Program-made: the position numbers and the translations under genes
Notes under the pieces: generated by a model
The model's database searches: none
What the model was told of the DNA's origin: nothing
The model's input: only the letters and a program-made list of their open reading frames with translations
Shown: in pieces, positions 1 through 64,000 of the stretch
Numbering within the stretch: position 1 is the stretch's first letter
Layout: each line of letters opens with the position of its first letter
Sequence record: PQ850618.1
Source: Escherichia phage ManiWeber_Bas99
Length of the DNA stretch: 64,000 bases
Reading direction: 5' to 3' (one strand)

Positions 1-1428
1 ATGTACCAGTTGAATCCTGCTTTAAGAGAAGTCTGGAAGACGAAAGCGCGATACAAAGTCATATACGGCGGTCGTGCATCTTCCAAATCGCACGATGCCG
101 CTGGTTTTGCTATTTATTTGGCGGCAAACTTCAAATTAAAATTCCTTTGCGTTCGACAATTCCAGAACAAGATTTCTGAATCAGTATATACGCTATTAAA
201 AGACAAAATAGAGATTTCTGATTTTAAAGATGAGTTCAATTTATTAAAGAACTCTATTGAACATAAAAGAACAAAATCTGAATTCTTATTTTACGGTATC
301 GCACGCAACGTTGACGAAATCAAATCAACAGAAGGTGTTGACGTTCTTTGGCTTGAAGAAGCGCACGCGCTGACTGAAGAGCAGTGGGACATTATTGAGC
401 CGACAATTCGTAAGGAAGGGTCAGAAATATGGATCATATTTAACCCTGATGAAGAGGCTGATTTCGTCTACCAGAACTTTGTCATGCGACCGCCGAAAAA
501 TGCCATCGTTAAGAAGATTAACTGGCAGGACAATCCATTCTTGTCGCAAACAATGCTGGATGTTATCGCTGGCATGTATGAGCGCGACCCGAAAAAGGCA
601 GAACACGTTTATGGCGGAGTGCCGAAGACAGGCGGCGATAAGTCGGTCATCAACCGTGCATTCGTCAAAGCCGCGCTAAACCTCCACAAACACCCTACGC
701 TGGGATGGAGCTTGTCAGGGTCTAACCGTATAGGCTTCGACGTGGCGGACGACGGCGACGACTTAAACGCCACAGCATTTGTCACAGGCAACGTATTACG
801 TGGCATCAAGACATGGGAAGGTCTGGAAGATGAATTGCTTAAGTCCGCAAGCGGAGTCTGGAAAGACGCATTGACATTCGGCGCATCAATCACCTATGAC
901 GCCATCGGTGTTGGTGCATTTGCTGGTTCAAAATTTGATGAGCTTAATGAGTATGCAATCCATGAAAATCCAACATTCCCAAGAATCGAATTTAATGCGT
1001 TCAACGCGCAAGGTGCTGTTGATGATCCTGATGACGTTTTCCTTGAGTTACCACACGTTGAAATACTCAATAAAGACCATTTCGCAAACATAAAAGCGCA
1101 AAAATGGACTGAGATTGCCGAACGATTCAGGAAGACATATGAGTATGCGACAGGGCAGGCCGTATATCCGACTGATGAGTTGATTTCCATCGACACAGAC
1201 GGCATCCCAGAACTTGGGATTCCTGCTTGGACTGCGGAAGAGATTGAGACGTTTCTTTTTGAGATGTCAGCGCCGCGCAAAGATACGTCTGTTCTTGGTA
1301 AGTTCAAAGTTGAATCGAAAAAAGATATGGCAAAGCGTGGAGTCAAATCGCCTAACAAAGCGGACGCCGCAATCATGGCATTGATGAAACCAATTGTTGC
1401 AGCATCCGGCTTCTTCTCTAACCTTTAA
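1..1428 (+). CDS. terminase large subunit
   Basis: 475 aa; N-terminal Walker A-like GGRASSKSHD as in PBSX/terminase_6 large subunits; followed by portal and MuF-like genes. ORF starts at the window edge, so the true start may lie upstream. Confidence 0.8.
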   Translation: MYQLNPALREVWKTKARYKVIYGGRASSKSHDAAGFAIYLAANFKLKFLCVRQFQNKISESVYTLLKDKIEISDFKDEFNLLKNSIEHKRTKSEFLFYGIARNVDEIKSTEGVDVLWLEEAHALTEEQWDIIEPTIRKEGSEIWIIFNPDEEADFVYQNFVMRPPKNAIVKKINWQDNPFLSQTMLDVIAGMYERDPKKAEHVYGGVPKTGGDKSVINRAFVKAALNLHKHPTLGWSLSGSNRIGFDVADDGDDLNATAFVTGNVLRGIKTWEGLEDELLKSASGVWKDALTFGASITYDAIGVGAFAGSKFDELNEYAIHENPTFPRIEFNAFNAQGAVDDPDDVFLELPHVEILNKDHFANIKAQKWTEIAERFRKTYEYATGQAVYPTDELISIDTDGIPELGIPAWTAEEIETFLFEMSAPRKDTSVLGKFKVESKKDMAKRGVKSPNKADAAIMALMKPIVAASGFFSNL

Positions 1429-1431
1429 CAA

Positions 1432-1671
1432 CTAAAGCATTCCGTGCTGAAGGTCAAGCTTTCTTGCGGCAAACGACCTGGCACGGAATCGCTTACCCGC
1501 TCTTACTGCCTGTCGAATCTTCTTTTGCAAACACTTACGGTCAAAATCGTTGCGGTCGACGGCTTCGAGTAAATCGCGACGCAACGCACCCAGTGTCGAC
1601 TTTTCGGAGACTTCAACGCCCAGCGCGGCTGCAACATCTTTCAAAACATCGAGTTCGGTTAAAGTTCTCAT
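1432..1671 (-). CDS. hypothetical protein, basic C-terminus (79 aa)
   Basis: Minus-strand ORF overlapping the upstream gene by 4 nt (ATGA); no recognisable motif. Confidence 0.4.
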   Translation of the reverse strand: MRTLTELDVLKDVAAALGVEVSEKSTLGALRRDLLEAVDRNDFDRKCLQKKIRQAVRAGKRFRARSFAARKLDLQHGML

Positions 1672-2084
1672 TTGATAATCCCCTTGATGTCTGATTCTGC
1701 CATAAATATTGGAGTGCCGCCGCCAGGAACAATCGAGCGTGTGACCTTGTCAAACATATCGTTTTCTTCAACTTGAATACGATAAAATTTATTTTTGGAT
1801 GAAGATGGGCACAATCCCATAAATTTGCCGATGCCGCGAACGCATTCATCTTCAAAGTATACTGTTTCACCTTGAATGGAGTCGATGTCGTCTACTGGAT
1901 AGACCTTGCGACCCAATAGCCACTCATCCAAAGTCGCCTGCAAGACGTTGCGCGCATCTAAAATCCACGGGTCAATAGTAGCACCTTCATATCGCGCAGC
2001 AGTGGCCTTTGCCAGTTCTTCATATTCGCATACGTTAACGACTTCGCCGTTGTGCAAGACGACAAATACAATTGTTGTGCTCAT
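1668..2084 (-). CDS. hypothetical protein (138 aa)
   Basis: Strong SD AAAGGAG 6-7 nt upstream of ATG; own promoter-like element; opposite orientation to flanking packaging genes. Confidence 0.55.
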   Translation of the reverse strand: MSTTIVFVVLHNGEVVNVCEYEELAKATAARYEGATIDPWILDARNVLQATLDEWLLGRKVYPVDDIDSIQGETVYFEDECVRGIGKFMGLCPSSSKNKFYRIQVEENDMFDKVTRSIVPGGGTPIFMAESDIKGIIK

Positions 2085-2112
2085 TTCAATCTCCTTTCGT
2101 TTGGTTAACTAA

Positions 2113-2140
2113 AATATAACTCAAAATGATACAAAAGCAA
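2113..2140 (-). promoter_or_regulatory. sigma70-like promoter (TTGCTT-16-TATATT) for the minus-strand cassette
   Basis: Read on the reverse complement of the 2085-2213 intergenic region; sits upstream of the 1668..2084 gene. Confidence 0.4.
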
Positions 2141-2179
2141 AATATTTTATGAACTATTTATGATCACCATACATATCAT

Positions 2180-2208
2180 TTGCTTACAAACACATGAATA
2201 TTTATAAT
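2180..2208 (+). promoter_or_regulatory. sigma70-like promoter (TTGCTT-17-TATAAT) upstream of portal gene
   Basis: Hexamers TTGCTT at 2180-2185 and TATAAT at 2203-2208 with a 17-nt spacer in an AT-rich intergenic region. Confidence 0.45.
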
Positions 2209-2246
2209 ATAGATTGATTCCCTTTCACTGTCAGGTGGCGTTAACA

Positions 2247-4622
2247 ATGAAAATTCTTGGCATAAAACTCTGGGAGAAGACGCAACCAGAAGCCGAACCA
2301 GCGGAGATGCCGCCAGGCGACCCATTGGCACCGTTTGAACGCCTTGAAAGGCGCGGCAGCGGTCAACGCTGGGAAAAGACTGAAAGCAATCGACCGACCT
2401 TTAAAACGGTTGATGACTTCCCTTTATATGAGCCTGATATTAATGGCGATGGTGTTGCAATCATAAAAGGTCGTTCAGTCGATTCCGCAACAGTATCCAA
2501 AAAGGTTATGGATAATGCCTTAAAGAACATCAGTTCAGAAGGGCAAGTCAACCCATACACAGTACCTATTCAACTTCAAAACTGGTATTTGTCACAGTCA
2601 TTCATCGGCTATCAAGCTTGTGCCATCATCGCACAGCATTGGCTGGTGAACAAGGCGTGTTCCATGGTAGGCCGCGATGCGGTCCGTAAAGGTTGGGAAG
2701 TCAAATCCAGTTCTGAGTCAGAATTGTCAGTACAGGCAAGCGAACGCCTAAAGCAAATTGATAAAGAATTTAATATCAAAGAGCACTTAGTTGAAGCCGA
2801 ACGATTCAAAAATATTTTTGGTATCCGCGTCATCATATTTGATGTGCGTAGCGATGACCCAGAATATTACAGCAAGCCTTTTAACATTGATGGCGTGACA
2901 AAGGGGTCTTATAAGGGAATCATTCAGGTTGACCCTTATTGGATGATGCCGTTTCTGACGTCTGAAAACACAGCAGACCCTGCATCACAGCACTTCTATG
3001 ACCCAGAATATTGGGTAATCAGCGGACAACGTTATCATCGCAGCCACCTCATAATCTTGCGCAACGATGAGCCAGCTGATATTCTCAAGCCGACTTATAT
3101 TTACGGCGGCATTCCTCTGACTCAGCAGATTTATGAACGCATCTATGCCGCTGAACGTACCGCCAACGAAGCGCCATTGCTGGCGATGTCCAAGCGTACA
3201 ACGACGCTGCGGACCGACGTTGACAAGGCTATTGCCAATGAGCGGTCTTTTGCAGAACGTCTGATGATGTGGATCAAGTACCGCGACAACTATGCAGTCA
3301 AAGTGCTTGGCCAAAAAGAAGAGATGGACCAGTTTGACATCAACTTGTCAGACTTCGACAGCATCATCATGAACCAGTACCAGCTTGTGGCCGCAATCGC
3401 AAAAGTTCCGTCGACCAAACTGCTTGGGACTTCGCCAAAAGGCTTTAACGCCACTGGTGAATTCGAGATGGTCAGCTATCACGAAGAGTTGGAAACGTGC
3501 CAGCAGCATGACCTGACAAAAATTCTCGACCGCCATTACAAAATCCTTCTCAAATCAGAAGGGGTGGATGTCGATGTTAAGGTTGCATGGGAACCAGTTG
3601 GCTCACTTACTGCTACTCAACTTGCAGAAATCAATGATAAGCGAGCCAACACTGGCAAAACTCTTATTGATGCTGGCGTCATTTCTCCTGATGAAGAGCG
3701 CGACCGCATCAAAGACGACAAAAACAGCGGCTACAACCGTCTGCCGGAAGACGCAGCAGAAGAAACCCCAGGGATGTCTCCAGAGAATATGGCATTGCTT
3801 GGCAAGTCTGCTGGTGAAGTCCTGCAAGGTAAGGCCGATATTGAACAGGCGAAAGCTGATGTCGTTAAGATGGGCGGCCAGTTCTATAGCGAAACAGGTA
3901 TTATGCCAGAGGGTGCCGCGCGCGGTGAGTTGGCGGAAAACCCTGACAAAGCGCCTGTCGAAATCAACATGGACGATACCGATGATGAATCAAGCCATCA
4001 GGTTGATGTCCTAACGCAGTTGAAAGAAGGGCTGGAGGGTATTGCGGATTACTACCTGAAAGAAGGTCAGGATGTGGATTTTGACCCTCAAAAAGATTCA
4101 CGGTCGGTGCAACCGTCTACCCTTCCAAGCGTTAAAGGACACGTCGTCAACTTACGCCACAACGTGGGTAAAATGGACGCAGCATCATTACCTAAGATGA
4201 AGTTGCACGGAATGATTCTTGGCATTGAGAATCCGCGAAACAGCATTCGTAGAGGAAACAGCCTTGACGGTGAATGGGCCGTGAAGATGCCGCACCACTA
4301 CGGATTCATCAAGGGCACCAAGGGCGCAGACGGTGATGAAGTCGACTGCTTTGTGGGTCCAAATCTGAAGTCGCCGAAAGTCTTTATCGTGAACCAAAAC
4401 GATAACTACTCTGGCGAGTTTGATGAACACAAGTGTATGCTTGGATTCGATTCAGCAGAAGAAGCGAAAGAAGCTTATCAAGCATCATTTGGTAACGGTT
4501 GGAACGGATTCGACTCAATCCACGAATTAGATGTGAACTCATTCAAGGAGTGGTTGAAGGGTGATTGCTCTCAAGCATACGGAGCACTCAATAATCCTAC
4601 TAATTCACCGAAGCAAGGTTGA
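2247..4622 (+). CDS. portal protein with C-terminal inorganic-pyrophosphatase-like domain
   Basis: About 790 aa immediately after TerL and before the MuF-like gene, the expected portal position; ATG at 2247 preceded by AGGTGG. C-terminal ~130 aa contain HHYGFIKGTKGADGDEVDCFV and AEEAKEAYQASF, resembling the PPase motifs YPxNYGxIxxT..DGDPxDVLV and [12 protein letters not shown]. Confidence 0.7.
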   Translation: MKILGIKLWEKTQPEAEPAEMPPGDPLAPFERLERRGSGQRWEKTESNRPTFKTVDDFPLYEPDINGDGVAIIKGRSVDSATVSKKVMDNALKNISSEGQVNPYTVPIQLQNWYLSQSFIGYQACAIIAQHWLVNKACSMVGRDAVRKGWEVKSSSESELSVQASERLKQIDKEFNIKEHLVEAERFKNIFGIRVIIFDVRSDDPEYYSKPFNIDGVTKGSYKGIIQVDPYWMMPFLTSENTADPASQHFYDPEYWVISGQRYHRSHLIILRNDEPADILKPTYIYGGIPLTQQIYERIYAAERTANEAPLLAMSKRTTTLRTDVDKAIANERSFAERLMMWIKYRDNYAVKVLGQKEEMDQFDINLSDFDSIIMNQYQLVAAIAKVPSTKLLGTSPKGFNATGEFEMVSYHEELETCQQHDLTKILDRHYKILLKSEGVDVDVKVAWEPVGSLTATQLAEINDKRANTGKTLIDAGVISPDEERDRIKDDKNSGYNRLPEDAAEETPGMSPENMALLGKSAGEVLQGKADIEQAKADVVKMGGQFYSETGIMPEGAARGELAENPDKAPVEINMDDTDDESSHQVDVLTQLKEGLEGIADYYLKEGQDVDFDPQKDSRSVQPSTLPSVKGHVVNLRHNVGKMDAASLPKMKLHGMILGIENPRNSIRRGNSLDGEWAVKMPHHYGFIKGTKGADGDEVDCFVGPNLKSPKVFIVNQNDNYSGEFDEHKCMLGFDSAEEAKEAYQASFGNGWNGFDSIHELDVNSFKEWLKGDCSQAYGALNNPTNSPKQG

Positions 4623-4623
4623 T

Positions 4624-5475
4624 ATGGCTTTTAAAGCTTCGAAAAAACGTGAACGCCGCTCACCCGATAGAGTCGGGCGCGGCAGTCCGATAATCCCATC
4701 CAACGCTATTGCGATGGCCTATCGTCGTGAGATGAAAGGTCTTTGCTATGCGATGATTGACGACTATCAAGCAGGAATTGCTGAGTGGCTTGAAAAGAAG
4801 CAGGTTAAAAAGTTCTTTGCGCAAGACTCTGCTGATTCAACTTTTCAGACCTTGATGAAGCGACTGCAACTGAAATGGGCAAAAGCTTTCGCCCGTGTCG
4901 GGTCAAAGATTGCCGCAGATTTCATCAAGTCAGTTGAAAAGGGTGCCACTTCTGCTACATTTGCAAGTCTTAAATCTGCAGGAATAGAAGCGCCAAAAGC
5001 CACATATAATAAATTCGTTGAGAACACTCTTAAAACAAGCGAGACGTTCAACACGACTTTAGTGACTAAGGTTGGCGAAGATATTCACAACAGGGTGTAC
5101 GAAGCGGTGATGCTTTCGCTGACTTCGCCAGACCCAGCGCAACAAGGCACGTCAGGCATTCAGGCGGCATTAAGAAATGTAAAACACTTCTCTGCAAAAC
5201 GCGTAGACCTTATCGCTAAAGACCAAACGAGCAAACTTTATTGCGTATTAAGTGATGAAAGGATGCGACAGAATGGCGTTGAGGAATTTGAGTGGGCGCA
5301 TTCAGGAGCAGGCAAAGAGCCGCGAATATCGCATGAGCATGTCGATGGAATGAGATTCAAGCTTGATGACAAACGCTTATGGGAAGTAGGTGGAGAACTT
5401 AAGTTCAAAAAGGGTGACATCGGTCCTCCTGGATGGGCGATACACTGCAAGTGCAGAAAAATACCAATTATCTGA
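4624..5475 (+). CDS. head morphogenesis protein (Mu gpF / SPP1 gp7-like)
   Basis: 284 aa directly after the portal gene; TerL-portal-F synteny typical of Mu-like head modules. Confidence 0.6.
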   Translation: MAFKASKKRERRSPDRVGRGSPIIPSNAIAMAYRREMKGLCYAMIDDYQAGIAEWLEKKQVKKFFAQDSADSTFQTLMKRLQLKWAKAFARVGSKIAADFIKSVEKGATSATFASLKSAGIEAPKATYNKFVENTLKTSETFNTTLVTKVGEDIHNRVYEAVMLSLTSPDPAQQGTSGIQAALRNVKHFSAKRVDLIAKDQTSKLYCVLSDERMRQNGVEEFEWAHSGAGKEPRISHEHVDGMRFKLDDKRLWEVGGELKFKKGDIGPPGWAIHCKCRKIPII

Positions 5476-5482
5476 GGTCATT

Positions 5483-6403
5483 ATGACGATACCAATCAAC
5501 ACATTCCCTCTATCTGGACAAACTCCAGTCTTGCCTGCGGTGTATGCTAATGGCTTGGCGATTGTCTCAGAATTCACTTCTGATAAAAACTTGATTGTTC
5601 CACTGAGCCCGCCGCTTGCATCGGGGTACAACTCAGTAGGTCAATTCTTTATGATTGGCAATGATGGCGATTCGACCAGCAAGCCTAATCTGACATTGTC
5701 TGTACCTAAGATGAACATCACCGACGTTCAAACTGGCTTGACTGCATCAACAATCACCATTGCTTTTGGAGAAGCAGTGATTATAGGAATGGAGTCTGGA
5801 GGGTCCAAGAATGCTGTCGCCGTTAAGGTAGTCAAATCCAGCGACAACCAATACACTTTACCAGCTGCGACGGCTTCCGTTCTCGGCGGCGTCAAAATAG
5901 GAAGCGGAATAAGCGTCGCAGGTGACGGTACAATTAGCGTCACTCAATACTCATTGCCGATTGCGTCAGCATCTACTTTAGGCGGCGTAAAGGTCGGTAC
6001 AACTCTATCAATTGATGGTTCCGGTGTGCTTAACGCAGCGGCAAGCACCGTCCAGAATGCCACGAACAGTGTTAGCAATCCTCCAACCACTTTGGTTAAT
6101 CTGGCAACATTAAACCTTCCTGCAGGCAAGTGGCTGGTCACGGCAAGCCAATTGACCGTTGCAACAGCAGGCGTTCAAGCGAATACCGGAATTACAGTCA
6201 AATTGTCAACAAGCAATTCAGATATTACGGATGATGCATTTACCATGTCAGCTGGCATTCGGGCTGCAGGTCGTTTCGGCGGCAACATCCCAACAAAAGT
6301 AATTACTCTTGCCGCGCCTGGTAATGTGTATTTAAACTATCAGTGCACCGACGCGTTGACATCTACCGTTTACGGACAGATCACCGCAATTAAGCTGAAC
6401 TAA
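5483..6403 (+). CDS. virion protein with tandem LGGVK(I/V)G repeats (fiber-like)
   Basis: ATG at 5483 with GAGGT SD; two repeats ASVLGGVKIGSGISVAGDGTISV and ASTLGGVKVGTTLSIDGSGVLNA; Gly/Thr/Ser-rich. Confidence 0.45.
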   Translation: MTIPINTFPLSGQTPVLPAVYANGLAIVSEFTSDKNLIVPLSPPLASGYNSVGQFFMIGNDGDSTSKPNLTLSVPKMNITDVQTGLTASTITIAFGEAVIIGMESGGSKNAVAVKVVKSSDNQYTLPAATASVLGGVKIGSGISVAGDGTISVTQYSLPIASASTLGGVKVGTTLSIDGSGVLNAAASTVQNATNSVSNPPTTLVNLATLNLPAGKWLVTASQLTVATAGVQANTGITVKLSTSNSDITDDAFTMSAGIRAAGRFGGNIPTKVITLAAPGNVYLNYQCTDALTSTVYGQITAIKLN

Positions 6404-6589
6404 AGAGGAAGTTATGCAAAAGATTATTCAGTCACGTTATGTTAAAGTGCGAAATATTAATTGCAACTCTTTGCTTTCTTGGAAATGGGCTGTTTATGAC
6501 TCGATGTTGATTGGCGTTTTAGTGGCAGGAGTGCTATTTAATATTCACTGAATTCATCGGCAAAGGATTGCCGAGAGTTTTATACGTAT

Positions 6590-6860
6590 AATGACGTATC
6601 ATCCGTATCAAGTAAGTTGTTGTTTTCAAAAGAATCTTACGGATGATACGGATGATACGCGTTGCCGCCGTACTATATAGGAATTCAAATAAATTAATTT
6701 AAAATTATATATCTAATTTAATTTTATTTTTTTATAAACTCTTATATGTGAAAAGTATCCGTATCATCCGTATCATCCGTATCACACCAGTGATAGCGCG
6801 GCTTATACACCGATACGGATAAAAATACGCCTCATTTTATCCGTATCATCCGTATCACAC
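6590..6860. repeat. iteron-like repeat element A
   Basis: Units of CATCCGTATCA in both orientations (6594-6610 forward, 6639-6660 reverse, 6756-6785 forward triple, 6811-6820 reverse, 6839-6858 forward) around an AT-rich core carrying GAATTC; homologous to the element at 58.7 kb. Confidence 0.6.
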
Positions 6861-6914
6861 TAATAAAGGCGCGGCTATATCGGTTGTTATACATATTCAA
6901 ACCATAATTATTGT

Positions 6915-6943
6915 TTGCCTAAGTTTTTTTCATTAGATATAAT
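6915..6943 (+). promoter_or_regulatory. sigma70-like promoter (TTGCCT-17-TATAAT) upstream of scaffold gene
   Basis: Hexamers at 6915-6920 and 6938-6943 with a 17-nt spacer, about 25 nt upstream of the start codon. Confidence 0.4.
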
Positions 6944-6966
6944 ACACAATACTTATTTGAGGGTGG

Positions 6967-8385
6967 ATGCGAATGCAAACGGCACGCGAAATTGACAAAA
7001 ATGGATTCTTGACGATTATGGGTTGTCCGATTTCGTCATTTGGCATTTTTGATTATTCTGCTGGTCAAGTTGGTCTTGATGGTGATCCGAATCGCATCGT
7101 AAAAGTCTATCGCCCTGAGTCAGCGGTGAAAGACCCCGAAGCGATAGATTCATTCAAAAATATCCCTTTCATCGACAATCACGAAATGCTTTCTGGATTT
7201 GAAGGTGATGAGGATAACACAGCACCCGAAGAGTATGGCGTTGATGGCGTTCTAACTGGCAATGTTTATTATGACAAGCCATGGATGCGCGGCGACCTTA
7301 AAGTGTTTAGCCGTCGTCTGAAGAAGGCCATTGATTCTGGAAAGGTTGACTTGTCTTTGGGCTATGACTGTGAATTCATCATACAGTCTGGAGAGTTTGA
7401 CGGGCAGCCGTATGAAGTGGTACAGACAACTCTTCGCGGCAACCACATTGCTCTCGTGGACGTTGGTCGAGTACCAGGTGCACGGGTGCTGGATGGTCGT
7501 TGCTTTGACCATCTTTGTTTGACGACTGTAACACCATCCAACGAGGATTTAGACATGCCAAAACCGTTAAAAGGTAAAGCGCGTGATAATGCTGTTGAAC
7601 AGCTGAAATCACTGATCCCTGCGCTCGAACAATTTCTGAATGAAGAGAGCACCGAAGCGGCTCATCAGGACGAAGTTGAAGTGAAAGCAGAAGAGAAGGA
7701 TTCAACCGAAGAACGTGAAGAAGTGATGGTTGATCCAGAAGTTAAAGCAGAAGCTGAAGAAACTCCAGAAGGTGAAGAGAAGTTTGAAGTTGAAACTGAA
7801 TCTCACGCTGGCGGCGAGCTTCCGCAACTGATCAGCCAAATCGAAGCACTTATTGCAAAACTGAAAGGTGGCGCGGTAGGTGATGAAGAAGAAGTTGAAG
7901 CCGAAGTCAAAGACGAAGAAGTTGAAGTCAAGGCTGAAGATGTATCACCTTGCGACAAAGCTGAAGATGTGGTTAGCGGCCTGCAAAACAGCAACGTAAA
8001 GGGGGCTTCGGTCGAAAAAGATGACAAACCGACAAAAGCGGCGAAAGCGTCGCCAGGTCCAGCAAAAGGGGAACACTCAATGGCATCTGATTCAGCAGTT
8101 GCTGCTTTCTACGCTGATTCTGCTCGTAAGAATAGCCTCTACCAGCGCCTGTCTAAAGTTGTTGGTGCCTTTGATCATGCAACTATGGACTCCAAGTCCG
8201 TAGCGAAATATGGCGCTAAAAAGTTAGGCTTGAAGTGCGTTGATGGTGCTGAGTTTGACGTGGTGGATAATTATCTGCGCGGCGTTGAACACGGTCAAAA
8301 ACAGCGTGTAGTCGCAAAACAAAAGGCCGCTGCGGATTCTGCAGCGACTGACGAAGCATTTGAAGCTTGGTTGAAAGGGGAATAA
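6967..8385 (+). CDS. scaffolding / prohead core protein
   Basis: 472 aa; N-terminal region resembles DUF2213-type phage head proteins (from memory, unverified); central acidic Glu/Lys/Val repeats typical of scaffold proteins; lies upstream of the capsid gene. Confidence 0.5.
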   Translation: MRMQTAREIDKNGFLTIMGCPISSFGIFDYSAGQVGLDGDPNRIVKVYRPESAVKDPEAIDSFKNIPFIDNHEMLSGFEGDEDNTAPEEYGVDGVLTGNVYYDKPWMRGDLKVFSRRLKKAIDSGKVDLSLGYDCEFIIQSGEFDGQPYEVVQTTLRGNHIALVDVGRVPGARVLDGRCFDHLCLTTVTPSNEDLDMPKPLKGKARDNAVEQLKSLIPALEQFLNEESTEAAHQDEVEVKAEEKDSTEEREEVMVDPEVKAEAEETPEGEEKFEVETESHAGGELPQLISQIEALIAKLKGGAVGDEEEVEAEVKDEEVEVKAEDVSPCDKAEDVVSGLQNSNVKGASVEKDDKPTKAAKASPGPAKGEHSMASDSAVAAFYADSARKNSLYQRLSKVVGAFDHATMDSKSVAKYGAKKLGLKCVDGAEFDVVDNYLRGVEHGQKQRVVAKQKAAADSAATDEAFEAWLKGE

Positions 8386-8387
8386 AC

Positions 8388-9005
8388 ATGACTTTCCAAA
8401 CTAGTGTAGGCCGTCAATATACAACTGGCTTTCCTGGCGACATCGTTCGCGACGGCCCACAGCGTGGGAAGCCAGGCCGAATTGCCAACGCTAACGAAGG
8501 CGCAAACGTAAACGCCATCAGCCGTGTGTTCGGTTTTAAGACTGACGTATCCTTAATGGGTACTGGTCAAACCAAAACTTTGGGCGCGCAGGACTTTGAA
8601 GTTGAGCTGGGCGGCACTAACTACTACGGCATCCTCGGCAATAGCAAGCGTTACGCGCTGTATGGCAACTCTACTGGTCCTTTGGGTGCCAGCATGGTCC
8701 TGCCTCAATATAGCGAAGGCGAGTTCTATGATATGTGCACGGGCCTCGTAGTTGAAGTATTCAACCCAAGCACCAGTCCGCAGACGCTTAACTATGGCGA
8801 CCTGCTTGCTTATGTACCTAAAGGCATTTCCAGCGGTAACAACCCGAACAACTTGCCTATTGGTGCAATTATCGCCTATACTGGCTCATTGCCAACTGGC
8901 ATGGTTGCCATCCCAGGCGGTATTGTGATTGACCCGACGACTATTGCCCTTTCCGGCCCAAGCGTCCAGTCTTCCACTTATACCATTGTACAATTGACTC
9001 GTTAA
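8388..9005 (+). CDS. head structural protein (decoration/auxiliary candidate)
   Basis: 205 aa between the scaffold and capsid genes; Gly-rich. Confidence 0.45.
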   Translation: MTFQTSVGRQYTTGFPGDIVRDGPQRGKPGRIANANEGANVNAISRVFGFKTDVSLMGTGQTKTLGAQDFEVELGGTNYYGILGNSKRYALYGNSTGPLGASMVLPQYSEGEFYDMCTGLVVEVFNPSTSPQTLNYGDLLAYVPKGISSGNNPNNLPIGAIIAYTGSLPTGMVAIPGGIVIDPTTIALSGPSVQSSTYTIVQLTR

Positions 9006-9019
9006 TAGGCAGGTGAATA

Positions 9020-10159
9020 ATGACTCGCATTAGCCAAACACACTCTCGCCTCCCAGCGAGCAAGGTGCGCCCTTTTGATATGCAATCCGTGACCGACGCG
9101 GCTGTTTCCCAGCTTGCGCGTATCGGTATTGTGTTTGATTCCGCGATTGTGCGTGATCAGATTGAGCACTTAAACCGTGCAGGCGCTTTCCGCGTAGGTG
9201 ACGCCGCATTTACTGCGCCGCAGACCACGCCATCAATCCCGACCCCGCTGCAGTTCCTGCAACAGTGGCTGCCTGGCTTCGTCAAAATCATGACCGCTGC
9301 CCGTAAAATTGACGAGCTGGTTGGTATTGACACCGTTGGTCAGTGGGAAGATGCAGAAATCGTTCAGGGCATCGTTGAACCAGCTGGCACCGCAGTTGAA
9401 TATGGTGATTTCACCTCTATTCCTCTGGCAAGCTGGAACGTGAACTTTGAACGCCGTTCCATCGTTCGCGGTGAAATGGGCATGGCAGTCGGCATGCTGG
9501 AAGAAGGCCGCGCGTCTGCGATGCGTCTGAACTCTGCAGAGACCAAGCGCCAGCAGGCTGCTGTATCTCTGGAAATCATGCGTAACGCAATCGGCTTCTA
9601 TGGTTGGTATAACGGGAACAACCGCACGTTCGGCTTCCTGAATGATCCAAACCTGCCAGCGGCAATGACTTCAAACACCACTTCCGGCTGGGCTACTGCG
9701 ACCTTCCAACAGGTGACTGCAGACATCCGTTTGATGGTTCGTCAAATCCGTGTCAACTCTCAGGATCAGATTGATCCAGAGAAGGTTGATATGACTCTGG
9801 CGCTGCCGACCAACTCTATTGATTGGCTGTCAAACACCACCGACTTCGGTATTTCTGTACGTGACTGGATCACCCAGACTTATCCGAAGATGAAGATCAA
9901 ATCCGCACCGGAACTCAACGGCGCACTTGGCAGTGACCCGACTTTCCTGAATGTGGCATATCTGTACGCTGATCACATCGATTCCTCAATTGATGGCTCA
10001 AGCGATGATGGTTCCGTATTCAGTCAGCTGGTCCAGACTAAGTTTATGACTCTGGGCGTTGAGAAACGCGCTAAGAGCTACGTTGAAGACTACGCAAACG
10101 CAACAGCAGGCGTTCTGCTCAAGCGTCCTTTCGCAGTCGTCCGTATGACTGGTATCTAA
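9020..10159 (+). CDS. major capsid protein
   Basis: 379 aa; ATG at 9020 with AGGTGA SD; position after scaffold; followed by a stable hairpin as commonly seen after capsid genes. Confidence 0.55.
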
Positions 10160-10184
10160 TTGCTGTGATTACACAGTAAAACAC

Positions 10185-10214
10185 ATGGGGCGTGGTCGAA
10201 AGGCTTCGCCCCAT
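10185..10214 (+). terminator. stem-loop after capsid gene (8-bp stem ATGGGGCG/CGCCCCAT)
   Basis: Perfect 8-bp inverted repeat with a 14-nt loop; no clear U-tract, so possibly an attenuator or RNA stability element. Confidence 0.35.
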
Positions 10215-10274
10215 ATCAATAGACCTCAAGGGCTGTAGGGGCTTATCTGAGGCTTATATAAATAGGACTACAAA

Positions 10275-10739
10275 ATGCCAAAATACATCGTTTCAACTAT
10301 GTCTATGTCAGTCAACTACACTTTCTATACGGAAGTGAAAGAAAACCCGAATGCAAAAGCTGGTTCAGGCGCTCTTCCAAATATTCGCAAACAGATTCTG
10401 ATCAAGGGCGGTGCTGGTCTTACTTCGGCAACTTCCGGCTTTGGTGAAATGGCAAAAGGCGCTGATGGTGCACCTTTGTGGACTCCTGAAGGAATCGTCA
10501 CCGTTGTAAGCGATGCTGATTTTGAACATTTAAAAGATCATCACGTATTCAAGCAGCACCTTGAAAAAGGTCTGGTTAAAGTGGTTAACCACGACATCGT
10601 TGGCAATCATAAAGCTGTCGCTAAAGAAGTGCGCGGCATGTCAGATGACCCGTTCGCGCCTATGACGCGTGAGACGGCTGACAAGCGCATCAAGGTTAAA
10701 TTGAGCGGCGAACAAGAAGATGATTTGTTCCGCGTTTAA
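10275..10739 (+). CDS. hypothetical head/virion protein
   Basis: 154 aa ORF in the structural operon. Confidence 0.5.
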   Translation: MPKYIVSTMSMSVNYTFYTEVKENPNAKAGSGALPNIRKQILIKGGAGLTSATSGFGEMAKGADGAPLWTPEGIVTVVSDADFEHLKDHHVFKQHLEKGLVKVVNHDIVGNHKAVAKEVRGMSDDPFAPMTRETADKRIKVKLSGEQEDDLFRV

Positions 10740-10753
10740 ATAAGGTGAATGCC

Positions 10754-11209
10754 ATGTCATTAGATTACGAAAAGTTCAGAATAAAATTTCCACAGTTTGC
10801 TGATCAGGTAAAATTCCATGATACAACGCTTCAAGTATTCTATGACATGGCATGTGAATTTATTGAATCACAAGACAGTCCTTGTCGTGTTTTAAATGGC
10901 AGTAAATTGGAGCTGGCATTGGAATATATGACGGCTCATCTTTTATGCATAGCCACAGACCAACAGGTGTCTGTGTCTTCTGGTGACGGAGTTGAACAAG
11001 GCGGCTTCGTGACTGGCGCAACAATTGGTGACATCACAGTAAACAAAGTCGCGCCGCCTGCGAGTGATGGCTGGGAATACTGGCTATCAAGCACTCCATA
11101 TGGAATGGCGCTGTGGGCGCTTCTTCAAGCACTGGCCGTTGGCGGCTTGTCATTCGGCGGTCTTCCAGAGCGTGAAGGATTCCGTAAAATTGGTGGGGTA
11201 TTCTGGTGA
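10754..11209 (+). CDS. hypothetical head-tail connector region protein
   Basis: ATG at 10754 preceded by AAGGTGA; structural operon. Confidence 0.5.
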   Translation: MSLDYEKFRIKFPQFADQVKFHDTTLQVFYDMACEFIESQDSPCRVLNGSKLELALEYMTAHLLCIATDQQVSVSSGDGVEQGGFVTGATIGDITVNKVAPPASDGWEYWLSSTPYGMALWALLQALAVGGLSFGGLPEREGFRKIGGVFW

Positions 11210-11592
11210 GGATTCCTGGCGTAAACTTATATCGAGTGGCGACAAAGGTTATCGGTCGCCAACCGATTCAATATTACATGTACAAGGGGCGCACCCTTGA
11301 TAAGATGCGCAACTATGTCACTACATATGAAAAACCAATCACCTTGCTTGCTTCGGTGCAGGCTGTACTTCGAAACCAATACGTTGAGCTTGGTTTAGAG
11401 CTTCAAAAGAACTATGTTAAAATCTGGGTGGACAAAGACGTTGTTGACCTTGACCGCGACGCTTCCGGCGACTATTTTGTGTTTGGTGGCAAAACGTACA
11501 AGATGGAAGATGAAACGACATGGTTTGACCAAGATGGTTGGACGACTTGCCTTGCCGTGGAAGTAAAACAAAGCTTTCCAGTGTCTACTTGA
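11206..11592 (+). CDS. hypothetical structural protein
   Basis: GTG start overlapping the upstream stop (GTGA); 128 aa. Confidence 0.45.
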   Translation: MRIPGVNLYRVATKVIGRQPIQYYMYKGRTLDKMRNYVTTYEKPITLLASVQAVLRNQYVELGLELQKNYVKIWVDKDVVDLDRDASGDYFVFGGKTYKMEDETTWFDQDGWTTCLAVEVKQSFPVST

Positions 11593-11599
11593 GGTGTAT

Positions 11600-12175
11600 A
11601 TGACAGATGTCGACCTGATTGACATGCTGGCAACGCGAATTGAAGAAGGTCTGGCGACGTATAGTCGTGCAGACCTTTCTGCTGTTCCAGTCCAGAAAAA
11701 ATACCAACCGACTCAACAGGGCATTCCGACTGGTGATCAGATTTGGTTTAACCTTTTATTCTCAGTCCCATTCGGTTGGTCAATGAGAAAGAATGAATTT
11801 GTCAATGATGAATCTCAATTTGTTAATGGCAAATTTAAAGATATTGAAGATCAGATATACGCAACACGTTTTCAAATTAGCGGCTTATTTCCAGAAGTTC
11901 CTGGCAATCCAGAAAAGCCTACGGCTAATGACGTTTTGACTTATTTAGCAAGATTCATAACCCACAAGGCTAATTTGAGGGATTGGTTTAAAAGGCATCA
12001 AGCTTCAGTATATAGAGTCGACATGAACAACAATGAAAAGTTCTATGACGACATGTCTCAGTTTGAATCGTTTCCTTCTTTTGATTTGGTGATCCTTCAC
12101 AGAAACGCAATTTCAATTGACACGCCTGCTGTTGCAAGAGCTGTTAATAACGATTTGGGCGATATTCCGGTGTGA
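11600..12175 (+). CDS. hypothetical structural protein
   Basis: ATG at 11600 preceded by GAGG; 191 aa. Confidence 0.5.
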   Translation: MTDVDLIDMLATRIEEGLATYSRADLSAVPVQKKYQPTQQGIPTGDQIWFNLLFSVPFGWSMRKNEFVNDESQFVNGKFKDIEDQIYATRFQISGLFPEVPGNPEKPTANDVLTYLARFITHKANLRDWFKRHQASVYRVDMNNNEKFYDDMSQFESFPSFDLVILHRNAISIDTPAVARAVNNDLGDIPV

Positions 12176-12176
12176 T

Positions 12177-12662
12177 ATGACAAAATCAAAAATGATAGAG
12201 AAACAGATAAAGGCGCTTCAATCAATGAAGGGTCTTACTGTTGAGGCAGGATGGTTTGACTCTACCAGATACCCTTCAGAAACTGGTGGAGAAGGTATTC
12301 TGGTGTCAGAAGTTGCGCGGCTTAATGAATTTGGTCACATAGCCGTTTTGAACTTTGGACAAGGACCAGTCAGGGTAGAAGTGCCACCCAGACCATTCAT
12401 GAGATACGCCTATGAATTATTCGTTAGTGAGCGCAGTGAAATAGAGAATAAAATTGCTAAAAAAATTTTTTCCGGTAAAATAGACGCTAGACAGGCATTG
12501 GGTCAAATTGGGCTTGCGATGGAAGCAAAGATTGTCGAATCAATTAAAAACGGACCGTGGCAGCCAAACGCCAGATATACTGTACGTGTGAAGGGATTCG
12601 ACAAACCTTTGATTCACACCAGCCTCATGTGGCAATCTGTCAGCAGCCAAGTCATTAAATAA
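12177..12662 (+). CDS. hypothetical head-tail joining / tail completion protein
   Basis: ATG at 12177 directly after the upstream stop; 161 aa. Confidence 0.45.
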   Translation: MTKSKMIEKQIKALQSMKGLTVEAGWFDSTRYPSETGGEGILVSEVARLNEFGHIAVLNFGQGPVRVEVPPRPFMRYAYELFVSERSEIENKIAKKIFSGKIDARQALGQIGLAMEAKIVESIKNGPWQPNARYTVRVKGFDKPLIHTSLMWQSVSSQVIK

Positions 12663-12674
12663 GAGGACACCGAC

Positions 12675-14213
12675 GTGATCAGTCAATCTCGTTATATTAA
12701 AATTGTATCAGGGGTCGGAGCAGGCGCGGCTGTTGCAGTTCGCAAACTGTCGCTTCGCGTCATGACTTCTAATACAGTTCTGCCGCCGGGCATTGTAGCA
12801 GAATTTTCAACGGCTGATGCTGTTGGATCATATTTCGGTTATTCTTCCGAAGAATATAAGCGCGCAGCATTATATTTTGGATTCATCAGCAAGCAAATCA
12901 ACTCGCCTGATTCAATCAGCTTCTCGCGTATTGTTTCAACTGCGATTCCAGCAATGGTCATCGGTGATACTGAGCCTAAAGTGCTTGCTACGTTTCAAGC
13001 ATTCACTGGCGCTATTTTAAGCATCACTTATGATGGCACAGACTACCTGACTGACGCAATTAACCTTTCAGCGGCAACAAGTCTGGCGAATGTGGCTGAA
13101 CTTCTGGAAACGGCAATCAATACTAAATTTGCAGCAGAAGGTGGCACGTCGGTGCCTGCACTTGCTGATGCAGAAGTGTATTGGAACGCTAATACTCAGC
13201 AGTTCACGCTGGAAGCAGCGCCGTCGACCGCTGGCGCAGGCAACCTGTCTATCAACGTCACAGGCCAACCGACCGACCCGTCTCAAGCATTGGGTTGGAC
13301 CACCACTGGCACCGTAACCGTTGCAGGCCAGGGCGTTTCAAGTCCGGTAGAAGCAATCGCAGCATCTGTGGAAATCTCCAACAACTTCGGCTCATTCCTT
13401 TTTGCTGGGGCTGACCGAACTCTGGAAGAAATTACCGCTGTGGCAGCGTGGAATCATTCGCAGAATAATATGTACATGTATTTATTCTCGACTTCGTTCG
13501 CTAATATCGGGTCATACTACACCGCTCTGAAAGGGTACTCAGGCGTTGGCATGATGATTCGCGCCACTAACCTTGCAAACGATTACATCGACCAAGCGCC
13601 TGCTGAAATCCTCGCGGCGACGAACTATAATACTGTGAATGCGACTCAAAACTACATGTATTATCAGTTTGATACTCGCAACGTGACTGTTTCAACTGAC
13701 TCTCGCGCAGATACTGCTGATCAAAACCGTGCTAACTACATCGGTGCAACTCAGCAGGCCGGACAAACCTTGGCATTCTTCCAGCGCGGCGTATTGATGG
13801 GCGGGTCTACCGCAGCAGTTGACATGAATACTTATGCCAACGAGATGTGGCTTAAATCTGCTATCACTTCTCAGCTGTTCAGCATGTTCTTGAATCTTGG
13901 TCGCGTGCCTGCAAACGAAGAAGGTAAAGCTACTGTACAAGCCATGATTCAAGTTGCTGTTGACAATGCGAAGGTTAACGGCACCATCTCTGTTGGCAAG
14001 GCGCTGACTGAGATTCAGAAACAATACATCACGCAAACTTCCGGTGACAACACTGCTTGGCGGCAGGTTGAAACTATCGGTTACTGGCTGACTGTAGATT
14101 TTGATACTGAAACCACTTCCGATGGGCGCACCGAATACTATGCAACATACACGCTAATCTACTCTAAAGATGATGCTGTGCGTCGCGTTGAAGGTCGTGA
14201 CGTCCTTATCTAA
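12675..14213 (+). CDS. major tail protein, sheath-like
   Basis: 512 aa; GTG start with AAGAGGA SD; placed before tube-like genes and the tape measure; sheath assignment inferred from size and synteny only. Confidence 0.4.
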   Translation: MISQSRYIKIVSGVGAGAAVAVRKLSLRVMTSNTVLPPGIVAEFSTADAVGSYFGYSSEEYKRAALYFGFISKQINSPDSISFSRIVSTAIPAMVIGDTEPKVLATFQAFTGAILSITYDGTDYLTDAINLSAATSLANVAELLETAINTKFAAEGGTSVPALADAEVYWNANTQQFTLEAAPSTAGAGNLSINVTGQPTDPSQALGWTTTGTVTVAGQGVSSPVEAIAASVEISNNFGSFLFAGADRTLEEITAVAAWNHSQNNMYMYLFSTSFANIGSYYTALKGYSGVGMMIRATNLANDYIDQAPAEILAATNYNTVNATQNYMYYQFDTRNVTVSTDSRADTADQNRANYIGATQQAGQTLAFFQRGVLMGGSTAAVDMNTYANEMWLKSAITSQLFSMFLNLGRVPANEEGKATVQAMIQVAVDNAKVNGTISVGKALTEIQKQYITQTSGDNTAWRQVETIGYWLTVDFDTETTSDGRTEYYATYTLIYSKDDAVRRVEGRDVLI

Positions 14214-14260
14214 ATAATTGCCGCCGTAACTGGCGGCCATCTCTCTGAGAGGAATCTGTA

Positions 14261-14728
14261 ATGATTAACGTTTCCGGTTTTGGCGCTTCGATTCGTTTAG
14301 TGGCATCAAACACTTTTCCAAATGGTGTAACTCTTTCTGATTTCGCAGATGATGCTGATCCGATTGACGCGCCTGATCTTCAAATCTCTGAAGCGGCAAT
14401 GGGATTGAACGGTGACTTGGTAGTCTGGAACCGTGCCAACCCTCTTGAAGTAGGCGTCAACATCATCCCTACTTCTGAAAGCGATGTAAACTTAGATGTT
14501 CTGGCAGCGGCTAACCGTGTAGGCAAGCGCAAGAACTCTGCGAAAGACGTGATCACCCTTATTCTGACCTACCCTTCTGGCATGGTCATCACACTGAATA
14601 AGGGAACTTTGACGACTGGTTCAGTGATTCCTGGCATCCAGTCTCAGGGTCGTGTAAAAACACGTCAATATCGCTTTAAGTTTGAGAACGTAGTCAAAAC
14701 TGGCGTGAGCAACCAAGAGATTTTATAA
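14261..14728 (+). CDS. tail tube-like protein (paralog 1)
   Basis: 155 aa; N-terminus MINVSGFGASIRLVA... parallels the 15679 gene; position after the sheath-like gene. Confidence 0.45.
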   Translation: MINVSGFGASIRLVASNTFPNGVTLSDFADDADPIDAPDLQISEAAMGLNGDLVVWNRANPLEVGVNIIPTSESDVNLDVLAAANRVGKRKNSAKDVITLILTYPSGMVITLNKGTLTTGSVIPGIQSQGRVKTRQYRFKFENVVKTGVSNQEIL

Positions 14729-15057
14729 TGTATCAAATACCACTTGACAGCGTACCTAACCAGAATATCAGCTTTAACGTTGACGGTGCTTATTGGCAGC
14801 TGCACATATTCGCCGCAATTGAGCACATGTGCGCAGATGTTTACCGCAATGGCGAATTGTTGATTCAGGGGGTACGTTGTTTTGGTGGTATACCAATGGT
14901 GCCTTATAAATATCTCATGATTGGGTACGGCAACTTTATTTTTGACAGCGTACCCGATTATGAGCATTTTAACTCTGGCGGCTGTAATTTATATTACATG
15001 TCAGAATCTGAGTTGGCTGAATTCCAGAAAACTGCTGAAGCGGAGTTTGCAATTTGA
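14728..15057 (+). CDS. hypothetical tail protein
   Basis: ATG overlapping the upstream stop (TAATG). Confidence 0.45.
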   Translation: MYQIPLDSVPNQNISFNVDGAYWQLHIFAAIEHMCADVYRNGELLIQGVRCFGGIPMVPYKYLMIGYGNFIFDSVPDYEHFNSGGCNLYYMSESELAEFQKTAEAEFAI

Positions 15058-15410
15058 CAACTCTAACGATTGAAGTTAATGATAACAATGACCTGTTTCT
15101 GCCTGATGGAAGAAATTTGAATATTCTGTCAGGAGAAAAGGCCATGGTACAAGTTATCAAGGCGGCGCATCAAATGCGACTTGGTGAAGACTTGTACGAT
15201 GTTGAAAACGGAGTCGATTATTTAGGCACTGTTTTCAAATCGCCCGTTGATGAAGACGGTGCGAGAAAGTCGATTGCAGATGCTATTCTGAAGAAAGCAG
15301 ACGTTGCCGGAATCGACTCATTGACTGTCACCATCCAAAACGGTATTCTTGGATTCACCGCTGAAGTGGTGACTATTTATGGCGAACGTATAAAGGTGAG
15401 TAATCAATAA
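15054..15410 (+). CDS. hypothetical tail protein
   Basis: TTG start overlapping the upstream stop; 118 aa. Confidence 0.4.
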   Translation: MTTLTIEVNDNNDLFLPDGRNLNILSGEKAMVQVIKAAHQMRLGEDLYDVENGVDYLGTVFKSPVDEDGARKSIADAILKKADVAGIDSLTVTIQNGILGFTAEVVTIYGERIKVSNQ

Positions 15411-15676
15411 TGGCACAAGTAATTCATTTTGCTAATGGCGTCATGAAATTTGGCGAAAAATTTGAAGACGCATCGGAATTATTCAAAAAGACTTCAAACC
15501 CTGTTGCGGAGAAGAAAGAACAGGTTGAAGAGAAGGCAGTAGAATCGAAAGTTGATTTCGATTCAATGAGCGTCTCTGAATTGAAGGCTTATGCAAAGGA
15601 ACATGAGATTGACATCAAGGGTCTTTCTTATAAGGATGAAATTCTTGCTGCAGTTAAATCTGCATCTGCGGAGTAA
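15410..15676 (+). CDS. hypothetical protein, Lys/Glu-rich
   Basis: 88 aa ORF, overlapping start/stop with neighbours. Confidence 0.4.
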   Translation: MAQVIHFANGVMKFGEKFEDASELFKKTSNPVAEKKEQVEEKAVESKVDFDSMSVSELKAYAKEHEIDIKGLSYKDEILAAVKSASAE

Positions 15677-15678
15677 AC

Positions 15679-16176
15679 ATGGTCAATATTAGTGGATTTG
15701 GCACAAGCATTAGAATTGTCGCTCTTCAATCTTTTCCTGTTGGGCTGAATATCAGTTCTTTTTCTGATGACCAGGATTCGCTAATTATTGAGGAAGTTGA
15801 ATCAGTAGGTTATCAACTTACTTACGACGGCAGCATTTGCATATACGACAAAGCCGCCGTCGTTCGCGTATCCATTGCGGTCATTCCAAACACTGAAGAT
15901 GACATAAATCTTAAGCTTTTATTATCTGCCCGTAAAGGTGGATTCAAGTGGTTGCCAATTCAGGATGTGACATCAATGCTTATTACATATCCTGACGGTG
16001 GAAGGGTGGCATTCTCTAACGGAACAATAATCAGCGGTCCGCTTGGTGACTCCATAGAGCAATCAGGCCGTCGCAAGACAAACCGATACACATTTGTGTT
16101 TGCCAGCTACGGCGGCGCGCAGAGCACGTCTCAAATTGCCAAGGGCGTGGTGCAGAGCATATTGGGGTCCATTTAA
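15679..16176 (+). CDS. tail tube-like protein (paralog 2)
   Basis: 165 aa; N-terminus MVNISGFGTSIRIVALQSFP... and C-terminal KTxRYxF match the 14261 gene. Confidence 0.45.
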   Translation: MVNISGFGTSIRIVALQSFPVGLNISSFSDDQDSLIIEEVESVGYQLTYDGSICIYDKAAVVRVSIAVIPNTEDDINLKLLLSARKGGFKWLPIQDVTSMLITYPDGGRVAFSNGTIISGPLGDSIEQSGRRKTNRYTFVFASYGGAQSTSQIAKGVVQSILGSI

Positions 16177-16709
16177 TGGCTATCGATTTACTGTCATATA
16201 GTCTATCAAACAGAAGCTTCACGATAAAGAGCTTCAACCTTGGAGAAGTATCCACGCTTGGATGGGCCATAGTCAACGTCAAAATAAGACTCCAAGCGAA
16301 GATATTCAAAAACCAAAGGGAAGACGGCAGCTATATTGTCGATGGCAGAGTAAAGATGCCGCGAATACTCACTGTCACCGTGATAGCGCAAACGAAAAGT
16401 GCATCAGATGCAATAGCTAAAATGCTGCAAAACAGGTCGACTATATACACAATTAATTCCCGTGGTCTAATATTCGAACGTATGGTGCTGCAAAATAACA
16501 ACTTCAGCCAGGACGCTGACAATATAACGTCTCAGCCCATACAATTGGTCTTCCATGAGATATTAACACAGCAGGATGTGTCTATTCAAACAGCGCAGGC
16601 AGGCGACTCAACAGTAATAGAGCGCGGCATTGCATACATAAAAGAAACTTCTGCCAGCGTCACTGGCGTCGCTACAAAGGTGATGAATGGTATCAAGGGG
16701 ATGTTCTGA
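16176..16709 (+). CDS. hypothetical tail protein
   Basis: 177 aa ORF. Confidence 0.45.
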   Translation: MAIDLLSYSLSNRSFTIKSFNLGEVSTLGWAIVNVKIRLQAKIFKNQREDGSYIVDGRVKMPRILTVTVIAQTKSASDAIAKMLQNRSTIYTINSRGLIFERMVLQNNNFSQDADNITSQPIQLVFHEILTQQDVSIQTAQAGDSTVIERGIAYIKETSASVTGVATKVMNGIKGMF

Positions 16710-17269
16710 TGGACTTCGTTTCGATTCTGCTTTCTGGTCAATCTTTGACCATAACGAATGAGTCAACAGGTCTTCCTGTCTGGACAAGGCTTTCACCTGT
16801 TTCTGCAGAAATAACATCCCCAGCAGAAACAACTCAATTCCCTCTTGCTGGTACAGCCATGCAGGTTGTCGAAGTATCAAGCACGTCATCAGTAAGCAAT
16901 TTACAGGCGGCAAAGGTTGTAATGCCAGCCCATATGGCGTTAAACGTAATTTGCAATGACCAGTCTACAATTGAAAATATCATAAATTCATTTGATGATG
17001 ACGAAGTCACATTTTCAATAACTTCACGAAGCATCATTGCCAGTAAAATGTCGATGTCCGACGTTGAAATAACCCAGTCAGAAGAAAACTTGAATGGAGT
17101 CTCAATAGTAATAACCTTCGAGCAAACGTCATTTAGCATTCAAGGAAGCTTCGACCCTAAACAATCTGCAGACGAATCATCAAATGGTGTTGCTATTAAA
17201 GAACCAGTCAGTTTGACTACAACTGTGAGTTCGTTATATAATAAAATAAAATCAACAGTAGGAATATAA
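16709..17269 (+). CDS. hypothetical tail protein
   Basis: 186 aa, Ser/Thr-rich; start overlaps the upstream stop (TGATG). Confidence 0.45.
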   Translation: MDFVSILLSGQSLTITNESTGLPVWTRLSPVSAEITSPAETTQFPLAGTAMQVVEVSSTSSVSNLQAAKVVMPAHMALNVICNDQSTIENIINSFDDDEVTFSITSRSIIASKMSMSDVEITQSEENLNGVSIVITFEQTSFSIQGSFDPKQSADESSNGVAIKEPVSLTTTVSSLYNKIKSTVGI

Positions 17270-17270
17270 A

Positions 17271-17687
17271 ATGAAGATCACCAACAAACAAACTGGTCGT
17301 ACAGTAGAAATTAAAATCAGCAAAATGACTGCGATGGAAGGCTGGAATATTCAGCGTCGCTTTGTCGAATTTGCAATGTCGAAAGACCCTGCTTTTCGTT
17401 CAGAGTATACGATGGAAGTGTTGAGCTTCGCAAAAGTCGAGCTTGATGTGGGCCAAGAAATCCCATTAAGTACTGGTGCACTAATTGACAACCATCTTGG
17501 TGACTGGGAAAACCTTAAAGAAGTCTTCGAAGCAGTCCTCATGGAGAACGGTATAAACCCAGATACTCACGCCGAGCGTGAAGGCTACTGGGAACAAGCT
17601 GGCGGCGAAATGGCTGCAGCATTCATCGGCGAATCGATGCGATTAATCGCGCCATTCCTCAGCGGCGAGACTCCAAACAAGGGGTAA
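17271..17687 (+). CDS. tail assembly chaperone candidate
   Basis: 138 aa acidic protein directly upstream of the tape measure gene; positional inference. Confidence 0.4.
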   Translation: MKITNKQTGRTVEIKISKMTAMEGWNIQRRFVEFAMSKDPAFRSEYTMEVLSFAKVELDVGQEIPLSTGALIDNHLGDWENLKEVFEAVLMENGINPDTHAEREGYWEQAGGEMAAAFIGESMRLIAPFLSGETPNKG

Positions 17688-17690
17688 ACT

Positions 17691-19871
17691 GTGTCTGACT
17701 CATTAGAAAAATTTGTGCTTCAATATACGGTGGACTTGAAAGAGTCCATCAATCGTCTTGAGCAATTGCAAGATAAAGTTGATCAGACAAACAAAAAGGC
17801 GAAATCCGCTGGCAAAGATTTCTCTGGAGCATTCAAAGATGTTTTTGGCGAGCTAAAGCCGCTTACTGGTGAGCTAGGGTCAATTGACGGAATACTTGCG
17901 CGGCTGACATATCGTTTTGCCGCGCTCGTTCCTGTTGTCGCAGGATTGGCAGTCGTCGTCAAATCCATCGTTGATGTTCGAAAAGAATACGAAGCGCAAA
18001 GAAAGCTTGGTTTTGAAGCCGGACTCTCTCCAATGGGTGTCGAACAACTACAACGACAGTTGAATGAAAGTTCAGGTGGCATCCTTGGCGCACAGGGGTC
18101 GCGAGACTTAATCAGCAAAGCTTCTAATCTGGCATTCAATGCATACACCAACCCCGATGTGATGAACAAGGACAACTTGTTGTTGAACAAGATGGGGACA
18201 AGTCCTTTCAACAGTAACGGCGGCATCAAAGACACGAATCAGCTGCTTGATGAAATTGGAACAAAGCTGAGAAGTGTTAATGAGCAAACCGCTCGTGCCA
18301 TTGGTGCTCTGGCAGGTTTTACCGCCGATGAAGTCCGCGCCCTTCGCGAGCGCAACCAGTCTGTGAAAGAAAGCACACGCATAAGCGATGAGGAAACGGC
18401 AAAGCTGCAGCGCCAACAAGCTGCTCTTGAGACTATACGAAATAGTATGGGGCAAATTCAAGAAGATTGGCGACGTATTGAATTGGTCATCGGTGAAAAC
18501 GTTATGCCTGCATTCTCGACGCTTGTCAGCAAAACCGCCGATACAGTCGAAGGATTCCAGATGATGTTCCAAAGAATGTCTGACGGATGGAGCGAATTTG
18601 TCGACAATTTCATTGCTGACTTGAAACACCCGTTTGATAAACAGGCGGCTGTTAACGAGCGTCACGAGCGTGCCGTTGATAGATGGATCACGCAGATGGC
18701 CGAAGGCGATGTGAAACGCCAGAGGAACCAGGAGCAAAACGCAGCTGAACAACGTTCTGCGCAAGCACTTTTCACTCGCGATATAAACCTGTTTTCAAGC
18801 GCCGTTTCAACATTTGCTGGCGTCATTGATGAGCGACAAGCATGGGCTGCATGGGCTGGTGAAATAGGACGAAGCGCAGGTCAATCTGCCATGCCTGGAA
18901 CACCAGCACTAAGTACTGGCGCGACCGTAGGCAACAACTTGGGATCAGGCAATCCGACCGCTTACGACTCAATCTATGAGGAAGCATCCAAGCGTTATGG
19001 AATCCCTGTTGCGATGATGAAGGCCGTAACAGAAGTCGAATCTGGATTCAACCCCAATGCCGTAAGCGGAGCAGGTGCGACCGGACTGATGCAAATCATG
19101 CCTTCCAACTTCAAGGGTCTTGGTATCACAGACGGCAACGACCCTAGACAAAACATTATGGGCGGCGCTCAACTGTTGAAAGAGTATTTAAACGCTGCCA
19201 ACGGCGATTGGAATCTTGCGCTGACGATGTATCACGGTGGCTACGACCGCAGCGGCTGGGGCAAGAATACACGCGCTTATCCTGGAAAGGTCATGGCCGC
19301 TCTCGACCGACAATCCAATGGTGAGTATGCCACGGCAGCGCCGCAAGGTGCACCAGTTACTCCAGTGCTTAGCGGTAGCGGAGCGGAAGCACCAAAGGGC
19401 AGCTATGCACCAGTACAAGGCCAATCGCGCCAAACGGTGCAATACAGGCAATTGCAAGAAGCCATTGCAGGATACCTGAACGTACCAGTTGAGCAGTTGA
19501 TGCAGGGACAAGTCAACAAAGGCGATATTGACTTTGCTCAAACTTACCTTAAGCTTGGAACGCAAAGGGATTATATTAAAAACATGCAACTGGCTTCAAC
19601 TCCAGGTGTAAGACCGAACATTCAAGCCGAAGCGATGAAAAACGCTCGTCTTGCTGCATTCCAACTTGAAGCATTCCAGAAATACGGCGGCGACCTTTCC
19701 GCGAATAGTCGACCTGGTGGGCGTGATATTACTATGGGTCAGAAAAACGTTGTCATCAACGTCAACGGCGCTCAAGACCCACGCAGCACGGCATTCGAAA
19801 CGAAACGAGTGCTTGAACAAGATGATATCAACGACATAAACAACCTTACTGCTACACCTTTGAAGTGGTGA
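17691..19871 (+). CDS. tape measure protein with lytic transglycosylase (SLT) domain
   Basis: 726 aa; coiled-coil N-terminus with a hydrophobic segment; C-terminal EVESGFNPNAVSGAGATGLMQIMP matches the SLT catalytic-Glu motif. Confidence 0.65.
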   Translation: MSDSLEKFVLQYTVDLKESINRLEQLQDKVDQTNKKAKSAGKDFSGAFKDVFGELKPLTGELGSIDGILARLTYRFAALVPVVAGLAVVVKSIVDVRKEYEAQRKLGFEAGLSPMGVEQLQRQLNESSGGILGAQGSRDLISKASNLAFNAYTNPDVMNKDNLLLNKMGTSPFNSNGGIKDTNQLLDEIGTKLRSVNEQTARAIGALAGFTADEVRALRERNQSVKESTRISDEETAKLQRQQAALETIRNSMGQIQEDWRRIELVIGENVMPAFSTLVSKTADTVEGFQMMFQRMSDGWSEFVDNFIADLKHPFDKQAAVNERHERAVDRWITQMAEGDVKRQRNQEQNAAEQRSAQALFTRDINLFSSAVSTFAGVIDERQAWAAWAGEIGRSAGQSAMPGTPALSTGATVGNNLGSGNPTAYDSIYEEASKRYGIPVAMMKAVTEVESGFNPNAVSGAGATGLMQIMPSNFKGLGITDGNDPRQNIMGGAQLLKEYLNAANGDWNLALTMYHGGYDRSGWGKNTRAYPGKVMAALDRQSNGEYATAAPQGAPVTPVLSGSGAEAPKGSYAPVQGQSRQTVQYRQLQEAIAGYLNVPVEQLMQGQVNKGDIDFAQTYLKLGTQRDYIKNMQLASTPGVRPNIQAEAMKNARLAAFQLEAFQKYGGDLSANSRPGGRDITMGQKNVVINVNGAQDPRSTAFETKRVLEQDDINDINNLTATPLKW

Positions 19872-19875
19872 TAAT

Positions 19876-20748
19876 TTGAAAAAGAGAATCCTTAAAGTCA
19901 CCTTATCTATGCCGGATGGCACAAGCCAAGTGCTTGATGAAGGATTGATGCTTAGATGCCGAATCAAAAAGGCAGCACTTTCCGTGCAAAATAAGGCCAC
20001 AATCGAAGTCGCAGGATTGACAGGGTACTTGAGAGAGTACCTGCTTTCCAACTTCACCGCATTCAACAAACGTCTGCGTGATCAAGGCCAATTGGCGGCG
20101 AATTACGTCAACGTAACAATTGAAGCTGGATATAGAGAAGGCAACGTTGTTAGCAGCAACTTGGTATACAAGGGACAGGTGACGACTGTCGAGATAACAG
20201 CGCCGCCGCCGAACATCGTCATACGCATCACTTGCTACACCAACCAGATAAACAGGACTAAGTTTATCACTCAAGCTGCACCGTCAAACCCAACCTTCAA
20301 AGAGTTTGTGGAGTGGTCAGCAAAGCAAATGGATATTGATACTGTTATATGCGATACGTCGATTAACAATCAGCGCCTTGTTAACCCAGGCCGCACAACA
20401 TATGTTGCAGCAGCCTTGCTGCTTGAGATTCAGAACTATCAAAGGAACTCTATTGCGGCATATATCGATGATGATACGCTCATCGTCAAGGATAAAGACA
20501 AAATTCTGAATCCAGAACAGATAACGGTGATTGAGGAATTTGTCGGAATACCGATGTGGAACGAGTGGGGCGCTGACTTCACTTGCATGTATAACGCGGA
20601 TTTGAAGCTTGCCCAAGGTGTGAAATTCAAATCAGTCTTAAACCCAAGCTTGAACGACACCACATTCGTCATCATGCAACTTGAATATGATTTAGCAAGT
20701 CGTGATGACATATTTACGGTGACGGGCGGCGTTGCACCATCGGCCTAA
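19876..20748 (+). CDS. hypothetical tail/baseplate protein
   Basis: 290 aa after the tape measure; TTG start in track, alternative ATG at 19909. Confidence 0.45.
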   Translation: MKKRILKVTLSMPDGTSQVLDEGLMLRCRIKKAALSVQNKATIEVAGLTGYLREYLLSNFTAFNKRLRDQGQLAANYVNVTIEAGYREGNVVSSNLVYKGQVTTVEITAPPPNIVIRITCYTNQINRTKFITQAAPSNPTFKEFVEWSAKQMDIDTVICDTSINNQRLVNPGRTTYVAAALLLEIQNYQRNSIAAYIDDDTLIVKDKDKILNPEQITVIEEFVGIPMWNEWGADFTCMYNADLKLAQGVKFKSVLNPSLNDTTFVIMQLEYDLASRDDIFTVTGGVAPSA

Positions 20749-20750
20749 AT

Positions 20751-21272
20751 ATGAGAAAGAATAAAGTAATTGAGTTGTTTGGAGTTACTTATGAAATACA
20801 TCAATTCAGCGCAATAGATGCGTTTGAAATGGTTGATGCGATAAGCATATTAACTCCACTTGAATTATTAAGTGAATGTCATGTTATTAAATATGACGGA
20901 ACTAAAGTCAGGTTGAATTCTGAGAAGGCCATCAGTGAAGAAGTGAAAAGTGTGCCAAATCACTTGCCGCCCAACCTTGTATTGAAAGTTCTAATGGAAG
21001 CGGTAAAGAAGCACAATTTTGGATTCCTCAGTGATTGGAAAGGCACTAAGATTCCAAATAGATTCTTGGCTGACGTTCCGACCGTGGAGCCTAATTATCT
21101 TGAGCCGATGGTTGCAAGCCTAATAAACAATGGTCTTGCTTCGTTAAAAGAATTGGAAGAATATTATTCATTGCGTGATGCATTCGCCATGTTTGATGGA
21201 CTAATAGCAAAATCACTTAATGAAGCCTACTCAAACGAAGCTGCCATTAAAGAATCAAAGTCAAATCGCTAA
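20751..21272 (+). CDS. hypothetical baseplate protein
   Basis: 173 aa ORF. Confidence 0.45.
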   Translation: MRKNKVIELFGVTYEIHQFSAIDAFEMVDAISILTPLELLSECHVIKYDGTKVRLNSEKAISEEVKSVPNHLPPNLVLKVLMEAVKKHNFGFLSDWKGTKIPNRFLADVPTVEPNYLEPMVASLINNGLASLKELEEYYSLRDAFAMFDGLIAKSLNEAYSNEAAIKESKSNR

Positions 21273-21329
21273 AATATTGCTTATAGACTCCTTATAGATT
21301 ATAATTTGTTGATCAGATATAAGGAGTCT

Positions 21330-22058
21330 ATGATGGCAGAAAAGTTAACCCAACTTACAAGCCCCAACCAAACTGACAAATCAAGTATGTTTGCCGCGCT
21401 GCAGGGAATGCTGGACCGTGGCAAGTATACCACTGACGGCATGATTCCTGCACAAGTAATATCTTATGACCGCAAACAGAATTTAGCAGTCATAAAGCCT
21501 GTTATTCATTTCGTAAGTCTTGATGATAGACCAGTGGAGCGTCAACCACTGGTGTCAATTCCTGTATTGGCAATCGGCGGCGGCGGCTTCGTAATCAACT
21601 TTCCTCTGAAAGAGGGTGATTTGGGCTGGATATTCGCTGGCGACCGCGAGTTGTCGACATTCCTTGAAGAATTGAAGCCGACCGCGCCTACCAATGGCCG
21701 CGCGAAAACTTTCGCTGATGGACTGTTCATACCGGATGTATTTAGAAAATACACCATAAGCGGAGAGGATGCAGGCTCAATGGTAATCCAGTCACTCAGC
21801 GGCGCTGTCCGCATTGCATTAAGTGATGACTCGATAAACATAACTGCATCGGCTGGAGTAAATGTGAAAACACCAATAACCACTATCGACCAACAATTGA
21901 TAGTTAATGGAAAGGCAACGTTCAATGGTGGTATAGAAGGGAAAGAAGGAACGACGGCAACGCTTCCGACTGGCACAACAATCGGCGGCACAAATGTATC
22001 CACTCACGGTCACATAGGTAACGGACCTGGAAACAGAACTGGGGATATGATAGAATGA
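21330..22058 (+). CDS. baseplate hub/spike-like protein
   Basis: ATG at 21330 after AAGGAG; Gly-rich C-terminus; placed before the baseplate J-like gene. Confidence 0.4.
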   Translation: MMAEKLTQLTSPNQTDKSSMFAALQGMLDRGKYTTDGMIPAQVISYDRKQNLAVIKPVIHFVSLDDRPVERQPLVSIPVLAIGGGGFVINFPLKEGDLGWIFAGDRELSTFLEELKPTAPTNGRAKTFADGLFIPDVFRKYTISGEDAGSMVIQSLSGAVRIALSDDSINITASAGVNVKTPITTIDQQLIVNGKATFNGGIEGKEGTTATLPTGTTIGGTNVSTHGHIGNGPGNRTGDMIE

Positions 22059-23326
22059 GTGCACAATATTCTTACATAGTAAGCACTGGTGTAATAACCA
22101 TCGACACAGCCGATTTGCTGGCTGACGTTCAAAGTGAATGGATTGAGTCATTAGGGGTCGGGCTTGACGTTGATGCCTCGACACCGCAAGGCACCCTAAT
22201 CGCGACAGAGACTTTGGCAAGAACTTCAGTCATGAAGAACAATGCCGAGCTGGGAAGTCTCATCAACCCTAATTATTCATATGGCGTATACCTTGATGCC
22301 ATCGCGGCGTTGCTTGGTATTGAGCGAACGAAAAACATCAGCACGATGTTGAAAGGAATTACCGCAGAAGGAACGCCGCTGTTGGAAATTCCTGCTGGAA
22401 GTTTGCTGACGGATTCAAACGGTACATACTGGTATGTTCTTGAAGACGTTCAAATCACTTCGACTGGCAAGACAGGCAATATGACTCTTGCATCAAAAGA
22501 GTATGGCTCATTTACTGTTGCGCCTGATGAAGAGTTTACCGTGGTGCAAGGATATGACGTCATCGGATGGTCAAGAACGTATTCAACATCAGCAACGACG
22601 ACCGTACCAGGTACGCAATACATGGGCGACGGAGCGTTAAAGGCCGCTCGCGTTAAGCGCCTTTACCAGCAGGGAATTGCATCGCTTGGTGCTATTCGCG
22701 CTCGCGCCATGTCGGTCGACGGCGTGGAATCGGTGATGGTCGTGGAGAACGACACGGGATTGCCTGGAACGGTGCGCGGCATCACCTTTTCAACGCCTAA
22801 CGGTGTCTGGGTGTGCGCAAGCGGAACGTTCGATAAGCAAGTTTTTGCTGAGACTATTTTCAAGGCAAAGATGGGTGGCCAGCCGTGGGACTTTGGTGCT
22901 ACCAACCAGGGTGATCCAGTCAACTCGCCTGATGGAATAGAAGTTGTCGACGAAGAATCGCAACTGTCTTATTTCGTAAAGTTCAACACTGCTGTCATAT
23001 ATGACTTGTATGTCGACATTACTGTTGTAAGAGGCACCGCAACCGCCGATGCCGAATCTATTATTGCCGCTGTGTTGAATTACGGTAATGGAAATTTTAA
23101 CGGCGAGCAAGGATATGCAGTGGGCCAATCTCAATCTTCTTTTGAGATTGCTTCAGCAGTGTCTTGCGAGTATCCAGGTCTGTACATTAAAGATTGCAAA
23201 ATTGCAGCAGTAAAAAGCGGACAGGCAGCGCCAAATTATCCATCCGATTACGGCAGCGAGTGGATTGCCAATCCTTGGGATAAGGCTAATACTATGCGCG
23301 GCTTCATCAACGTTAAATTTGTGTGA
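22055..23326 (+). CDS. baseplate J-like protein
   Basis: 423 aa; size and position typical of a baseplate wedge subunit; no motif verified. Confidence 0.4.
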   Translation: MSAQYSYIVSTGVITIDTADLLADVQSEWIESLGVGLDVDASTPQGTLIATETLARTSVMKNNAELGSLINPNYSYGVYLDAIAALLGIERTKNISTMLKGITAEGTPLLEIPAGSLLTDSNGTYWYVLEDVQITSTGKTGNMTLASKEYGSFTVAPDEEFTVVQGYDVIGWSRTYSTSATTTVPGTQYMGDGALKAARVKRLYQQGIASLGAIRARAMSVDGVESVMVVENDTGLPGTVRGITFSTPNGVWVCASGTFDKQVFAETIFKAKMGGQPWDFGATNQGDPVNSPDGIEVVDEESQLSYFVKFNTAVIYDLYVDITVVRGTATADAESIIAAVLNYGNGNFNGEQGYAVGQSQSSFEIASAVSCEYPGLYIKDCKIAAVKSGQAAPNYPSDYGSEWIANPWDKANTMRGFINVKFV

Positions 23327-23332
23327 GGAACT

Positions 23333-26071
23333 ATGCAAAAGTTTGACACAAACCTGTTGCAAAACCTTAAGTGGATGCAGAACAATGCGCCAAACATCAC
23401 ATCTTTGGTGCAAAAGAAAAGTGACTGGTATGAAAGATACCAAGATCAGTTTTGGACTGACTGGTACAATAACATTTTTAACATTGACACTTGTGATGCA
23501 ATGGGCATTTATATTTGGTGCGACATTCTTTGCATACCAAGAGACTTTGTGGACTTAAGCAATTATGAGCACAACTGGGCGTTTGGACCGACGCGCGACA
23601 ACTTTGAAGGTGCGGACAACATCGGCGGCAACTTCTTTGGTGCTGGCGGGAAGGTTGTAAAGAATATCGAAGAAGCGCGCATACTTCTTAAGCTTCGTTA
23701 TCTGACGCTTACAAGTGATGGCCGCATCGAAAGTATCAACCGCATGCTTAAGTGGATTTTTAACCGTGGAGAGGCTTGGGATTACTCTTCATCACGCTAC
23801 GCATATGTGACCGACAATACTCAAGGTGCGGTGTCTTCATCTGAATCAACAAATGGCTCATTCCTTCTGTACGACTGGCAAGGGTCAACTGAGATTCAGC
23901 ATGATTATAAGCAGATACTTTTAAGCCATGGCAACAACGCCGGGCTGACCATCAGCGGAGTGTCAGGCACCGTGTCACGGATGGCGCACCCAGATTGGTA
24001 CTCATGGGGAAATGGTTCCGGCACAGGGATTGTCGGCGGCGACACCAGACAGTATGGTGGGCCTGATTACTATGGGCAGTTGTGTGGTGATTACCCAGGC
24101 GAGGCCATAGAGAATTTTGCCAACGCAGTAAGGGTCATCAAGACGGCTTCAAGCGGTGAGCCTGTGTATTCTTTGGCCAATAAACCAAGTGCCAAATCAA
24201 TTTCGCTTCCTTCGCAGGCTGGCGTCAACGTTTGCTATAGCTTCTACATAAAGGTGCTTTCTGAAAATGTCGCTTCTGTTTCTGTTACAGAGAATAGTGA
24301 TGCATCGAGTAATGGAAAGCTGTTTGACCCCGTCACTGGCCAGTTCAACTTGGACCCGTCATTGAGCTATTTCATCAAAGGTAAATTCGATGGAGTAAGA
24401 AGGGAATCAAACCGTGGTGGCATAAAAGCAATTGGCGGCGATTGGTATCGAATCTGGATTGTAGAGCAGACGGCAACCGCTGCTTCTGGAGTAAGTACCA
24501 GCTTTTCAATAGAGTTGAAGGCGACTGCCGCTGGATCAACTCAAACTCGTGAATTGCCTGAAGGGTCTGATGCTCTTTTGTTTGGATACTCGATTTGCGT
24601 CTGCGACCCTGTTCAGAATCCAAATGGACCTGAGCCTTATTTTTATGGAACGCAAAACCCTCCTTCTGACGGAACAGCAATCCTGTCTGTAACGGCGGGA
24701 ACGCTCAATAACATCTCCTGTGCAAACGGACCGCTGACGACAAGAAACGGTGTAGTTGGCGAGTCATTCATGCAACCTGGCTCATCACTTGCATACTCTG
24801 GCTCAATCGGCGGCTACCCGTACCCAGGGAACGCCACGCTGATTGCAGAGACTGATGGAATCAGACGCTCATGGAACGTTAGCAGGCTGGATGGAGTACC
24901 GCCGCCGCCGACCGCCGACTATTACATGGAATACGTCATCGGACCTTATTTCGCCAACAACCTGTCTGACAACTTTAAGACGCTAGTTGGCGACAGGAAT
25001 GAAGGATTCTTGCCAGCAAATGCCGGAATACGCTGGCAGCTTTACCAAGAAGTCGCAGACTTATCTGATATCGATTTGACTGTCAGCGACATAACAGACA
25101 CGCGCGTAGGATTTGAAACGGAAGGTGTTGCGTGGATTAACACTGACGGTATCATCAGAGTTGGCGGCATTAACGAGTGGCCACTGAACAACTTCAACGG
25201 TGTGATACGCCAGCTTGAATCTTTGAAAGGTGTAAACCAGGTCGTCGACGGCGCGCTTGTCAACGACTATTCAATCTCAAAAGCATCAAGAGATGACTTT
25301 GGTCGTGAAATACCACGCGCGGCAATCACTAACTATTGGCGCTACACACAGCCAAATGACGGTACATCTTTTGGCAATATCATTGAGGATGGCGCAAACA
25401 CTGTCACAGCGACGCCAATCAGCGGTGCGCCCAACCAGTTCCCATCATTCAAGCTTTCCGCTACAATAGGGACTGTGCCAGCATCCGGTTATGCACGCGC
25501 TGTACTTGCTACTAAATACACTGGCACCCTGACCGGCCCTTTGTCATTTATCGCGATAGTCAAAAACAACACGGTTAACGGTCAAAAACTTTTTGTAACT
25601 GTACCGGACGGGATGGGCGACTATATCCCTAAATTCTACAACATAGGCGCAGGTGATTTGCAACGTATCGAAATTGACCTTGCCGCTGAGATTGTTGAAG
25701 GCGCTACCTGGGATGGATCAACAGGTGGCATCAGCATCGGTTTGATATCAGGGAAAGACTTGCCGACCGAAGTTGGTACGACTCTTGAACTTGATATTTT
25801 AAGCTTGATGCTTGTGTCTGGTAATACGATGAATGCGCTTGCAATTTCAACAAGCGAAGATTTCGCAAAGAAAACTGCGACTTCTATATACATCAAAAAC
25901 CCAGGATCACTTGCCACTGGAGTTCAATTGATTGCTTCTAATGGTGATGTTGTAGCAACAGTAAACTTTCCGAGAAGTGCTGCTGGTGGTTATGTTTCAA
26001 GCATGAACATAACTGACTTAACTGGTGATTGGGCATCAACCCTTTTATCAAAAATTAAATACATCGTGTAG
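23333..26071 (+). CDS. large tail fiber / baseplate-associated protein
   Basis: 912 aa, Gly/Ser/Thr/Asn-rich, in the distal tail module. Confidence 0.5.
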   Translation: MQKFDTNLLQNLKWMQNNAPNITSLVQKKSDWYERYQDQFWTDWYNNIFNIDTCDAMGIYIWCDILCIPRDFVDLSNYEHNWAFGPTRDNFEGADNIGGNFFGAGGKVVKNIEEARILLKLRYLTLTSDGRIESINRMLKWIFNRGEAWDYSSSRYAYVTDNTQGAVSSSESTNGSFLLYDWQGSTEIQHDYKQILLSHGNNAGLTISGVSGTVSRMAHPDWYSWGNGSGTGIVGGDTRQYGGPDYYGQLCGDYPGEAIENFANAVRVIKTASSGEPVYSLANKPSAKSISLPSQAGVNVCYSFYIKVLSENVASVSVTENSDASSNGKLFDPVTGQFNLDPSLSYFIKGKFDGVRRESNRGGIKAIGGDWYRIWIVEQTATAASGVSTSFSIELKATAAGSTQTRELPEGSDALLFGYSICVCDPVQNPNGPEPYFYGTQNPPSDGTAILSVTAGTLNNISCANGPLTTRNGVVGESFMQPGSSLAYSGSIGGYPYPGNATLIAETDGIRRSWNVSRLDGVPPPPTADYYMEYVIGPYFANNLSDNFKTLVGDRNEGFLPANAGIRWQLYQEVADLSDIDLTVSDITDTRVGFETEGVAWINTDGIIRVGGINEWPLNNFNGVIRQLESLKGVNQVVDGALVNDYSISKASRDDFGREIPRAAITNYWRYTQPNDGTSFGNIIEDGANTVTATPISGAPNQFPSFKLSATIGTVPASGYARAVLATKYTGTLTGPLSFIAIVKNNTVNGQKLFVTVPDGMGDYIPKFYNIGAGDLQRIEIDLAAEIVEGATWDGSTGGISIGLISGKDLPTEVGTTLELDILSLMLVSGNTMNALAISTSEDFAKKTATSIYIKNPGSLATGVQLIASNGDVVATVNFPRSAAGGYVSSMNITDLTGDWASTLLSKIKYIV

Positions 26072-26081
26072 AGGAACGGCA

Positions 26082-27866
26082 ATGCCAACACTTATTAACA
26101 GACCTTTCGCGCAAAGCGGTGATGTATCCGTGGTGCCGGATGCAAGTCCAAGCGGTTATGTGAACTTCCAGCGCGGCTACACCCCTGACTATGCACTTGC
26201 CCTGGAAGCCGGAAACGTCGCCGCGAAAGCGGTTGAACGTGAGTCGATGAACTGGTTGCTGAATCTGATCACCGACAACCTTATGTTCATCCAGGACCAC
26301 GGCGCTCAACAGTATTTCTCGTCTGACTTGAAGCCAGATGGATACCCGAAAAATGCCATCGTTGTCAGCAACTCTGGCACCCCTTCAGCGCCTGAATGGC
26401 GCATTTTCCAGAGTGTGGTAGACGGCAACACCAGCGCAGTCCCAGCTAACGGCGAAACGGAATCTTGGCAGGAATTGACGCTGCCTAGCGAAGCGAGAAA
26501 ATATATTCCTATGCCTGCTGGCGGCGATGCGCAAAACCCGTATTTTGTTCGCGGACTGATTTCAAACTTTGTGGACTTTGATAATATCACGACTTCCACA
26601 ACTATTGTCATCCAATCTGACGCCGTTGCCGCTCTCTGCTCTAACATCCCGAACGCGGTTGGTGCGACGAAGGTTGCAGGTCGTCTCCAGGTTTGCGCTT
26701 GGCAGGTTGATGCGCAAACTTTTGCCCTGCAGCAATACACATCAATGAACGGATATGTTTTCACCCGCTCTTATACTTCTGGTGCTTGGAGTGCCTGGAT
26801 TCAAAATGCTACTGTTCAAGACGTGCAAATTGGAACGCCGAATCTTGCATCAGGTAAAGGCGCACAAGATATAATCCTTACCGTTCCAGCAGGTTATTCA
26901 TGGCCTCCGTCAGCAGGTAGTCGCCTGACAATCGTCAATGATGTGACGACTACCGGACCTGTCACCGTGACCATTGGTGTAAACAAAGTTGCCGTTCTTG
27001 GATTCGACGGCAGCGAGTTGCCAGCTGGCGCTATCGTAGGCCTGTTGCCATTCACCATCATCTATGACGGCACTGTTTGGCGTCTTCTTCAGGCATTCGG
27101 CGCGGCGCAAATCGGCGTTGATGCTACGGAGCCGCAGCAGTTTGTTACCAAAAGGCAACTTGACGCGCTTGCCGCGAAGTTGATTACCATGGGCGACGTA
27201 TTCGAAGTTGGTGAGACTCGATTCCTTACCAACGGGACCAACCCAAATACTAAACTGGGCGCTTACGGTCAGGTATGGACAAGGTTGCCTGATAACATGG
27301 TGATTCGCACGTCTGGAACGGCGCGAAACGGTCTTGATACAGGCGGTGCAGACTCTGTTACTCTTACCGCCGCAATGCTTCCACTCCACAATCACAGTGT
27401 GAACATTACCACGCGACAAAGTGGTCCATGGTCCAATACCACTGGAGACGCAGGCAACCATAGCCACACAGGCGATACAAGCCAAAACGGTGCTCACTCT
27501 CACGGTATGGATGCAGCTGGTAACCACCATCACGACAGCGGATGGGGCGAGGCGTATGCCGACCAAGCTCGATACGGAGTTTATGATGGAACAAACAACA
27601 ACATTGGAAGCAGAAAGACGGATTATGATAACTACAAGTTCAACACTTCAACTAACGGCAACCATGTCCACAATATTCAATCTTCTGGTTCACACACCCA
27701 TGGCTTGAATATTCAATTTTCCGGCAATCACAGCCACGGCTATACACTTCCCGCTCACACTCACGATGTGGTCGGTAACACTGGCGATGCAGGGCAGTCG
27801 GTGCCAACGGCTGTTTCAACTCTGCCGCGATACGTTGTTTTGAATGGCTGGTACAGAAGCGCATAA
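26082..27866 (+). CDS. tail fiber protein with C-terminal His-x-His repeats
   Basis: ATG at 26082 with GAGGAA SD; C-terminal NHSH, AHSHG, NHHHD, NHVHN, SHTHG, NHSHG, AHTHD repeats resemble metal-binding HxH motifs of fiber tips. Confidence 0.55.
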   Translation: MPTLINRPFAQSGDVSVVPDASPSGYVNFQRGYTPDYALALEAGNVAAKAVERESMNWLLNLITDNLMFIQDHGAQQYFSSDLKPDGYPKNAIVVSNSGTPSAPEWRIFQSVVDGNTSAVPANGETESWQELTLPSEARKYIPMPAGGDAQNPYFVRGLISNFVDFDNITTSTTIVIQSDAVAALCSNIPNAVGATKVAGRLQVCAWQVDAQTFALQQYTSMNGYVFTRSYTSGAWSAWIQNATVQDVQIGTPNLASGKGAQDIILTVPAGYSWPPSAGSRLTIVNDVTTTGPVTVTIGVNKVAVLGFDGSELPAGAIVGLLPFTIIYDGTVWRLLQAFGAAQIGVDATEPQQFVTKRQLDALAAKLITMGDVFEVGETRFLTNGTNPNTKLGAYGQVWTRLPDNMVIRTSGTARNGLDTGGADSVTLTAAMLPLHNHSVNITTRQSGPWSNTTGDAGNHSHTGDTSQNGAHSHGMDAAGNHHHDSGWGEAYADQARYGVYDGTNNNIGSRKTDYDNYKFNTSTNGNHVHNIQSSGSHTHGLNIQFSGNHSHGYTLPAHTHDVVGNTGDAGQSVPTAVSTLPRYVVLNGWYRSA

Positions 27867-27874
27867 GGTGATTT

Positions 27875-28519
27875 ATGATTAATGCAAACGTAATATCTAA
27901 AGGGACCGGATGCAGCATGGATGTTGCTGAAAAATGGGTCGACCCCTTCAAGCAGGCTTGTGAGCACTACGGAATCAAAAGCAAGAATGCCATCGCGGCG
28001 CTGCTTGCAAACGTAGGAGTGGAAACAGGCAGTCTGAAGACCTTTGTGGAAAACCTGAATTATTCCGCTCAAGGTCTTGCTAATACGTGGCCTAGCCGTT
28101 ACAGCGCCAGCGGTCGTTTCGGTGGCGCACCAAACTCCTTGGCATTGTCGATTGCCCGTAAACCAATGGAAATCGCCAATAATACATATGCAAACCGAAT
28201 GGGAAATGATTCGGTAGCATCTGGCGACGGTTGGAAGTACCGTGGCCGTGGTGCCATTCAGCTGACTGGAAAGGCTAACTATGCAGAGTATTCAAAACAA
28301 TCAGGGTATGACGCATTGAATAACCCTGACATTTTGACTGAGCCGAAATACATCGCTGACAGCGCGGCGTGGTTCTTCAAGAACAGCGGTTGCATTCCAC
28401 TTGCCGATGCGGGTGCATTTGATTCGACCGTGAAGCGGATTAACGGGGCCGCGCCGAATACGGCCAACCACGGGGATTTGCGACGGAAGCGTTACAAGGA
28501 TGCACTAGCAGTTATGTAA
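27875..28519 (+). CDS. endolysin, glycoside hydrolase family 19-like
   Basis: 214 aa; LANVGVETGSL...VENLNYS...YRGRGAIQLTGKANY fits the GH19 catalytic region. Confidence 0.65.
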   Translation: MINANVISKGTGCSMDVAEKWVDPFKQACEHYGIKSKNAIAALLANVGVETGSLKTFVENLNYSAQGLANTWPSRYSASGRFGGAPNSLALSIARKPMEIANNTYANRMGNDSVASGDGWKYRGRGAIQLTGKANYAEYSKQSGYDALNNPDILTEPKYIADSAAWFFKNSGCIPLADAGAFDSTVKRINGAAPNTANHGDLRRKRYKDALAVM

Positions 28520-28520
28520 G

Positions 28521-28551
28521 AAAAAGGCCCATATGGGCCTTTGTTTATTTT
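28521..28551. terminator. bidirectional rho-independent terminator
   Basis: AAAAAGGCCCATATGGGCCTTTGTTTATTTT: GC stem with A-run upstream and T-run downstream, between convergent genes. Confidence 0.6.
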
Positions 28552-28775
28552 ACGGCTTCAACCTGGACGGGTGGCGCGGAACTTGTATCAATGTCTGGCA
28601 AGTCGAAGTAATACCCCGCCATGCCAATCACGCCAACAATCGCGGCCCGTGCCACCTTGTTGCTAATTGACTCCCCAATAAGCTTTACCAACAGGGACAA
28701 GATTTGAGACGTCAAAGCCTTTTTCAGCCTTTTGTTTTCTTCCAAATCTTTCTGCATAACTACCACCCATGTCAA
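28545..28775 (-). CDS. small membrane protein (holin-like candidate)
   Basis: 76 aa with one hydrophobic segment AAIVGVIGMAGYYF; close to the endolysin but on the opposite strand. Confidence 0.35.
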   Translation of the reverse strand: MTWVVVMQKDLEENKRLKKALTSQILSLLVKLIGESISNKVARAAIVGVIGMAGYYFDLPDIDTSSAPPVQVEAVK

Positions 28776-29314
28776 CGCACATCCTGTGTCTTAACATTAC
28801 CTGAAGCATCTCTTAAGGGCAGTGGATAGTAGGCCATTTGGTAGTCTGATACGCCTTCAACATGATAAAACACGATTACGTCTTTGCTGTTGATGAGCAT
28901 GTTAACGACATCTGATTTATCTTCTGGAGTGAGTATGAGTGCGCCGCCTGTCCTGCTGTCTACTGCAACAGGGTATGTCTTGTCGACAAGGCCGCTGTCC
29001 AATGTATTATACCTGACAACGATTTCAGCGGCATCAACTTTTGCAATTGACATTCCGAACACAAACGAAACGACTTGGCGACCGCGATCATTCATTACGC
29101 ACATCTTTTCCTTATCAAACCTTTCCTTTATCACATCATATTTGTTCCAGCAAAATTCGAACGATTGGCCGTTGTTAAAATATCTCGTTAACACTTTGGC
29201 ATTACTATTTGGTGGCGTAAACATACTTTCAGCCGCTGCACTTTTGGTGAAGAACAAGACTGTCAGCATAGCCATGATGGTGATCAAAACAATCTTTAAA
29301 GTTTTCGATTTCAT
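28772..29314 (-). CDS. secreted protein of unknown function
   Basis: 180 aa with N-terminal signal peptide MKSKTLKIVLITIMAMLTVLFFTKSAAA. Confidence 0.5.
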   Translation of the reverse strand: MKSKTLKIVLITIMAMLTVLFFTKSAAAESMFTPPNSNAKVLTRYFNNGQSFEFCWNKYDVIKERFDKEKMCVMNDRGRQVVSFVFGMSIAKVDAAEIVVRYNTLDSGLVDKTYPVAVDSRTGGALILTPEDKSDVVNMLINSKDVIVFYHVEGVSDYQMAYYPLPLRDASGNVKTQDVR

Positions 29315-29385
29315 TATAATTCACCTTTTGATTACGAATATTAATAGTATAGGCCGAAGGTTTTGAAAGTAAATAAGGCGAAAGG

Positions 29386-29418
29386 TAAATAAAAGAAAAG
29401 CCGGAGATTTCCGGCTTT
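29386..29418 (-). terminator. rho-independent terminator after ligase gene
   Basis: Stem AGCCGGA/TCCGGCT with a 4-nt loop and a U-tract on the minus strand. Confidence 0.5.
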
Positions 29419-29490
29419 ATGTATACACTGTATATTAAATTCTATAAAACGACGAGATAGATTATCCGCACCAATTATTTATCTAGTGTC

Positions 29491-30453
29491 TTAAAAATAC
29501 TCCATATCGGTAATATCACGGAAGCATTTATACAAAGCAGAGCGCGGCACGTCGACGATGCCAAAGTTAAAGAATTTATACGTTAGGTATTTATCGCGAT
29601 AGTTCTCGCGATTCTCCCAAAGCATTTTACGCTCTGCCATAGGCATTGAACCAGCGGAGACGCGGAAAGGAATCATTTCACCTTTCTCATCCACATATTT
29701 TGGATTGACGACTACGAATGAGCCAAGGCATCCTTTCGCAACTAAACCTTCAGCCTCTTTTGAACGTTTGGTGCGACCCAATTCGTCAATGAATGCTTCG
29801 TTGTTGTTCTCCATCATCTCAACGAAGTCTATGATCAACCCTTCTTCATCGGTCCACGGCTTGTCCTTCCACACATCACGTGACTTCGGCGTCGCGCGCC
29901 CATGCTTATATTTGCCCGTCCAAGACTTGCCATACAAGCCTTCATATCCAAGCTGGTCTGCTTCGATTTGCATCGCCGCGTACTGTTCCATATTTTCGAT
30001 GTTTCGATATTCGAGAGCGCGAAGGAATGGGCGTCGACCATGGTTGATGAGATGTTGATTAACTTCAGCAACTCTAGCTCGATAGTTTGCATAACGCTTT
30101 TCAAAAGGCAGATCAGGGTCGCTGAAGTCATCAAACACCCACCATGTAAAGTTAGTGATTGCATCAGTATTCATGCATGCAGTATAGGCCTGTTGCATGA
30201 CGTTCTTATCATTTGGATTGCCGTCGATTAGCTCTCCATCAAGTCCGTGAATTAGTTCACCCAAAAAGAGGAACTCTTTTTTGATTTGAACGTTGCGCAA
30301 CGGCATGCCGGAAGTGCCCATTGGCAAGTTGTCATACGCCATTGCACGTATGCCATCGACCTTGAATGACAGTCCGCAAGGCAGCGGCACGTCCTCGCCG
30401 CGCTCGATAATCTGCTTACGTTGGCAACCCTTCATTGGTTTTAATGCTGTCAT
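29491..30453 (-). CDS. ATP-dependent DNA ligase
   Basis: 320 aa; nucleotidyltransferase motif I KVDGIR and DGELIDG. Confidence 0.65.
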   Translation of the reverse strand: MTALKPMKGCQRKQIIERGEDVPLPCGLSFKVDGIRAMAYDNLPMGTSGMPLRNVQIKKEFLFLGELIHGLDGELIDGNPNDKNVMQQAYTACMNTDAITNFTWWVFDDFSDPDLPFEKRYANYRARVAEVNQHLINHGRRPFLRALEYRNIENMEQYAAMQIEADQLGYEGLYGKSWTGKYKHGRATPKSRDVWKDKPWTDEEGLIIDFVEMMENNNEAFIDELGRTKRSKEAEGLVAKGCLGSFVVVNPKYVDEKGEMIPFRVSAGSMPMAERKMLWENRENYRDKYLTYKFFNFGIVDVPRSALYKCFRDITDMEYF

Positions 30454-30455
30454 AA

Positions 30456-31079
30456 TTATTGTCCTGTAACTTCTCTGATCACACGGTCTTCAAGTTCCAG
30501 CTTCTTTACCATTTTGCAGGAGTGCTCATAAGCCTGATCAGTCGATTTGATGAATGTGCCGTTGTACATGACACCTTTTCGGTCTTTAATGTCTTCGTAG
30601 GCAGCTTGCGCACAGTCGGATAAGCGAAGGCCATAATCATGAGCTACGCCGGAAAGGTAATCGACTGCGGCCATGATGGTCACGTCAATATCCATGGTCT
30701 GATTCTTAGCGATTGCATCACCAAGTCGTCCAAGGGTCTTTGCCAGGCGAAGGATAAATGAATGAGGGTGAGCACCTTTATCAGCGCAACCGCCGCCATT
30801 AATGTTTTCGATTTCAGTACCGTTTTGCGCTGCCAGGATGGTCAACACAACAAGGCAATCGCCGATGTCATCCTTAATTGCGGCCTGCAAGTCACAGATG
30901 GCCTGCTCTGTATATCCAATTTCAGGGTCAAAGAACACAAGGTCATGTAATTGATCAACGTGGTCTGTCAACTCCCCAAACTCGCTAATAAGCTTCGGGT
31001 ATTGGTCCTTAAGGTCGCAGCCTTGGATGATGTTACGGTCAGAAGCCCACTGGCGAATGTTTGCATAAATCTGGTTCAT
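30456..31079 (-). CDS. MazG-like nucleotide pyrophosphohydrolase
   Basis: 207 aa; ISEFGELTDHV and DDIGDCLVVLTILAA resemble MazG/HisE acidic helix motifs. Confidence 0.45.
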   Translation of the reverse strand: MNQIYANIRQWASDRNIIQGCDLKDQYPKLISEFGELTDHVDQLHDLVFFDPEIGYTEQAICDLQAAIKDDIGDCLVVLTILAAQNGTEIENINGGGCADKGAHPHSFILRLAKTLGRLGDAIAKNQTMDIDVTIMAAVDYLSGVAHDYGLRLSDCAQAAYEDIKDRKGVMYNGTFIKSTDQAYEHSCKMVKKLELEDRVIREVTGQ

Positions 31080-31594
31080 TTATTTTCCTTTGATGCATTG
31101 AATTGATCGATTTTAATTTTAGCCTGATTATAAGTATCAATCAAGCTATTAACTTTCTCTTTTAATCGATTTGTTTCTGCGGCGAACTGAACAAGAAATC
31201 TGACATCCTCTTCTGATAGTCCACAGTTTCCTTCTGGGATAGAGAGGCGTCCAGTGGTCGCAGAGTCGGGCACACTCCTGAGTAACTCACGGGAGCAGCT
31301 GAGTTGCTCGCGCAACTTGACATTCCCAGACTTGTAACGAGCAATAGTGCCATCAGCAACCAGTTGCGCTTCCTGGCGACCCTTCTCATATGCCGATGCC
31401 GATTCAACCTGTAAAGTTGCAATTTGCTCTTCGAGTGCATTTATCTTGTCCTTACGCTCATTAAGCGATGTCAGATATTGATTATACTTGGCCAGTGATG
31501 CGTTGGTTTGCTGCAGGTCTTCAACGTATGATCCAGCGGCAAACGCGCCAACAAGGGCCAGAATCTTCAGGAGCGGTACAATTCTTTCTATCAT
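31076..31594 (-). CDS. Rz: i-spanin (Rz-like)
   Basis: 172 aa; N-terminal transmembrane segment then coiled-coil region; contains an embedded out-of-frame lipoprotein ORF. Confidence 0.55.
   Translation of the reverse strand: MIERIVPLLKILALVGAFAAGSYVEDLQQTNASLAKYNQYLTSLNERKDKINALEEQIATLQVESASAYEKGRQEAQLVADGTIARYKSGNVKLREQLSCSRELLRSVPDSATTGRLSIPEGNCGLSEEDVRFLVQFAAETNRLKEKVNSLIDTYNQAKIKIDQFNASKENK
31162..31389 (-). CDS. Rz1: o-spanin (Rz1-like) embedded in the i-spanin gene
   Basis: Alternate frame within Rz; MRRVARKRN + hydrophobic stretch + relaxed lipobox GMSS-C, then short Pro-containing mature peptide. Confidence 0.45.
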   Translation of the reverse strand: MRRVARKRNWLLMALLLVTSLGMSSCASNSAAPVSYSGVCPTLRPLDASLSQKETVDYQKRMSDFLFSSPQKQID

Positions 31595-31651
31595 GATGCA
31601 CCAGATAAATAAAAGGCCGCCAATCGGCAGCCTTGTTGATTTGATTGTCGA

Positions 31652-32512
31652 TTAAAACTCTTCTGCGTCGGTCGGAGTTTCATTGACAGGACCAGCGGCA
31701 CCGCTTGCTTCTTCCTGCTTGCTGCGGTCAATGTTAACATTGCCGCCAACTACGTCGTTGTGGAATGCCTTGGCGACTTCGTACAGGCCTTTGTCCTGCA
31801 CCAGACCTTCCAGCTCAAACTTCAGAACAGACCAGGTGTTGCCGTCTTTGGACTGGGATGCAGTGCCCATGCGAACGATGTTCATAAAGGTCGGCGGCGT
31901 TTTCAGACCCTGCGGAGTCTGAACTTTCTTCTGCTGCAGAGCGGTCATCAGCATGCGAGACGGCTTGATCATGGAAGAAGTCAGAGACAGCATTGCGCTA
32001 CCAAATTCACCAGTTTCTTCGTTCAACAGAATTACGAAGTGGTTGCGTGTATCTGCGTAGTAAGGAGATTTCTTCTCGTGCACCTTGCCGTTTTCGTCCG
32101 GCACGAATACCTTACCGTTGATCTCAACAGCGCGGCCTGCTGCGACTTCTGCATCAACGTGCTCTTTGGTGAATTCACCTTTAAAGCCTTTATCGTCGGA
32201 CTCGCGACCGCCCCAAAGAATGAAGGTGCGTTTGAATGCGCAAGGGATGATCTGCACGCCTTTCTTGCCGTCATACAACTCACCAGTAACGGTGTTGTAA
32301 AGCATGCCAGCTTTTGCGCCAGGAACGTGTTTCGGATCATCTTCGTCGACCATAGGAGACATCTTCTGCAGTACGACGATAAAAGGAATGGCATACGCAT
32401 CGGCATCGGCACCTTCAAAACCAGCGCCAAAATCGGTCATGTCGACAAAATCAGCCATAGCGGACATCTGGGTGTTTTTCACTGCAACTTCGGTGGTTTC
32501 TTTCTTAGACAT
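31652..32512 (-). CDS. ssDNA-binding / annealing protein candidate
   Basis: 286 aa; Gly-rich, acidic C-terminal tail ending ...TDAEEF as in T7 gp2.5-type SSBs; in the replication module. Confidence 0.4.
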   Translation of the reverse strand: MSKKETTEVAVKNTQMSAMADFVDMTDFGAGFEGADADAYAIPFIVVLQKMSPMVDEDDPKHVPGAKAGMLYNTVTGELYDGKKGVQIIPCAFKRTFILWGGRESDDKGFKGEFTKEHVDAEVAAGRAVEINGKVFVPDENGKVHEKKSPYYADTRNHFVILLNEETGEFGSAMLSLTSSMIKPSRMLMTALQQKKVQTPQGLKTPPTFMNIVRMGTASQSKDGNTWSVLKFELEGLVQDKGLYEVAKAFHNDVVGGNVNIDRSKQEEASGAAGPVNETPTDAEEF

Positions 32513-32571
32513 TTGATATTTTCCTATAGTATCAAGTTTCGTGGCAACCTGATTTCAAGATAAAGGTTAAA

Positions 32572-33129
32572 TTACTTTTTGCTTTTAGGCAAGGTTATTT
32601 TAGCTTCTTTGTATTCAAAAACGCTAATATCTTCACTAACTGGATTGCCCGCTTCCAGCTGTTCTTTTACAAACGACTTCAGTGTAGCAGAATGAACGCC
32701 TTGTTTCAACGTGGCTTCAACACCATCTTCACGCAGCGCGGCAACAATCTCTTGCGCCTGTTCGATTTCTTCGCGACCGAACTCAGCCGTGACGCTGGAC
32801 TTGATCAAGCCGCCGTAACCGTTGTTGACAAGCCAATCGAAAACTTTTAATTCGTTTTCTTTCTTGATTGAAGCGTTCACCTTGGACTCGACCTTGATTT
32901 TGGTCTTGTCCTCAAGCTTGATTTCGGACACGCCAAGCTCATCCATAACGCCAGGAAGCAGAACAGTTTTGATTTCACTGATTCGCTGCTTTTGCATATC
33001 AGCTTCATCTTCAAGCTCTGTCAAAGCTTCTTGGCGTTCTGCCAGTTCAGATACTAAGCGCGCAAGGCGCTCTTGAATGCTCTCAGGAGCGACCTGCGGC
33101 AAATCATCTTCCCAATTAATATTGCTCAT
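32572..33129 (-). CDS. hypothetical coiled-coil protein
   Basis: 185 aa acidic ORF. Confidence 0.45.
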   Translation of the reverse strand: MSNINWEDDLPQVAPESIQERLARLVSELAERQEALTELEDEADMQKQRISEIKTVLLPGVMDELGVSEIKLEDKTKIKVESKVNASIKKENELKVFDWLVNNGYGGLIKSSVTAEFGREEIEQAQEIVAALREDGVEATLKQGVHSATLKSFVKEQLEAGNPVSEDISVFEYKEAKITLPKSKK

Positions 33130-33446
33130 ATTTTACCTTCTTGCATTAGCCCTTCAACACGGGTCATTTGATAACGTTCAGGTTTCCAAGCCGCCAAAGC
33201 CTTCTCAGCGCCTTTCAATGTTTTATATGCCTTGATGCCAGGCATAATAACGGTATTCACCCCAGCACCGTTGCCATAATCAAACTCTTTAACAACGCGG
33301 AACATCCCGTCAATTTCTTTGACCAAAAGACGTTTGAAAGCGATTGCACCAGTAGCTTCATTTTTTGTAACGTTCAAGGATGCGTACCATTTTGTATTCC
33401 TCTGTTTCGTTTCGATGAAGTAATTATGACTCATCTTCCGTGACAA
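33126..33446 (-). CDS. hypothetical protein
   Basis: 106 aa ORF overlapping the downstream start. Confidence 0.45.
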   Translation of the reverse strand: MSRKMSHNYFIETKQRNTKWYASLNVTKNEATGAIAFKRLLVKEIDGMFRVVKEFDYGNGAGVNTVIMPGIKAYKTLKGAEKALAAWKPERYQMTRVEGLMQEGKI

Positions 33447-33464
33447 GTCAAATTATTTTTGATA

Positions 33465-34988
33465 TTAATTCATCTTTTTGCCGTCGAGGATGTGATCAGC
33501 AAGCATAGACTTCATACTTAATGAACGCTGAATTTCTTCGTCGATGGTATCAACACCAATAAAATCAACATACAACACGCTTGATTTTGTGCCGATTCGG
33601 TGATTTCGGTCTTCAGATTGCTTGCGCAACTCGTTGTCATAGTTGCAAGAATAATAGATTGCCAAGTCGGCGGCGGTAAGCGTGATACCGATTCCTGCCG
33701 CTGCAGCGTGACAAACAAGCACTTGCGTCCCACCGTTCTCGACTGTGTTCTTCTGGAAGTCATCAATCAAGAACTCGCGCTGCTCTTTTGACGTCTCACC
33801 GTTATATACACCAGTGACCACTCCTTCAGACTCAAGCCAATCCTTAATCTGGTTCATCTCTTCCTTAAAGATGGCCCAAACAATGAATTTGCGCTCTGGG
33901 TCGTCTTCCAGCACCCCTTCCACATAGTCCTTAAAGGCCGTGAATCGTGGGTTGTCTTCCATGTAGACCATCTCATCATACACCTTAACAAAGCCTGATG
34001 TAACCTGCTTCATCTTAGTGCGAGATGCGATCATCTCAAACTTAACGTTTTCTTCTTCGCCCTTGTATTCCATCAAATAGTTGTACTCATTCTTGAGTTC
34101 ATCGTAGACATCGCGTTGTTTAGGCGACAGCTCGAAGTCGATAAACTTATACACCTTCTCTGGAAGGTCAGGCAAGTATTCCGCTTTTGTCGCACGAAAA
34201 TAGTGCGGTTCCATCAGCCGGATAAGCTTGTCAAGGTTTTTGTACATCGGTCGGCCAAACTGGTCTTTGCGCGGCACTTGCGGAATCCCATAGCCATTGC
34301 CGCCGATTTTCTTGAGGATGGCTTGCATTTCTGGGTCGTGCGCTTCAAGTAGCACAGTGAATTCAGAGTTGAAGGCGCGGAAAGATTTGGTGCCGAGCAA
34401 GCCTGCTTCAAGGAAGTGATATTGCATGTAAATATCCGCAGGCGAGCGCGGCAGCGGCGTGCCAGAAAGGATTCGACGGGCCTTTGCCAGCCGACCCAAT
34501 TCCACGACCTTGATGGAGCGTTTTGCTGTGTTATTTTTGATGCGAGTCGATTCATCAATGATCATCAGGCAGCGGTATTTCTTCAAGACCGACTCGATGT
34601 GTTGATAACCTACTGGTGTGTTGACGGTATCGATGTTGAATGAGAAGATGCGCGCAGGCACTTCGCCTTCAGGGTAGTGATCAGCAAACATCTTCTCCCA
34701 AAGCGCCTTGCCCTTTTTAGTCTTCATCTTGTCGTTGCCGCGCCAGTAGTGCCCAATCCACTTGATGGAAAGGTGTTCTGGTGCTTCACGACGAATCCAG
34801 TTGGAGTGGACACCGTTTGGAGCGATGACGACCATGGCATCGAACGCGCCAGCAGTGAAGTGCTTTTCAAACTCTGCCAAAGCGGTCCAAGTTTTACCAA
34901 GACCCTGTTCCATGAAATAGGCAAAGTATTTTCTGCGGCCTGCTTTATCAAGCGCCAGAAGCTGGTGGCGCATCCCTTGTGTTTTCAT
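33465..34988 (-). CDS. SNF2-family helicase
   Basis: 507 aa; GLGKT Walker A, DExx box LMIIDESTRI, and a C-terminal helicase region. Confidence 0.7.
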   Translation of the reverse strand: MKTQGMRHQLLALDKAGRRKYFAYFMEQGLGKTWTALAEFEKHFTAGAFDAMVVIAPNGVHSNWIRREAPEHLSIKWIGHYWRGNDKMKTKKGKALWEKMFADHYPEGEVPARIFSFNIDTVNTPVGYQHIESVLKKYRCLMIIDESTRIKNNTAKRSIKVVELGRLAKARRILSGTPLPRSPADIYMQYHFLEAGLLGTKSFRAFNSEFTVLLEAHDPEMQAILKKIGGNGYGIPQVPRKDQFGRPMYKNLDKLIRLMEPHYFRATKAEYLPDLPEKVYKFIDFELSPKQRDVYDELKNEYNYLMEYKGEEENVKFEMIASRTKMKQVTSGFVKVYDEMVYMEDNPRFTAFKDYVEGVLEDDPERKFIVWAIFKEEMNQIKDWLESEGVVTGVYNGETSKEQREFLIDDFQKNTVENGGTQVLVCHAAAAGIGITLTAADLAIYYSCNYDNELRKQSEDRNHRIGTKSSVLYVDFIGVDTIDEEIQRSLSMKSMLADHILDGKKMN

Positions 34989-35407
34989 GACAATTCCTCT
35001 AAATACTTGATGATGTGATGGATGGACCCGCTCGCGGCGACCATAGCCAGAATCTCATGCTTAGTATATTCTTTTAATCGCAATGAAGGGTGAACTAAAT
35101 AATAAGCCTTTTCAGAGTCCACCTTCAGCAACACGAATGACGAGAATTTCCAATCACTCCAAGAAGTCAAAAAGCTTTGTTGACCTTTCTCAAATGCGCT
35201 CTTGAAAGGAAGAGTGGTGGCCCTTGCAGGCCACGATTCAAAGAACTTCATTTCAAGCCAAAAGCCGCGCCCTTTCCGGTTGGTGCCGATTACGTCCGGC
35301 ACACCATCACCCGTCATTGATTCGATTCTTTGAAGCTTCAAGATTGATTCTGAATGCTTCTTCAAAGGCACGAATATGTATTTCTGTTCACGGTTATTTG
35401 TTGCCAT
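34985..35407 (-). CDS. VRR-NUC / PD-(D/E)xK nuclease
   Basis: About 140 aa; GVPDVIG...GFWLEMKF gives a D..E.K catalytic arrangement; ATGA overlap with the SNF2 gene. Confidence 0.55.
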   Translation of the reverse strand: MATNNREQKYIFVPLKKHSESILKLQRIESMTGDGVPDVIGTNRKGRGFWLEMKFFESWPARATTLPFKSAFEKGQQSFLTSWSDWKFSSFVLLKVDSEKAYYLVHPSLRLKEYTKHEILAMVAASGSIHHIIKYLEELS

Positions 35408-38291
35408 CTGGATACACCTGTTTGATAACGTCGACGATGAACATGTCAATGCCTTCAAGTTTGCGGCCTTTCATCAGGAAGAATGCGCCGTTCCCGACGT
35501 TCTCTGCAATGTATTTCCCGTATTTCTGGAACTTCTCTGGACGAATCCTGAAGCGCATTGGCGAGTCGGTCGAATCGTCCTTGCACATAAGGTCAATGAA
35601 CTGAGTCTCAAGCTTGTTTCCATACTGGTCAAACTCTGCGTAGCGGCCATCAGCTTGAAGACCCTTTTTAAGTTTGCCGTGCTTTGTATAAATGCCGCGC
35701 TCAAGACGTTTACGGATGCGTGTCGCTTCGTTCTCGTCAGCCAGCACTTTCTTGGTCAACTTGCCGATCACTATTGCACGCTCGTCATCGCCGACTTCCT
35801 TCATCTGGCGTATTGAAGCACCGGAAGTAACGCCAATCAGATAGGGGTCATTATATGCCCATCCGAACTTTGTGTGCATCTCTGTAAGGTCGCCGTATTT
35901 GACTTCAGCATTGGCCAATGCATCCTTTTGCTTTTGCGTTAAGGTTCCGGCTTCACGTGCTTCGATATACTTCATTGCCTTCACCATGCCATATCCTTTT
36001 GCGTTCATGATGCCGCCGATTAGCTTTCCGTTAGCGATGGTCCAGTTCATTGAAGAGTGGTCAGGGTCGATTGGCACATAATCCACGCCTTCCTTCGCAA
36101 GTTCACGTAATATCGCAATCGTCTGGTCTTCGTCCTTAGCAGCGCGTAAGCAGGCAGCGGCAAATTCCAACGGGTAGTGTCGCTTAAGCCACAAGGTCCA
36201 GTAGGTCACGACCGCGTATGATACGGAGTGTGACTTGTTAAAGCCCCATGACCCGAACGTCGCCATCGCTTGCCAAAGCTTTCTTGCATCCGCTTCCGGT
36301 ACGCCGTTATTTATTGCTCCTGCAACGAAGTCTTCGCCAAGCTTGTTAAAGTATTCCTCACCCTTACGACCTGACATCGCCTTACGTACAGCGGATGTTT
36401 TCGCCCAGTCAAATGAACCAATCTCTTTAACCACGGCCATGATTTGCTCTTGGTAAAGAAACACGCCGTAAGTCTCTTTTAAGTACGGCTCAAGCTGCGG
36501 CACGTCGTACTCAATCGGCGCACGTCCTGCCGCGCGTTCAATGTATTTCTGGGCCATACCGGACGACAACGGGCCAGGTCGGCCAAGTGCTGTCAGGTTA
36601 TCGATTTTGTTAAAGTTATCAACGTGCACAAAGTTGGTTACTGAGCGTACAGCGTCGCCTTCAAACTGGAAGATGCCTGACATCTTGTTTTCGTTAAGGA
36701 TGTCAAGGACGCTTTGGTCATCAAGCTTGATTCCGTACAGCGTTTCAGCATCTATCACGCCAGTATCAGAAATGATTCCGAGAGTACGAAGGCCCAGCGC
36801 ATCAAGCTTCAAAAGGTTTAGGTATTCGCTGTCAGGCTTATCGATTTGCGCAATACCTTCTGCAGTTACAGTACAGTAATCAGAGATTGGGTCATTACAC
36901 ACAATGATTCCCGCTGCGTGAACACCTGTGTGAGACGGGTGAATCTCAAGGTCACCCATGCAACGCGCGGCGTCAGGATATTTCGCCACAAACTCTTGGC
37001 CCGTGGTCGTTGTTGCAAAGGTATCCTCCAGGCCGTGACCATAACGGGCGTCACCGGATGAGTATTCAAGCAGTGCGTTTTTAATGTTGGCCGTTTCGTG
37101 GTATCCAATGTTGAACTTCTTACCAACCTGCGCCATTACTGAGTTGGCCTTAAGCGTGTTGATGTTGCCAAGCTTTGCAACGTTCATTTCGCCATATTTC
37201 TCTTTAAGATAATCAAACACCATGTAGCGTTTGGTATCTTCAAAGTCGATGTCGATGTCAGGAAGGTCGGCGCGGCTTACGTCGATGAATCGGGCAAACA
37301 GCAGCTTATACGGGATTGGGTCCACTTCCGTGATGCCGAGGCAATAGCAAACAAGTGAACCAGCCGATGAGCCGCGCGCAGGACCGACGAGCATTTTTGT
37401 TTTTGCGAATCGCACAAGGTCCGCTACCACCAGAAAGTATGAGTCGAAATCTTTCAGCTGAATCTGGTGAATCTCTTCGTTGAAGCGGTCCTCATATTCC
37501 TGAGTCCATTCTTTGATGTGACCTGCTTTTAGACGGTACTCCATCCCCTCACGAGCAAGCTTTACCATGTCACCAGCAAGGTGAATAATCGGTGCCTTAC
37601 GCAATTTCAAGTCAAGTCCGACTATGCCGTTTGCTATGTCAACAGCATTGGCCGTTGCCTGATCAAGTTCATCTTCAGTCAAGATGCCTTTAAGCTGTTT
37701 GCGCAAATCTTCCACGTCAACGATGCAATGCGGCTTGACCGTGTCGCGCACTTCCCAAGCATAAGCAAAGTCAACGTGCTCAGGTGAAGGCATGTGGTTG
37801 TATCCGGTTAAAACCAGCGGCCTTCCACCGCTACGATGAGCCAATGCCTGGCGCTTTGCCAAAAGGAACGATGATGGGTTGACGTCTATATAGTCGTAGT
37901 CCTCTGGCCGCAGCAACTCCACGGCACCGCCACAGAATTTAACGACGCCATCGAGCGCACCGAACTCTGCACGGGTAAGCCCACCGCGCTGCGTTGAAAG
38001 TGTTGTAGCGTTGTAAAAAGATTTTAAGTCAAGGGCCAATATCCAAGCCTTCGGTTTGAATCCCTTTTTCGGGTCCGCATCAGGGTCGATGATTGGAATC
38101 TCCATCCCAAACATAGGCTTAATATCATTTTTCTGGCATTCCTTTTCCCAGCGAACGTGACCCCATGTGTTGTTATCAACTAATGCCGCGACTTCGCAGC
38201 CCAACTCTTTGAGCCGTGCTATAATTTCAGGATGCCGTCCATAAACTTCTTTGAACGTGTAACCGCTGCGAACTCTCAATTGTGGAAACAT
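35394..38291 (-). CDS. dnaE: DNA polymerase III alpha-type (DnaE-like)
   Basis: 965 aa; N-terminal PHP-like region; GPARGSSAGSLVCYCLGITEVDP and DIDIDFE match conserved DnaE motifs. Confidence 0.8.
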   Translation of the reverse strand: MFPQLRVRSGYTFKEVYGRHPEIIARLKELGCEVAALVDNNTWGHVRWEKECQKNDIKPMFGMEIPIIDPDADPKKGFKPKAWILALDLKSFYNATTLSTQRGGLTRAEFGALDGVVKFCGGAVELLRPEDYDYIDVNPSSFLLAKRQALAHRSGGRPLVLTGYNHMPSPEHVDFAYAWEVRDTVKPHCIVDVEDLRKQLKGILTEDELDQATANAVDIANGIVGLDLKLRKAPIIHLAGDMVKLAREGMEYRLKAGHIKEWTQEYEDRFNEEIHQIQLKDFDSYFLVVADLVRFAKTKMLVGPARGSSAGSLVCYCLGITEVDPIPYKLLFARFIDVSRADLPDIDIDFEDTKRYMVFDYLKEKYGEMNVAKLGNINTLKANSVMAQVGKKFNIGYHETANIKNALLEYSSGDARYGHGLEDTFATTTTGQEFVAKYPDAARCMGDLEIHPSHTGVHAAGIIVCNDPISDYCTVTAEGIAQIDKPDSEYLNLLKLDALGLRTLGIISDTGVIDAETLYGIKLDDQSVLDILNENKMSGIFQFEGDAVRSVTNFVHVDNFNKIDNLTALGRPGPLSSGMAQKYIERAAGRAPIEYDVPQLEPYLKETYGVFLYQEQIMAVVKEIGSFDWAKTSAVRKAMSGRKGEEYFNKLGEDFVAGAINNGVPEADARKLWQAMATFGSWGFNKSHSVSYAVVTYWTLWLKRHYPLEFAAACLRAAKDEDQTIAILRELAKEGVDYVPIDPDHSSMNWTIANGKLIGGIMNAKGYGMVKAMKYIEAREAGTLTQKQKDALANAEVKYGDLTEMHTKFGWAYNDPYLIGVTSGASIRQMKEVGDDERAIVIGKLTKKVLADENEATRIRKRLERGIYTKHGKLKKGLQADGRYAEFDQYGNKLETQFIDLMCKDDSTDSPMRFRIRPEKFQKYGKYIAENVGNGAFFLMKGRKLEGIDMFIVDVIKQVYPDGNK

Positions 38292-38833
38292 TATTTACTC
38301 CAGATGTCATATACGCCAATTTGTTGGCAGACTTTGTGCAGTAATATTACGTCGTCTAATGCACGGTGTTTCTGTTCATATTTTCCGAAATATAATTCAT
38401 ACAGCTCTTGAAGCTTAACTCTTCGGCCAAAAATAGGCAAGGTTTGCTCAACTGTACAAATGTTTATTTCTGGAAAATTAACATCATCAAGCGTAAGTCC
38501 TTCGCGCTGTAGTGCATAATCAAGAATGTTTTTATCGAACGCATGGTTGTGCGCGATAGTGGCATCCGTCTTCTTGAAGATTTCTTTTAGCTGCGGGACA
38601 AAATTGATGAATGGTGGATTGCACTCAAGGTCTTCATTTGTTAATCCGGTAATCTTTGTGATAATTTCTTCAATCACGATTTCAGGATTAATTATGAATT
38701 CAAACGTTTCAAGAATCTCTTTGCCGTCTGTCAACAGACCTGCAAATTCAATAGGGCGCGGCTGCATCCCAAGCGGCGCTTTCGGGTGCACGGTCAATCC
38801 GGTTGTTTCGAAGTCATAAGGGAGAAATAACAC
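38291..38833 (-). CDS. DnaQ-like 3'-5' proofreading exonuclease
   Basis: 180 aa; Exo I YDFETTG, Exo II AHNHAFD, Exo III HRALDD. Confidence 0.75.
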   Translation of the reverse strand: MLFLPYDFETTGLTVHPKAPLGMQPRPIEFAGLLTDGKEILETFEFIINPEIVIEEIITKITGLTNEDLECNPPFINFVPQLKEIFKKTDATIAHNHAFDKNILDYALQREGLTLDDVNFPEINICTVEQTLPIFGRRVKLQELYELYFGKYEQKHRALDDVILLHKVCQQIGVYDIWSK

Positions 38834-38845
38834 ATTAGCCTCCTA

Positions 38846-38872
38846 CAAAAAGGCCGCCCATTAGGACGGCCA
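38846..38872 (-). terminator. rho-independent terminator
   Basis: Minus-strand hairpin GGCCGTCC-TAAT-GGGCGGCC (one G-U pair) followed by TTTTT. Confidence 0.45.
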
Positions 38873-38887
38873 CAGATTCACGATTTG

Positions 38888-39439
38888 TTATACAGTGTAC
38901 GGAGTACCGTCTTGATTCAACCGCACGATGAATTTAAGGTCGACACCGATGATTTCACGAGTATCAAAGATTACATAGTTGTAACGACGCTGACCAGCAA
39001 TGTTTGGGTTGGTGTGAGAGTCGGTCACAACTTCCTGCGCAACCTGAATGCCTTCTTCTTTAAAGAACTTGCGCCATTCAGCAAGTTCAGCGGCAGTCAC
39101 GTGCATACCAAGATGGCTAACCTGATTGTCGTGCGCATCGATGTATTCGATGTTTTCGTGAATCCAGTTGCAACCTTTTGTATAGTCAAGAATTTCAAGC
39201 TCAAGAGGCTTACCAGCGCCGCCATCGGTGCCGTTGCCAGCCTGATAGTTGAAGCGCAAGTCAGCTTCGTTGGTGCAATCGCCGCGCTGACCCTTAAAGA
39301 CATCAGCTTCAAATACGCGACCAGTAGCAACAACGTGATCATGGAACCATTCTGTCAGGCCGATTTTAGCCAGGAAATTCTGTGCGCGCTGAGCACCTGG
39401 AATTGACAGGGCGATTTGTTCAATTTTAAAATGTGGCAT
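38888..39439 (-). CDS. hypothetical protein
   Basis: 183 aa ORF with no confident motif. Confidence 0.45.
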   Translation of the reverse strand: MPHFKIEQIALSIPGAQRAQNFLAKIGLTEWFHDHVVATGRVFEADVFKGQRGDCTNEADLRFNYQAGNGTDGGAGKPLELEILDYTKGCNWIHENIEYIDAHDNQVSHLGMHVTAAELAEWRKFFKEEGIQVAQEVVTDSHTNPNIAGQRRYNYVIFDTREIIGVDLKFIVRLNQDGTPYTV

Positions 39440-39459
39440 TTTGTTTCCTTAATTAAATA

Positions 39460-39630
39460 TTATTGATTAATTACTGTGTTGCCTTCGATGGAATAAGTCT
39501 CAATGGAACCGACGCGCTCGTGGTTAATCTTTGCGTTTTCGATTCTTATTACTTCAAATCCAACACCTTCTTGATCAATCTTCACTTCTGCTACGTCGCC
39601 AATCACTTCTACAACAACTTTGATAGTCAT
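39460..39630 (-). CDS. small hypothetical protein (56 aa)
   Basis: Fills the gap between two minus-strand genes; weak RBS; not in the ORF track. Confidence 0.3.
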   Translation of the reverse strand: MTIKVVVEVIGDVAEVKIDQEGVGFEVIRIENAKINHERVGSIETYSIEGNTVINQ

Positions 39631-39633
39631 GAT

Positions 39634-40317
39634 TTATTTCCCAAATGGAATATCAGTACCAGACATAAAGCGCCATGCGCCCGTAATTAAGATATGGCGA
39701 ATGAAGTCAGCAATTACTTGCGGCTCAGTCTCCAATCCATTCATCAGCGCCTTTTTCTGGTATTCAGCAGCATACTCAGGAGTCCAGCCGCGAGTCGCGC
39801 AAACAGCATCTTCAATCTGTTTGGACATGCCAGTACCACGTAGCTTATTAGGACTAATAGAAAATACCGTGATCCCGTATTTAGGCGTAAGCTCGTGAGC
39901 CATCTGCTTGCTAATCATGAGCGCAGCAGCCTTGGAAGCATTATAACACAAGCTGGATGTCATAGGAATATGCGCAGCGTTGGAAACGATATTGATCACA
40001 AAACCTTTGTTGTCGATAAGACTTTTCAGCGCGGCTTGAGTCGTGTTGACGAAAGAGAAGGCGTTGGTGTGCATAACGCGATTGAACTCTTCGTAGTTAA
40101 CATCTTCAAACCAGTTGTTGGAGTTGACGCCAGCACAGTTGATCAAGCCTTCTACATCATATGGGCTTAAAATTTCTTTCATCTGTTTCGCGTCGCGGAC
40201 GTCATATCCGTATGCTGAATCGATTCCAAGCACGTTATGACCGTAAGCGCCAAGGGTGTCAAAAATAGATTTACCAAGACCGGAATTGGAACCTGTTACA
40301 ACAATTACTTTTTTCAT
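39634..40317 (-). CDS. short-chain dehydrogenase/reductase (SDR)
   Basis: 227 aa; VTGSNSGLGKS (TGxxxGxG NAD(P)-binding) and YNASK (catalytic YxxxK). Confidence 0.7.
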   Translation of the reverse strand: MKKVIVVTGSNSGLGKSIFDTLGAYGHNVLGIDSAYGYDVRDAKQMKEILSPYDVEGLINCAGVNSNNWFEDVNYEEFNRVMHTNAFSFVNTTQAALKSLIDNKGFVINIVSNAAHIPMTSSLCYNASKAAALMISKQMAHELTPKYGITVFSISPNKLRGTGMSKQIEDAVCATRGWTPEYAAEYQKKALMNGLETEPQVIADFIRHILITGAWRFMSGTDIPFGK

Positions 40318-40382
40318 TTATTTATCCTTTTTGGACTTCGTTTCAATGAGATAAATATAACTCATCGAAACGCACAAGTAAA

Positions 40383-41255
40383 CTATTTATTGAAATTAAT
40401 ATTGTGGGTGTTGACGAGACGTTCACACATGGCGCTGTAAACACCATCGTCGTGTATAGAGTCTTCGTGCTTCAGGCCGCTGATTGCAAAGCGTGTAAGC
40501 TTGACAATCTTAAGCTCGAACAGATGCCACATGTGGTAGTCTTCCGGCGTTTTCAACGTTACGCCATTAGGGAAAAGCACCTGCATAACCTGGCCAACCA
40601 TCACGGCATTATCGCCATAGACAGCGTTGCGCTCACGGAAGGTTGCTGCCATTGCATCAAGAATATCGGCGGCAGTTGCCGGAGATTGTTCAACTTCCAC
40701 AGCCTTAGTCTCTTCTTGCCCTGTTGCGCTTGGATCAATTGCTAATTGTTGCACCACTTCACCTGCCTTGCAAAGATTAAATGTAAAAGCGATTTTATTT
40801 TGAGCAACGGAATTATAATACAATGCTTCATCTTGCATCCGCGCGAGCACGTCTTGTCGGTCGTCGAATACATTGATGATTCGATAATCGCCGTGCCGCA
40901 ATGCGTGCGATAGCCATGCAGATTTCATAATAGTTGATGGACGTTTGTCGCCATAGTCTCTCATCTTGATTGTAAATTCATCAAAAGGAAAAACATTGTC
41001 CAGACGTTCAAAAGTCACTTGTCTGTATTTTTCTGGCCTTGCAGTCCAATATTCAACCGCCTCACCGCGAAGAGATGCCGACTCTACTGCTGATGCAATG
41101 TGAGGATAGAACTGATCATAACCAATACCGCTGTGATAGTCATCATAGTCTGACAACGGACCTGCCACCTTGATGCGGTCTAAGCGCCAACGGTCATCAA
41201 ACAGCGTTCCGTCAAGGTCGAATACGTTTAATATTTGGTTATTTTTAATACTCAT
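40383..41255 (-). CDS. HAD-superfamily phosphatase fused to a domain of unknown function
   Basis: 290 aa; N-terminal FDLDGTLFDD is the HAD DxDGT nucleophile motif; C-terminal half unassigned. Confidence 0.5.
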   Translation of the reverse strand: MSIKNNQILNVFDLDGTLFDDRWRLDRIKVAGPLSDYDDYHSGIGYDQFYPHIASAVESASLRGEAVEYWTARPEKYRQVTFERLDNVFPFDEFTIKMRDYGDKRPSTIMKSAWLSHALRHGDYRIINVFDDRQDVLARMQDEALYYNSVAQNKIAFTFNLCKAGEVVQQLAIDPSATGQEETKAVEVEQSPATAADILDAMAATFRERNAVYGDNAVMVGQVMQVLFPNGVTLKTPEDYHMWHLFELKIVKLTRFAISGLKHEDSIHDDGVYSAMCERLVNTHNINFNK

Positions 41256-42061
41256 CCCTTTGACACTCCATCTTTAGCAACTGGATTGTTTGTGATTGGC
41301 GCGGCATCCCAAAACTGGATGCGCAACTCTTCTTGCTGTGCCGTGGTATCCATCCAATCACGATACCACGGGCAATGGGCTTTGCCATGACGAGGAAACG
41401 CGCATTTACCCATACCGATGCATTGCGGCTGTAGTAAAGGATTAGCCCATGGGTGCACCTTGAGGACTTCCGCAACCATTGCGCGAAATACTTCTTGATA
41501 CTCACCTTGTGTGCGCGTGCACAAGCGGTTTGACGCCATCTGCTGCAGCGTGCGCAAGTTGAACTTTGCCATGATATGCGTTTGCATATTAGAAGGCAAC
41601 ACGGCACGTGCATCCTGAATCTCTGCGCCAGCCGCGCGAAGTTCTTGATACAAAGCATCGATAGTCGCCATTGCATCATCCCATTTCTCTGCCAATGAGT
41701 GATGTCTTATGTGCACATCATCAAATGCATTTTCATCATTGCAGTCAGAAGGGTGCTCGAATGCCTTCGGACGAATCGCATCAAATGCAGAAGATTCCTG
41801 AGCGCGGCTGGTGCGTTCTTGGTATGCACCTGTGCGTGTGCGTACCATCTGATGAGTCATATTCTTTGATACAGCGGTGATGTCAAAGATATAGTCCACA
41901 AAGTCAAAAGGCGACTTGATGGTGTCAAGCATGTAGCGCCAATGCTCTTGCTTCTCTGATTCCGTCATCTCAGAGACAGGCTTACCAGTCATGCGCGTGT
42001 TCTTTGTTTCCAGCAAAAGGTCAAGTGCATCTTGGGTGTATCGAATTAATTCAACTTTCAT
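41252..42061 (-). CDS. thyX: flavin-dependent thymidylate synthase-like (ThyX family, variant motif)
   Basis: 269 aa; HQMVRTRTGAYQERTSR aligns with the ThyX RHRx7-8S signature but has Thr in place of His. Confidence 0.6.
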   Translation of the reverse strand: MKVELIRYTQDALDLLLETKNTRMTGKPVSEMTESEKQEHWRYMLDTIKSPFDFVDYIFDITAVSKNMTHQMVRTRTGAYQERTSRAQESSAFDAIRPKAFEHPSDCNDENAFDDVHIRHHSLAEKWDDAMATIDALYQELRAAGAEIQDARAVLPSNMQTHIMAKFNLRTLQQMASNRLCTRTQGEYQEVFRAMVAEVLKVHPWANPLLQPQCIGMGKCAFPRHGKAHCPWYRDWMDTTAQQEELRIQFWDAAPITNNPVAKDGVSKG

Positions 42062-42074
42062 TTTAATTATCCTA

Positions 42075-42521
42075 TTAACGGTAATTTACTAGTTGCTGAT
42101 CACCAGAGAAGGTGCAATGATAAACGAATTGTGCGTTATAAAGCAACTGAAAACTTTTCTTTGGTTCATTATTAGAACTCATTGATGTAAAGATTTCTGC
42201 ACCAGAACGATTTTCACCAATCAGGTTGATAAAGCCGCCAGTTGAACGAGGCTGAACGAAAGTGAAACGTTGCATCCACGGAGTGCGGTTGGCACCTTTC
42301 CCTGTGAATCCTTGAATCTGAATATTCAGGCCTTCTTGCTCGTTCACACCGATGTAAGTGGTAATTGTTGCGCCAGTCGTTGCTGCGGTCTTGCCGTCCA
42401 TCGCTTCGCAATCGTAAACAGCGATTGAATCTGAAGTACGGACAGCGGCTTCAGTCGCTTCCATATACATGGTTCCGAGAATAGCAGTTGCGGCAAGCGC
42501 GATTCCAGTGATTCGTTTCAT
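42075..42521 (-). CDS. secreted protein of unknown function
   Basis: 148 aa with N-terminal signal peptide MKRITGIALAATAILGTMYMEA. Confidence 0.5.
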   Translation of the reverse strand: MKRITGIALAATAILGTMYMEATEAAVRTSDSIAVYDCEAMDGKTAATTGATITTYIGVNEQEGLNIQIQGFTGKGANRTPWMQRFTFVQPRSTGGFINLIGENRSGAEIFTSMSSNNEPKKSFQLLYNAQFVYHCTFSGDQQLVNYR

Positions 42522-42586
42522 TTTCGTTTCCTCTATGAGTTCTGCTTCAATGATTAAAGTATACGCCCATTGAAGCAGAAAGCAAA

Positions 42587-43582
42587 TTATTTATTAGCAA
42601 TATAAGCAAATTTTTGATAGTTATTTGCTTTGATGAGTTTTTCAACTTCAACAAGGTCATGAGCAACGTCATCAAGCAAAATGTTTCGCCAAGTAGCGAA
42701 TCGACCGACACTAAATACGTTCAAATCCATGGTCAGCTGTAGGAGTAGAGCGTGTCGCAAGTCTTTCGGAATGTCGACAATCTTGCCATACTTCTGGTCG
42801 ACCTTTTCAACTTCTTCGAGAGCGATGTCACTCCATGAGAGGCCAAAGGCCGTCAACACTTCGTCGACTTCTGCGCGCAGCTTGATGTCACGGTAACGAG
42901 TAATGCCGCCAGCGGCTTCAACTGCGGCTTCACTTACGCTAACCAAAGGAATTGTTTCAATGATCAGCGTGTCACCAGTGATTGATGCGCGGTAAGTTCT
43001 GACGGAGTAGTCAGGAAAGTAAATGGTTTGATACAGTTCACACTTGCGTTTAATCTTAAAGCGGTAAACACGAATGTTTGCCTTGTCGAATGAGAAATCA
43101 ATCTTTTGATCAATCCCAGCAAGCTTCATTATGACTGGCAGCGGCGATGTGTTGATGATTGGCGTCTCGCTATAGCCGCAAAGAGTATCAACAGGAGTAT
43201 TAAAGAATATGCGGTCACCCAGTTTGTCGACAAGCTGATCATAAAAGTCATCAGGCGCAATATAACGCGTTGCAGTTTTAAGCTTCATGATTGAACGGCT
43301 GCCAAACTGATTGGTGACCTTCATGGAATACATATTGGCAAGGTTGATTGGGCAATGGTCGTGGTAGTAGTTGCCGCGAAAATACACAGCCTTGTCAACT
43401 GTCACGGCTTTAAAAGGGATTCCGGTAATACGGCTTACTTCTTCGCTGCGAAAGCGTAGCAATGCCTTGTGCTGTGGCGCTCGCTCCCCTGCTTCGTACA
43501 CAATAGAGTTCGGGAAGTGACACGCGGTAATAAGTCCTGCCAAACCGCCGCCGATAATCATTACAGGTTGTTTCATGTTCAT
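42587..43582 (-). CDS. Rossmann-fold FAD/NAD(P)-binding protein
   Basis: 331 aa; N-terminal VMIIGGGLAGL dinucleotide-binding motif; substrate unknown. Confidence 0.5.
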   Translation of the reverse strand: MNMKQPVMIIGGGLAGLITACHFPNSIVYEAGERAPQHKALLRFRSEEVSRITGIPFKAVTVDKAVYFRGNYYHDHCPINLANMYSMKVTNQFGSRSIMKLKTATRYIAPDDFYDQLVDKLGDRIFFNTPVDTLCGYSETPIINTSPLPVIMKLAGIDQKIDFSFDKANIRVYRFKIKRKCELYQTIYFPDYSVRTYRASITGDTLIIETIPLVSVSEAAVEAAGGITRYRDIKLRAEVDEVLTAFGLSWSDIALEEVEKVDQKYGKIVDIPKDLRHALLLQLTMDLNVFSVGRFATWRNILLDDVAHDLVEVEKLIKANNYQKFAYIANK

Positions 43583-43717
43583 TTGTCCTTTGTGGGTGAT
43601 ATGAGAAGTATAATAGCTAAATTATTTTACAGCAACAAGTCATTTCTATTTAGTACAGACGAAAAAAAGACCCACAACAAGTGTGGGTCAATTACCGCTA
43701 TATAACCGTCCTACAGG

Positions 43718-44563
43718 TTATTCCGCTTGATCACCGTCTTCAGCATCGTCGTTGGATTCAACATCGACAAACTCGATGTGACCCATCTCTTCCAGCTTGC
43801 TCAGGTAGGAGCGAACGGAAGCGCCAAACAGTTGATCTTTAACTTTTTCGCCCAGCTCATCGATAGACTGTGCCACACCAACTTCGCCTTCTTTGATCGC
43901 CGCCAGAACGCGTCCACGGGTGGAATGCTCTTGCGGCTGGCTCAGGCCGTTGCCAGTGTAGATGAAGTGAGTGGCTTTTGCACGACGCTGACCGTTTGCC
44001 TTTTTAGCAGCCTTACGTTCTGCGATGGCTTTGCGACGTTCTTCAGCTTCTTTCTTACGCTGTTCTTTCTGCTGTTCTGCAGCTTCTTTAGCCGCAATCT
44101 TAGCAGCTTCACGCTCTGCCTTGCGTTTCGCTTTAGCTTCTTCTTTGGCCTTTTCTTTTTCGGCCTTCGCTGCAGCACGGGCTTGATCACGCTCTGCTTT
44201 CTTGGCCGCAGCCTGCTCAGCTTTCAGGCGCTTGGCTTCTTCTTTAGCCTTTGCCTTTTCGATTTCTTTTGCTGCTTTAGCGGCTTCACGCTCTGCTTTC
44301 TTAGCAGCAGCCTTTTCTGCACGCTCTTTAGCTTTCTTAGCTGCTTCTTCAGCACGCTTCTGAGCCTTCTCATCAGCAGCCTGCTTGCGTTTCAACGCAG
44401 CTTCTTCACGCTTGGCTTGTTTTTCCTGCTCACGCTTCTGGCGTTTTTCTTCGGCTTCTTTCTTTTTAGCCAGGCGTTTTTCTTCAGCCACGCGACGACG
44501 TTCTGCTGCGGCTGCTTGTTTTTCTTCTTTAGATAATACTTTGATTGCTTCGGCCATATTCAC
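43718..44563 (-). CDS. Lys/Ala/Glu-rich low-complexity protein with globular acidic C-terminus
   Basis: 281 aa; about 170 aa of KAEREAAKAAKE-type repeats, then a non-repetitive domain ending in an acidic tail. Confidence 0.55.
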   Translation of the reverse strand: MNMAEAIKVLSKEEKQAAAAERRRVAEEKRLAKKKEAEEKRQKREQEKQAKREEAALKRKQAADEKAQKRAEEAAKKAKERAEKAAAKKAEREAAKAAKEIEKAKAKEEAKRLKAEQAAAKKAERDQARAAAKAEKEKAKEEAKAKRKAEREAAKIAAKEAAEQQKEQRKKEAEERRKAIAERKAAKKANGQRRAKATHFIYTGNGLSQPQEHSTRGRVLAAIKEGEVGVAQSIDELGEKVKDQLFGASVRSYLSKLEEMGHIEFVDVESNDDAEDGDQAE

Positions 44564-44716
44564 AGTCCTTAAATAAATTAGTTTATTTTATATTCCCCGT
44601 TTGGGATAACTTAATTATGCCTTCAGTTGCCGCCAGTAGCAACTAAAAACTATGGCGGCAATGCCACTTTAATTAAACTGATTTTCAGTTTTATTTTTCG
44701 TAAATTTACGTCAACA

Positions 44717-45901
44717 TTAACGCGCTTTCAAATCACGGTACACGGTCAGATTCTTCTTAGCACGGGTGATAGCGGTGTACATCATCTTGGAGTACGGAAC
44801 GCCGCGCAAGATTTCTTCCAGCACGCACACATTGTCCCACTCGCTGCCTTGCGATTTGTGCACCGTGATGACATAGCCGTAGTCCATCCCGCCAACAGCA
44901 CGTTGCGCTTCTTTGCGCACTTCCTGATCAGTAGAGAAGGAAAGAGGATTAATCTTTACCTTTATATCTTTACCATCAGTCAATGAACGCAAGTTGACAT
45001 ACATTATTTCATTCGACTCATCTTCATCCCTTTCAAAGTCCGGCACTGGCTCATAGCTAATAACAATCCCTTGCTCGCCATTACAGAATCCTGGCCCGTG
45101 CTGGTTGAAGGTGCAAATAACTTTCTCGCCGATTCCTGGCATTGGCGTTATACGTCCGCTCACTTGCCGTAATAATGAATTCCATTTATCTTTGGTGCTA
45201 TTATAGGAGCAAATAATTTGATCATCTTCGCCCATGAATTTCTTCAATGCAGTAACGCGCGGCGATTCTGCCAATACTTTGACGTCATCGTATTCACGCG
45301 GAGGAAGGCGGTTGCCTTGGCGCACGAAGAAGGAGGCGCGGATTATATTGGACTCTTTCCCTTGCCGCATGATTTCTGTTAACAGTACGTCAACGGCATC
45401 TTCAGTAAAGTAGGCGGCGGCTTTTACCGGAGGGACTTGTCCAATGTCGCCTAATGCCAGGACAGGGATGCGGTGATCAAGAAGGCGCTCTGTGTCCCAC
45501 TCGCCAACCATCGACGCTTCATCGAGTACAACAAGGTGCGGCCTTTCATCCAGCTTTGACTTTCTCGAAAAGATTGGCTCATTGTCGTCATTTACGCCGC
45601 GCACGTTATAGATGAACTGGTGAAGGGTCTTAGCGCCACGACAGCCTTTTTGCTTTAATCGGCTTGCAGCCTTTCCGGTCGGCGCAATATAGATAGCTCC
45701 ATACTCACCGACACAACGGCGCACAATCTCGCGAGCAATAGAGGTTTTACCAGTTCCTGCATAGCCAGCGATGAAAAACACGCGCTTCGTCGTTTTACCG
45801 TCCTGCAATCGCTTGTACCATGCAACGGCTTTCTCGATGGCGTCGATTTGTTGCGCGTTAAACTGAATCACTGGCTCATCATTAAATTCTGGAATGTTCA
45901 T
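44717..45901 (-). CDS. Dda/RecD-like SF1B DNA helicase
   Basis: 394 aa; Walker A AGYAGTGKTS, Walker B LVVLDEASMV, C-terminal helicase motifs. Confidence 0.7.
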   Translation of the reverse strand: MNIPEFNDEPVIQFNAQQIDAIEKAVAWYKRLQDGKTTKRVFFIAGYAGTGKTSIAREIVRRCVGEYGAIYIAPTGKAASRLKQKGCRGAKTLHQFIYNVRGVNDDNEPIFSRKSKLDERPHLVVLDEASMVGEWDTERLLDHRIPVLALGDIGQVPPVKAAAYFTEDAVDVLLTEIMRQGKESNIIRASFFVRQGNRLPPREYDDVKVLAESPRVTALKKFMGEDDQIICSYNSTKDKWNSLLRQVSGRITPMPGIGEKVICTFNQHGPGFCNGEQGIVISYEPVPDFERDEDESNEIMYVNLRSLTDGKDIKVKINPLSFSTDQEVRKEAQRAVGGMDYGYVITVHKSQGSEWDNVCVLEEILRGVPYSKMMYTAITRAKKNLTVYRDLKAR

Positions 45902-46227
45902 TATAACTCCACTACGCTTTCAAGGTCCAGATATACTGGAATAAAATGGCAATCTTCTTTTCGTTCAAACATCTCACCATCAACATGGCTGAAGAAAACA
46001 GTCGTGTTTGGTATCTTCCATCCTTTCTCGTCGCGCACTAAGTACGCCATGGATTCAACAGGGATGTACAGCGATACCGGATTTGCGGCAAAAATAAATT
46101 TGATTCTGTCTGGCTGACCCAGGAATCGCATGATTGTTAGGCTTGAGTTCATTCGGGTATTAAGGAAGGACTCAACGATGCCGACGTGTGTTGCACGTTC
46201 GCGTTGCTTCGTATCTTTTTCGTTCAT
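45901..46227 (-). CDS. hypothetical protein
   Basis: 108 aa, first gene of the leftward operon. Confidence 0.45.
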   Translation of the reverse strand: MNEKDTKQRERATHVGIVESFLNTRMNSSLTIMRFLGQPDRIKFIFAANPVSLYIPVESMAYLVRDEKGWKIPNTTVFFSHVDGEMFERKEDCHFIPVYLDLESVVEL

Positions 46228-46265
46228 TTCAGGCGACCTTTGTTAGTGCGGAAATATTTTCTGAT

Positions 46266-46294
46266 AGTATAATTGCAGATATAGTATAAAGCAA
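46266..46294 (-). promoter_or_regulatory. leftward sigma70-like promoter (TTGCTT-17-TATACT)
   Basis: Read on the reverse complement; in the divergent intergenic region upstream of the minus-strand replication operon. Confidence 0.45.
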
Positions 46295-46330
46295 AGTAAA
46301 TCGAAATTGTGAACTAAATGGTAAATATTG

Positions 46331-46358
46331 TTGACTTTGTATCACTCAATATTATACT
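46331..46358 (+). promoter_or_regulatory. rightward sigma70-like promoter (TTGACT-16-TATACT)
   Basis: TTGACT at 46331-46336 and TATACT at 46353-46358, about 30 nt upstream of the primase start. Confidence 0.45.
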
Positions 46359-46387
46359 GCAGGTATTGATCACCGAAGGAAAGAAAG

Positions 46388-47470
46388 ATGGCTAGTTTAA
46401 GAGAAGAAGCAAAAATAATCGAAGAGTTTTTAACAGAACTCCAAAGAGGCATTCCAGAAGATGAGCGCGTCATGACGGTGTTTGCGCCTGAAGCAACGGT
46501 GCAGACTGACGAGCGCGGCAAGAAGATTAACAGCAGCTTCTGGCCTAAGCCTTGGAAGTTGGGCAAGCCGCTCATGCAGCACCAAAACGGCTATGCCTGC
46601 ATCAGTTCAATGCGTAAGTCTCCCAACCCGAAGACGGGTGAGATGCGATACTGGCGTACAGAGTCAGCCTTTGGTCACGGTATGGCGATGATGGTCGACG
46701 ACATCGGTCACGGTAAAGGGTCCAAAGGCGATTTAGATTTGGAATTCTTTTTCGAGCGACTGAAGCCGACTGTCATTGTCGAGACGTCACCGAACAACCA
46801 CCAGCTGTGGTACTTCTTTAAAGAACCAATTGACCATCTTATTCAGTTCAAAGCATTCCTTGGGTCTTTCGTAAACATGGTACTCAAGAAGGGCGGCGAC
46901 AACACGATTAAAGACGTAACGCGCGTGGGCCGTGTTCCTGGGTGCATCAACAACAAGCGCGTGACTCACGACGGCCCCTATAAATATGTCGATGAGAACG
47001 GCGACCCGTTCCGCTGCCGACTTGTCCATGCAGATTACTCCTTGCGCTACACCATCGAAGACATTTGTCAGGCATTCGGCTTTCACGTTGTAATGCCGCA
47101 AAAGCGTGAGATTCAAATTGACGTCGATGAATACAAATACGATGCTGTTTGGTATAAGATAGCCCAGCAGATTCTAGCGCGCAACAAGATGGGTGAAGGG
47201 TCTGATGGCGACGTTATCGAGAATATGTCAGGTAAGTGTCGCATAATCTGTCCTTGGGGTGAAGAGCACACCAACGGCGACCCGTATGGCGCTTACTTTC
47301 GCGGCCCTATCCCTGGTGCAGAACATGAATTTGTGTTCGGTTGCGCCCACGACTGTCACCGGAAAGGGGAAGGCAAGAAAGGTTGGACCGCTTTTGTTGA
47401 AGCAATCGTCATGCCTTATATTGAGAATCAACTTGACATGATAAATCGTCGTGCAGGTGGCATAAAATAG
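46388..47470 (+). CDS. DNA primase, archaeo-eukaryotic (prim-pol) type
   Basis: 360 aa; MVDDIG (acidic DxD-like) and SPNNHQLWYFF resemble AEP catalytic motifs; C-terminal Cys/His cluster. Confidence 0.5.
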   Translation: MASLREEAKIIEEFLTELQRGIPEDERVMTVFAPEATVQTDERGKKINSSFWPKPWKLGKPLMQHQNGYACISSMRKSPNPKTGEMRYWRTESAFGHGMAMMVDDIGHGKGSKGDLDLEFFFERLKPTVIVETSPNNHQLWYFFKEPIDHLIQFKAFLGSFVNMVLKKGGDNTIKDVTRVGRVPGCINNKRVTHDGPYKYVDENGDPFRCRLVHADYSLRYTIEDICQAFGFHVVMPQKREIQIDVDEYKYDAVWYKIAQQILARNKMGEGSDGDVIENMSGKCRIICPWGEEHTNGDPYGAYFRGPIPGAEHEFVFGCAHDCHRKGEGKKGWTAFVEAIVMPYIENQLDMINRRAGGIK

Positions 47471-47528
47471 TTTGCTTTTATTTTTATAGCAACTATAATC
47501 ATTTTATGAACTGAAGCAGAGGTGGTTT

Positions 47529-47675
47529 ATGCAAAGCGAAGAATTGAACATCGAGGTTGAAGGTCTGTTAAAGGCGTTAGAACCTAAACCAGTAGAGCTT
47601 CCGACCCTTCAAGGCGTCATGGCTCACCATCAAGCGGCTGCGGCCCAATACTACTCTGAATTTGTTAAGGAATAA
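47529..47675 (+). CDS. small hypothetical protein (48 aa)
   Basis: Strong SD AGAGGTGG; tightly packed with the next gene; not in the ORF track. Confidence 0.4.
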   Translation: MQSEELNIEVEGLLKALEPKPVELPTLQGVMAHHQAAAAQYYSEFVKE

Positions 47676-47678
47676 AAG

Positions 47679-47969
47679 ATGAACGAACCAAAAATGATGA
47701 CTGTTGAAGAAGCGCAAAAGCTTCGTGTTGAAAACGAGCTTAAGCTTGTCAACCAGATTCTTCCCTTGTTTGCAGGCTACGCAGTGGAAGAAGTTGTTGG
47801 TGCAATCCTTAACGTATCCACGCATGTAGCTATGAATCTCCAGGCCGAACGATTCAACACGCTGCTGACTATTAAAAACCTTACGGTCAGTGCAACATTC
47901 ACCGTTGAGCCAGTCAATTTTGACGAAGCTTCAGCCGCGATTCAACAGCAAAGAGATCAAGAGGTGTAG
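47679..47969 (+). CDS. hypothetical protein
   Basis: 96 aa ORF. Confidence 0.45.
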   Translation: MNEPKMMTVEEAQKLRVENELKLVNQILPLFAGYAVEEVVGAILNVSTHVAMNLQAERFNTLLTIKNLTVSATFTVEPVNFDEASAAIQQQRDQEV

Positions 47970-47970
47970 C

Positions 47971-48234
47971 ATGGGCGCTTTCCGTAACGAGTTCATCTGG
48001 AACGTTACCAGCAATCTCTCGACTTGTCCTAACTGTGCGAGCGATGTTATCAAGGTGCGGCAGCATCGCAACGCGGAGGAAGGTGCCTGGGAAGATGGCG
48101 ACCTTGTAGAGTGCCAGTGCTGCTCTCATGAAGGTGTTGTTGAGCTTCAAGCTGGTGAAGGTTGCCCACCAGCAGAACGCACGGCACGCGTTGAATGGGA
48201 TGCGACAGACTCCATTGGTGATCCTCAACAGTAA
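47971..48234 (+). CDS. Cys-rich zinc-ribbon-like protein
   Basis: ATG at 47971; CPNC...CQCCSH...C cysteine pattern. Confidence 0.45.
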   Translation: MGAFRNEFIWNVTSNLSTCPNCASDVIKVRQHRNAEEGAWEDGDLVECQCCSHEGVVELQAGEGCPPAERTARVEWDATDSIGDPQQ

Positions 48235-48252
48235 ATTTAGGTATAGATACTT

Positions 48253-48357
48253 ATGAAAGCCGTAAAGAAATACACATTAATCATTTCCCTTGTCATCATC
48301 CTGGGGCTATTATATGTATTGGATATGGCATATTATTTGGCAGGGGTGAGTGGATGA
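48253..48357 (+). CDS. small single-pass membrane peptide (34 aa)
   Basis: MKAVKKYTLIISLVIILGLLYVLDMAYYLAGVSG; stop overlaps the next start; not in the ORF track. Confidence 0.3.
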   Translation: MKAVKKYTLIISLVIILGLLYVLDMAYYLAGVSG

Positions 48358-48644
48358 ATATTGTAATTCTTTATGGTGAAAATATCAGCGATGACGACAT
48401 CGAAGTTGCCGTTGATGTTTACGGTATCGATGAGGTGAAACGTGTTGAAGAAATTAGTGGCGCAAATCTCAATGAGATTGTCAAAGAAACTGGCTGCCCT
48501 TCGGAAGAGATTCTGGTGGTTACTAACGATGACCTGTCTTCTATGGATCATTTGCGCCGCATCTTCACCGATTGCCAATACCTTCATGCTGTTCAATCAG
48601 TAAACAAATTGAGAAAGGCATACGCCAACCAATTTCCTTGCTGA
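48354..48644 (+). CDS. hypothetical protein
   Basis: 96 aa ORF followed by a terminator. Confidence 0.45.
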   Translation: MNIVILYGENISDDDIEVAVDVYGIDEVKRVEEISGANLNEIVKETGCPSEEILVVTNDDLSSMDHLRRIFTDCQYLHAVQSVNKLRKAYANQFPC

Positions 48645-48696
48645 TAGTTCACCAGTTATATTGCTTTAAATTGAGTTTTACTATATTAATATACAA

Positions 48697-48719
48697 CGCC
48701 AGATTTCTGGCGTTTATTT
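48697..48719 (+). terminator. rho-independent terminator
   Basis: CGCCAGA-TT-TCTGGCG hairpin followed by TTTATTT. Confidence 0.5.
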
Positions 48720-48780
48720 ACCGCACCCTGAAAGGATATATCCATGCAACAATATAACAAAGCCGTATCAGGAGGATTAA

Positions 48781-50451
48781 ATGTCAATTAATAATGACAA
48801 TCTTCCAGAGGATACAGGTGATGAATTTGGTGCAATCTTTGACGAAATTCAAGATGCAGGCGTTTCGGAAGAAATGCAGGCAGCAGAGCAGCAAGGCACC
48901 AGAGCTAAAATCAGCCTTCAACATAAAGCCGTTGAAAAAGATTCAGAGCGCATGGAATGCTACGGTGAAGAAGACTTGGTTGAAAGAGCACGCTTGCTCG
49001 CCTCACTTCAGGTAATCAAGTTCCCTCACTACAAGCCTACCAAAGATGACTTCGTTCTACAGGCAGACCGGACGAGTGACATGAACCGTTATGCGGTTTT
49101 CGACGCGTTGTTTGATAAGGGAAGTGGCATTGTTCCATTCCCTCACAAAGATACTTTTCGTGGGCGCTTAGTCGACCATCGCGGCGAAACATTCACTGAC
49201 CGTACCTTGGAAGTCACAGAGATAGTTGCCGCTGTCGACGCAGCAGGGCTGTCCAACCCAAACTCACGTCAGGTCGCTCAATCCTATAAGGAATGGGCCA
49301 TGCGTTATCAGCGCGACGACCTGATGGACTTCTTCTACAAGAAGCTGCCTGAATGGGACGGTACTGCGCGCATCGAGAAATACCTTATCGAGCTATTCCG
49401 ACCGTTCGATACAGAGTTAAACCGACGAATCGGTGTGTATTTTTGGCTATCGCTCTATAACCGCCTGACCAACCCTGGCTGTCAAGCGCCAATCTCCATC
49501 GCGCTCATCGGCGGCCAGAACGCAGGGAAGAGTTATTTTAGCAAGCTGCTTTGCGAAGCTATTATGAACGACCGCCACGCAACACCGATTCCGTTGAACT
49601 TAGCCGCGCAAAACTTCAACCCGTTCTTGCGCGCCATCACGGGTCGCTCCATTATCGCGAACGTTGGCGAGATGACAGGCTTTAAAAAGGCTGACATCGA
49701 AAACATGAAAGCATTCCTGACTAAGACGGAAGACGACCTGGACTTCAAATTTGAAGATACACAGGTTAAACCACGCCAGTGGATTGCTATTATGGACGGC
49801 AACGAATACGCAGGCATGCAGCGTGATGACACGGGCAACCGTCGTGTGTATCCTATCTTTGTTGGCCAACTTGCCGACAAGGACGGGCAGCCGAACTGGT
49901 CGAAAGACTTCCAAGCTGACCTTTCCACTTTGAAAGAAGACGTTTGGCAGTTGATGGCTGAGTGCGCTGCGTGGATGGAGAAGCACGGCGAAGCAGGCTA
50001 TAACGCGTTTGTTGGTGAAACATCTCGCATGCTTACTGAGTTCAGTAAAAACGAAATGGAACGCGCTCGCGGCGTTATCCGTGATGAGATGGTTGACAAC
50101 GACCTTGTTGAAGTCGTCATCACCGCGCCTTATGACCGACATCACAGCGGACGCTGGCACATCACCAGTGGTGCTATTGCTATGGGATTCAGAGCGAAGT
50201 GTGGCAAGTCGCCTTTCTCTCGTACCCTTGCGCCACACATGTCGAAGCTTGGTTTTGAGCCTGCAACCTATCGCAACCAGCGCGGTTACTTTACGCCGCT
50301 GATTAAGAATGAAGCAGGAGAATACATTTCTGATTTGATGACCATCTTAGCGTATCTTATTCGCGATGAGTCTGACCCTGAAGATATTGAATTCTTGAAG
50401 AAGGTTATCGAGCGTAAACGTTCTTTGGGAAGAGATAAGGATGAATTCTGA
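48781..50451 (+). CDS. P-loop NTPase, primase-associated helicase candidate
   Basis: 556 aa; Walker A GGQNAGKS; resembles P4-alpha/VirE-type helicase regions (from memory); same operon as the primase. Confidence 0.55.
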   Translation: MSINNDNLPEDTGDEFGAIFDEIQDAGVSEEMQAAEQQGTRAKISLQHKAVEKDSERMECYGEEDLVERARLLASLQVIKFPHYKPTKDDFVLQADRTSDMNRYAVFDALFDKGSGIVPFPHKDTFRGRLVDHRGETFTDRTLEVTEIVAAVDAAGLSNPNSRQVAQSYKEWAMRYQRDDLMDFFYKKLPEWDGTARIEKYLIELFRPFDTELNRRIGVYFWLSLYNRLTNPGCQAPISIALIGGQNAGKSYFSKLLCEAIMNDRHATPIPLNLAAQNFNPFLRAITGRSIIANVGEMTGFKKADIENMKAFLTKTEDDLDFKFEDTQVKPRQWIAIMDGNEYAGMQRDDTGNRRVYPIFVGQLADKDGQPNWSKDFQADLSTLKEDVWQLMAECAAWMEKHGEAGYNAFVGETSRMLTEFSKNEMERARGVIRDEMVDNDLVEVVITAPYDRHHSGRWHITSGAIAMGFRAKCGKSPFSRTLAPHMSKLGFEPATYRNQRGYFTPLIKNEAGEYISDLMTILAYLIRDESDPEDIEFLKKVIERKRSLGRDKDEF

Positions 50452-51098
50452 TGAATAAAGCAATCAACATCGCTAAATTCTTTCAACATCTTGGTGAACT
50501 GAACAAAGAAAGTGATGTTCATGGCGAAGAAATGAACCGGATGATTTCAACCGTGTTGCGTGGCTTTGGTTATGATAAGGACTCAATCACTTGCAAGCGC
50601 ACAAAGCTTGTCGATGAGTCTTATCTTTACTACGTAGAGTTGCGCATCGGGAAAGATGTGATGATCATTGACCCTAAACTGGAAGGGGCGCACTGTTTTG
50701 GCGCTCACCCTCGTGCGAGTGAATTCAAGGGTCGCGGTCGCAACCGAATCCAAAAGCTTGATGATGCAGGCGACTTGAACATTGCTATGTTCCTTAAAGA
50801 GTTCCTTGCGCTACCGAAGGTTGCATCATCCACTGGTCGTGATGACCCTTGCAAGATTGGATTCCGAACTAAAGATTTGCGCAATGCGCTACGCAAGAAG
50901 GGATTTGTGCCTTCTTATGACAATGTCGCCGCGCTGATGGCTTCAATGGAGGAAGCTGAAGCGATGGACAAGGTGCGCGGCTATTTCCTGAATACAGGCT
51001 TCACCATGTATGAATGGCACACGAAGGGATTGACTGTCGCCGACTTCATCTATTCATTAGAGCAGAAGTATGTACGCAATATGCAGGCCACAGGATAA
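50451..51098 (+). CDS. hypothetical protein
   Basis: 215 aa ORF with overlapping start/stop. Confidence 0.45.
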   Translation: MNKAINIAKFFQHLGELNKESDVHGEEMNRMISTVLRGFGYDKDSITCKRTKLVDESYLYYVELRIGKDVMIIDPKLEGAHCFGAHPRASEFKGRGRNRIQKLDDAGDLNIAMFLKEFLALPKVASSTGRDDPCKIGFRTKDLRNALRKKGFVPSYDNVAALMASMEEAEAMDKVRGYFLNTGFTMYEWHTKGLTVADFIYSLEQKYVRNMQATG

Positions 51099-51137
51099 TT
51101 ATCATCAAAATATTTGCTTTTCTGACGAGGTGATATT

Positions 51138-51362
51138 ATGATTAATTTAGACAGGATTGAGTTAGCACTTAGTACCTTAATCAAATATTACCAGTTTGCT
51201 TTTAAGGCTAGTTTGTTTGGCTTGTTCAATCCTCATCAAGCAGCAAAGGCGCGAAGCAATGCCAACCGCCTGCGCTGCACTGGTATAGTCATCCATGACC
51301 GGATATTGACAGAGGGTAGATTCAGCCATGAATACACAGGGGAGAATAACAAATCAACGTAG
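51138..51362 (+). CDS. hypothetical protein
   Basis: ATG preceded by GAGGTGA; 74 aa. Confidence 0.4.
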   Translation: MINLDRIELALSTLIKYYQFAFKASLFGLFNPHQAAKARSNANRLRCTGIVIHDRILTEGRFSHEYTGENNKST

Positions 51363-51537
51363 GGCTTTACAAGTCCTCATCCACTACCTGTCACGCCTTT
51401 ATCCAACGGCGCACGAGCAGAATCCAGAAACTGGTCATCTGTTTAAGCGCCGTAACCTTTCGCTAAAAACATTCGCTTTAATCCAATATGACCGCTACCT
51501 GGACGGGCGCTACTGCGGCCCGAAGGATTCTCTATGA
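51328..51537 (+). CDS. hypothetical protein
   Basis: 69 aa ORF overlapping the previous ORF; start uncertain. Confidence 0.3.
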   Translation: MNTQGRITNQRRALQVLIHYLSRLYPTAHEQNPETGHLFKRRNLSLKTFALIQYDRYLDGRYCGPKDSL

Positions 51538-51812
51538 TTACTACATACAAAGTATTCTTTGTCAAGTGCACATCATCTATTGATGACCAATTTACTGCTG
51601 GCAAGAATTATCCCGTGATTTCTGAGTCAAAGCTAGATATAATCTTGAACGATCATGAAATCTATGAGCCGATGCCAGCGACTGCGTTTGATGTTATCGG
51701 TCACGTTCGGATTAAGACTAATGTTGATACGATGCATGATCCGTTGTTCAAGAAGCAAATCAAGAATGCCATGCAAGACTTTTGCGCGGCCATGTTTAAA
51801 TATTATAAGTGA
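51534..51812 (+). CDS. hypothetical protein
   Basis: 92 aa ORF. Confidence 0.45.
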   Translation: MITTYKVFFVKCTSSIDDQFTAGKNYPVISESKLDIILNDHEIYEPMPATAFDVIGHVRIKTNVDTMHDPLFKKQIKNAMQDFCAAMFKYYK

Positions 51813-51819
51813 GTTGAAG

Positions 51820-52041
51820 ATGAGCAAGAAAACCCTTAAGGCTGGCGACCGTATCCGTTGGGTGTCAGGACAGCACATGCGTGCCGGCACCATCCTTGAG
51901 CTGGATGAATACCTTACCGATTCTCGCGGTCGCAATCATTACCGTGTAAGAATCGATACAGTAAAAGAAGATGACAAATCAATGGTTGGTGAAGTGGTCA
52001 TCGTTACTCCACGTCAAATTAAGGCGGCTTGTGAAGCATGA
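51820..52041 (+). CDS. hypothetical protein
   Basis: ATG at 51820; 73 aa. Confidence 0.45.
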   Translation: MSKKTLKAGDRIRWVSGQHMRAGTILELDEYLTDSRGRNHYRVRIDTVKEDDKSMVGEVVIVTPRQIKAACEA

Positions 52042-52193
52042 ATAAATATCAATTTAGCGATAATAAAATCAGTAAGGCAGATGCAATCAAGCAGCTTCGC
52101 CGCGTACTTGAAGCCAGCGGACATACGAAAGAGCGTGCACGCGTCCTGGCCAAAGAGCATTATAAACGTTTTGTGTCACAAATCAGAGGTTAA
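52038..52193 (+). CDS. small hypothetical protein (51 aa)
   Basis: ATGA overlap with the upstream gene; not in the ORF track. Confidence 0.35.
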   Translation: MNKYQFSDNKISKADAIKQLRRVLEASGHTKERARVLAKEHYKRFVSQIRG

Positions 52194-52195
52194 TT

Positions 52196-52687
52196 ATGAT
52201 CATTCATCGCCCTTTAATGTTAAACAAAGAAGAGTGTGAAGAAATTTTACACGCATTGAGACGTGCAGAGGCAGATGTCAACATTCGTGTAAAGGTAAGA
52301 AACTTTATCATGAATGAGTTTAAAAGTTTTGATGTTGACTATGCCATCGATGAATTACTGAAGCGAAACGTCAAGGGTGCAACAAGACCTATTCACCATC
52401 AATCACGTTGCGTAAGAGTTCCTATTAAAACTTATGTTGATAAAAAGCCGCGCCTTAAGCCAATTGACATATTTGACATAAAGAACGGCGACTCAATCAT
52501 AAGCAAGGACGCGGAAGAGGGTGCAATTCCTGTCAATGGCCGAGTGATTCACGTGTCGCACGATGCTGATCAGACTTTAATTCAATGGGTAAGGTTTGAT
52601 AACACTGGCGGCGGCAAATATCGCTACTATGGCGACGAGCGATTCACCACTAAATTCTATAAGGTACTCGACCATGGCTCATGTTAA
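52196..52687 (+). CDS. hypothetical protein
   Basis: 163 aa ORF. Confidence 0.45.
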   Translation: MIIHRPLMLNKEECEEILHALRRAEADVNIRVKVRNFIMNEFKSFDVDYAIDELLKRNVKGATRPIHHQSRCVRVPIKTYVDKKPRLKPIDIFDIKNGDSIISKDAEEGAIPVNGRVIHVSHDADQTLIQWVRFDNTGGGKYRYYGDERFTTKFYKVLDHGSC

Positions 52688-53021
52688 AGACGAAGTGTTG
52701 TTTGGCGCAGAGATTAAGAAACGTGTCAGAGAAATGGCAGGAGAAGAAAGAATGAAGTTGCTGCGAAAAGGTTTTGATCACATCAATGGCGTATCCGGCA
52801 CGAAGGAGATGGGCGTGTTGGTAAAAGACATTCGCATTGGCGATGTCATGGTCATCGACCGACAAGCGCGCGTCGTTATCCAGGTACAGCCGAACGATGA
52901 TGAAGGTTGTGTCCTATTGAAGTTGAAGAAGCTTTCATCAAGCCCAGCGAAGGCCGTCATCAAGAAGGTATGGCCCGAAGGATTGCGCAAACTCATTCGT
53001 CGACCAGTGGAGAATGTATAA
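52674..53021 (+). CDS. hypothetical protein
   Basis: ATG at 52674; 115 aa. Confidence 0.45.
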   Translation: MAHVKDEVLFGAEIKKRVREMAGEERMKLLRKGFDHINGVSGTKEMGVLVKDIRIGDVMVIDRQARVVIQVQPNDDEGCVLLKLKKLSSSPAKAVIKKVWPEGLRKLIRRPVENV

Positions 53022-53257
53022 TGGAAGATTATATCAACGCTATGTATATGGCATTCTATGTCGTGCAACTTCCGAATGGCGCGGTATTCTATGGCGAGTA
53101 TACCTTTGACGTTCAATATGACGTTTCAGAGCGTACAGTGTTAACAAGGGAGTTGATTGCGGACCTTAAGGACGACATCAAACGCGTCGCGCGGCAGCAG
53201 TTCAATTTGGATGACACGGTCATCGTTCGAATTACCGGAATAACAGAGGTGCAGTGA
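53021..53257 (+). CDS. hypothetical protein
   Basis: ATG overlapping the upstream stop (TAATG); 78 aa. Confidence 0.45.
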   Translation: MEDYINAMYMAFYVVQLPNGAVFYGEYTFDVQYDVSERTVLTRELIADLKDDIKRVARQQFNLDDTVIVRITGITEVQ

Positions 53258-53586
53258 TGACCCGTGATCAGATACTCGCCGCGCATGAGCGTGAAAAGGT
53301 GAAAGAAATCTGGAAAAGACACAACGCCTTTGCCGAGTCCTATTACTTCTTAAAGAGGTGCATAAAAGAGAATGTGAGGATGGGCGATACCGTTTTGACA
53401 TTTAACATTTTGTCTTATGGTAATAAGCTTAATGCAATATATGCTTGTCGACTAGCCAACATGAAGTTCGATAGAGGAGGTGACGGAGAGTTGACCATCT
53501 ATCGATTCTCTCACCGGACGGGTGATACAAAGATAACAAGGACACGTGACCAGATAGAGATTGACCTACTCCACTATGTAAAATGA
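53254..53586 (+). CDS. hypothetical protein
   Basis: 110 aa ORF followed by a terminator. Confidence 0.45.
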   Translation: MMTRDQILAAHEREKVKEIWKRHNAFAESYYFLKRCIKENVRMGDTVLTFNILSYGNKLNAIYACRLANMKFDRGGDGELTIYRFSHRTGDTKITRTRDQIEIDLLHYVK

Positions 53587-53594
53587 ATATCAAA

Positions 53595-53625
53595 AAAGGT
53601 GAGCTAAATGCTTGCCTTTTCTTTT
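53595..53625 (+). terminator. rho-independent terminator (copy 1 of a duplicated cassette)
   Basis: AAAGGUGAGC-UAAAU-GCUUGCCUUU (two G-U pairs) followed by UCUUUU. Confidence 0.5.
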
Positions 53626-53640
53626 ATCAATACTTATACT
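53612..53640 (+). promoter_or_regulatory. sigma70-like promoter (TTGCCT-17-TATACT) overlapping the terminator
   Basis: The -35 lies inside the terminator 3' arm; -10 TATACT at 53635-53640. Confidence 0.4.
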
Positions 53641-53671
53641 CTTTTCATCAAGATGAAAAGCGAGGTGAATT

Positions 53672-53989
53672 ATGATTTACTTAGGAATGGACGAAGATGC
53701 GCACAAAGACCTTTCAAGGGTGCCAAACGTTAAGTTAGACACAGCTGTACACATCAAGCCTTGGCCAATCGCCCACCCTGACGTAGTTGTACCAGTCGCG
53801 CCTGGCACGCGTTACGTGGCCATTGATGACGACGGAGTGATTCACTGTTATTCGGAAAAACCAAAGTATATAAAGCAATATCACGGTTGGTTTTTGGACG
53901 AGCGTGCAATGGCGCGTTACTGCGGCGAAGTCGGACTGGAAGGCTGGAGCTTCGAGGCTAGTGAATCGTGTGTCGAGGTGCAATTATGA
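53672..53989 (+). CDS. hypothetical protein
   Basis: 105 aa ORF. Confidence 0.45.
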   Translation: MIYLGMDEDAHKDLSRVPNVKLDTAVHIKPWPIAHPDVVVPVAPGTRYVAIDDDGVIHCYSEKPKYIKQYHGWFLDERAMARYCGEVGLEGWSFEASESCVEVQL

Positions 53990-54204
53990 ATGCCGCGCTG
54001 GGTAAGTTGTCTTTCAATAAACGCAACGAGTTGCGCATGGTGTCGGCTTTTCAGCGCACCCTTAATGCCATGTCAAGCGTTGCCATCACGATGCTTCGCG
54101 CTGATTGCCCTGCTGAAAAGCGTGAGACTTTATTCGAACGTCACCAACAATTACAAAAGGCGGCATTTAAGCTGCAGCAATATGCCATGGAGTATGCAAA
54201 ATGA
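53986..54204 (+). CDS. hypothetical protein
   Basis: ATG at 53986; 72 aa. Confidence 0.4.
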   Translation: MNAALGKLSFNKRNELRMVSAFQRTLNAMSSVAITMLRADCPAEKRETLFERHQQLQKAAFKLQQYAMEYAK

Positions 54205-54584
54205 GAATGAAGCGTTGCCCTTACTGCCACGATGTAATGCACCTTCCACACGAAGAGTTTGTGCAGCACATGACTAACTGTGATAAGAATCCTAATAGCG
54301 AAAGCCAACTTGAAGAAAGAATGTTCTTGGTGTCATTCAAAGCTTCTGCTTATGAAGTGCAACGTTCTTACGGCGCACCAAGTACGATTTACTGTCCAAC
54401 AACATTGAGAAGCGACATCGACTCAATTCAGCTTGCGGCCTGGATTAACGTTAAGGAAGGAATCACGCCGCACTTTATTGCGCGCATCCAATCTCAGATT
54501 CTACAAATCAAGCGCGAATACAACCGTGACATCACTGAAGTGAAGGTGTTGTCTATCACGCCTATGAATAAGGAGTTGCCGTGA
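54201..54584 (+). CDS. zinc-finger-like protein
   Basis: N-terminal CPYCH...H...C motif; 127 aa. Confidence 0.45.
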   Translation: MRMKRCPYCHDVMHLPHEEFVQHMTNCDKNPNSESQLEERMFLVSFKASAYEVQRSYGAPSTIYCPTTLRSDIDSIQLAAWINVKEGITPHFIARIQSQILQIKREYNRDITEVKVLSITPMNKELP

Positions 54585-54841
54585 ACAAGGGTCCGATGAC
54601 TAAGTTAGCCGTTGCCGCGCGGAAGCTTCGACAAGCCGTTAATGGGTCACGGCCCGTGGTGTTAACACTCGACGACGCAAAGGAACTGGTAGAGCTACTC
54701 GACGAGCACAACCGACGCAAGAATAGAGAGCGCACATTAAAGTACCGCGTCACGCCAGCCGGACGCGAGTGTGAAAAGAAAGCTTACTTGCGGCGGAAGT
54801 TAAGGTCGGTCGGTCTACACGAAGAAGCCGATCAGATTTAA
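54581..54841 (+). CDS. hypothetical basic protein
   Basis: 86 aa ORF followed by a terminator. Confidence 0.45.
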   Translation: MNKGPMTKLAVAARKLRQAVNGSRPVVLTLDDAKELVELLDEHNRRKNRERTLKYRVTPAGRECEKKAYLRRKLRSVGLHEEADQI

Positions 54842-54846
54842 TTCAA

Positions 54847-54877
54847 AAAGGTGAGCTAAGTGCTTGCCTTTTTATTT
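54847..54877 (+). terminator. rho-independent terminator (copy 2 of the duplicated cassette)
   Basis: Near-identical to the 53595 hairpin, followed by TTATTT. Confidence 0.5.
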
Positions 54878-54891
54878 GTCTGTATTATACT
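54864..54891 (+). promoter_or_regulatory. sigma70-like promoter (TTGCCT-16-TATACT) overlapping the terminator
   Basis: Same architecture as the 53612 promoter. Confidence 0.4.
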
Positions 54892-54919
54892 TAATTCATC
54901 AAGCAAAGGAGAGGTTATT

Positions 54920-55225
54920 ATGAGTACCGAAGCGATGAAGAGCAAGTTGTTGAAGGTTATGCAAGCCGCTGTCGAGTGCGGTGCTATTCAGGAGTTCAAA
55001 GAGACGCAAGAAGGCGGTGAGCCAGTATTCTTCTTTAAGAACAAGAAAGGTGCGGCAGCTGCTGTTATGCTCTTGAAGAACAGCGACATGACCTTTATTC
55101 TTTGCGCAGGCGGTTATGACCTTGTTGCCGATGACGCTTACATCACCTGCGCGACGGGCCTTAATCCTATGTTAACGTTTGAGCGTCGCGGTATTCGTGT
55201 TGCGACATTTGGAGGCGTTTTATGA
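54920..55225 (+). CDS. hypothetical protein
   Basis: ATG at 54920 preceded by AGGAGAGG; 101 aa. Confidence 0.5.
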   Translation: MSTEAMKSKLLKVMQAAVECGAIQEFKETQEGGEPVFFFKNKKGAAAAVMLLKNSDMTFILCAGGYDLVADDAYITCATGLNPMLTFERRGIRVATFGGVL

Positions 55226-55407
55226 GTACCGAAGTCCACAACGCATCAGCACTGGTAAGCTTTTACCGCAACAAAGGCGTGTCTCTCGTTAAAACGTCGC
55301 AAGGCATGCTGTTCTTTGGCACGCGATTCCTTAAAGCTTCGGAGCGTGAAACGCTGTCCAAGTTTGATCAGAAAACATTACAAGCAGTTTGGAGACGACA
55401 ACAATGA
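55222..55407 (+). CDS. hypothetical protein
   Basis: 61 aa ORF. Confidence 0.4.
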   Translation: MSTEVHNASALVSFYRNKGVSLVKTSQGMLFFGTRFLKASERETLSKFDQKTLQAVWRRQQ

Positions 55408-55700
55408 AACTAAGTTTAGCACAAGTCCAAACATTATACCGTATGGAAGACGGGACGCGATATATGTTGCGTGGCGATTGCAAGAAGGCTCATGAGAAGC
55501 GCCCATCGCTGTTTCATGACGTCAATGCACCATCAATCCCTGTTTTGTTTCGCCTTGGGCTTGTTGATTGGGCGGTTCAAGGAGAAAAAGACCCAAGGCT
55601 ATATTCATTTGTGGTGATGACAAAGAAGGGTCGCGAGGCATTACAAGGAATTAAAGAGAATATGAGAGGAGGAAAATACTATTATGACATCCAATCTTAA
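55404..55700 (+). CDS. hypothetical protein
   Basis: ATG at 55404; 98 aa. Confidence 0.45.
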   Translation: MKLSLAQVQTLYRMEDGTRYMLRGDCKKAHEKRPSLFHDVNAPSIPVLFRLGLVDWAVQGEKDPRLYSFVVMTKKGREALQGIKENMRGGKYYYDIQS

Positions 55701-55920
55701 AGCCCGTTTATTATTCATCAAGCCGCATGTGCCGTATAAGATTAGTAAGCGCACCTGGCTTAACATTTACAACCGCAGCGGCGACCGTTGTTTGTACAAG
55801 GCAAAGCGGCGCAAGAAGGTATATTTAAAGGCGGTGATGTCCCAGCCCGTCGATGCATTCAACATCGGCGAAAATGAATTGTCAATCGGCTATCAAATTG
55901 AACTAGGAGCAAAGAAATGA
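55684..55920 (+). CDS. hypothetical basic protein
   Basis: 78 aa ORF. Confidence 0.4.
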   Translation: MTSNLKARLLFIKPHVPYKISKRTWLNIYNRSGDRCLYKAKRRKKVYLKAVMSQPVDAFNIGENELSIGYQIELGAKK

Positions 55921-56417
55921 AAATCGAACAACTCGAAGCAGTATTGGAAATGGCTGTAAAGGCAGGCGCAATCAGAAGCTATAGCCGCGAGAAGTCGGAT
56001 GATGCTGCGCACTTTTGTCGCAACTTCTATATTGTCGGCAACCTTAACGACCACTACACCATCGAGTGGTATACTAATATGATGACGCTTAAGTCGCGCA
56101 CCATGGAGCTTTGGTGCAATGACATTTGCTTATCCAACACTCATCCATCCTACGACGTGGCATTGGCATTCTATTACGGAAGTCATCAACCAGTAGCCCA
56201 CATTGGTGAGAAGCATGAGCACTTGAAGAAGCCAGAAGAATCTCATGAAGGTTGGATTGAATGGTCTGGCGGCAAGAATCCGGTGCCTGGTAAAAAGGTC
56301 ATGTTGATGTGGAGGAATGAAGAGAAGTCTTCTTATTCATCCAATTCAGAAGGATGGCTATGGCAGCACAACGGAAGCATTTATGACATTATCGCTTATC
56401 GCGTCGTGGAGGAATAA
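55917..56417 (+). CDS. hypothetical protein with GG-NPVPGK / AYRVV C-terminal domain
   Basis: 166 aa; C-terminal WIEWSGGKNPVPGKKV...IIAYRVVEE shared with the 57299 gene. Confidence 0.45.
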   Translation: MKIEQLEAVLEMAVKAGAIRSYSREKSDDAAHFCRNFYIVGNLNDHYTIEWYTNMMTLKSRTMELWCNDICLSNTHPSYDVALAFYYGSHQPVAHIGEKHEHLKKPEESHEGWIEWSGGKNPVPGKKVMLMWRNEEKSSYSSNSEGWLWQHNGSIYDIIAYRVVEE

Positions 56418-56758
56418 TGGAAGAGCAAGAAGGCCGTGAGCTAACGTTCGACGAGCAAATGCAAGAGCTTCAGCGCACATCGCCGCTGCGCGGTAAGGTT
56501 GTTGACATCGAGGCGAGCGAATCCAATCTCACCCAGTGGCGGCTTAAGTGCACCAGCACAAGCAAGGATATGTTAAGCTTCAAGGTCGGTCAGACCTATT
56601 TGCTTTATGAGGCAAAAGGACTTATTATTGATGGAAGGCAAATTGTCTTCACGGTAGTCAGCGGAATGCGTTGGTTTGTGAAGCGTGATGTCGAGGGCCG
56701 TGACATGTTTGTCGCAGGCTTTCCAGAAACAAGATTCCAATTGGAGAAGGTTAAATGA
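56417..56758 (+). CDS. hypothetical protein
   Basis: 113 aa ORF. Confidence 0.45.
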   Translation: MEEQEGRELTFDEQMQELQRTSPLRGKVVDIEASESNLTQWRLKCTSTSKDMLSFKVGQTYLLYEAKGLIIDGRQIVFTVVSGMRWFVKRDVEGRDMFVAGFPETRFQLEKVK

Positions 56759-57087
56759 AATTGAAATGGTATGTGGACCCTGAGCCGACAGGCTCATACA
56801 GGTCATTCCAACGTCGCGGCTGGCCGATTTGTTACAGCGGCAATCCCGATAAAGAAGACTGCGAGGTGCTTGCCGCGATAGTAAGTCTTAATCATGACGG
56901 CTATGAAGGCCACTACGCGAGAGCAACCAACCTTCGTCTCAAGGTGCGCATCCATTTCAAGGTCGCAGGCGAGGACCGCACCGGACTCTCCAAGGAAGAG
57001 TTCAGCAGCATTGCCGAAGCAAAGGCATGGCTCAAGGCGTTCTACAAGAACAATCCTAAATTTTATCCAACTAAGGGTGCATTATGA
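56755..57087 (+). CDS. hypothetical protein
   Basis: 110 aa ORF. Confidence 0.45.
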   Translation: MKLKWYVDPEPTGSYRSFQRRGWPICYSGNPDKEDCEVLAAIVSLNHDGYEGHYARATNLRLKVRIHFKVAGEDRTGLSKEEFSSIAEAKAWLKAFYKNNPKFYPTKGAL

Positions 57088-57302
57088 CCGATAATCAATA
57101 CGCAGTCGGGCAACGTGACATCGAGCAACTCGACGAGGGCGGCTATTATACGCGCCACATCTATGCCATGACTCATGAAGGACTTTACAGCAAGTCGGAC
57201 ATCGCCGCTGAACTGGCCCATCGTGACTTGCAAATTGACCTTCTCAAGATAGAAATTCAAAACTTACGCAACACCCTGTTAAACACCTGGAGCTTAAAAT
57301 GA
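57084..57302 (+). CDS. hypothetical protein
   Basis: 72 aa ORF. Confidence 0.4.
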   Translation: MTDNQYAVGQRDIEQLDEGGYYTRHIYAMTHEGLYSKSDIAAELAHRDLQIDLLKIEIQNLRNTLLNTWSLK

Positions 57303-57724
57303 TACAGCGTTACGACCTGACATATGACGTGGCATCAGACGATTTCGCCGTCACTCCCGTTCCAGAAAGTCATGAAGGACGTTTTGTTGCATATGAGGAC
57401 TATGAATCACTACTCAAGCTTAATGAGTCGCTAACAAAAGAGATTGAGCAATACCGCGAGCGCATCAAAGCCGCTGAAGATGTTATCAAGCTTTTTAGCG
57501 AGGCTGTTGAGAAATACAAGGAGCGAAACGTACCGATTAAGGAGGAAGCGTGGACCGTGTGGTTTGGTGGCGTGAATCCGGTGCCTGGGAAGATGGTTGA
57601 GTTTGAATTACTCAACGGTTATAAGTCAAAAGGTGCTGTTCCTTCGGATAGTTTGACATGGGATAAAGTCACAAGCCCGACTGGTGCAAAGATTGTTGCT
57701 TATCGGGTCGTTAAGGAGGGGTGA
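57299..57724 (+). CDS. hypothetical protein with GG-NPVPGK / AYRVV C-terminal domain
   Basis: 141 aa; C-terminal WTVWFGGVNPVPGKMV...IVAYRVVKEG paralogous to the 55917 gene. Confidence 0.45.
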   Translation: MIQRYDLTYDVASDDFAVTPVPESHEGRFVAYEDYESLLKLNESLTKEIEQYRERIKAAEDVIKLFSEAVEKYKERNVPIKEEAWTVWFGGVNPVPGKMVEFELLNGYKSKGAVPSDSLTWDKVTSPTGAKIVAYRVVKEG

Positions 57725-58173
57725 TGGGTAACAAGCTTATCGCCGCTGGTTGGGCCATACCGAAGTGGGCTCATCGTGCGCACTACTTTGATGAAGGAGA
57801 AGTGCAAAGCCTTTGCGGTCGCGCAACGTATTTCGGTGATGAGCGCGTCAGCGGCGATTACATTGACTCGCTTTTAGGTAAAGGTGATTGCAAGAAATGT
57901 CAGGATATATTAAGAGATATTCTGACGCAAAAAGGATTGCTTGAGCTTGATGAGTCGGAGGAAGTAATAGAGCTTAAGCTTGAAGCCAATCACCTTATTA
58001 ATATGTTCAAGAATTATTACTTAACGAATATGCGCTCAAAGATGCGTGAGGAAGTAATAAAAGAGGTGCTCACTTACAATCCGTTAAGGATGAATAAAAC
58101 TAAACTGAAGAAGTTTAATGCAATGGTAAGAAAGGAATTTAGACGGCTTGGAGTGAAGAATTTTATATTTTAA
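57721..58173 (+). CDS. hypothetical protein
   Basis: 150 aa; last gene of the rightward early operon, followed by a terminator. Confidence 0.45.
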   Translation: MMGNKLIAAGWAIPKWAHRAHYFDEGEVQSLCGRATYFGDERVSGDYIDSLLGKGDCKKCQDILRDILTQKGLLELDESEEVIELKLEANHLINMFKNYYLTNMRSKMREEVIKEVLTYNPLRMNKTKLKKFNAMVRKEFRRLGVKNFIF

Positions 58174-58190
58174 TTATGATTAATGTTAAG

Positions 58191-58214
58191 AGGGCCAATC
58201 GGCCCTTTTTATTT
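58191..58214 (+). terminator. rho-independent terminator
   Basis: AGGGCC-AATC-GGCCCT hairpin followed by TTTTATTT. Confidence 0.6.
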
Positions 58215-58710
58215 GCCTGTGTAATGGGAGGCTTTTGTGGTTATTTACGATTCAAGGCTGTAATTTAAGAGAGCGAAAATATTATAATAATTTATCAAGA
58301 TTATTGCATATTGTGGCAATCAACGTTTATACGTATTTATGACAGTTTAATCCACTAAATAATACGGATAGAACAGTGAGGAAAATACAGCGGTGTATTT
58401 TAGTGTAAATATTGAATCAAAAATAAATAATTATGGTGCTATTATATACGCAGATTGTTTGTAATTTATAGGATATTTTATCGTGGAGTATTGGCTAACG
58501 GTGCGTTAGCCGTGGGTCTTGGTGCTTGTGGTGTTGATGCTCAGAATTTTAATAATGTTTTTAGTTTTAGTAATCGTAGTCAATGATGATACGTATAAGA
58601 AAATGAGAGTCACCCCTTCACAGGATATTGTACCGTGGCCCTGTGGCGCGCCGCGCCTGGGATTGCTGGTATACACTGGTGCTATTTTGCCGCGAAGGCA
58701 GTCATTCATA

Positions 58711-58952
58711 CGTATCATGACGTATCATTGGGCTATTGATTTATAAGGAAAAATACGCTGATACGGATGATACGGATGCAAACATAATATATATAGAATT
58801 CCAGAAAATTAATTAACTCCATTTTGAATTAATTTAAATTAATTTTTTTCTACATCCTCATACTTATACTAAACTTATATTTATACGTATTATCCGTAAG
58901 ATATAAGTAAAAACAAAGACTTGCGGCAATACGGATGATACGTCATGATACG
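58711..58952. repeat. iteron-like repeat element B
   Basis: CGTATCATGACGTATCA (58711-58727), GATACGGATGATACGGATG (58759-58778), AT-rich core with GAATTC, TTATCCGTAAG (58889-58899), ATACGGATGATACGTCATGATACG (58929-58952); same units and core as the element at 6.6 kb. Confidence 0.6.
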
Positions 58953-59166
58953 CTTCAACCAGCCAGCAGCGGCTAAGTCATTGATTTGCATAGCAAGCGG
59001 CGAAAGGGATGGATTTCTTTTATACGTATCAAACAGTACACCACGCACCACGGTCCGTTATCCATTCAGCAATATGATTTGTGTACGTTTATAGCCATAA
59101 TGAACATCAATCTGCACTTGAATATAATGTTCATCCATTGTATAATTCACACTATTAATTTGCACT

Positions 59167-59655
59167 ATGGGATTTTGCACTATGAGTCAAGATTATGTAG
59201 CGATGCCTGAAGACTTTGAAGACCCGCGATTTGCAGAGCACAATCAGGCTTTATTCGATGAGTTCATTGACCTTGTTATTCAGGGCCATGACATGCGCGC
59301 AGCTTTTGCACTAGTATTTGGAATGGAAGTTGCAACGGATAACTACACTGGCCAGCGAATCCTTTGCACGCAACGCAATCCATACTACAAGATGCGCTTC
59401 AAAAAGCGTATGGAAGAGATGCCACTCAAGGATTTGTGGAGCGTAAAAGGTGCAATTCACAATTTGGTTAAGCTTGTGCGTGATCCAGAAGTCGCAGCGT
59501 CAGCCAAGCTTAATGCTATTCGTGAACTGAATATCATCTACGGCATCACGATGATTGATGAAAACGGCAATAGTAAAATGGGCCGTTCCATGGACGATTT
59601 CTACAAGGATTTTGGAGAGGCGGCCAAAGAAGGTGAGCAATTCTCCCGCCACTAG
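59167..59655 (+). CDS. hypothetical protein
   Basis: 162 aa (alternative ATG at 59182); both candidate starts are immediately preceded by a copy of the TTTGCACTAT motif. Confidence 0.45.
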   Translation: MGFCTMSQDYVAMPEDFEDPRFAEHNQALFDEFIDLVIQGHDMRAAFALVFGMEVATDNYTGQRILCTQRNPYYKMRFKKRMEEMPLKDLWSVKGAIHNLVKLVRDPEVAASAKLNAIRELNIIYGITMIDENGNSKMGRSMDDFYKDFGEAAKEGEQFSRH

Positions 59656-59666
59656 CCAATTTGCAC

Positions 59667-59708
59667 TATAAAACGGCCCTAGAACACATCTTCTCCACTT
59701 CTAGGGCC
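59667..59708 (-). terminator. hairpin terminator candidate (10-bp stem GGCCCTAGAA/TTCTAGGGCC)
   Basis: Perfect 10-bp inverted repeat with a 14-nt loop between convergent genes; U-rich tract on the minus strand. Confidence 0.35.
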
Positions 59709-59769
59709 ATCGGTAATACGACGGGGAAGGTTACAACCATAAACGCGTTAGAAAGTGTATTATTATAAG

Positions 59770-60033
59770 TCATCTTTTAGTCACTTTACGTAACAATTTA
59801 CGACCTTCAGCCGTCCAATCGAACGACTCCACCAGCAGATTCGCACTATAACCTAAGATGATGCGCCCTTTCTCGTTATCGACCCGCCAACAAGTCTCGA
59901 ATAGCATTCGATTTGCACTATTAACTATCGCCGCAACGCGCGTAGGGTAAACGCAATTTGCACTATGGTCATAAAGGGATAAGGTGCGACCACTTCCGAT
60001 GGACAACGTAGCGATGAGAATGAGCGTATTCAT
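59770..60033 (-). CDS. hypothetical protein
   Basis: 87 aa; contains three in-frame SAN tripeptides encoded by the antisense of the repeated motif. Confidence 0.4.
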   Translation of the reverse strand: MNTLILIATLSIGSGRTLSLYDHSANCVYPTRVAAIVNSANRMLFETCWRVDNEKGRIILGYSANLLVESFDWTAEGRKLLRKVTKR

Positions 60034-60083
60034 AAGCCACCAATTTGCACTATGAAAAGCGACCCCGAAGGGCCGCCATTCGA

Positions 60084-60710
60084 TTAGATAATCTGGAAGG
60101 TGTAGGACTTGTTGCCGAACTCGAAGTTCAAGCGCCCAGCTTCCTTAAGCTTCATGCGGAAGCGAATGTGCTTGCTATCCGGTAATCCCAGCGCGGCGAA
60201 CGCTACGCGGACCGATTTGAACTCGCCTACACCCTCGACCATGACACCGTTACGGGTAAGACGCTTTTGCGCCACTTCCTTATTATCCCAGCTTTTTGCA
60301 ATACCTTCGCTATTCGAACGGCGATGGGAAGGAGTTCCATTTTGCACTACGCAATTTGCACTATCGTTTAAACCGCTCTTAACGAAGGCTTCATATTCTT
60401 CGTCGGTCATCGCGTCGAGTTCTTCCTGGGTCGGCTCAGCCTTTTTAACGACCGCACGCGCCTTATGCGTTTTTACATCGCTGGACACTTCCTCGCGCGA
60501 CTTCGCGTCTGGGATGGGCGATTCGTTGGACGGCTCATCTAGCGCGTTTAAGGACTCGATTAACGCGATGACGCGAGTCTCAGCGGTCCGGCGGTCCGAA
60601 AATTTCTTAATCGGCTTCGAACCGGAATTTGCATTATAAAATGCAACGAGGTCGGCGGTCTTAGTTGCGATAACGTCGCCGCTAGTCGAGAAACGATTTA
60701 AGCTAACCAT
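60084..60710 (-). CDS. hypothetical acidic protein
   Basis: 208 aa; SD AGGAG upstream of ATG; carries the motif as DSANCVVQ. Confidence 0.5.
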   Translation of the reverse strand: MVSLNRFSTSGDVIATKTADLVAFYNANSGSKPIKKFSDRRTAETRVIALIESLNALDEPSNESPIPDAKSREEVSSDVKTHKARAVVKKAEPTQEELDAMTDEEYEAFVKSGLNDSANCVVQNGTPSHRRSNSEGIAKSWDNKEVAQKRLTRNGVMVEGVGEFKSVRVAFAALGLPDSKHIRFRMKLKEAGRLNFEFGNKSYTFQII

Positions 60711-60790
60711 AATAAACTCCTATTTGTTAGGGCGCTAGGCGCGAAAGAATTTTATTAAAGCGCCGCGCACGACGCTCTAAAAATCCTCTC

Positions 60791-61075
60791 TTACGCTTCG
60801 ACGAGGGAGAAGGTCTCAAATTCTTCTTCGCCCATAACGAGTAAGATATTACCGATTTCGACCGCTTCGAAGAAATATCCGTTAACGTTTACTTCGAAGG
60901 CTTCGCGGTCCGATTCCGGTAGCGCCGCGTAAAGTTTAAAAGCCTCGGCGACCGTTACCCCACCCGCCTCGATAGTTTGGCCTACGTTCGCGGCGTAGAC
61001 TTCGGATAAAATTTGTTTTACGCCGTAGTTCTCGACGATAGCGTTACGAATAGAAGAAACGTTAAGAATAGCCAT
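60791..61075 (-). CDS. small protein, paralog family member 1
   Basis: 94 aa; N-terminus MAILNVSSIRN and internal VNVNGYFFEAVEIG parallel the 61710 gene; conserved CAACTAGGAG upstream. Confidence 0.5.
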   Translation of the reverse strand: MAILNVSSIRNAIVENYGVKQILSEVYAANVGQTIEAGGVTVAEAFKLYAALPESDREAFEVNVNGYFFEAVEIGNILLVMGEEEFETFSLVEA

Positions 61076-61299
61076 TTTAAACTCCTAGTTGGGAGAGGCG
61101 TTAACGACCTATTCGTTAACTCATCCCGTCCCGATATGAGTACATTATAATATAGTGTAGAAAAAAGTAAAGCACTTTTTCGATAAAAATGCGATAAATT
61201 ATTTTATCTTTTTTCTTTACTTCTTCGTACACTCGCGTATACTTGTTTATATCGAGACGGGCGATGGCCCTTTCTTCTACTAGCATCGGGAGCTTTATT

Positions 61300-61602
61300 A
61301 TGACTACTTTAATCTCTTCCATCCTTACTTACGACGAAGACCGCTTAACCGTTCGCTCTCTTATCGCCGCCGTTAACGCGGAACTAGAATCTAGCGCCAT
61401 TAAGGTCCGCGCGGTCGCCTTCATCGGCCTTTCCTTCGACGATATGAAGTATGCCGAACGTAGCGCCATCCGCTTCGCGAAGACCGACGACGAAGCCGTT
61501 ACCCTTATCGAGACGGTTACGCCGCGCGGCGAAGCGTTAATTATCGTCGAGTATATCGACGTAGAAGGCGATAAATCTTATAAACATTTTATCGCAGAAT
61601 AA
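61300..61602 (+). CDS. small protein, paralog family member 2
   Basis: 100 aa from ATG 61300 (GGGAG SD); MTTLISSIL... with conserved upstream TTTACTTCTTCGTACACT box. Confidence 0.5.
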   Translation: MTTLISSILTYDEDRLTVRSLIAAVNAELESSAIKVRAVAFIGLSFDDMKYAERSAIRFAKTDDEAVTLIETVTPRGEALIIVEYIDVEGDKSYKHFIAE

Positions 61603-61709
61603 CGAAAAAGTGCTTTACTTCTTCGTACACTAAGACTATAATGTTTTATATCGAGAGGGGATGAGGTAGCGAATAGGTCGCTGCCCTCCCGACCAACTAG
61701 GAGATTATT

Positions 61710-62000
61710 ATGATTACTTTAGCCGCTATCCGTTCCGCTCGCGTCGAGACTTCCGAAAACTCTAACGTATTTGGCGAAACCTTAGAGAGCGTTTATCTCT
61801 CTAACGTAGACGCAACTATCGAATCCATTTATGAGCCGATCAACTTCCTCGACCTTTACAAGTATCGCGATGAGGACATCGTGTCTTGCCGCGTAACGAT
61901 CAACGGCTTCGTCTATACGATTACCGAAATCGGCGGCGAATATCTCGCGGTCCCGCAACTCGGCGGCGAAGTAACTTATTTTAAAATCGTCTCCTTATAA
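61710..62000 (+). CDS. small protein, paralog family member 3
   Basis: 96 aa; MITLAAIRS...VTINGFVYTITEIGGEYLAV; conserved upstream box and CAACTAGGAG SD. Confidence 0.5.
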   Translation: MITLAAIRSARVETSENSNVFGETLESVYLSNVDATIESIYEPINFLDLYKYRDEDIVSCRVTINGFVYTITEIGGEYLAVPQLGGEVTYFKIVSL

Positions 62001-62019
62001 TACCCTTCCGTTACTAATA

Positions 62020-62045
62020 GGCCGCGCTTAGTCGCGGCTTTTCTT
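62020..62045 (+). terminator. rho-independent terminator
   Basis: GCCGCG-CTTAGT-CGCGGC hairpin followed by TTTTCTT. Confidence 0.55.
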
Positions 62046-62642
62046 CGCCCCTATCTCGGTGCGCTCCTACGCGAAAACTCCTTTATCCTTACCTTCGTCG
62101 TCGCATAATCTTCGTCGAGATGCTCCTTAGTTCGCATAACAGGTATTACGTTAAATGGAGAACATCGCGTAAGTCGTTGTTTTATATAGACACCTATATC
62201 GGACCGTTAGCGAGGGTCGCGTAAGTCGTTGTTTTATAAAGGCGCAAAACTTTCCCTTCGTTCCGAACTAAAACGAGGAATATGCCGACCCTTCGCCCGA
62301 AAATAGTACGCATGCGATATTACCGACATCTAGAATAATCCCTCCCGATATTATTACGCGCTCAATCATTAGCTTTCGAATCATTATGCTGCATACTATT
62401 ATGCGCCAAATCATTAGCCTTCGAATTGTAACGCTGGAAACTGTAACGTCGATTGATTATTGCGTTCGTGTGGTTTTTAGGACATGGGTCTTTTGGTGCG
62501 TTTTGCTACTTGATGGAATTTGCAGTACACTAATCAAAATACGACACATTTGGTCCACTAACTTTTCAAAGAAAAAGTCCTAGACAGTACCGTACTATTT
62601 TGTACCCACAGGAAATTTGCCGTACACTCCTGCGCGGCAGGC

Positions 62643-62670
62643 AAAAATAAAGGGCCGCACTAAGCGACCC
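62643..62670 (-). terminator. rho-independent terminator
   Basis: Minus-strand GGGTCGC-TTAGT-GCGGCCC hairpin followed by TTTATTTTT, downstream of the 62707 gene. Confidence 0.55.
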
Positions 62671-62706
62671 ACAACCCACGATTCACGGTTAAATCAGCAA
62701 CACCCA

Positions 62707-63087
62707 CTATTCACTCTTATGGGCATCACCAAAGCCATCAGCAATCTGGCTGATCAACGACTCAATGGACACGGTTTTACCAATTGATCGAGCGGTAATA
62801 GCAAGCATATTATCAATCAAACCACGATTGACTTCACATGTTCCAGGCTTTGACTCATCTTTAGGACCACCAAAAAGCTGGTCGCGCAGACTTTCAAGAG
62901 AACGCTCAATATTTTCCAACTTCTCTTCTAAATCGGATTGGCGACGTAAAACCCACGTCAAGTCACGGTTGCCAACTTCCAATCCATCAGAATAGCAAGG
63001 TGGAGCGTCAATTTTGATGCTGGAACCAAAAGCAATGCCGCTGCCTTTAGTATATGTGTGGCTAATAGAATCATTTTTATTTGACAT
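62707..63087 (-). CDS. hypothetical protein
   Basis: About 126 aa from the internal ATG at 63087 (the track ORF extends to 63153); coiled-coil-like centre. Confidence 0.45.
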   Translation of the reverse strand: MSNKNDSISHTYTKGSGIAFGSSIKIDAPPCYSDGLEVGNRDLTWVLRRQSDLEEKLENIERSLESLRDQLFGGPKDESKPGTCEVNRGLIDNMLAITARSIGKTVSIESLISQIADGFGDAHKSE

Positions 63088-63266
63088 ATCATTACCTTTA
63101 ATATTTGGGTGATTAACAATAACTATAATAAAGCCGCATAGCGCGGCATTCAAATCGGTTTGTTAATTGTAACGATTGAATTTACTTATCCAACCAATCA
63201 ATAAGCGCAATCATGGCTACAACAAATACTGCACTTATTGCTAATATGATCAAAAACATCACGAAA

Positions 63267-63503
63267 TCAACGTTCATCAATCGATACCAATTGTGCAGGG
63301 TCGCCGGATACAGTTGCGCCGATGATACCCATCTGAGAGAAAAATTCTGAATAAACTTCCTTCCAGTACTTGCGCGCAGCTTTCTGGGCTTGACCTTTTC
63401 GCTTGTAGCTTTTACCTTGAAAGATGAAACGGTCGCTTGTCGCGCGATACTCCACCACGCCTTCCAGCCATTGCAAGAATGCTGCTGATTCATTTTTATT
63501 CAT
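63267..63503 (-). CDS. hypothetical basic protein
   Basis: 78 aa ORF. Confidence 0.45.
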   Translation of the reverse strand: MNKNESAAFLQWLEGVVEYRATSDRFIFQGKSYKRKGQAQKAARKYWKEVYSEFFSQMGIIGATVSGDPAQLVSIDER

Positions 63504-63510
63504 GTTAACC

Positions 63511-63906
63511 TCAATATTTTAATAAGAAAGCACCCAACCAACTTTCCTCAATCTCGCGGCCAGTAGCCACACGGTCGGTCTTGGCTATGGGTCTGGATTC
63601 GCCGCAGGGCAATCCGTATTGTAGTTGTGTACTATTGCCAATTCTCACCATGACCTTTCCATCAGGGTCGATATAAGCGCGACAACCCATGATTTCGAGT
63701 CGTTGTAGACACTGGCGAATCGTTTTCAGCCTTTCACCGGACCGGATTGAGCGCGGTCGCGACCGCTGACCGTTCTTGTTCACTGTCCGCTTAACGACCG
63801 GAATATCATTGCTGCGCTGCGACTTGGGTCGATAATAGGCTTCTTCGCCAGGAGTCGCACCTGGCGTCAATTCGCGCTTAAGCGCCTTTTCAATATCGAT
63901 GATCAT
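63511..63906 (-). CDS. hypothetical basic protein
   Basis: 131 aa, Arg/Lys-rich ORF. Confidence 0.45.
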   Translation of the reverse strand: MIIDIEKALKRELTPGATPGEEAYYRPKSQRSNDIPVVKRTVNKNGQRSRPRSIRSGERLKTIRQCLQRLEIMGCRAYIDPDGKVMVRIGNSTQLQYGLPCGESRPIAKTDRVATGREIEESWLGAFLLKY

Positions 63907-64000
63907 GATTCATGCCGCTGCAGCGTAAACAATTGCATAAGCAATTCCAAACAGCGCGGCAATACATACCGTGCCCCAAAATGCAAAGCGTCGTGACTCT

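Follow-up and report, generated by a model that had tools for sequence, protein, structure and literature searches.

A conserved baseplate-attached tail fibre of Wifcevirus, probably with a Pa193-type anchor and a gp37-type HxH metal tip

Phage tail fibres of the gp37 type end in a tip made of a collar, an Fe-binding needle of HxH motifs and a receptor-contacting head (PMC12609058). T4 gp37 itself has seven HxH motifs and seven Fe ions (PMC12609058), and the tips of Felixounavirus fibres, described by cryo-EM and modelling, carry 6-7 HxH motifs (PMC12609058). HxH motifs brought together from three chains form an octahedral His6 Fe(II) site, for which a role in the folding register and in stiffness was proposed; axial HxH triads with a metal are found in the solved structures of gp37, the R1 and R2 pyocin fibres, the P2 gpV and phi92 spikes, and gp12 (PMC6116203). 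For the proximal end of the fibre, the closest described system is Pseudomonas phage Pa193, in which the homologous part of the tail fibre gp47 is a trimeric "beads-on-a-string" attached to the wedge protein gp46, whose loop 80-113 binds the fibre (PMC11456595).

In the genus Wifcevirus, Humolli et al. 2025 (PLoS Biol, PMC11990801) presented an AlphaFold-Multimer model of Bas99 Gp32, with a gp37-like HxH tip conserved in the genus. They assigned O-antigen recognition to a second, T-shaped fibre, and every isolate that they tested requires the O16 O-antigen, a requirement that does not by itself tell which fibre binds O16 (PMC11990801). The tip type is well known, and the novelty of the fibre tip studied here is low because these authors have already described it for the genus. 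We analyzed a window of 64,000 nucleotides (i.e., the whole stretch of DNA considered here) of a Wifcevirus genome, the genus being one of myophages of E. coli and Shigella. We are fairly confident that the gene at 26082..27866 encodes the conserved, baseplate-attached fibre of this genus, with a Pa193-type anchor and a gp37-type HxH metal tip.

The fibre gene and its N-terminal anchor

The tail fibre gene is complete (26082..27866, on the plus strand like its parts and the wedge gene described below), and its ORF and translation give 594 aa plus a stop codon. The ATG at 26082 is preceded by the ribosome-binding site GAGGA at 26071-26075 and by an upstream stop at 26069-26071, and the protein matches PHROG 5717 "tail protein" (E 1e-175). 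In Wifcevirus, the fibre locus lies between the gene of a DUF2612 wedge protein and that of a GH19 endolysin; the same order, i.e., wedge, fibre and endolysin, was found in Bas100 by synteny comparison. The overlapping minus-strand ORFs, for instance, 26910..27566 (218 aa), were rejected as genes because the plus-strand frame is conserved and under strong purifying selection (dN/dS 0.043). Next to the fibre gene, no member of a fibre chaperone or assembly-protein family was found, the downstream genes being those of the GH19 endolysin and of small unknown proteins. Most Wifcevirus records label the fibre gene "hypothetical protein" or "tail protein"; with its domain boundaries defined, it can now be named a tail fibre of the gp37 type that probably binds iron.

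On the 5' side, the gene at 23333..26071 encodes a baseplate wedge protein of 912 aa, which carries a match to Pfam DUF2612 and whose residues 4-185 match Pa193 gp46, "baseplate wedge 2", with an E value of 1.9e-41. By analogy with Pa193, the fibre probably docks on this wedge protein. The first 372 residues of the fibre (26082..27197) are assigned to a baseplate anchor and proximal shaft by their homology to Pa193 gp47 (PDB 9b45, phmmer, E 7.6e-32, aa 2-372 aligned to 4-368), and they would form a trimeric anchor and shaft docked on the upstream wedge protein, in the manner of gp47 on gp46. Beyond residue 368 of gp47, phmmer gave no significant alignment, and no homology of the distal part was found. 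Pbunavirus and Serratia/Erwinia phages likewise have only the N-terminal fibre part in common with the window protein, the Pbunavirus matches being limited to query residues 2-269. As judged by sequence homology, the fibre is thus of the Pbunavirus type in its N-terminal anchor and shaft, and the gene upstream of it encodes a wedge protein that is homologous too.

The C-terminal tip and its HxH motifs

Several comparisons support the assignment of the C-terminal ~220 aa to the T4 gp37-type tip family (collar-needle-head). The family profile matched the T4 gp37 tip (PDB 2XGF) with an E value of 2.3e-15, the HMMER bias term being high, and hhalign related the tip to gp37 with a probability of 99.0% (E 7e-18), this link resting on profiles of His/Gly/Ser/Thr-rich repeats of biased composition. 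The other matches of the profile are almost only phage fibre or baseplate proteins, and the single non-phage match is not significant (E 0.79). A pairwise BLASTP between the tip and T4 gp37 gave E 9e-5 at ~29% identity and put the four descending HxH motifs one-to-one in register with the four of gp37, whereas the ascending ones map onto gp37 differently by BLASTP and by hhalign. The motif context G-x-H-x-H-[TS] is common to both tips. With the C-terminal part as single sequence, phmmer found no match in PDB, and Pfam gave no meaningful match to the window protein (for the whole protein only DUF6059 at E 0.1, for the C-terminal part none at E<=10). Among the 55 C-terminal homologues that we collected, most carry Pfam Gp10_C (PF21939), whose cut-off was exceeded by four of the six that were rescanned, and Collar (PF07484) is also seen. 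The family profile matched the C-terminal domain of T4 gp10 (2fkk) with E 0.007, through the blocks YPxG, TGGxxSVTL..LPA and the C-terminal YI.V..W.R.A.

All 55 homologues have their HxH motifs in two blocks (3 to 13 motifs) that flank a His-free insert. In an alignment of 32 sequences (A1), three HxH motifs are invariant throughout and a fourth is nearly so. The lengths of the ascending and descending needle blocks are 49 and 34 aa in the window protein, vs. 49 and 35 aa in T4 gp37, and they are correlated over 60 family members (r 0.90) as well as over the 17 distinct combinations (r 0.94). Such matched lengths, which are expected if the chain runs out and doubles back, are indirect evidence of such a course. 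An AlphaFold2 monomer of aa 365-594, calculated from the 32-sequence alignment, was unusable (mean pLDDT 53.7, pTM 0.26); a low monomer pLDDT is expected because the tip would be an obligate intertwined trimer. Taken with the N-terminal homology, these comparisons bear out, for both halves of 26082..27866, the name "tail fibre" given to it in the preliminary description.

We propose that aa 373-594 form a gp37-type tip, the collar of which would be split by a long insertion running along the trimer axis. The first half of the collar (aa 373-435, 27198..27386) is a conserved block, YPVG...PN...TGGADSVTLT..LPxHxH in A1, and ends with TGGADSVTLTAAMLP right before the first HxH. From the alignment with gp37, the chain would then go out through an ascending needle segment with four HxH motifs (aa 436-486, 27387..27539; motifs at aa 436, 460, 472 and 482), form at the predicted distal end a His-free head of 40 aa, placed between the HxH blocks as in gp37 (aa 487-526, 27540..27659), and come back through a descending segment with four others (aa 527-563, 27660..27770; motifs at aa 528, 538, 550 and 559). 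The collar would finally be closed by aa 564-594 (27771..27863), a C-terminal return that reads ...GNTGDAGQS...LPRYVVLNGWYRSA, carries the motif GNxGsG...Y.KLMGWYRSA conserved in A1, and aligns with the C-terminus of T4 gp10 (QPYITVYRWIRIA).

At least seven HxH motifs had been noticed in the fibre C-terminus between 27430 and 27790. We recovered all seven, i.e., GNHSHT (aa 460-462, 27459-27467), GAHSHG (aa 472-474, 27495-27503), GNHHHD (aa 482-484, 27525-27533), GNHVHN (aa 528-530, 27663-27671), GSHTHG (aa 538-540, 27693-27701), GNHSHG (aa 550-552, 27729-27737) and PAHTHD (aa 559-561, 27756-27764), and added an eighth, PLHNHS (aa 436-438, 27387-27395), 35 nt upstream of 27430. Together, these motifs hold 17 of the 18 histidines of the fibre. 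Shuffling the whole protein gave a mean of 0.52 HxH and never reached eight (0/20,000); shuffling only the His-rich last 154 aa gave a mean of 1.35, the observed seven being reached in 3/20,000. Furthermore, all eight motifs are kept in 21 of 22 Wifcevirus orthologues, in which the nearby residues vary, the sole exception being an UNVERIFIED record, whose protein has 90.7% identity to that of the window. Because of these shuffle counts and of this conservation, the HxH motifs are real, non-random and under selection, and an origin by chance or low complexity is rejected.

Conservation of the fibre, variation of its head and host range

The orthologues were taken individually from sequence records, since an IMG/VR scan for relatives gave just four loci, three of which are isolates already in GenBank. 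The fibre turned out to be nearly invariant. Indeed, 28 Wifcevirus records are 89-94% identical in nucleotides to the window gene, 27 of them encode a protein with 95-99% aa identity to that of the window (90.7% for the UNVERIFIED one), and pairwise aa identity among 21 aligned orthologues is 94.5-100%. These phages were isolated on hosts as different as O157:H7, K-12 with the O16 O-antigen, ESBL E. coli and Shigella flexneri.

The variation that does exist is concentrated in the head. Variable columns make up 15/41 (37%) of the head vs. 46/554 (8%) elsewhere (Fisher p 2e-6), and dN is 0.10 in the head vs. 0.009 in the N-terminal part. Three types of head allele, each with minor variants, occur in Wifcevirus, plus a one-codon indel, and the window fibre has the WFH/CWP003-type allele. 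The fibre genes of WFC and Bas100 differ at 74 nt, 44 of which fall within a 151-nt block; divergence is 29% in the block vs. 1.8% outside it (Fisher p 7e-31), and from codon 517 onward the two genes do not differ. This recombination block (alignment codons 466-516, 27477..27626 in the window) takes in the third and fourth ascending HxH motifs as well as the greater part of the head. Such head mosaicism is the one addition to the published picture of the genus and of the T4 and Felixounavirus tips.

The His-rich segment had been proposed to mark the receptor-binding region. This holds insofar as it marks the far end of the fibre, where the receptor is probably bound; the HxH residues would lie inside, on the trimer axis, as structural metal sites. 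By analogy with gp37, receptor contact is likely made by the His-free head (aa 487-526), between the two HxH blocks, rather than by the histidines. That variation and recombination in the fibre gene gather in the head lends this predicted role indirect support.

The same segment had been suggested as a host-range determinant, and this was largely not borne out, in agreement with the conclusion of Humolli et al. (PMC11990801). We consider it unlikely that the His-rich tip is the main determinant deciding which E. coli and Shigella strains are infected. A gp37-type tip does set specificity in T-even phages (PMC12609058), and variability within the gene is here highest in the head (37% vs. 8% of columns), which has also been exchanged by recombination between otherwise identical genes; against such a role, the fibre is 94.5-100% identical pairwise among the 21 orthologues from these hosts, with a dN/dS of 0.043 overall and below 0.1 even in the head. 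When the segment was compared among phages of different hosts, the head types did not track the recorded hosts: O157:H7 phages have two types (ECML-117 on the one hand, FEC19/Eco4M-7 on the other), and the Shigella flexneri phages CWP003 and ECO71P1 differ from each other in head type. Moreover, the second, T-shaped fibre of the genus, to which Humolli et al. give O-antigen recognition (PMC11990801), is far more variable (55-100% identity, with domain swaps) and has receptor-binding domains in common with T5-like and Gordonclarkvirinae phages. In Bas100, its gene lies at 64448-66781, past the end of the window, and was therefore invisible to the preliminary description.

Thus, rather than being the main host-range determinant, the conserved fibre most likely has a conserved surface structure as its target or takes part in a shared, later stage of adsorption or triggering, because it is nearly invariant across Wifcevirus, and it would be the T-shaped fibre, outside the window, that most likely selects the O-antigen type. 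The conserved fibre may still have a limited role in specificity, because variation and recombination in its gene are concentrated in the head. More tentatively, and with rather low confidence, the head of 40-50 codons may be a recombination cassette, swaps of which would tune the fibre to a second conserved receptor (e.g., an LPS core variant) and add to the host range; the conserved HxH repeats that flank it could serve as homology arms. If so, the "invariant" fibre would not be purely mechanical, and host range would depend on head swaps together with the T-shaped fibre. For phage engineering, the main host-range handle would be the T-shaped fibre and not the window fibre, within which only the 40-aa head would be worth swapping.

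Metal binding and comparison with known systems

The HxH repeats had also been proposed to coordinate metal ions. The homology to the gp37 tip (2XGF profile, hhalign and G-x-H-x-H context) supports this proposal, and what we infer beyond it is the trimer geometry, the bound metal itself with its occupancy, and the receptor. By analogy, the fibre tip is probably iron-binding. At each HxH motif, the three chains together would supply six imidazoles as ligands of a single metal ion on the axis, by analogy Fe(II). A fibre tip would thus hold up to eight ions, and a virion ~48 of them should it bear six fibres like Pa193. The role of these ions would be structural: they would keep the three chains in register as these fold, and they would stiffen the six-stranded needle.

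It is quite improbable, in our view, that the HxH motifs are a mere signature of a beta-structured fibre repeat devoid of metal, or that they hold Zn, Ni or another metal without structural importance. All the cited solved proteins with axial HxH triads contain a metal ion (PMC6116203), among them T4 gp12, the crystals of which had Zn at the HxH site (PMC6116203), a point in favor of another metal. The Pfam model of the repeat bears the plain name "Phage tail fibre repeat" (PF03335, a weak match in homologues). In some relatives, FDYGTK units stand in place of ascending HxH units, and Klebsiella homologues have lost the first HxH; single sites are therefore dispensable. The set as a whole argues the other way, with eight motifs invariant in 21 orthologues among variable neighbouring residues, and with three invariant and a fourth nearly so in the 32 sequences of A1. 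Very improbable indeed is a "Ferrojan horse", in which the fibre iron would mimic siderophore-iron for docking on a TonB-dependent receptor, or would be delivered or sequestered: this hypothesis exists for fibres with HxH motifs (Bonnain et al. 2016, cited in PMC11705849) and up to ~48 ions could be carried per virion, but the gp37-type fold keeps its ions inside, on the axis, and unexposed (PMC12609058, PMC6116203), the tested Wifcevirus isolates all depend on the O16 O-antigen as receptor (PMC11990801), and no link of the fibre to iron uptake is present in the window.

The conserved Wifcevirus fibre (Bas99 Gp32; Bas98_0031, Bas100_0031 and Bas101_0031; WFH, WFC, FEC19 and others) occupies the same locus as in the window and has 95-99% aa identity and the same eight HxH motifs, with no essential difference. 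Its locus and its counterparts in Bas98, Bas100 and Bas101 point to orthology between the window fibre and Bas99 Gp32, Bas99 itself not being among the records searched. Pa193 and E217 (Pbunavirus) gp47 resemble the window fibre in the N-terminal 370 aa, the wedge partner, the gene order and the baseplate type. Unlike the window fibre, Pa193 gp47 has 962 aa and another distal part, and the Pbunavirus matches lack the HxH tip.

At the C-terminus, the closest likeness is to the T4 gp37 tip (residues 785-1026, PDB 2XGF), the structure of which is reportedly that of Bartual et al. 2010; both have the succession of collar, needle, head and return, with G-x-H-x-H in two blocks. They differ in the number of HxH motifs (eight, 4+4, in the window vs. 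seven, 3+4, in gp37) and in the head, which is unrelated in sequence and slightly longer in the window. Furthermore, the window tip is carried by a short, Pbunavirus-type fibre of 594 aa straight on the baseplate, whereas the T4 tip is carried by a long fibre of four proteins. T4 gp37 requires gp38 and gp57A, and in the window, unlike in T4, no gp38-like chaperone gene is adjacent. The long and short fibres of Felixounavirus (Bas63 gp27 and gp26; Felix O1 family) also have a collar, an HxH needle and a head at their C-terminus, with 28-34% identity over 98% of the tip length by tblastn, but other N-terminal anchors and shafts, another motif number and another head. Finally, the R-type pyocin fibres and the P2 gpV and phi92 spikes have, as predicted for the window fibre, a three-chain HxH His6 Fe site on the trimer axis; theirs is one site in a different fold, whereas the window fibre would carry an array of eight.

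Histidine motifs of the fibre and homology of its tip

The ORF 26082..27866 (+), whose ATG is preceded by a GAGGA ribosome-binding site and by the upstream gene's stop codon, encodes by translation a 594-aa tail fibre. We found all seven His-x-His (HxH) motifs quoted in the preliminary description, at aa 460-561, and an eighth one, PLHNHS (aa 436-438, nt 27387-27395), slightly upstream of the start proposed for the segment. The eight motifs account for 17 of the 18 histidines. Whole-protein shuffles gave a mean of 0.52 HxH and at least eight in 0/20,000 cases; when only the His-rich last 154 residues were shuffled, the observed seven were reached in 3/20,000. Motif positions and shuffling thus confirm the observation.

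Single-sequence searches of the His-rich C-terminal part in Pfam and PDB gave no match. Residues 365-594 match 55 proteins, mainly from Enterobacterales and in most cases labelled as tail fibre or baseplate proteins; the majority carry Pfam Gp10_C or Collar. HxH motifs are present in 55/55 (3 to 13 per protein), in two blocks either side of a His-free stretch of 30-50 residues. In an alignment of 32 members of this family, a conserved block ending TGGADSVTLT..LPxHxH is followed by a variable number of repeats, an insert, and the C-terminus GNxGSG...Y.KLMGWYRSA. The alignment profile matches the receptor-binding tip of T4 gp37 (PDB 2XGF, E 2.3e-15) and, at the collar blocks, the C-terminal domain of T4 gp10 (E 0.007); further matches are almost all phage fibre or baseplate proteins, the one non-phage match (E 0.79) not being significant. 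Moreover, hhalign of the tip family against the gp37 tip gave 99.0% probability, and pairwise BLASTP of the window tip gave E 9e-5, with the four descending HxH in register; the ascending HxH were mapped onto gp37 differently by the two programs. Homology to the gp37 tip is well supported by these sequence comparisons, but given the biased composition it is uncertain which residues correspond. When 1.84 billion cluster representatives were scanned in full with a single-sequence query, 345 matched at E <= 0.001. The tip module was matched in 338 phage records, among them those of the Felixounavirus fibres, for which cryo-EM work has described gp37-like tips (PMC12609058).

Needle architecture and putative metal sites

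In gp37-type tips, the chain runs out along a needle, forms a head and then returns, so that the needle is six-stranded (PMC12609058). If the family shares this fold, the ascending and descending blocks must match in length. Indeed, their lengths correlate (r 0.90 over 60 proteins; 0.94 over 17 distinct length combinations), with 49 and 34 residues in the window protein and 49 and 35 in T4 gp37, and both tips have the context G-x-H-x-H-[TS] in common. Axial HxH from three chains form an octahedral His6 site holding a metal ion (PMC6116203). Such sites occur in T4 gp37 (seven Fe), in R1/R2 pyocin fibres, in the P2 gpV and phi92 spikes (PMC6116203; PMC12609058) and, with Zn as the bound metal, in T4 gp12 (PMC6116203); the metal is proposed to provide reference points for the three chains while folding and to tune stiffness (PMC6116203; PMC12609058).

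By homology, the fibre tip would contain up to eight His6 metal sites, of presumed metal identity and occupancy; a virion with six fibres, like that of phage Pa193, would then carry about 48 ions. The 40-aa head (aa 487-526) would form the exposed distal end of the tip, with the histidines buried. The structure prediction of the tip monomer was unusable (pLDDT 53.7). The earlier reading of the segment as metal-coordinating finds support in the homology to gp37-type tips; as a receptor-binding region, it may hold for the head and probably not for the histidines themselves, which are expected to be buried.

The baseplate spike protein (21306..22058, +), with three His in total, carries a single C-terminal HxH, STHGHIG (aa 234-236, nt 22005-22013), reminiscent of the P2 gpV, phi92 and Bas63 central spikes with their iron-loaded tips. 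Judged by the annotation of the Wifcevirus phage Bas100, this gene probably starts at an internal ATG instead of the listed TTG.

Attachment to the baseplate and gene neighbourhood

Fibre residues 2-372 align to residues 4-368 of gp47, the Pa193 tail fibre (PDB 9b45, E 7.6e-32), and the first 185 residues encoded by the upstream ORF (23333..26071, +) match Pa193 gp46 (E 1.9e-41). The aligned part of gp47 is a trimeric "beads-on-a-string" that attaches through its N-terminal loops to a loop of the gp46 wedge protein (PMC11456595). Since both partners have counterparts here, the fibre would be attached directly to the baseplate. The wedge protein has 912 aa, of which only the first ~185 match gp46 (504 aa) and DUF2612, and its homologues in Pantoea phages Kyle and PA1 have ~590 and ~560 aa; no domain was recognised in the remaining ~700 aa, which might serve to dock the second, T-shaped fibre of Wifcevirus or act as an additional binding module.

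Pbunavirus, Serratia and Erwinia relatives have only the N-terminal part of the fibre in common, whereas Pantoea Kylevirus phages and Vibrio phage JSF39 have full-length homologues with nine HxH each. In JSF39, the next gene is annotated 'tail fiber assembly protein' (locus L025, 1716-2318). In Wifcevirus and Kylevirus, the fibre gene is followed by the endolysin gene, and a search of its neighbourhood gave no chaperone family. The Bas100 fibre gene lies at the same locus, between baseplate wedge genes and a GH19 endolysin. A 180-aa ORF (28772..29314, minus strand) with a signal-like hydrophobic N-terminus (MKSKTLKIVLITIMAMLTVLFFTKSAAA) matched no PHROG family; Bas100 keeps its counterpart as a hypothetical protein.

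Conservation, head variation and host range

The fibre gene shows 89-94% DNA identity to 28 Wifcevirus records (E. coli and Shigella myophages, 66-72 kb), and 95-99% protein identity except for one low-quality record; the matches are annotated 'tail protein' or 'hypothetical protein'. We aligned 21 good orthologues, from phages that had been isolated on O157:H7, on K-12 carrying O16 antigen, on ESBL E. coli and on Shigella flexneri. Any two of these proteins are 94.5-100% identical, dN/dS is 0.043, and all eight HxH are invariant. The sole orthologue without one HxH (aa 482) is in PQ604604.1 (ECP_WGS_SA1, UNVERIFIED), whose fibre is 90.7% identical to the window protein and whose record length and gene coordinates are those of phage WFH; this deviation likely reflects sequence errors and not a real variant.

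The residual variation is concentrated in the head, with 15/41 variable columns versus 46/554 elsewhere (Fisher p 2e-6) and a dN of 0.10 versus 0.009 in the N-terminal part. The head shows a one-codon indel and three types, with minor variants within each. Between the fibre genes of phages WFC and Bas100, 44 of the 74 nucleotide differences fall within one 151-nt block (codons 466-516; 29% divergence versus 1.8% elsewhere, p 7e-31), and there are none from codon 517 to the end. From these alignments, the block looks like an exchange of the head cassette, which is compatible with a receptor-contacting role of the head. A contribution to host range keeps this concentration of variation in its favour, but head types do not track the recorded hosts and selection in the head is still purifying (dN/dS 0.09).

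The fibre shaft (codons 1-375) is also mosaic. Compared with WFC and Bas100, the window sequence has 99-100% nucleotide identity over codons 1-195 and only 80-87% over codons 300-375; against phage CWP003 the pattern is reversed, codons 300-360 being 100% identical and the N-terminal part 84-93%.

The second fibre gene lies just past the window end (Bas100 64448-66781, minus strand; locus L002, 8449-10782). With Bas100 as reference, the first fibre is 95-100% identical in other phages, whereas the second is 55-98% identical in other Wifcevirus records, often over part of its length only. Its distal domains are common to T5-like and Gordonclarkvirinae phages, the distal two thirds showing 55-66% identity to T5-like (fp01, SP15, IrisVonRoten) and Gordonclarkvirinae fibres, which indicates, at the sequence level, that its receptor-binding domains have been exchanged horizontally. 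Humolli et al. 2025 described the conserved Wifcevirus fibre in exactly these terms, suggesting 'a more mechanical role', and proposed that the variable T-shaped fibre probably recognises O-antigen (PMC11990801). Since one fibre is near-invariant and the other variable, in their account as in ours, the claim that the His-rich segment determines host range is not supported as stated, and such a role of this tip segment would be at most secondary. The tip is a known module, correctly spotted, and published work already describes orthologues of its gene in such terms.

Follow-up and report, generated by a model that had tools for sequence, protein, structure and literature searches.

The question raised by this locus is whether two genes of the leftward replication strand, one lying wholly inside the other, encode a spanin pair, and how such a pair would serve lysis at a distance from the endolysin. 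The window, that is, the whole stretch of DNA analysed, comprised 64,000 nucleotides from Escherichia phage ManiWeber_Bas99 (PQ850618.1), and the initial annotation, made from the sequence alone, had proposed an embedded pair of Rz/Rz1 type at this place. The proposal held, as the outer protein has a membrane anchor and a helical periplasmic domain, a lipoprotein gene is nested in its +1 frame, and the pair is homologous to spanins encoded in lysis cassettes. The locus is very probably an embedded two-component spanin, whose inner-membrane subunit and outer-membrane lipoprotein would span the periplasm and, after the endolysin has removed the peptidoglycan, destroy the outer membrane. The pair is already known and ordinary, because an orthologous pair was catalogued in 2018 and has been annotated in several GenBank records.

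The phage belongs to Wifcevirus (PB1-like E. coli myophages), the best match being vB_EcoM_WFC, with 98.0% nucleotide identity. In a nucleotide search, the region 30400..32600 was matched by 28 phage records at 93-98% identity, all from Wifcevirus or Wifcevirus-like E. coli/Shigella myophages, and the gene order was that of BASEL phage Bas101, with an offset of around 24 bases. The plus strand carries the structural genes, of which the last ones are a tail fibre gene and then the endolysin. The minus strand, from around 46 kb down to 28.5 kb, encodes helicases, thymidylate synthase, a DnaE-type polymerase, two Pam3-like genes and the spanin pair, followed by MazG, ligase and two small genes. 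The downstream neighbour of the pair is MazG-like, in agreement with the initial annotation; the upstream neighbour (286 aa), which had been called SSB-like, matched Pfam Pam3_Gp34 instead (PF23977, E 4e-86), and the search for an SSB identity returned neither a PDB sequence relative nor an informative family beyond Pam3_Gp34. The i-spanin stop and the MazG-like start overlap in ATGA (31076..31079, minus strand; read directly from the sequence), an arrangement that is not universal, as in WFC the i-spanin stops with TAG and ATG follows at once. The endolysin (27875..28519, plus strand), the last gene of the rightward structural operon, is of GH19 type (Pfam Glyco_hydro_19, E 2e-7; PHROG 181 endolysin, E 4e-68), and its sequence has no hydrophobic N-terminus. 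It lies 2.56 kb from the spanin pair on the opposite strand, close to the 3 kb given earlier, and this separation was kept in all the Wifcevirus records examined and in three divergent lineages.

The outer, i-spanin gene (31076..31594, minus strand) encodes 172 aa, with a transmembrane (TM) anchor, a long helix, a Cys-containing linker and a second helix; it was assigned from the open reading frame, PHROG 1327, tblastn and an AlphaFold2 model. The PHROG 1327 'Rz-like spanin' profile covered most of the protein, residues 6-160 being aligned to positions 9-156 of its 158 (E 4e-27), and tblastn retrieved the Rz-like spanin of PY54 (E 9e-13; 28% identity) and the i-spanin of Burkholderia phage Mica (E 4e-7). 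Neither Pfam nor NCBIfam scans of both spanin proteins gave a spanin match, only sub-threshold coiled-coil noise being obtained. The N-terminal membrane anchor ascribed to this protein in the initial annotation was recovered, as was a helical periplasmic domain. The Kyte-Doolittle maximum (mean 2.3 over a 15-residue window) fell on residues 5-19, the sole strongly hydrophobic stretch, pointing to a single N-terminal TM domain of type II topology; the predicted segment, around residues 4-22 (RIVPLLKILALVGAFAAGS; codons at 31529..31585, minus strand), was helical in the AlphaFold2 model. This model, a monomer built on five sequences (mean pLDDT 74.8), presented a helix at residues 5-106, an unstructured linker or coil at 107-127 and a second helix at 128-171, that is, a periplasmic domain of two helices joined by a linker. 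A scan of IMG/VR with the i-spanin yielded four near-identical Wifcevirus contigs only, and the divergent relatives came from the protein database: three, with 63-67% identity, on contigs of 17-72 kb (L010, L011, and L012) displaying the same gene order as the window. Across these lineages the N-terminal ALxGAFAAGSYVEDL was invariant, and so were Cys100 and Cys124, in the linker region, in four lineages.

The nested o-spanin gene occupies the +1 frame at 31162..31440 (minus strand), wholly inside the outer gene (nt 155-433 of 519), as in spanins of embedded architecture under the definition of Summer (2007) and Kongari (2018). On the grounds of its open reading frame, lipobox, conservation and homology, it would encode a precursor of 92 aa and a mature peptide of 50 aa starting at Cys43. 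A very basic N-region and a hydrophobic run (LLMALLLVTSLG) precede the lipobox M-S-S-C at residues 40-43 (31312..31323, minus strand; pattern match), in which Cys43 is the predicted lipidated residue. With Ala44 at +2 and no Asp at this position, the signal corresponded to that of an outer-membrane lipoprotein, as judged by a rule-based pattern; under the sorting rule of the Lol pathway, Ala at +2 predicts outer-membrane sorting. Two features count against it: the 42 residues placed before the lipobox Cys by the start at 31440 are long for a lipoprotein signal, and the residue at -3 of the lipobox is Met in the window, where most relatives have Ile.

The start of the nested gene required separate consideration. 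The initial annotation had described the lipoprotein frame as 31162..31389; the frame and the lipobox stand, and the start is better placed upstream. An in-frame internal ATG at 31389 would give 75 aa, with the lipobox Cys at position 26 in place of 43. The ATG at 31440 is preceded, 8 nt upstream, by an AAGGA Shine-Dalgarno sequence (31449..31453, minus strand; identified from the anti-SD duplex energy) that is conserved across lineages, with anti-SD duplexes of -5.4 to -5.9 kcal/mol in all four of them. In three of the lineages this duplex was stronger than those at the remaining candidate starts; L011, the exception, has a stronger site at a lineage-specific ATG that lies 19 codons ahead of the Cys. 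Moreover, the outer codon lying over this ATG reads AAT, TAT, CAT, or GAT (Asn, Tyr, His, or Asp) in the four lineages and the next base is always G; the outer residue thus drifts while the nested ATG is kept. The ATG at 31389 is likewise conserved, which is uninformative because it lies within the invariant outer motif A-Y-E. Taken together, these sequence features make a start at 31440 more likely than one at 31389, and both may be in use.

Relatives in other phages link the pair to lysis. The o-spanin matched an ORF nested in the Rz-like gene of PY54 (52% identity over 56 aa; E 3e-18), and the motif C..CP..P.D..L....D[FY]...M..FLF, made up of the lipobox Cys, a second Cys with Pro next to it and the residues beyond, was common to the window o-spanin and the nested ORFs of PY54, Yersinia phage P744, Pantoea phage Nafs113, and Burkholderia phage Mica. 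Cys43, Cys57, and Pro58 were invariant in an alignment of eight o-spanin sequences. Invariant periplasmic cysteines are therefore found in both subunits (Cys100 and Cys124 of the i-spanin, Cys57 of the o-spanin), such residues being a requirement described for the spanins of lambda and other phages (PMC6139136). The i-spanin homologues of PY54 and Mica directly follow a holin and an endolysin, and that of Mica carries a PF03245 note from its annotators; this cassette position links the spanin family to lysis through its gene neighbourhood, in addition to its architecture.

A stable, terminator-like, GC-rich hairpin with a U-tract, located by scanning and folding energy (31603..31634, minus strand; -15.9 kcal/mol, z -3.1), ends, together with the UUUUAUUUAU that follows the hairpin, 9 nt before the i-spanin ATG. 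In the Mansfield and WFC records a terminator is annotated here. A hairpin with a T-run was present at the matching place in L010-L012, Pbunavirus goonie, and Serratia phage Hera, each having its own. RNAalifold applied to the six upstream hairpins gave no compensatory pairs, because the Pbunavirus sequence was aligned out of register, so that our claim is limited to individual hairpins with T-runs and does not extend to covariation. In a sigma-70 promoter scan, sites were no more frequent than in shuffles, and no promoter is therefore claimed for the spanin. As the genes lie on the leftward strand, directly after the hairpin and upstream of MazG and ligase, they are probably expressed at a modest or reduced level, from transcripts of the upstream replication genes that read through. 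Mass spectrometry of vB_Eco4M-7 and ECML-117 lysates did not include the spanin among the detected proteins (PMC7048862), which is weak evidence against the pair because membrane proteins are easily missed. In the same work the 20.7 and 31.2 kDa products of the two genes just upstream of the spanin were abundant; this contrast is compatible with a drop of expression at the hairpin and is no proof of it.

A reading to be weighed against the spanin is that the nested ORF is an unexpressed by-product of the composition of the outer gene, whose product would be a coiled-coil protein, anchored in the membrane, that takes part in replication or tethers the replisome to the membrane. The place of the gene, between replication and nucleotide-metabolism genes and coupled to MazG, suits this reading, as does the lack of a Pfam or NCBIfam match for either protein; the homologues, however, sit in canonical lysis cassettes. 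An ORF of 45 aa is open in the +2 frame of this stretch too, and when the codon order of the outer gene was shuffled 20,000 times, alternative-frame ATG ORFs of at least 92 aa arose in 2.3% of the shuffles; a lipoprotein-like signal, in contrast, appeared in just 0.065% of them, and the features of the nested ORF therefore exceed chance. The nested +1 frame was open in L010, L011, and L012, in spite of an outer identity of 63-67%, its lipobox reading AISGC or AISSC and its mature o-spanin peptide being almost unaltered. Frame, lipobox, second Cys and C-terminal motif were in this way kept among these lineages and also in PY54, P744, Nafs113, and Mica, and the nested ATG was preserved against change in the outer codon. 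Third-position divergence of the outer gene dropped from 0.576 in the non-overlapped 5' part to 0.206 in the overlap with the mature o-spanin (four lineages pooled; Fisher P per pair from 9e-7 to 7e-5), the third position of the outer codons being the second position of the nested ones; this suppression at wobble positions is specific to the overlap and argues against a by-product. From these sequence comparisons we take the nested frame to be coding, and an unexpressed by-product appears extremely improbable. The structure of the two genes, the constraint on both frames and the homology of the pair to spanins are direct observations.

A different possibility accepts a true spanin-type complex whose main task would be an early one at the envelope (superinfection exclusion or envelope remodelling, for example), in place of terminal lysis. 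It would explain why the pair is encoded outside the late genes, among replication genes of the leftward strand and behind a terminator-like hairpin, and the very fast development of Wifcevirus (about 10 min; PMC7048862) also speaks for it. Early synthesis is equally compatible with a role in lysis, however, since spanins are harmless before peptidoglycan removal (Kongari et al., 2018, PMC6139136, and the lambda work cited there); being inactive until the peptidoglycan is gone, they could be made before the late genes with no damage to the cell. The spanin genes of T4, too, are unlinked from holin and endolysin. For these reasons an early role is very improbable in our judgement, and we know of no spanin homologue with an early envelope role. 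Most likely, Wifcevirus uses the pair to break the outer membrane of the host at lysis. A literature search returned no experiments on any Wifcevirus spanin.

The spanin reading can be laid out as follows. The i-spanin would be a type II inner-membrane protein of 172 aa, with two long helices and a Cys-containing linker in its periplasmic part. The o-spanin precursor would be cleaved and lipidated at Cys43, giving an outer-membrane lipoprotein of 50 residues, and the C-terminal regions of both subunits would bind across the periplasm with intermolecular disulfides, by analogy with lambda Rz/Rz1. Synthesis probably precedes expression of the late structural operon, whose last gene is the endolysin, or is independent of that operon. 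By the same analogy, the peptidoglycan would keep the complex caged and, once this layer had been removed by the endolysin, the freed complex would fuse or disrupt the inner and outer membranes, thus completing lysis.

The initial annotation had also stated that no canonical holin lies next to the endolysin, and had named two small membrane ORFs as candidates. A hydropathy scan of all non-overlapping ORFs indeed revealed no classical holin with two or three TM domains, and no holin annotation was present in the Wifcevirus records examined. A homologue of the Pantoea phage protein PA1-LRP does adjoin the endolysin, though: the first candidate (28545..28757, minus strand) is a small two-helix protein of PHROG 5165 (E 2e-8), with 52% identity over 52 aa to PA1-LRP (E 3e-18), which we located in the Pantoea phage PA1 genome by means of the published primers. 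PA1-LRP alone is reported to be toxic or growth-inhibiting in E. coli and to promote lysis that depends on the endolysin, killing being strongly enhanced when the two are combined (PMC11538084). The two helices of the PHROG 5165 gene product are weakly hydrophobic, and the gene is a neighbour of the endolysin gene across Wifcevirus, Pbunavirus, Myosmarvirus, and Kylevirus, irrespective of endolysin type. By homology and position it is the best holin-like candidate; such a role is suggestive and unproven. The second candidate (48253..48357), a 34-aa peptide with a single TM segment in the small-ORF block of the plus strand, was rejected, as nothing links it to lysis. The PA1-LRP homologue lies on the strand of the spanins, downstream of two terminator-like hairpins, so that the lysis genes are loosely grouped around the convergent junction; their separation, previously described as dispersal, is real, and they are not scattered.

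In related phages the slot that follows the hairpin and precedes MazG is filled by a different gene. Its product in Pbunavirus (goonie gp49, E215 gp30), Serratia phage Hera (gp67), and Pantoea phage PA1 is an unrelated membrane protein of around 200 aa that belongs to PHROG 1544, with a Gly-zipper N-terminus, a coiled coil and two C-terminal TM segments, and that is spread over the genera Pbunavirus, Myosmarvirus, and Kylevirus; no homologue of it was found in the window. In the Myosmarvirus MTx, a relative of Hera, the annotators identified neither holin nor spanin (PMC6588376). The slot between the Pam3_Gp34-like gene and MazG might be a site where envelope-lysis functions are swapped in PB1-like myophages, an idea that we regard as rather doubtful. 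Were the function of the slot constant, PHROG 1544 would represent a holin or a disruptor of the outer membrane that is uncharacterised, and the PY54-type pair of Wifcevirus a non-orthologous replacement. A search of the 10 kb of Pbunavirus E215 that are syntenic did not reveal the u-spanin of the PB1 family (AWAC lipobox; Kongari et al.). The 'U-spanin' label of ORF85 in phage JJ01 falls on a DUF7307 homologue with neither lipobox nor TM segment, and it was discarded as evidence for a spanin in this neighbourhood.

Names given to the pair vary among database records. The Mansfield record annotates i-spanin and o-spanin with their ribosome-binding sites, those of Bas98, Bas100, and Bas101 annotate 'Rz-like spanin' and 'o-spanin', and the RefSeq copies of WFC, WFH, FEC19, and ECML-117 name the outer gene 'Rz-like spanin'. 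Both genes are thus already called by careful annotators (Center for Phage Technology, BASEL). Of the 25 Wifcevirus records listed (28 matched), the majority call the outer gene 'hypothetical protein', which is its name in all the remaining listed records that carry any annotation, and among the matches listed a second spanin-type name for the nested gene occurs only in Mansfield and the three BASEL phages. The spanin annotation can therefore be propagated to other Wifcevirus records. Beyond this, the comparative data provide a clean dual-coding signature and support for the 92-aa precursor. Together with the PA1-LRP homologue, the pair makes the lysis gene set of Wifcevirus, a genus noted for its very short infection cycle, amenable to tests in those BASEL isolates able to grow on engineered E. 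coli K-12.

Among known systems, the closest is that of ECML-117, which Kongari et al. (2018, SpaninDB, PMC6139136) include in the embedded two-component class, each subunit forming a singleton family, with coordinates 45375..45894 and 45461..45689 of JX128258 and the o-spanin at 0.395 L to 0.834 L according to the supplement. It is an orthologue of the window pair, with an i-spanin 98% identical and alike in its nested +1 frame, neighbours and upstream hairpin, and its listed ribosome-binding context, 'ggccttttatttatctGGTgcatc', is identical to that of the window. It differs in the lipobox, ISSC as against MSSC in the window, and in the o-spanin start adopted by Kongari et al., an internal ATG (corresponding to 31389) that gives 75 aa, whereas Mansfield and the BASEL phages use 92 aa. 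PY54 offers a second comparison: both proteins of its pair (ORF63 and the nested o-spanin) are homologous to those of the window and share the embedded +1 architecture, but they belong to a classical holin-endolysin cassette, whereas the window pair is found 2.6 kb off, on the other strand and among replication genes. Although the spanins of PY54 and ECML-117 were set as separate singletons by Kongari et al. (2018), they are, judging by these matches, related.

The likeness to lambda Rz/Rz1 is one of plan. In both systems a +1-frame o-spanin gene lies entirely within the i-spanin gene, the i-spanin consists of a TM domain, a helix, a Cys-containing linker and a further helix, and the o-spanin is a short lipoprotein in which a Pro-containing stretch comes after a second Cys. 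In lambda, by contrast, the genes close the S-R-Rz/Rz1 late cassette, and mature Rz1 has 10 Pro in 40 residues as compared with 4 in 50 in the window o-spanin (PMC6139136). With hhalign, lambda Rz and the window i-spanin displayed no significant similarity (probability 0.1%), and Rz1 aligned weakly with the window o-spanin (probability 43%, E 2e-4), with the two Cys in register; Pfam Phage_lysis (PF03245, Rz) matched neither spanin protein at E<=0.1. In view of these results, 'Rz/Rz1-type' describes the architecture and not membership of the lambda sequence family, and the link of the window pair to spanins runs through PHROG 1327 and through PY54 and Mica. As regards location, the counterpart is T4, whose PseT.3/PseT.2 spanins are likewise encoded apart from the holin and endolysin genes (PMC6139136), although by separate, non-nested genes for which a sequence relationship is not expected; T4 thus represents a precedent for a spanin pair distant from the other lysis genes.

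Lipobox position -3 of the o-spanin (codon 31321..31323, minus strand) varied among closely related phages, Met being found in the window and in WFC, whereas ECML-117, FEC19 and one metagenome contig (L006) have Ile. The single base change responsible also toggles an i-spanin residue between Val and Ile (SGNVKL/SGNIKL); the two differences are therefore one substitution read in both frames, and it is conservative in each of them.

The lysin gene itself differed between lineages. At the endolysin position, two of the three divergent Wifcevirus-like metagenomic lineages carried a lambda-R-like lysin (MLAWSEGT...GYDVIVYG...) on the minus strand (L010:11065-11520 and L011:11078-11530), whereas the window and the third lineage, L012, presented a GH19-type endolysin. 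L010 and L011 retain the spanin pair as well as the small genes nearby, and the endolysin alone looks to have been exchanged as a module. Convergent to the endolysin gene of the window, the small gene at 28545..28757 (minus strand) encodes a PHROG 5165 protein displaying 52% identity over 52 aa (E 3e-18) with PA1-LRP, the lysis-promoting protein of Pantoea phage PA1, which in E. coli was reported to be toxic and to enhance endolysin-dependent killing (PMC11538084). The initial annotation had proposed an ORF at 28545..28775 as a possible holin; the PHROG 5165 protein is a plausible non-canonical holin candidate for both Wifcevirus and Pbunavirus. The PHROG 5165 gene was labelled 'hypothetical' in all 36 annotated records (40 sampled). 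Between the ligase gene and this LRP-like gene, a further minus-strand gene (28772..29314) encodes a protein of 180 aa whose signal peptide looks cleavable (…FTKSAAA/ES) and which has no family match. It is kept in Wifcevirus, in all three metagenomic lineages and in phage PA1; at the equivalent position, Serratia phage Hera encodes a signal-peptide protein of comparable size. This product may be a putative periplasmic partner of the lysis system.

Spanin labels in other phage records appeared doubtful in two cases. In the record of Pantoea phage Nafs113, 'putative o-spanin' designates an upstream lipoprotein gene, ORF67 (L009:5467-5733). The i-spanin gene ORF66 (L009:5734-6234) holds a nested +1 ORF (MKKPWLIIALVISGCANNSP...FLF...) homologous to o-spanins of the Wifcevirus/PY54-type family, and from sequence ORF67 is probably the wrong gene for this label. 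The published 'U-spanin' of phage JJ01, ORF85, corresponds in length (621 nt) and in its place immediately downstream of the SNF2 helicase to goonie_51 (L016:4124-4744), the Pbunavirus homologue of the DUF7307 (Pam3 gp33-like) protein encoded at 32572..33129 (minus strand). As goonie_51 lacks a lipobox, a cysteine-containing signal and any hydrophobic segment, the JJ01 label appears to be an annotation-transfer error. A search of the syntenic 10 kb of E215 revealed no AWAC lipobox.

The neighbouring gene initially described as SSB-like (31652..32512, minus strand) belongs to the Pam3_Gp34 family (PF23977, E 4e-86). Its product had no relative by sequence in the PDB and matched nothing in NCBIfam, and homologues occurred in 484 phage records, the majority from Pbunavirus. 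Directly 3' of this gene lies a terminator-like hairpin with a T-run (31603..31634, minus strand), found at the equivalent position in every PB1-like relative examined (L010, L011, L012, Pbunavirus goonie and Hera), its sequence differing in Pbunavirus. Products of the two genes upstream of the hairpin were abundant in lysate proteomics (PMC7048862).

The slot between this hairpin and the MazG-like gene, corresponding to 31076..31594, was occupied in other PB1-like phages by a PHROG 1544 membrane protein (L016:5789-6394 in goonie, L017:5940-6545 in Hera, and L018:5289-5897 and L021 about 14643-14894, the last on the minus strand, in two further relatives), a homologue of which is absent from the window. 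This protein combines a Gly-zipper N-terminus, a coiled coil and two C-terminal hydrophobic segments. The slot holds the spanin pair in Wifcevirus, whereas in Pbunavirus, Myosmarvirus and Kylevirus it holds an unrelated membrane protein of ~200 aa.

Follow-up and report, generated by a model that had tools for sequence, protein, structure and literature searches.

The described systems closest to the protein considered here, gp34, are proteins, known as SSBs, that bind single-stranded DNA (ssDNA). Bacterial SSB has a core of about 115 residues and, like gp34, a linker followed by a tip with a terminal Phe; in gp34, however, the tip is AEEF instead of IPF, and the core comprises ~220 residues. 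T4 gp32 is comparable in size to gp34 (301 versus 286 residues) and shows the same succession of a basic N-peptide, a core and an acidic C-region. The N-terminus of gp32 reads MFKRKST..., and the basic N-peptide of gp34 may be a functional analog of this basic segment. The gene for gp32 lies close to that for the helicase loader gp59, just as the gp34 gene lies beside that for gp33, and very high expression is expected for both gp32 and gp34. Yet the last residue of gp32 is non-aromatic, whereas gp34 ends in Phe, and the two proteins share no sequence similarity. Moreover, gp34 contains a single Cys and no zinc site, whereas gp32 and the TG1 recombination directionality factor (RDF) possess a Zn-binding OB core (PMC11795197). 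TG1 RDF (gp25), a homolog of PhiC31 gp3, binds ssDNA in vitro and adopts a gp32-like, Zn-containing OB fold (PMC11795197). Gp3-like proteins differ from gp34 in having no acidic Phe tail, and their TM-scores to the gp34 model are 0.23–0.34.

T7 gp2.5 and Enc34 ORF6 are, like gp34, single-chain proteins encoded in a replication module and consist of a core and a disordered acidic C-terminal segment; T7 gp2.5 also has Phe as its last residue. Enc34 ORF6 was a "hypothetical" acidic-tail protein, its gene accompanied in the module by those for a polymerase, a VRR-NUC protein and a helicase, and proved to be an SSB (PMC5686142). Nevertheless, gp34 bears no sequence, profile or Foldseek likeness to gp2.5 or the Enc34 protein, and its tail is far less acidic. 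In addition, these proteins have no counterpart of the conserved N-terminal segment of gp34 or of its obligate partner gene.

The gp34 Gene and Its Family

The window, i.e., the whole 64,000-nt stretch of DNA analyzed here, comes from Escherichia phage ManiWeber_Bas99 (PQ850618.1). As a Wifcevirus, this phage is a myophage of E. coli/Shigella, related to the PB1-like Pseudomonas phages, and shares 6.1 kb at 94–97% identity with phages WFC, vB_Eco4M-7, FEC19 and Bas98–101. The gp34 gene and its flanking signals are as follows:

31652–32512, minus strand: gp34-like coding sequence, a 286-residue ORF of the PF23977/phrog_2402 family, candidate ssDNA-binding protein
32522–32525, minus strand: Shine–Dalgarno-like AGGA, 9 nt before the gp34 ATG, from direct reading of the sequence
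31603–31634, minus strand: intrinsic-terminator-like hairpin with a T-run, 9-bp stem with 6 GC pairs, 17 nt past the gp34 stop codon

The ORF begins with the ATG at 32512 and ends with the stop codon at 31654–31652; its translation has the C-terminus ...GPVNETPTDAEEF. The true frame is thus on the minus strand, and the plus-strand translation of 31652–32512 is meaningless. In the GenBank record of WFC, terminators are annotated in the same stretch as the hairpin 3′ of gp34. Terminator-like sites in the scanned region number 3 versus 3.0 by shuffle, so that the call of the gp34 hairpin rests on its position and stem quality. A sigma-70-like site at 32547–32518 was not treated as functional, since it overlaps the Shine–Dalgarno sequence and such sites number 6 versus 3.1 by shuffle.

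gp34 matches the Pfam family PF23977 (Pam3_Gp34) with 289.1 bits (cutoff 27) over model positions 3–234 of 235, and phrog_2402 with an E-value of 3.6e-105; the function label of the family is "unknown" in both Pfam and PHROG. When 1.84 billion cluster representatives were searched with a profile of the family, 4,798 members were found at E ≤ 1e-3, i.e., ~4,800 clusters at 50% identity. The homolog is labeled "hypothetical" in all 510 of the GenBank phage records that carry one, and a literature search found no work on the function of the Pam3_Gp34 family. gp34 has no match in NCBIfam or PADLOC, and PDB sequence searches with gp34 and gp33 were empty or insignificant.

Comparisons with reference families gave the same picture. 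Across 143 diverse gp34 members, no Pfam family other than Pam3_Gp34 was matched. Specifically, neither gp34 nor these relatives matched SBB_T7 (PF21265) or Enc34_ssDNA-bd (PF10991) at E ≤ 0.1, the bacterial SSB domain PF00436, or the Gp3-like family PF18897. The single-strand annealing protein (SSAP) families RecT/Red-beta, Erf, Rad52/Sak and Sak4 were likewise unmatched in Pfam among the 143 members, and no SSAP occurred among the Foldseek PDB matches. Alignment of the gp34 family with T7 gp2.5 by hhalign gave a probability of 0.1–0.2%, and homology with gp2.5 was rejected on the results of Pfam, hhalign and Foldseek together. Homology with the Gp3-like proteins (PhiC31/TG1 RDF-SSB), suggested by weak Foldseek matches, was not supported, as hhalign against both the PhiC31 gp3 sequence and a 120-sequence Gp3-like alignment gave profile–profile probabilities below 1%. 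At the level of sequence, Pam3_Gp34 is unrelated to the known SSB families.

Partner Gene and Replication Neighborhood

The genes upstream of gp34 lie on the same strand:

32572–33129, minus strand: gp33-like partner coding sequence, 185 residues, Pfam PF23984 (DUF7307)/phrog_2378
33465–34988, minus strand: SNF2-family helicase with SNF2-rel_dom and Helicase_C, upstream of the gp33–gp34 pair in 57 of 79 loci
34985–35458, minus strand: SNF2-associated 157-residue ORF, phrog_2165 ("DNA helicase", E = 1e-33), with homologs in 43 loci
35394–38291, minus strand: phage Pol III α-type polymerase at the operon head, annotated in relatives, with homologs in 36 loci

The neighborhood was sampled in 80 IMG/VR loci with 31–100% identity, in 79 of which the gp34 ORF was recovered. 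In 77 of these 79 loci, the gene directly upstream of gp34 is gp33-like and has the same orientation; both exceptions are contig ends. The gap between the two genes is mostly −4 to +90 nt. In phage Pam3, the genes of the DUF7307 and Pam3_Gp34 families are gp33 and gp34, and the same adjacency is found in the present phage. The AlphaFold2 model of gp33 (pLDDT 77.9) comprises a long N-terminal helix at residues 18–65, a small α/β domain and a basic C-terminus, and has no fold match in the PDB; 52 of 67 gp33 orthologs end in Lys.

The minus-strand operon reads DEDDh exonuclease, Pol III α, phrog_2165 ORF, SNF2 helicase, a 106-residue ORF, gp33 and gp34, and continues past gp34 with the Rz/Rz1 spanins, MazG and an ATP-dependent ligase. 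The phrog_2165 ORF has no match in Pfam or NCBIfam, and its PD...E-x-K motif suggests a putative VRR-NUC-like protein. In 20 distant loci without Pol III α, the neighbors are UvrD-type helicases, AEP/RepB primases, family A polymerases and MazG. Since the gp33–gp34 pair occurs with Pol III α or with family A polymerases, it constitutes a polymerase-agnostic replication cassette.

C-Terminal Tail

The C-terminal region of gp34 consists of two parts:

31655–31678, minus strand: conserved acidic tip TPTDAEEF, residues 279–286, with P280, A283, [ED]284 and F286 conserved
31679–31732, minus strand: variable low-complexity linker, residues 261–278, with the highest column entropy and indels, and pLDDT <50 at 273–278

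The sequence-only reading of this ORF had started from an acidic tail ending in Phe, and this feature is borne out by its conservation. The terminal Phe is present in all 119 full-length homologs of at least 49% identity, and F286 is invariant in the aligned homologs (109/109). In close homologs, the tip conforms to P-x-[DE]-A-[ED]-x-F and is preceded by a high-entropy, indel-rich linker, which is also where the structure model is least confident. The tail is only moderately acidic: its final 12 residues carry a net charge of −4 and its final 30 one of −5, whereas the C-terminus of T7 gp2.5, ...DEESWDEDDEESEEADEDGDF, is far more acidic.

The tip extends to distant members. Among 142 full-length distant representatives, taken from the best 150 of the 4,798 clusters at 50% identity, 107 end in F and 126 in F, M, Y or L, and in 89% the final 12 residues carry a net negative charge. 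Nineteen of the 142 terminate in [DE]x0-1[IVLMA]PF and nine in [DE][DE][IVL]PF, e.g., ADDDDIPF, KGDDIPF and DDDEEIPF; these endings resemble the E. coli SSB tip, ...DFDDDIPF (MG1655 record). Control orthologs from the same loci (ligase, SNF2 helicase, Pol III α, MazG and the phrog_2165 ORF) have no conserved terminal residue, and gp34 is alone among the window ORFs in combining an acidic tail with an aromatic last residue. As a feature of the sequence, the gp34 C-terminus is well beyond chance. Whether other replisome proteins might share the tail, in a T7-like manner, was also considered. The ligase ends in ...MEYF, which is not conserved outside the genus. The primase-helicase (48781–50451) ends in ...KDEF, for which the comparison is limited to same-genus relatives.

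The type of tip varies with the locus. Where a locus carries Pol III α, the tip is almost always of the A[ED]xF type, and in three loci with family A polymerases (L064, L076 and L087) the gp34 tips are xIPF or xVPF. This link between the tip and the replisome would fit docking that is specific to the partner, though it is confounded by phylogeny. Pol III α may be regarded as a candidate docking partner for the gp34 tail.

Predicted Structure and Conserved Residues

The AlphaFold2 model of gp34, built from a 109-sequence alignment, has a mean pLDDT of 87.7 and a pTM of 0.80. It shows a single compact β-rich core with four helices of at least eight residues; the N-terminus is of low confidence, and the linker that precedes the tip is disordered. 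Two further regions were delimited:

31733–32392, minus strand: folded β-rich core, residues 41–260, with pLDDT mostly >90, defined by DSSP elements and column conservation
32471–32512, minus strand: basic low-confidence N-terminal peptide, residues 1–14, MSKKETTEVAVKNT, with pLDDT <50 at residues 1–3 and 6–13

The basic character of the N-terminus is a family trait: K or R occurs among the first six residues in 129 of 143 members, and at least twice among the first eight in 105 of 143. In the core, the positions conserved across the 143 diverse sequences are F/Y93, R95, F/Y97, W100, R103, D154-T-R-x-H158, F209 and W227, together with the stretch S179-T-Q-I-K-K-S-K186, including K183 and K/R186. 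The aromatic and basic residues among them are candidate ssDNA contacts, as judged from their conservation. E33, S52, D154, T155, H158, S179 and S185 are near-invariant polar residues, some of which could alternatively mark a catalytic site or a surface for contacts with another protein. The net charge of the core is 0 in gp34 and averages approximately −1.8 in the family.

AlphaFold2 and Foldseek did not confirm an OB-fold: the model is confident, but Foldseek found no PDB entry at E ≤ 0.001 and no TM-score above 0.28. T7 gp2.5, Enc34 ORF6 and T4 gp32 (1GPC) are absent from the PDB matches, and a gp2.5-type OB core was not recovered. The weak top matches include RPA, two bacterial SSBs, PhiC31 gp3 and Whirly; they are enriched for OB-fold SSBs but non-significant. 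Of the PDB matches, PhiC31 gp3 (9teh_I) reached the best Foldseek probability, 0.54, with TM-scores of 0.23/0.28 and E = 0.07. In BFVD, 28 matches were obtained at E ≤ 0.001, nearly all of them uncharacterized phage proteins; a few weaker ones, from actinophages, are named SSB or RDF (E 1.5e-4 to 7e-3, TM 0.26–0.34). The predicted order of secondary-structure elements is compatible with β1-β2-β3-α-β4-β5, a comparison of element order alone.

Other folds were considered and rejected. Three β-β-β-β-α repeats of the PC4/Whirly/Pur-α kind, proposed from the DSSP assignment, were not supported, as hhalign between the segments was empty and Whirly ranked 50 with E = 0.56. With a ligase and Pol III α nearby, Ku-like, sliding-clamp and SSAP folds were weighed as well; they are absent from the Foldseek output, and the gp33–gp34 pair also occurs beside family A polymerases.

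Other SSB Candidates and Codon Usage

The complete annotation of the relative Bas100 lists a polymerase, an exonuclease, primases, three helicases, a ligase, thymidylate synthase and PNK, and contains no SSB or recombinase. Searches with E. coli SSB, T4 gp32 and T7 gp2.5 (phmmer) and with the Gp3-like HMM found nothing at E ≤ 10 among the ORFs of the window and of the 80 loci. In the 20 distant loci, SSB, gp2.5, DUF669, RecT and Erf are absent from the 25 most frequent neighbor families. Two other products of the window with strong codon bias were considered as SSBs and set aside because they carry no SSB-like tail: a K/A/E-rich, histone-H1-like basic protein (43718–44563) and an acidic 183-residue orphan (38888–39439).

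Codon usage was assessed with the fraction of optimal codons (Fop), for which the E. coli-optimal codon list is well established. gp34 has a Fop of 0.72 and ranks first among the 91 window ORFs (mean 0.484, SD 0.081), exceeding the mean by ~2.9 SD and lying ahead of the major head protein, at 0.679, and the tail sheath, at 0.623. By ENC, a host-independent measure, gp34 has the lowest value among the conserved genes of the module in 25 of the 29 non-redundant loci, compared with 5.4 expected by chance. The codon bias, together with the gene's own Shine–Dalgarno sequence and the downstream hairpin, fits the profile of a protein needed in stoichiometric amounts.

Functional Assignment

The SSB-like character attributed to gp34 by the sequence-only reading stands in part: the tip is of the phage/bacterial SSB kind and the context is one of replication, but the suggested relation to gp2.5-type proteins is not supported by Pfam, hhalign or Foldseek. 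On balance, gp34 is probably the phage's own SSB, the member of a new family with gp33 as its obligate partner, although considerable doubt is warranted. This assignment is favored because an acidic Phe tip follows a variable linker and is conserved in both close and distant members, because gp34 is always found in replication modules, whether with Pol III α or with family A polymerases, and because the phage has no other detectable SSB. It is further favored because the strongest codon bias of the genome falls on gp34, because the layout of basic N-peptide, core and acidic tail resembles that of gp32, and because the tip type follows the replisome type. Finally, it draws on the enrichment of SSBs among the weak structural neighbors, on the ssDNA binding of the Gp3 homolog TG1 RDF, and on the precedent of Enc34, in which an acidic-tail hypothetical protein proved to be an SSB.

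Several features count against this assignment. The Foldseek search of the PDB demonstrated neither an OB fold nor any other SSB fold, and comparisons with reference SSB sequences and profiles are negative. The core is not basic, and classical SSB tails are much more acidic than that of gp34. Near-invariant polar residues such as these would be expected more readily in an enzyme or at a specific interface than in a generic SSB, and SSBs do not usually come with an obligate partner gene.

For gp34 as an SSB, we infer ssDNA binding, partner contacts and a role for gp33 as follows. The replication operon would supply very large amounts of the protein, whose β-rich core would coat ssDNA through the conserved aromatic and basic side chains. 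By analogy with T4 gp32 and T7 gp2.5, the basic N-peptide and the acidic C-region may modulate this binding or its cooperativity. The flexible linker would expose the ...P-x-D-A-E-E-F tip, allowing the terminal Phe to dock on replisome partners, which in this phage would probably be the phage Pol III α, the primase-helicase or the helicases, which include a Dda-like one at 44717–45901; for relatives with ...DDIPF tips, the partners are probably host SSB-interacting proteins. gp33 (DUF7307) would act together with gp34 and could be a loader, mediator or co-factor.

A broader proposal is put forward tentatively, as a possibility less likely to hold than not to hold in its entirety. Pam3_Gp34 might represent an unrecognized, widespread class of SSBs, possibly with a non-OB fold unlike solved structures, that works as a gp33-dependent unit independently of the polymerase type and whose tips have diversified into a host-mimicking form (DDIPF) and a phage-specific form (AEEF), thereby changing the set of replisome or repair proteins recruited. 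On this proposal, it would be the missing SSB of the Pbunavirus therapy phages and of thousands more.

If gp34 is an SSB, a single assignment would annotate ~4,800 clusters at 50% identity and the homologs in 510 sequenced phages that are now "hypothetical". Among these phages are the PB1-like Pbunavirus phages used in therapy and the very fast-replicating Wifcevirus phages. The assignment would also add a class of SSBs that has no detectable tie to the OB-fold SSB families and has an obligate partner, and would offer a natural series of tail tips, host-like versus phage-specific, for studying how replisome partners are selected. Phage SSBs are known to trigger bacterial defenses such as retron Eco8 (PMC13402713); identifying the SSB of these phages would therefore be relevant to predicting phage–defense interactions.

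Alternative Functions

An unlikely alternative is that gp34 and gp33 form primarily a recombination module, i.e., a new annealing protein or mediator pair for recombination-dependent replication, with the gp34 tail recruiting a nuclease or helicase. Phage recombination modules do contain arrangements such as the present one, in which an obligate two-gene cassette stands by an SNF2 helicase and an ORF with a PD-(D/E)xK motif, and RecT, Erf, Rad52 and Sak4 are all absent from the genome annotation and from the 25 commonest neighbor families, so that a recombinase is lacking as well. T7 gp2.5, moreover, has both SSB and annealing activities according to its RefSeq annotation. The likeness that would be expected of an annealing protein is nevertheless missing, since gp34 resembles no SSAP family in sequence or fold. 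SSAPs bind SSB tails and are not known to carry such tails themselves. The genome-topping codon bias also suits a stoichiometric coat protein better. The recombination and SSB functions are not mutually exclusive.

The exact bacterial-type ...DDIPF tip of many gp34 relatives raises another, rather improbable, explanation: gp34 could be an abundant interaction hub or decoy whose SSB-like tip captures, or competes for, SSB-tail-binding proteins (repair and replication factors of the host, or components of the phage replisome) without the protein coating ssDNA. The non-basic core, the near-invariant polar residues, which suggest specific interfaces, and the undemonstrated OB fold would agree with such a role. 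In this phage, however, the tip is AEEF and that of E. coli SSB is DDIPF, and host mimicry is therefore unlikely here. The conserved place in replication modules with two polymerase families points instead to a core replication role, and the conserved aromatic and basic positions suit nucleic-acid binding.

It is similarly improbable that gp34 is some other accessory factor or enzyme, such as a replisome organizer, a helicase loader or a catalyst with D154-T-R-x-H158, E33 and S52 in its active site, the tip serving as a tether. Such proteins are needed in catalytic amounts, whereas the codon bias of gp34 exceeds that of the capsid and sheath genes, and no similarity to any enzyme was found in Pfam, NCBIfam, PADLOC or the PDB; in favor of this function are the invariant polar residues, the orphan fold and the obligate partner.

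The last possibility, a T7 gp2.5-type SSB homolog enlarged to an SSB-annealase hybrid, was suggested by the acidic Phe-ending tail and a chain longer than gp2.5 but is very improbable, given the absence of an SBB_T7 or Enc34_ssDNA-bd match, the hhalign probability of 0.1–0.2%, the absence of gp2.5 from the Foldseek matches, and a single compact core without an internal repeat or second module. The hybrid proposed by the sequence-only reading is thus not upheld, the model showing one compact core (pTM 0.80) and the family matching no annealase. The difference in length on which it was built is real, at 286 versus 232 residues, and corresponds to the conserved N-terminal segment and a larger core of gp34 rather than to a second module.

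Terminal Tails of gp33, gp34, the Primase-Helicase and the DNA Ligase

gp33 (DUF7307; 32572-33129, minus strand), the partner encoded directly upstream of the candidate ssDNA-binding protein gp34, carries a conserved basic tail (...AKITLPKSKK), with a terminal Lys in 52 of 67 orthologues. Since gp34 ends in an acidic tail, the opposite charges of the two tails suggest a possible electrostatic contact between the proteins, either tail to tail or tail to core.

In three distant IMG/VR loci (L064, L076, and L087), the gp33-gp34 cassettes adjoin family A polymerases, AEP primases (PriCT_1), and UvrD-like helicases, which replace Pol III alpha. L064 additionally has an N6/N4 DNA methylase gene directly upstream of the polymerase. 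The gp34 tails of these loci end in ...IPF or ...VPF, and thereby resemble bacterial SSBs.

Two replication proteins of the phage also have acidic ends followed by Phe, as in gp34:

48781-50451, plus strand: primase-helicase, C-terminus ...GRDKDEF
29491-30453, minus strand: DNA ligase, C-terminus ...DITDMEYF

In T7, both gp4 and gp2.5 possess an acidic, Phe-terminated tail, and the occurrence of such ends here in the primase-helicase, the ligase, and gp34 is reminiscent of that system. The Phe terminus of the ligase is not conserved beyond the genus, and the relatives compared for the primase-helicase terminus all belong to the same genus.

Other Minus-Strand ORFs

Three additional minus-strand ORFs were considered:

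34985-35458, minus strand: phrog_2165 ORF, between the Pol III alpha and SNF2 genes
38888-39439, minus strand: acidic ORF, 183 aa, net charge -9
43718-44563, minus strand: K/A/E-rich ORF, 281 aa, phrog_4765 (unknown function)

The first owes its label "DNA helicase" to phrog_2165, and a Pfam search gave no match at E<=0.1. Since this small ORF (only ~140-157 aa) contains a PD-(D/E)xK-like motif (GVPD...WLEMKF), it looks like a mis-named VRR-NUC-type nuclease, for which it is a candidate.

The acidic ORF follows closely after the exonuclease gene, with which it shares the minus-strand operon, and has no match in Pfam and PHROG searches. It ranks 4th of 91 ORFs in optimal-codon usage, by which its product is a further putatively abundant unknown of the replication region.

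The K/A/E-rich ORF adjoins a Dda-like helicase gene, is without a match in Pfam and NCBIfam searches, and has an optimal-codon fraction of 0.719, the second highest in the window. By composition, its product (net charge +17) consists mostly of histone-H1-like, K/A/E-rich repeats, with a small globular part at the C-terminal side and an acidic end (...SNDDAEDGDQAE). One possibility is that this product is abundant and serves to coat DNA or to remodel the nucleoid.

Lysis Genes within the Replication Operon

The replication operon also contains the spanin genes:

31076-31594, minus strand: Rz-like i-spanin, between gp34 and MazG
31162-31440, minus strand: Rz1-type o-spanin, embedded in the i-spanin gene

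According to the annotation in relatives (Bas100, 27882-28526), the endolysin gene is located ~2.5 kb from the spanins on the opposite strand; such a split of the lysis cassette between spanins and endolysin is unusual.
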